A DNA stretch of 7,902 nucleotides from Fonticula alba ATCC 38817 (lineage: Eukaryota; Protista; Nucleariida), in NCBI GenBank assembly GCA_000388065.2, contig KB932214.1; one strand, given 5' to 3'. The position numbers were made by a program, and so were the translations under genes. Of the stretch, positions 1 to 7,902 are shown piece by piece. The notes beneath the pieces were generated by a model, which worked only from the letters and a program-made list of their open reading frames with translations, had not been told where the DNA came from and searched no databases. The first letter of the stretch is position 1, and each line of letters opens with the position of its first letter.

Positions 1-268
1 GAACCCGAGGAACTGGAGGCGGCGAGGAAGGGGGGGGGGGGAGGAGGACGCAAGAATTCAAGGGCCAGCAAAGTTAGAGGGGCCCACACACCCGGATGCG
101 CATCCGCACGCTGATAACCAAAGGGGGGGGGGGAAGATGGAGGAGGAGGAGGAAGCGATGACAGGGAGGGACCGAGCGAGAAGCGGAAGAAACAAAGAGG
201 CGACAGGGGGGGGAGGCGCAGAGGGGCCGGGAAAAGCGGGCAGACGAGTGGCAAGCCCAGTCGCGCAC
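1..268 (-). other. Intron beginning at donor 268; 3' end uncertain
   Basis: gtgcgc donor followed by pyrimidine-rich, non-coding-like sequence with C runs. A candidate CTAAC (77-73) and AG (14-13) lie near the window edge. Confidence 0.7.
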
Positions 269-792
269 CTGCACCAGAATGGACATCAGGTAGCCGATGA
301 CATCGAGCCCGGCCGCACGCAGCGGCAAACTCGGGATGAAGGGTGGCCGGAAGCTGGTCGACGTGGACAGGGGCCAGAGCTCATCGGCCGGGTACACCCG
401 CCGGCCGCGGCGCCGGGGCCGGGCCACGACGCTGCTGCACGACCGGGCCACTGCCAGCTGGTCGGCCGAGGGGTCCGACGGCAGGGAGGCCGAGCCGGCC
501 CCGGCCCCGGCCGGCAGCCCGGCCACCGGCGTGCAGGGAGCACTGTCCATCGGGGTCCCGGCGTCAGTCGGGTCCAGCAGCAGGAGCCCGGCCTCGCGAA
601 CGTGGTCGTCCTCCTCCTCGGTGCCGGACTCCAGGGCCGCCAGGCCTTGGAGCATGGACGAGGGGCAGGACCCGCCGGCCAACTCGGCCGACAAGCAGCC
701 GGAGGCCCACCCGAGCCGCGGGGCAATCGGCACCGAGGGCACATTCAGCCCGTACATTTGCACCAGCCCATGCGCCAGGGAGCACGGTTGGC
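269..792 (-). CDS. TBC1D24: Exon 2 (524 nt): TBC domain N-terminal part with a long insertion
   Basis: Acceptor AG 794-793 is phase-compatible with exon 1. Encodes QPCSLAHGLVQMYGLNVPSVPIAPRLG...IPSLPLRAAGLDVIGYLMSILVQ, which resembles TBC1D24 [23 protein letters not shown] (recalled). Ends CAG|gtgcgc (donor 268, phase 0). Confidence 0.8.
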
Positions 793-915
793 CTGGCGCG
801 GGCAGGCACATGTGGGAGCAGGGGCGGGGGGGGGGGGGGCGGGGGAGAGGGAGTCAGCACAAGGGCGGCGAGGCTGGAAGGAAGCCGGGCGGCGGGGCCG
901 GGCAGCGGTGCGCAC
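793..915 (-). other. Spliceosomal intron (123 nt, phase 1)
   Basis: gtgcgc...ctgac (857-853)...C-rich tract...ccag. It contains an in-frame TGA; removal joins EEVD-G-QPCSLAHG in frame. Confidence 0.85.
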
Positions 916-2523
916 CGTCCACTTCCTCCGGCGCGCCGAGCAGCAGCGGCCAGACGACACCGCGCGAGGTCCACGGCACGCCGTGGGCCACCAGGGTGCG
1001 CAGGCGCGAGAAGCTGGACCGGCCGCGCACGGTGCGCGAGTGCGGGGCGAAGCGCTCGGCCGGCGACGCGGCCAGGATCTGGGCCACCTCCATGCGCGTG
1101 GAGTCGGACCAGATGGGCAGGCGATTGGACCCGCGCGAGGCGCCCGGCGTCCGGACCCCCAGGCGCCCGGCCGTGGTGGTGAGCGAGGAGGCGGCCGACG
1201 TCGGGGCCGAGCTGCTGCCGCCGGCCATCACCGACGAGGGGATGGCCATCGGGGGGGAGGAGGGCCCGCCGCCACGCCCGGCCGAGGCCCCGGCATTGGC
1301 GGCCGCCCAGGGGATGGGCGAGGAGGACCGGCTCGGGCCGGCCGAGTGGCTCTGCCGCCCGGGGCCGCCCCACGGGCCGCCGCCCGACCCCAAGGCCGAC
1401 GAGGACAACGACGGCGGCGGGGTCTGCTGCTGCTGCTGCTGGGAGTTCAGCAGGGCCCCCGGAACCAGGGCCGCGGCCGGGTGGTGGTACGGCGACCCGG
1501 GGACCAGGGCCGAGTGTTGCAGCGAGTCCAGCGACCCGATCAGCATGGCGGCCATCCACCGGCGGACGGCCTGCTCCTCGGCGCGCGAATGCTGCAGGGC
1601 CAGGCGCTCGGTCGGGGCCAGGCGCCGCATCAGCCGCCGGACCCCGGCATACGAGGGGAGGCTCTGCCGGTGGGCCACCAGGGCCGGATGCTCGGCCGGG
1701 CAGAAGGGGTCCACCTCGACCAGGAACCCGTGCGGGGGGAGGGCCGGCGGCTCGGCCGTGGCCAGCAGCCCGCCGGCCCCGAGGGCCGACAGCCCGGACA
1801 CCGGGCCGCCCTCGGGCGGCAGGCTGGCATCCTCGATGTCGGCCTCGTGGCCGTCATCCTGCCCGCCATGGCCGGATGCCGAGAAGTTGAACCCCGACAC
1901 CGGGGACAGCGGGTCGTCCAGCGCCCCGCCGGAGAAGCCCCCCCGCGCGGCGTCCAGCTCCCGGAACATGTCCTCGTTGTCGCGCTGGCGCAGCAGGCAC
2001 TGGTGCTCCGGGTCGTGCGCCGGCAGCAGCAGGCCCGGCTCGCCGGCCGGGGCGGTGGTGAAGAGGGCCACGTCCGGGTTGACCGGCGGCCCGGCCCCAC
2101 CAGGGGGGGGAGGAGCCTGCCCGGACACCGGGCCCGGGGCCACCGCCCCCGAGGGCGACGGCGGGGACGGCCCCCCCGGGCCCGGGCCCGGGCCCGGGCC
2201 GCCGGTGACCGTGGGATTGGCCGGCAGGGTGCCGGCCGTGAGGGCCGCCTGCTCGGCCTGCAGCACGGCCAGCCGGACGACCGCCGTGCAGGGCGAGCAG
2301 GACACCGACGCCAGCTGCACGCAACTCAGGCAGGCCATGAGCCCGGTGCCGAAGGGCGACACCGGCAATGTGGCCGACGCGGCGGTGCCATGGAAGCGAA
2401 GGCCCTCGGCCGGGGCGTCCGGGTCGCCGGCGGCCCCCGGGCTGGCCGCCCCCGACGCCCGGTTGAAGAAGGACGCGAAGAAGGACGGCGTCTTGCCAGG
2501 GCCGGCGGCGGGGCCGGTGGTGT

Positions 2524-2554
<31 letters not shown>

Positions 2555-3622
2555 GGCGGCGGCGGCCTCCCGCGCGTCGGCCGCCAGGATCTCGGCCACC
2601 TCGCGCTGCTGCGGCGAGGGGTGCCCGTTGGCGGCCACGGCCGTGGCCGCCGCATCGCCGCGGCCCTCCTCGCCCGGGGCCGGCGACAGGGACACATGCA
2701 TGGTGAAGCCGATGCATGGCGGCTGGCACTGGCTGGACACCAGCGTCGGGCCCGGGCAGGTGGCGCTCTGGGAGAGGCACTGGGCGCCGCCCGGCCCGAG
2801 CCCCAGGGCGTGGGCCGGCTGCTCGGCCGCGAAGAGCGGCGACAGGAGGCTGCCCGGCGGGGGGGGCGGCCCGGCCGAGGACCGGGCGTCGGTGGTGCCG
2901 GGCTGCCGGTCCAGTGACGCGGACCGCGGGTGCCCGGCGGGGCGCCGCGTATCGGCCCGCGCGGCGGCGGCCGGCAAGAGCTCGGCCGCGTGGAATGTCG
3001 AGCCGTACTCCGGCTCGAGCTCATGGTCGCGGGCGGCCGACGCCGACCGAGTCCGCGGACCGGGCCCAGGGTGTCCCGGCCCCGGCCGGTGGGGATCTGT
3101 GGGGGGATCAGCCGGCGGGGCGCCGGCCGTGGGAGTGGTGGCGGCCGTGGCGGCCGTGGCGGCGGTGGTGGTGGTGGTGGTGTCCTGCTCGTCGGCCGGG
3201 GTGATCAGCGCCTGGGCCGGTGGCCAGGTCTGCTTTTCCGGGTGCGGCCGCGGCTCCGGGTGGGCGGGGTGCTGCGGCTGCTGCTTGGGGGCCGACGGGT
3301 CGGCATCATGGGTCAGGGAATGCCGTCTGGCTGGGGGCGGCCCGCCGGGATCGCCCGGGTCGCCGGGCCCGGGCCCGGGCCCCGGGCCAGCCGCCGACGA
3401 TACAACCCCACGCCCCTGGAAAGGGGACCGGCGGGGGTTGAGCGCCGGCGCGGGGGCACCGGCACCCGGCGCCGGGGTCCGTGGACCTGCGCCGTGGTGC
3501 TGGTGGTGGTGCTGGTGGTGGTGGTGGTGGGAGTGGTGGTGGGGGGGGGCGTCTGAGCTGCGGGCATTTGCAGGGAGCGGTATTTTAGGGGGAGGGGGCT
3601 CGACCGAGGAGGTGACCGCCAT
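916..3622 (-). CDS. TBC1D24: Putative first coding exon of a TBC1D24-like TBC+TLDc protein: about 870-aa low-complexity N-terminal extension, then the start of the TBC domain
   Basis: Open frame from ATG 3622 (MAVTSSVEPPP) with strongly G/C-ending codons. It ends in LRTLVAHGVPWTSRGVVWPLLLG, the TBC N-terminal motif LxxLxxxG(I/V)PxxxRxxVWxxLLG. Donor GAC-G|gtgcgc at 915 (phase 1); without splicing the frame stops at TGA 856-854. The start codon is less certain than the 3' boundary, and the symbol means TBC1D24-like. Confidence 0.8.
3494..3541 (-). repeat. (CAC/CAG)n triplet tract encoding poly-His/Gln (HHHSHHHHHQHHHQHH)
   Basis: gtg/gtg/ctg repeats visible on the + strand, in frame within exon 1. 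Confidence 0.9.
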
Positions 3623-3772
3623 TCTGGCGCAGTCAGCCGGACGAGGAGACTGTGTGGGTGTGGGTGGGTATGTGGGTGTCAGGATGTCAATGACAAGTGA
3701 GGAGGATGCGCGCGCCAGGGACAGACCGGCGAAGCGAGGCAGCCACGCACCACAGGAGAGGGGGAAGGGGGG

Positions 3773-4752
3773 NNNNNNNNNNNNNNNNNNNNNNNNNNNN
3801 NNNNNNNNNNNNNNNNNNNNNNNNNNNNNNNNNNNNNNNNNNNNNNNNNNNNNNNNNNNNNNNNNNNNNNNNNNNNNNNNNNNNNNNNNNNNNNNNNNNN
3901 NNNNNNNNNNNNNNNNNNNNNNNNNNNNNNNNNNNNNNNNNNNNNNNNNNNNNNNNNNNNNNNNNNNNNNNNNNNNNNNNNNNNNNNNNNNNNNNNNNNN
4001 NNNNNNNNNNNNNNNNNNNNNNNNNNNNNNNNNNNNNNNNNNNNNNNNNNNNNNNNNNNNNNNNNNNNNNNNNNNNNNNNNNNNNNNNNNNNNNNNNNNN
4101 NNNNNNNNNNNNNNNNNNNNNNNNNNNNNNNNNNNNNNNNNNNNNNNNNNNNNNNNNNNNNNNNNNNNNNNNNNNNNNNNNNNNNNNNNNNNNNNNNNNN
4201 NNNNNNNNNNNNNNNNNNNNNNNNNNNNNNNNNNNNNNNNNNNNNNNNNNNNNNNNNNNNNNNNNNNNNNNNNNNNNNNNNNNNNNNNNNNNNNNNNNNN
4301 NNNNNNNNNNNNNNNNNNNNNNNNNNNNNNNNNNNNNNNNNNNNNNNNNNNNNNNNNNNNNNNNNNNNNNNNNNNNNNNNNNNNNNNNNNNNNNNNNNNN
4401 NNNNNNNNNNNNNNNNNNNNNNNNNNNNNNNNNNNNNNNNNNNNNNNNNNNNNNNNNNNNNNNNNNNNNNNNNNNNNNNNNNNNNNNNNNNNNNNNNNNN
4501 NNNNNNNNNNNNNNNNNNNNNNNNNNNNNNNNNNNNNNNNNNNNNNNNNNNNNNNNNNNNNNNNNNNNNNNNNNNNNNNNNNNNNNNNNNNNNNNNNNNN
4601 NNNNNNNNNNNNNNNNNNNNNNNNNNNNNNNNNNNNNNNNNNNNNNNNNNNNNNNNNNNNNNNNNNNNNNNNNNNNNNNNNNNNNNNNNNNNNNNNNNNN
4701 NNNNNNNNNNNNNNNNNNNNNNNNNNNNNNNNNNNNNNNNNNNNNNNNNNNN
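3773..4752. other. Assembly gap (980 N)
   Basis: N run flanked by G runs on both sides. Confidence 1.

Positions 4753-4807
<55 letters not shown>
4753..4807 (+). repeat. Poly-G homopolymer (55 nt; poly-C on the transcript strand)
   Basis: Direct reading; abuts the gap, so the true length is uncertain. Confidence 0.9.
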
Positions 4808-4810
<3 letters not shown>

Positions 4811-4943
4811 GGAGAAAGAGCCAGAGGAACAAAAGAAAGAGGGAACAGAGCGAAGGCACGGGTCAGACAGATAGGCAGGCGCGCGGGAGGGGAGTGTGCA
4901 AGAAGAGCGCGAAAAGCAAAACGGGGCCCCCTCCCCGGCGTAC
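4753..4943 (-). other. 5' part of an intron (phase 0 donor), truncated at a poly-C run
   Basis: GAT|gtacgc at 4943, CTGAC at 4866-4862, a pyrimidine tract, then 55 C running into the gap. Confidence 0.8.
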
Positions 4944-5483
4944 ATCTTGCACGTCGTGGCTCCGCTGGATGAGGGCCCGCTCGTAGATGCGCAGGATGCC
5001 GATGCCCAGGCGGAAGAAGGCCTTGTGCCCCTCGAGGAAGATCAGGTCCAGCATGCGGAGCCCGGCCCCCGGGCCGGGGTCGGCCACCATCGACCCGACA
5101 AAGGAGGCCGTGGCCTGGTCCACCGGGTTCGGGGAGAAGGAGGACCCGGCCGAGTCCAGGGACCCGAGCGAGCCATTGATGGAGTAGTTGCTGCTGCCGG
5201 CGACGCCGGAGCGGCCACGGCCGCTGCCGAAGCCGGATCCCGGCCCGGTGATGGGCGACCCGTCGCGCGATCCGGCCGTGCCCCCGGGCGCCGGGTCCAG
5301 GGTCAGGTCGCGCGCTGGGATGCCCGTGCCGCCGAGGCGCCCGAGGAAGCACGATGCAAAGAGGCTGCGCCAGTAGGCCAGCCACGGGCCCTTGCGGATG
5401 CGCCGCCGGCGGAAGTGCGCCGCCAGCAGCGGCACATGCTTCATGGCCAGGTCGTGGAAGACGTGCGCGAAGAGCCAGTGTTC
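4944..5483 (-). CDS. TBC1D24: Exon 4 (540 nt): TBC domain C-terminal half
   Basis: cacag|GAA acceptor (AG 5485-5484). Encodes EHWLFAHVFHDLAMKHVPLLAAHF...WRSLFASCFL...LRMLDLIFLEGHKAFFRLGIGILRIYERALIQRSHDVQD, matching the TBC motif (R)xxDxFxxEGxKxxFRxxLxIL. Phase 0 at both ends. Confidence 0.9.
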
Positions 5484-5697
5484 CTGTGGTGTCGACCGAG
5501 CCCGGGGGGGGGGGGGGGAGATGGGTGCAGGCGTGCCAGTGTGTGAGTGTGCGGGTGTGCGGGTGTGTCGACGCATTTGCGTGCAGATGTGTCGGCGCAT
5601 TTGCGTGCAGATGTGTCGGCGCATTTGCGTGCAGAGGCCTGCATGCACACCGCGCGCCCATGTCCGGACAGGCAAAAAAGAGCGAATAGAGACGCAC
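5484..5697 (-). other. Spliceosomal intron (214 nt, phase 0)
   Basis: CGT|gtgcgt...C run...cacag|GAA. Removal changes frame and yields FVPIGQR-EHWLFAHVFHDLAMKH, gap-free against TBC1D24 [23 protein letters not shown] (recalled). Confidence 0.85.
5564..5635 (+). repeat. Intronic minisatellite, 3 x 24 nt (tgtgtcgRcgcatttgcgtgcaga)
   Basis: Units 5564-5587, 5588-5611 and 5612-5635; one A/G difference; no spacers. Confidence 0.95.
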
Positions 5698-5856
5698 ACG
5701 CTGACCGATCGGGACGAAGGCCCAGCCGGCCATGGACAGACCGGTGTCCACGACGCTGAAAAGGCACGCCAACACGTCGTCAGCCGATGGCACGAACGTC
5801 AGCAGGGCCGTGGCCATCGGGTACAGGTAGGGACAGTAATCCGCATCGGGGCGGGC
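5698..5856 (-). CDS. TBC1D24: Exon 3 (159 nt): TBC domain core
   Basis: Long C tract, then gcgcag|GCC (AG 5858-5857). Encodes ARPDADYCPYLYPMATALLTFVPSADDVLACLFSVVDTGLSMAGWAFVPIGQR, similar to TBC1D24 [21 protein letters not shown] (recalled). Donor gtgcgt at 5697. Confidence 0.85.
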
Positions 5857-5913
5857 CTGCGCATGGCGTTGGGAGGGGCAGGGGGGGGGGGGGGGGGGAG
5901 GGGGGGGGGGGGG

Positions 5914-5970
<57 letters not shown>

Positions 5971-5998
5971 GGGGCGGGCGAGAGGCGGGAGGAGCGGC
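5857..5998 (-). other. 3' part of an intron with a near-pure poly-C tract (G-rich 5881-5969 on +)
   Basis: About 90 nt of almost uninterrupted C on the transcript strand, ending in CAG before exon 3. Confidence 0.75.
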
Positions 5999-6329
5999 NN
6001 NNNNNNNNNNNNNNNNNNNNNNNNNNNNNNNNNNNNNNNNNNNNNNNNNNNNNNNNNNNNNNNNNNNNNNNNNNNNNNNNNNNNNNNNNNNNNNNNNNNN
6101 NNNNNNNNNNNNNNNNNNNNNNNNNNNNNNNNNNNNNNNNNNNNNNNNNNNNNNNNNNNNNNNNNNNNNNNNNNNNNNNNNNNNNNNNNNNNNNNNNNNN
6201 NNNNNNNNNNNNNNNNNNNNNNNNNNNNNNNNNNNNNNNNNNNNNNNNNNNNNNNNNNNNNNNNNNNNNNNNNNNNNNNNNNNNNNNNNNNNNNNNNNNN
6301 NNNNNNNNNNNNNNNNNNNNNNNNNNNNN
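5999..6329. other. Assembly gap (331 N)
   Basis: N run. Confidence 1.
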
Positions 6330-6375
6330 CCCCCCCCCCCCCCCCCCGCACACTGCCAAGCACCCCGCCACGCAC
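6330..6375 (-). other. 5' part of an intron (phase 0 donor), truncated at a G run
   Basis: AAG|gtgcgt at 6375, then a short G-rich stretch into the gap. Confidence 0.75.
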
Positions 6376-7887
6376 CTTGTAGTCCTGGGCCCGGTGGTAC
6401 AGCGAGTCCAGCGAGTACCCATGCCGGCGAGTGGCGAACACACAGGCCAAATCCCGCGACTGCCGGTACGACCGCGGGAGCCACGACCACAGCAGCTGCA
6501 GGTCATCGGCATCCAGCAGGGTCGGCGCGTCGATCGGGTAGGAGGGCGTGCTGGAGGCCAGGTGCTGGCCCGGGGCCGCCAGCGGGGCCACCGTGGTCGG
6601 GGCCTGCCGGCCGCGGAAGGACACCAGCGGCACCGTCATCAGCTCCAGCCCCCGGGCATCCGGCGACAGGGCCGACAGGGCCGACGCCGCGGCCAGGGCC
6701 ACGGCCGAGGAGGTGGCCGGCCGGTCGCGCGACCGCTGCTGCCGGCCGCCGGACCGGCCGTGCATATTGCCGCCGGCATCGCCAAACAGCGACACCTGGC
6801 GCTGGCTGTTGGCCACGGCCTCCGGGTCCACCAGGATATGCGGCACCGGCCGGTGGAAGCCCATCGACGGCTCGACCCACACCACCGACGAGGAAGCCTG
6901 CGGGGTGGACGGCAGCGGGGAGCTGTACGCACTGGCCAGGGAGCTGCCCCGGACATTGCCCTGGATGGCTTGCGGATAGTCGATGTGGTTGATCTCCGAG
7001 TCGGAGGAGCTGCTGTCGCTGCTGTCGCTGTCCGACGAGGAGGAGGAAGAGGAGGACGACGAGGAGGAGGAGGAGGAGGACGACGACGACGAGGGGGACG
7101 AGGGCGACCCGCTCGGCATCAGGTAGGCCGGGGCCGGGGCCCGGGTGAAGTCCAAGTCCGGCACATTGGGGTTGAGCACGGCCCGGCCGCCGGCCGCGCG
7201 CCACGGCCCATCACACGGGGCGCCCGCCCCGGGGGGGCAGGCGCACGGCGAGCAGCCGCACCCGATGGTGATGGCCGGCGGGTCGGCGTCGGCCCGGTCG
7301 GACGCCCCGTCCCCGGCGCTGCCCAGCCCGAAGAAGGACAGCACCCGGTCGCGGATGCGCGTCAGCGCCGGGGACGAGGGGGGCGGCGTGGTCGACGGGG
7401 CGCCCGTGCCCCCGGAGGGGGACCCCCCGCGGCTGGCGTGGCCATTGCTGCCACCGGCGGCCAGCCCCTCGGGCGGGCTGTTGAGAGACCCGCGCCGGGA
7501 GCCGGCCGCGCTGCCGGCCGCGCTGCGGCTGCCGCCGCTGGCCAGGACCAAAAGCTCGCGCATGGCCGCCGGATTGCTGCTCGACAGCTGGGCCGCCTGC
7601 TCCCGGGCCAGGGCCACGGCCGCCTCGGCCAGCTGCTCATCCGCCTGGTAGGCCCCGCTGGAGGCCAGCCGGGCCAGGATCCGCTCCACCCGGGGGAGGT
7701 GCTTCATGCGCCGGGCGGCGATCTCCCGCCGGGGGAGCTCCACGCCGCCGGAGCGCGACAGGGTCGGCAGCCGCGCGGCCCCGGTGGACGAGTGGTGCGC
7801 CAGGGTACTGGAGCTGGCCCCGGCCATCAGGGCCCGGTCCAGGTCGAAGGTCGGCGCGCGGATCAGCATGTCCAAGGTGGAGATGAG
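6376..7887 (-). CDS. TBC1D24: Exon 5 (1512 nt): end of TBC domain, Ser/Gly/Ala-rich linker and first ~50 aa of a TLDc domain
   Basis: Poly-C acag|CTC acceptor (AG 7889-7888, phase 0). Starts LISTLDMLIRAPTFDLDRALMAG...LPRREIAARRMKH. Ends PTLLDADDLQLLWSWLPRSYRQSRDLACVFATRRHGYSLDSLYHRAQDYK (6525-6376), the TLDc start (TBC1D24: [31 protein letters not shown], recalled). The ORF-track 'M' at 7875 is a TTG, not a real start. Confidence 0.9.
7005..7097 (-). repeat. (TCC/TCG)n tract encoding a poly-Ser/Asp run in the TBC-TLDc linker
   Basis: gag/gac triplets on +; [37 protein letters not shown] in frame. Confidence 0.9.
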
Positions 7888-7902
7888 CTGTGGGGGGGGG
7901 GG
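7888..7902 (-). other. 3' end of an intron (poly-C + ACAG acceptor)
   Basis: cccccccccccacag immediately before the exon 5 frame. Confidence 0.8.

Follow-up and report, generated by a model that had tools for sequence, protein, structure and literature searches.

Exons, contigs and gaps of the locus

The window, by which we mean the whole stretch of 7,902 nucleotides analysed here, comes from Fonticula alba ATCC 38817, a very GC-rich eukaryote and a relative of fungi. It carries five exons, all on the minus strand. Together with one further exon on a neighbouring contig, these appear to make up one ordinary minus-strand TBC-TLDc gene of the TBC1D24/Skywalker type, which is very rich in inserts (Table 1).

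Beyond its two internal gaps, the window is also cut by N gaps at both ends. The three contigs between these gaps read C-B-A along the minus strand, and inside each of them the exons are collinear (A1 then A2, B1 then B2). Contigs B and C are single-copy in the 31.3-Mb assembly, as is contig A, low-complexity matches aside. The region around the locus is very fragmented, and the gap lengths are estimates only.

On the downstream side, contig D supplies the stop codon and the 3′ region. On the upstream side of C lies contig E, which is intergenic and non-coding, and beyond it a divergent ABC-transporter (ABCD) gene on the plus strand, with its start at L018:7291.

Table 1. Contigs, gaps and exons in minus-strand reading order. 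Positions are those of the window, except where the prefix L018 or L017 marks positions upstream or downstream of it. A slash in a motif marks an exon boundary.
Feature	Position	Strand	Description
Gap between E and C	L018:1-3961		3961 N, upstream boundary of the window
Contig C	6330-7902	-	~1.6 kb; N gap at either end; begins with 11 C and acag/ (end of an intron), terminates in a poly-G run
Exon C	6376-7887	-	504 codons: post-TBC region, long Ser/Ala-rich linker, TLDc start; donor AAG/gtgcgt at 6375
Gap between C and B	5999-6329		331 N; flanking exons non-adjacent in the protein (TLD position 51 vs TBC ~position 89)
Contig B	4753-5998	-	~1.2 kb; begins with a long C-rich intron tail, terminates in ≥48 consecutive C
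Exon B1	5698-5856	-	53 codons, TBC core; acceptor gcag/, donor CGT/gtgcgt
Exon B2	4944-5483	-	180 codons, last part of TBC, with a low-complexity insert of ~75 aa; donor GAT/gtacgc
Gap between B and A	3773-4752		980 N; TBC end on one side, 5′ leader and start codon on the other
Contig A	1-3772	-	~3.8 kb; N gap at either end
Exon A1	916-3622	-	likely start ATG at 3622-3620 (from sequence), low-complexity N-terminal extension of ~870 aa, first TBC motif RLRTLVAHGVPWTSRGVVWPLLLGA
Exon A2	269-792	-	rest of the TBC first third; terminates in LRAAGLDVIGYLMSILVQ; donor CAG/gtgcgc; acceptor predicted from sequence
Gap between A and D	L017:7774-10000		2227 N, downstream boundary of the window
Exon D (last exon)	L017:7459-6444	-	on the next contig downstream of A; remaining TLDc and stop codon

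Order of the exons in the protein

All comparisons were run exon by exon. As a reference for the exon map we used P0002, a TBC-TLDc homologue of 551 aa with PF00566 at 154-284 and PF07534 at 356-550. The Pfam scores given below are those of single exons, each of which lies under the curated cut-off.

Both exons of contig B align to the PF00566 (TBC) region of P0002. Exon B1 matches P0002 153-199 (BLASTP, E 5e-6), and its top PDB match is Skywalker (5hjn, residues 189-221). Exon B2 matches P0002 203-284 (BLASTP, E 1e-9 and 4e-7) as well as residues 247-277 of 4p17. In Pfam, it falls on the profile end (positions 185-215 of 216 in PF00566 and positions 115-146 in PF23436), with 16.7 and 19.5 bits that are under the cut-off when the exon is scored alone. 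A HMMER search of the full library with exon B2 returned only four relatives, all distant and all from other genomes.

The TLDc domain (PF07534) is found C-terminal to the TBC domain, with exons C and D both aligning to the TLD region of P0002. Exon C matches P0002 275-404 (BLASTP, E 3e-7), and its residues 456-502 match Pfam TLD positions 6-51 (17.6 bits against a cut-off of 24.5). Exon D matches P0002 409-540 in the TLD region (E 8e-5) and Pfam TLD positions 56-81 (23.9 bits against the same cut-off of 24.5). Since the TLD profile continues from C (positions 6-51) into D (positions 56-81), contig C must adjoin D, although the assembly inserts B and A between them.

For block A, Pfam gave no matches, short pieces included. 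The N-terminal TBC motif in A1 is weak: the tail of this exon aligns to P0002 72-86 (BLASTP, E 0.047), and the exon has a weak alignment to the N-terminal end of the TBC domain in RabGAP1 (4nc6 residues 23-47, E 0.87). Exon A2 aligns to P0002 99-111 (E 1.7) and 127-145 (E 1.2) by BLASTP, and to profile columns 120-145 by hhalign (E 0.036). The homology of block A is weak (E 0.036 to 1.7), and its placement depends in part on elimination and the start codon. The best fit for the intron between A1 and A2 is a G/GTGCGC donor at 915/914 and a CCAG/ acceptor at 794/793 (123 nt, phase 1). The open frame of A1 is 922 aa long; an exact look-up of this frame and word-index protein searches over 277-2446 aa yielded no annotated or separately assembled version of the locus.

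On the map of P0002, A occupies 72-145, B 153-284, C extends up to 404 and D occupies 409-540. Because these placements ascend from A through B to C, the order of the protein is A-B-C, opposite to the C-B-A order of the minus strand. An earlier note on this DNA had proposed five minus-strand exons with contigs in the order C-B-A and a protein in the order A-B-C, and the sequence, Pfam and exon-by-exon BLASTP all bear this out.

The peptides quoted for the junctions of the protein order, MSILVQ/ARPDADYCP (269 to 5856) and SHDVQD/LISTLDMLI (4944 to 7887), are present in the sequence, as are the peptides YK/ARPD (6376 to 5856) and VQD/SPRP (4944 to 3649) of the assembled order. The join from 4944 to 7887 had been taken for the expected TBC tail. 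While the peptide is there, neither BLASTP nor hhalign detected similarity to a TBC tail over the initial 50-100 aa of exon C, and for this reason the B-to-C join rests on domain order. All inter-block junctions are in phase 0, as had been claimed. The assembled order is also splice-compatible and in frame throughout.

When the contigs are put in the order E-A-B-C-D, P0002 is matched in sequence from 72 to 540, with the start beside the intergenic contig E and the stop in D. The re-ordered matches are consecutive, without a large gap; no segment overlaps another and none is apparently missing. Since no exon is apparently missing after re-ordering, the N runs need hold intron sequence only.

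Origin of the assembled order

We are highly confident that the scramble is a scaffolding error. The true layout would be E-A-B-C-D on the minus strand, with contigs A, B and C reversed in order in the assembly and right in orientation. The breaks in the order of the protein, 4/4, fall inside N runs.

Other loci in the same genome served as controls. Collinearity holds at all 16 multi-exon loci in this set (11/11 for the other TBC loci, 2/2 for TLDc and 3/3 for ABCD). At TMEM120 on C4, considered as a possible second misordered locus and not as a control, only two exons are detectable, and these are collinear.

The earlier note had likewise preferred an artefact over a truly scrambled gene, a preference well supported by the breaks in N runs, the flanks, the single-copy contigs and the collinear controls. 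Its repair, which was to flip each contig in place to obtain a plus-strand gene, is contradicted by the flanks: with the last exon on the minus strand in D and the divergent gene beyond E, the gene can only be a minus-strand one.

The error probably arose as follows. The short-read assembly would have broken within introns, in most cases on or close to a long run of C or G, leaving the small contigs A, B and C of 3.8, 1.2 and 1.6 kb. The scaffolder would then have set these three contigs in the correct orientation but as C-B-A, between E (the promoter side) and D (the 3′ end), and assigned gap estimates that are too large. For the exact cause at this locus, we infer that the likeliest candidates are read-pair links taken in the wrong sense, as when paired-end reads contaminate a mate-pair or jumping library, or else a sub-scaffold that was flipped contig by contig without reversal of its order.

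Paired-end contamination in mate-pair scaffolding leads to an order swap with orientation kept and gaps inflated (bioRxiv 10.1101/025650). The present locus resembles the misorder described there by Sahlin, Chikhi and Arvestad in that neighbouring contigs smaller than the jumping-library insert are swapped, orientation is kept, gaps are inflated and all breakpoints are at N runs. None of the simple library models that we tried reproduced the gap lengths of 3961, 331, 980 and 2227. The poly-C contig ends suit the assembled neighbours (E and C, B and A) equally well as the proposed neighbours.

The locus could also hold tandem or partial copies, with under-sized gaps that conceal missing parts and with C, B and A derived from separate copies. 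We consider this very improbable. Gap lengths that are mere estimates and a very fragmented region would be compatible with hidden copies, but A, B and C are each present once in the assembly, and no second locus has paired TBC and TLD matches. Moreover, the pieces join without overlap or missing segment, and collapsed duplicates would have to be identical. Separate gene copies had been named as evidence that would count against the gene model; within the assembly, the single-copy result for A, B and C argues against their existence.

The chance that the gene is truly scrambled is smaller still. The genomic order C-B-A-D would then be real, and an A-B-C-D message would be produced via trans-splicing, exon re-ordering in splicing or programmed DNA rearrangement. 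Consistent with this are the uniform orientation of the blocks and the phase 0 of every inter-block junction, with good donor and acceptor sites. However, all breakpoints are unread gaps, so that the assembled order has no contiguous sequence behind it, and the pattern is that of a textbook scaffolder error. With 16/16 control loci collinear, there is no such habit in the sampled genes. A message re-ordered or trans-spliced in this way would, if true, be unprecedented in an opisthokont; we know of no trans-splicing or re-ordering mechanism of such kind in opisthokont nuclear genes.

The scrambled micronuclear genes of ciliates (Oxytricha, Stylonychia) and trans-spliced split genes resemble the present locus in having non-collinear coding segments on one strand. 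Those genes are nonetheless read in contiguous DNA, with pointer repeats or trans-splicing signals, whereas none of the junctions here has been read, each being a gap, and the organism's other genes, represented by the controls, are collinear.

Finally, it is just as improbable that the assembled order is real and represents either a rearranged dead gene (pseudogene) or an in-frame permuted protein C-B-A-D: the frame is open through every assembled junction, but open frames, splice sites and conserved motifs are intact in all exons, the breakpoints are once more gaps, and in a permuted protein the first third of the TBC domain would follow its end, beyond ~900 aa of low-complexity sequence, with TLDc split by ~1,300 aa between profile positions 51 and 56.

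Consequences for annotation and gene architecture

A scaffolding misorder at this locus is mainly a quality flag on the assembly. Because all inter-contig junctions are in phase 0, a gene predictor can emit several fragments or a TBC-TLDc protein that is permuted yet in frame. Any comparative study based on this assembly, the only one available for the organism, would inherit the false architecture. We suggest that the locus should be re-ordered as E-A-B-C-D and that similar groups of small contigs elsewhere in this assembly deserve suspicion.

Once the contigs are re-ordered, the locus shares with TBC1D24 and Drosophila Skywalker the succession of TBC and then TLDc, and P0002, its nearest sequence relative, has both PF00566 and PF07534. 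It differs from TBC1D24 and Skywalker by its low-complexity N-terminal extension and by long inserts in the TBC domain, the linker and TLDc. At the position of the arginine finger (IxxDxxR) there is no confident alignment. The position of the glutamine finger (YxQ), in exon B1, reads Y-C-P and is aligned with Y-S-P of Skywalker.

Exon order in the protein and on the strand

The locus is predicted to encode a TBC-TLDc protein of the TBC1D24/Skywalker type. All similarity searches were run one exon at a time, with the spliced protein left unjoined. A HMMER full-library search with exon B2 as query returned four relatives, among them P0002, a 551-aa TBC-TLDc homologue with PF00566 at 154-284 and PF07534 at 356-550, which serves as the reference for the exon map (Table). 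Single-exon Pfam matches are weak but ordered, with B2 at PF00566 positions 185-215 and exon C at TLD positions 6-51. In a profile built from these four sequences, the end of A2 falls at columns 120-145 (E 0.036). Among solved structures, B1 matches best Skywalker 5hjn (residues 189-221), B2 matches the C-terminal part of a TBC domain, and a motif in A1 aligns weakly to the extreme start of the RabGAP1 TBC domain.

Based on this map and the Pfam order, the mismatch described in the earlier note is real: the protein reads A-B-C, while the strand reads C-B-A. The 331-N gap is flanked by TLD profile position 51 (C) and about TBC position 89 (B), and the 980-N gap by the TBC end (position 215 of 216) and a 5′ leader with start codon. 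The exons flanking each gap are thus not adjacent in the protein, and homology contradicts the as-assembled continuity. The putative placement of A is the weakest; it draws in addition on elimination and on A having the sole plausible start codon.

Splice signals are uniform over the five exons: donors are GTGCGC, GTGCGT or GTACGC and acceptors end in CAG. Every junction peptide proposed earlier is present in the sequence, and all inter-contig junctions are phase 0 as claimed. The A1/A2 intron, internal to contig A, reads as phase 1.

Exons, contigs, gaps and neighbouring features. Positions are window coordinates unless prefixed (L017 and L018, 10-kb flanks; C4 and C14, scaffolds); exons A1 to C are from sequence reading, with BLASTP matches.
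Feature	Position	Strand	P0002 residues	E value	Content
Contig A	1-3772	minus			N-bounded; A1, A2
Exon A1	3622 (ATG) to 916	minus	72-86 (tail)	0.047	
Exon A2	792 to 269	minus	99-111; 127-145	1.7; 1.2	
Contig B	4753-5998	minus			N-bounded; B1, B2
Exon B1	5856 to 5698	minus	153-199	5e-6	
Exon B2	5483 to 4944	minus	203-249; 245-284	1e-9; 4e-7	
Contig C	6330-7902	minus			N-bounded; C
Exon C	7887 to 6376	minus	275-404	3e-7	
Last exon (D)	L017:7459-6444	minus	409-463; 512-540		FGLLLIETTSGALFGAF... to ...SVEYYALI + stop codon
ABCD gene	C14:170156-172431	plus			start L018:7291
Gaps	L017:~3751-4250; ~5800-5990; 7774-10000				
Gaps	L018:1-3961; ~6500-7250				
Poly-C/poly-G runs	4753-4800; 5880-5975; 6330-6345; 7892-7902				
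Open frame	L017:4297-5553	plus			Gln/His-rich, 418 aa
GA/CT-rich repeat	L017:2750-3290				~0.5 kb, imperfect
TMEM120 locus	C4:580843-585140	minus			

Origin of the scrambled order

The scrambled order is very probably an assembly artefact, as the earlier note preferred. All four order breaks are unread gaps, exon order inside each contig is normal, and re-ordering restores the gene. Once re-ordered, the detectable P0002 matches leave no large hole between them, so intron sequence is all that the gaps need hide. Control loci of the same genome keep their exons collinear: 11 of 11 further multi-exon TBC loci, 2 of 2 for TLDc and 3 of 3 for ABCD; across these 16 loci the organism shows no gene-scrambling habit. 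A truly scrambled gene would give the same order, but is highly improbable given that every break falls in an unread gap and that the controls are collinear.

Paired-end contamination in mate-pair scaffolding swaps order, keeps orientation and inflates gaps (10.1101/025650), the same three features seen here, and such contamination may have been the cause. A sub-scaffold flipped contig by contig, its order not reversed, would give an identical picture. The four gap lengths are accounted for by none of the simple models tried.

Layout with the flanking contigs

Contig D, which follows A on the minus strand beyond the gap before window position 1, holds an intron tail, an acag| acceptor and then coding sequence. 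This predicted last exon (TLD positions 56-81) is the direct continuation of exon C. On the other side, contig E, upstream of C, looks non-coding, and the contig next to it carries an ABCD-type (peroxisomal) ABC-transporter gene, whose PF06472 exons are collinear. This arrangement, with the transporter gene on the plus strand, fits a divergent promoter region beside the TBC-TLDc gene start. Only one layout is consistent: E-A-B-C-D, all on the minus strand, against E-C-B-A-D as assembled. Flipping each contig in place, the repair first proposed, fails: A-B-C would then lie on the plus strand, leaving the last exon on neither the right side nor the right strand.

Inter-contig introns would measure at least 410, 206 and 360 nt when re-ordered and 519, 1294 and 2809 nt as assembled; within-contig introns are 123 and 214 nt.

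Contig breaks, neighbouring loci and the gene

The window lies at C14:154964-162865 of the 31.3-Mb, 214-scaffold GCA_000388065.2, the sole F. alba assembly in existence according to a 2023 preprint; local G+C is ~70-80%. Blocks A, B and C each occur once in the assembly, and two further gaps delimit the window (3961 N past position 7902, 2227 N ahead of position 1). Poly-C/poly-G runs of up to ~60 bases, with rare interruptions, are intronic, just upstream of acceptor sites, and also lie at or near most contig breaks. They probably cause short-read assembly breaks in the Fonticula alba genome. Poly-C contig ends are compatible with assembled and proposed neighbours alike and do not discriminate between them.

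The neighbourhood (C14:144964-172865) is a chain of small contigs (1.2-3.8 kb), and misplacement may affect other genes there too. The Gln/His-rich open frame has a lower G+C and runs convergently towards the 3′ end of the TBC-TLDc gene; the GA/CT-rich repeat reads as (REE/REK)n in one direction and as (LSS/LFS)n on the opposite strand. Elsewhere, at the TMEM120 locus, profile positions 96-147 and 150-249 are the only ones detectable, separated by 3.8 kb that include a ~785-N gap and a 1-kb contig; neither positions 1-95 nor positions 250-324 turned up at this locus.

The TBC-TLDc gene itself adds one more ordinary member to a known family. At the glutamine-finger position it has Y-C-P, which aligns to the Y-S-P of Skywalker. 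The protein carries large inserts and an N-terminal low-complexity extension of ~870 aa. The coding exons include two homopolymer-like in-frame tracts: near the N-terminus a His-rich one (3490-3560, minus; HHHSHHHHHQHHHQHH), and in the TBC-TLDc linker (7000-7110, minus) a stretch of ~30 Ser followed by alternating Asp/Ser.
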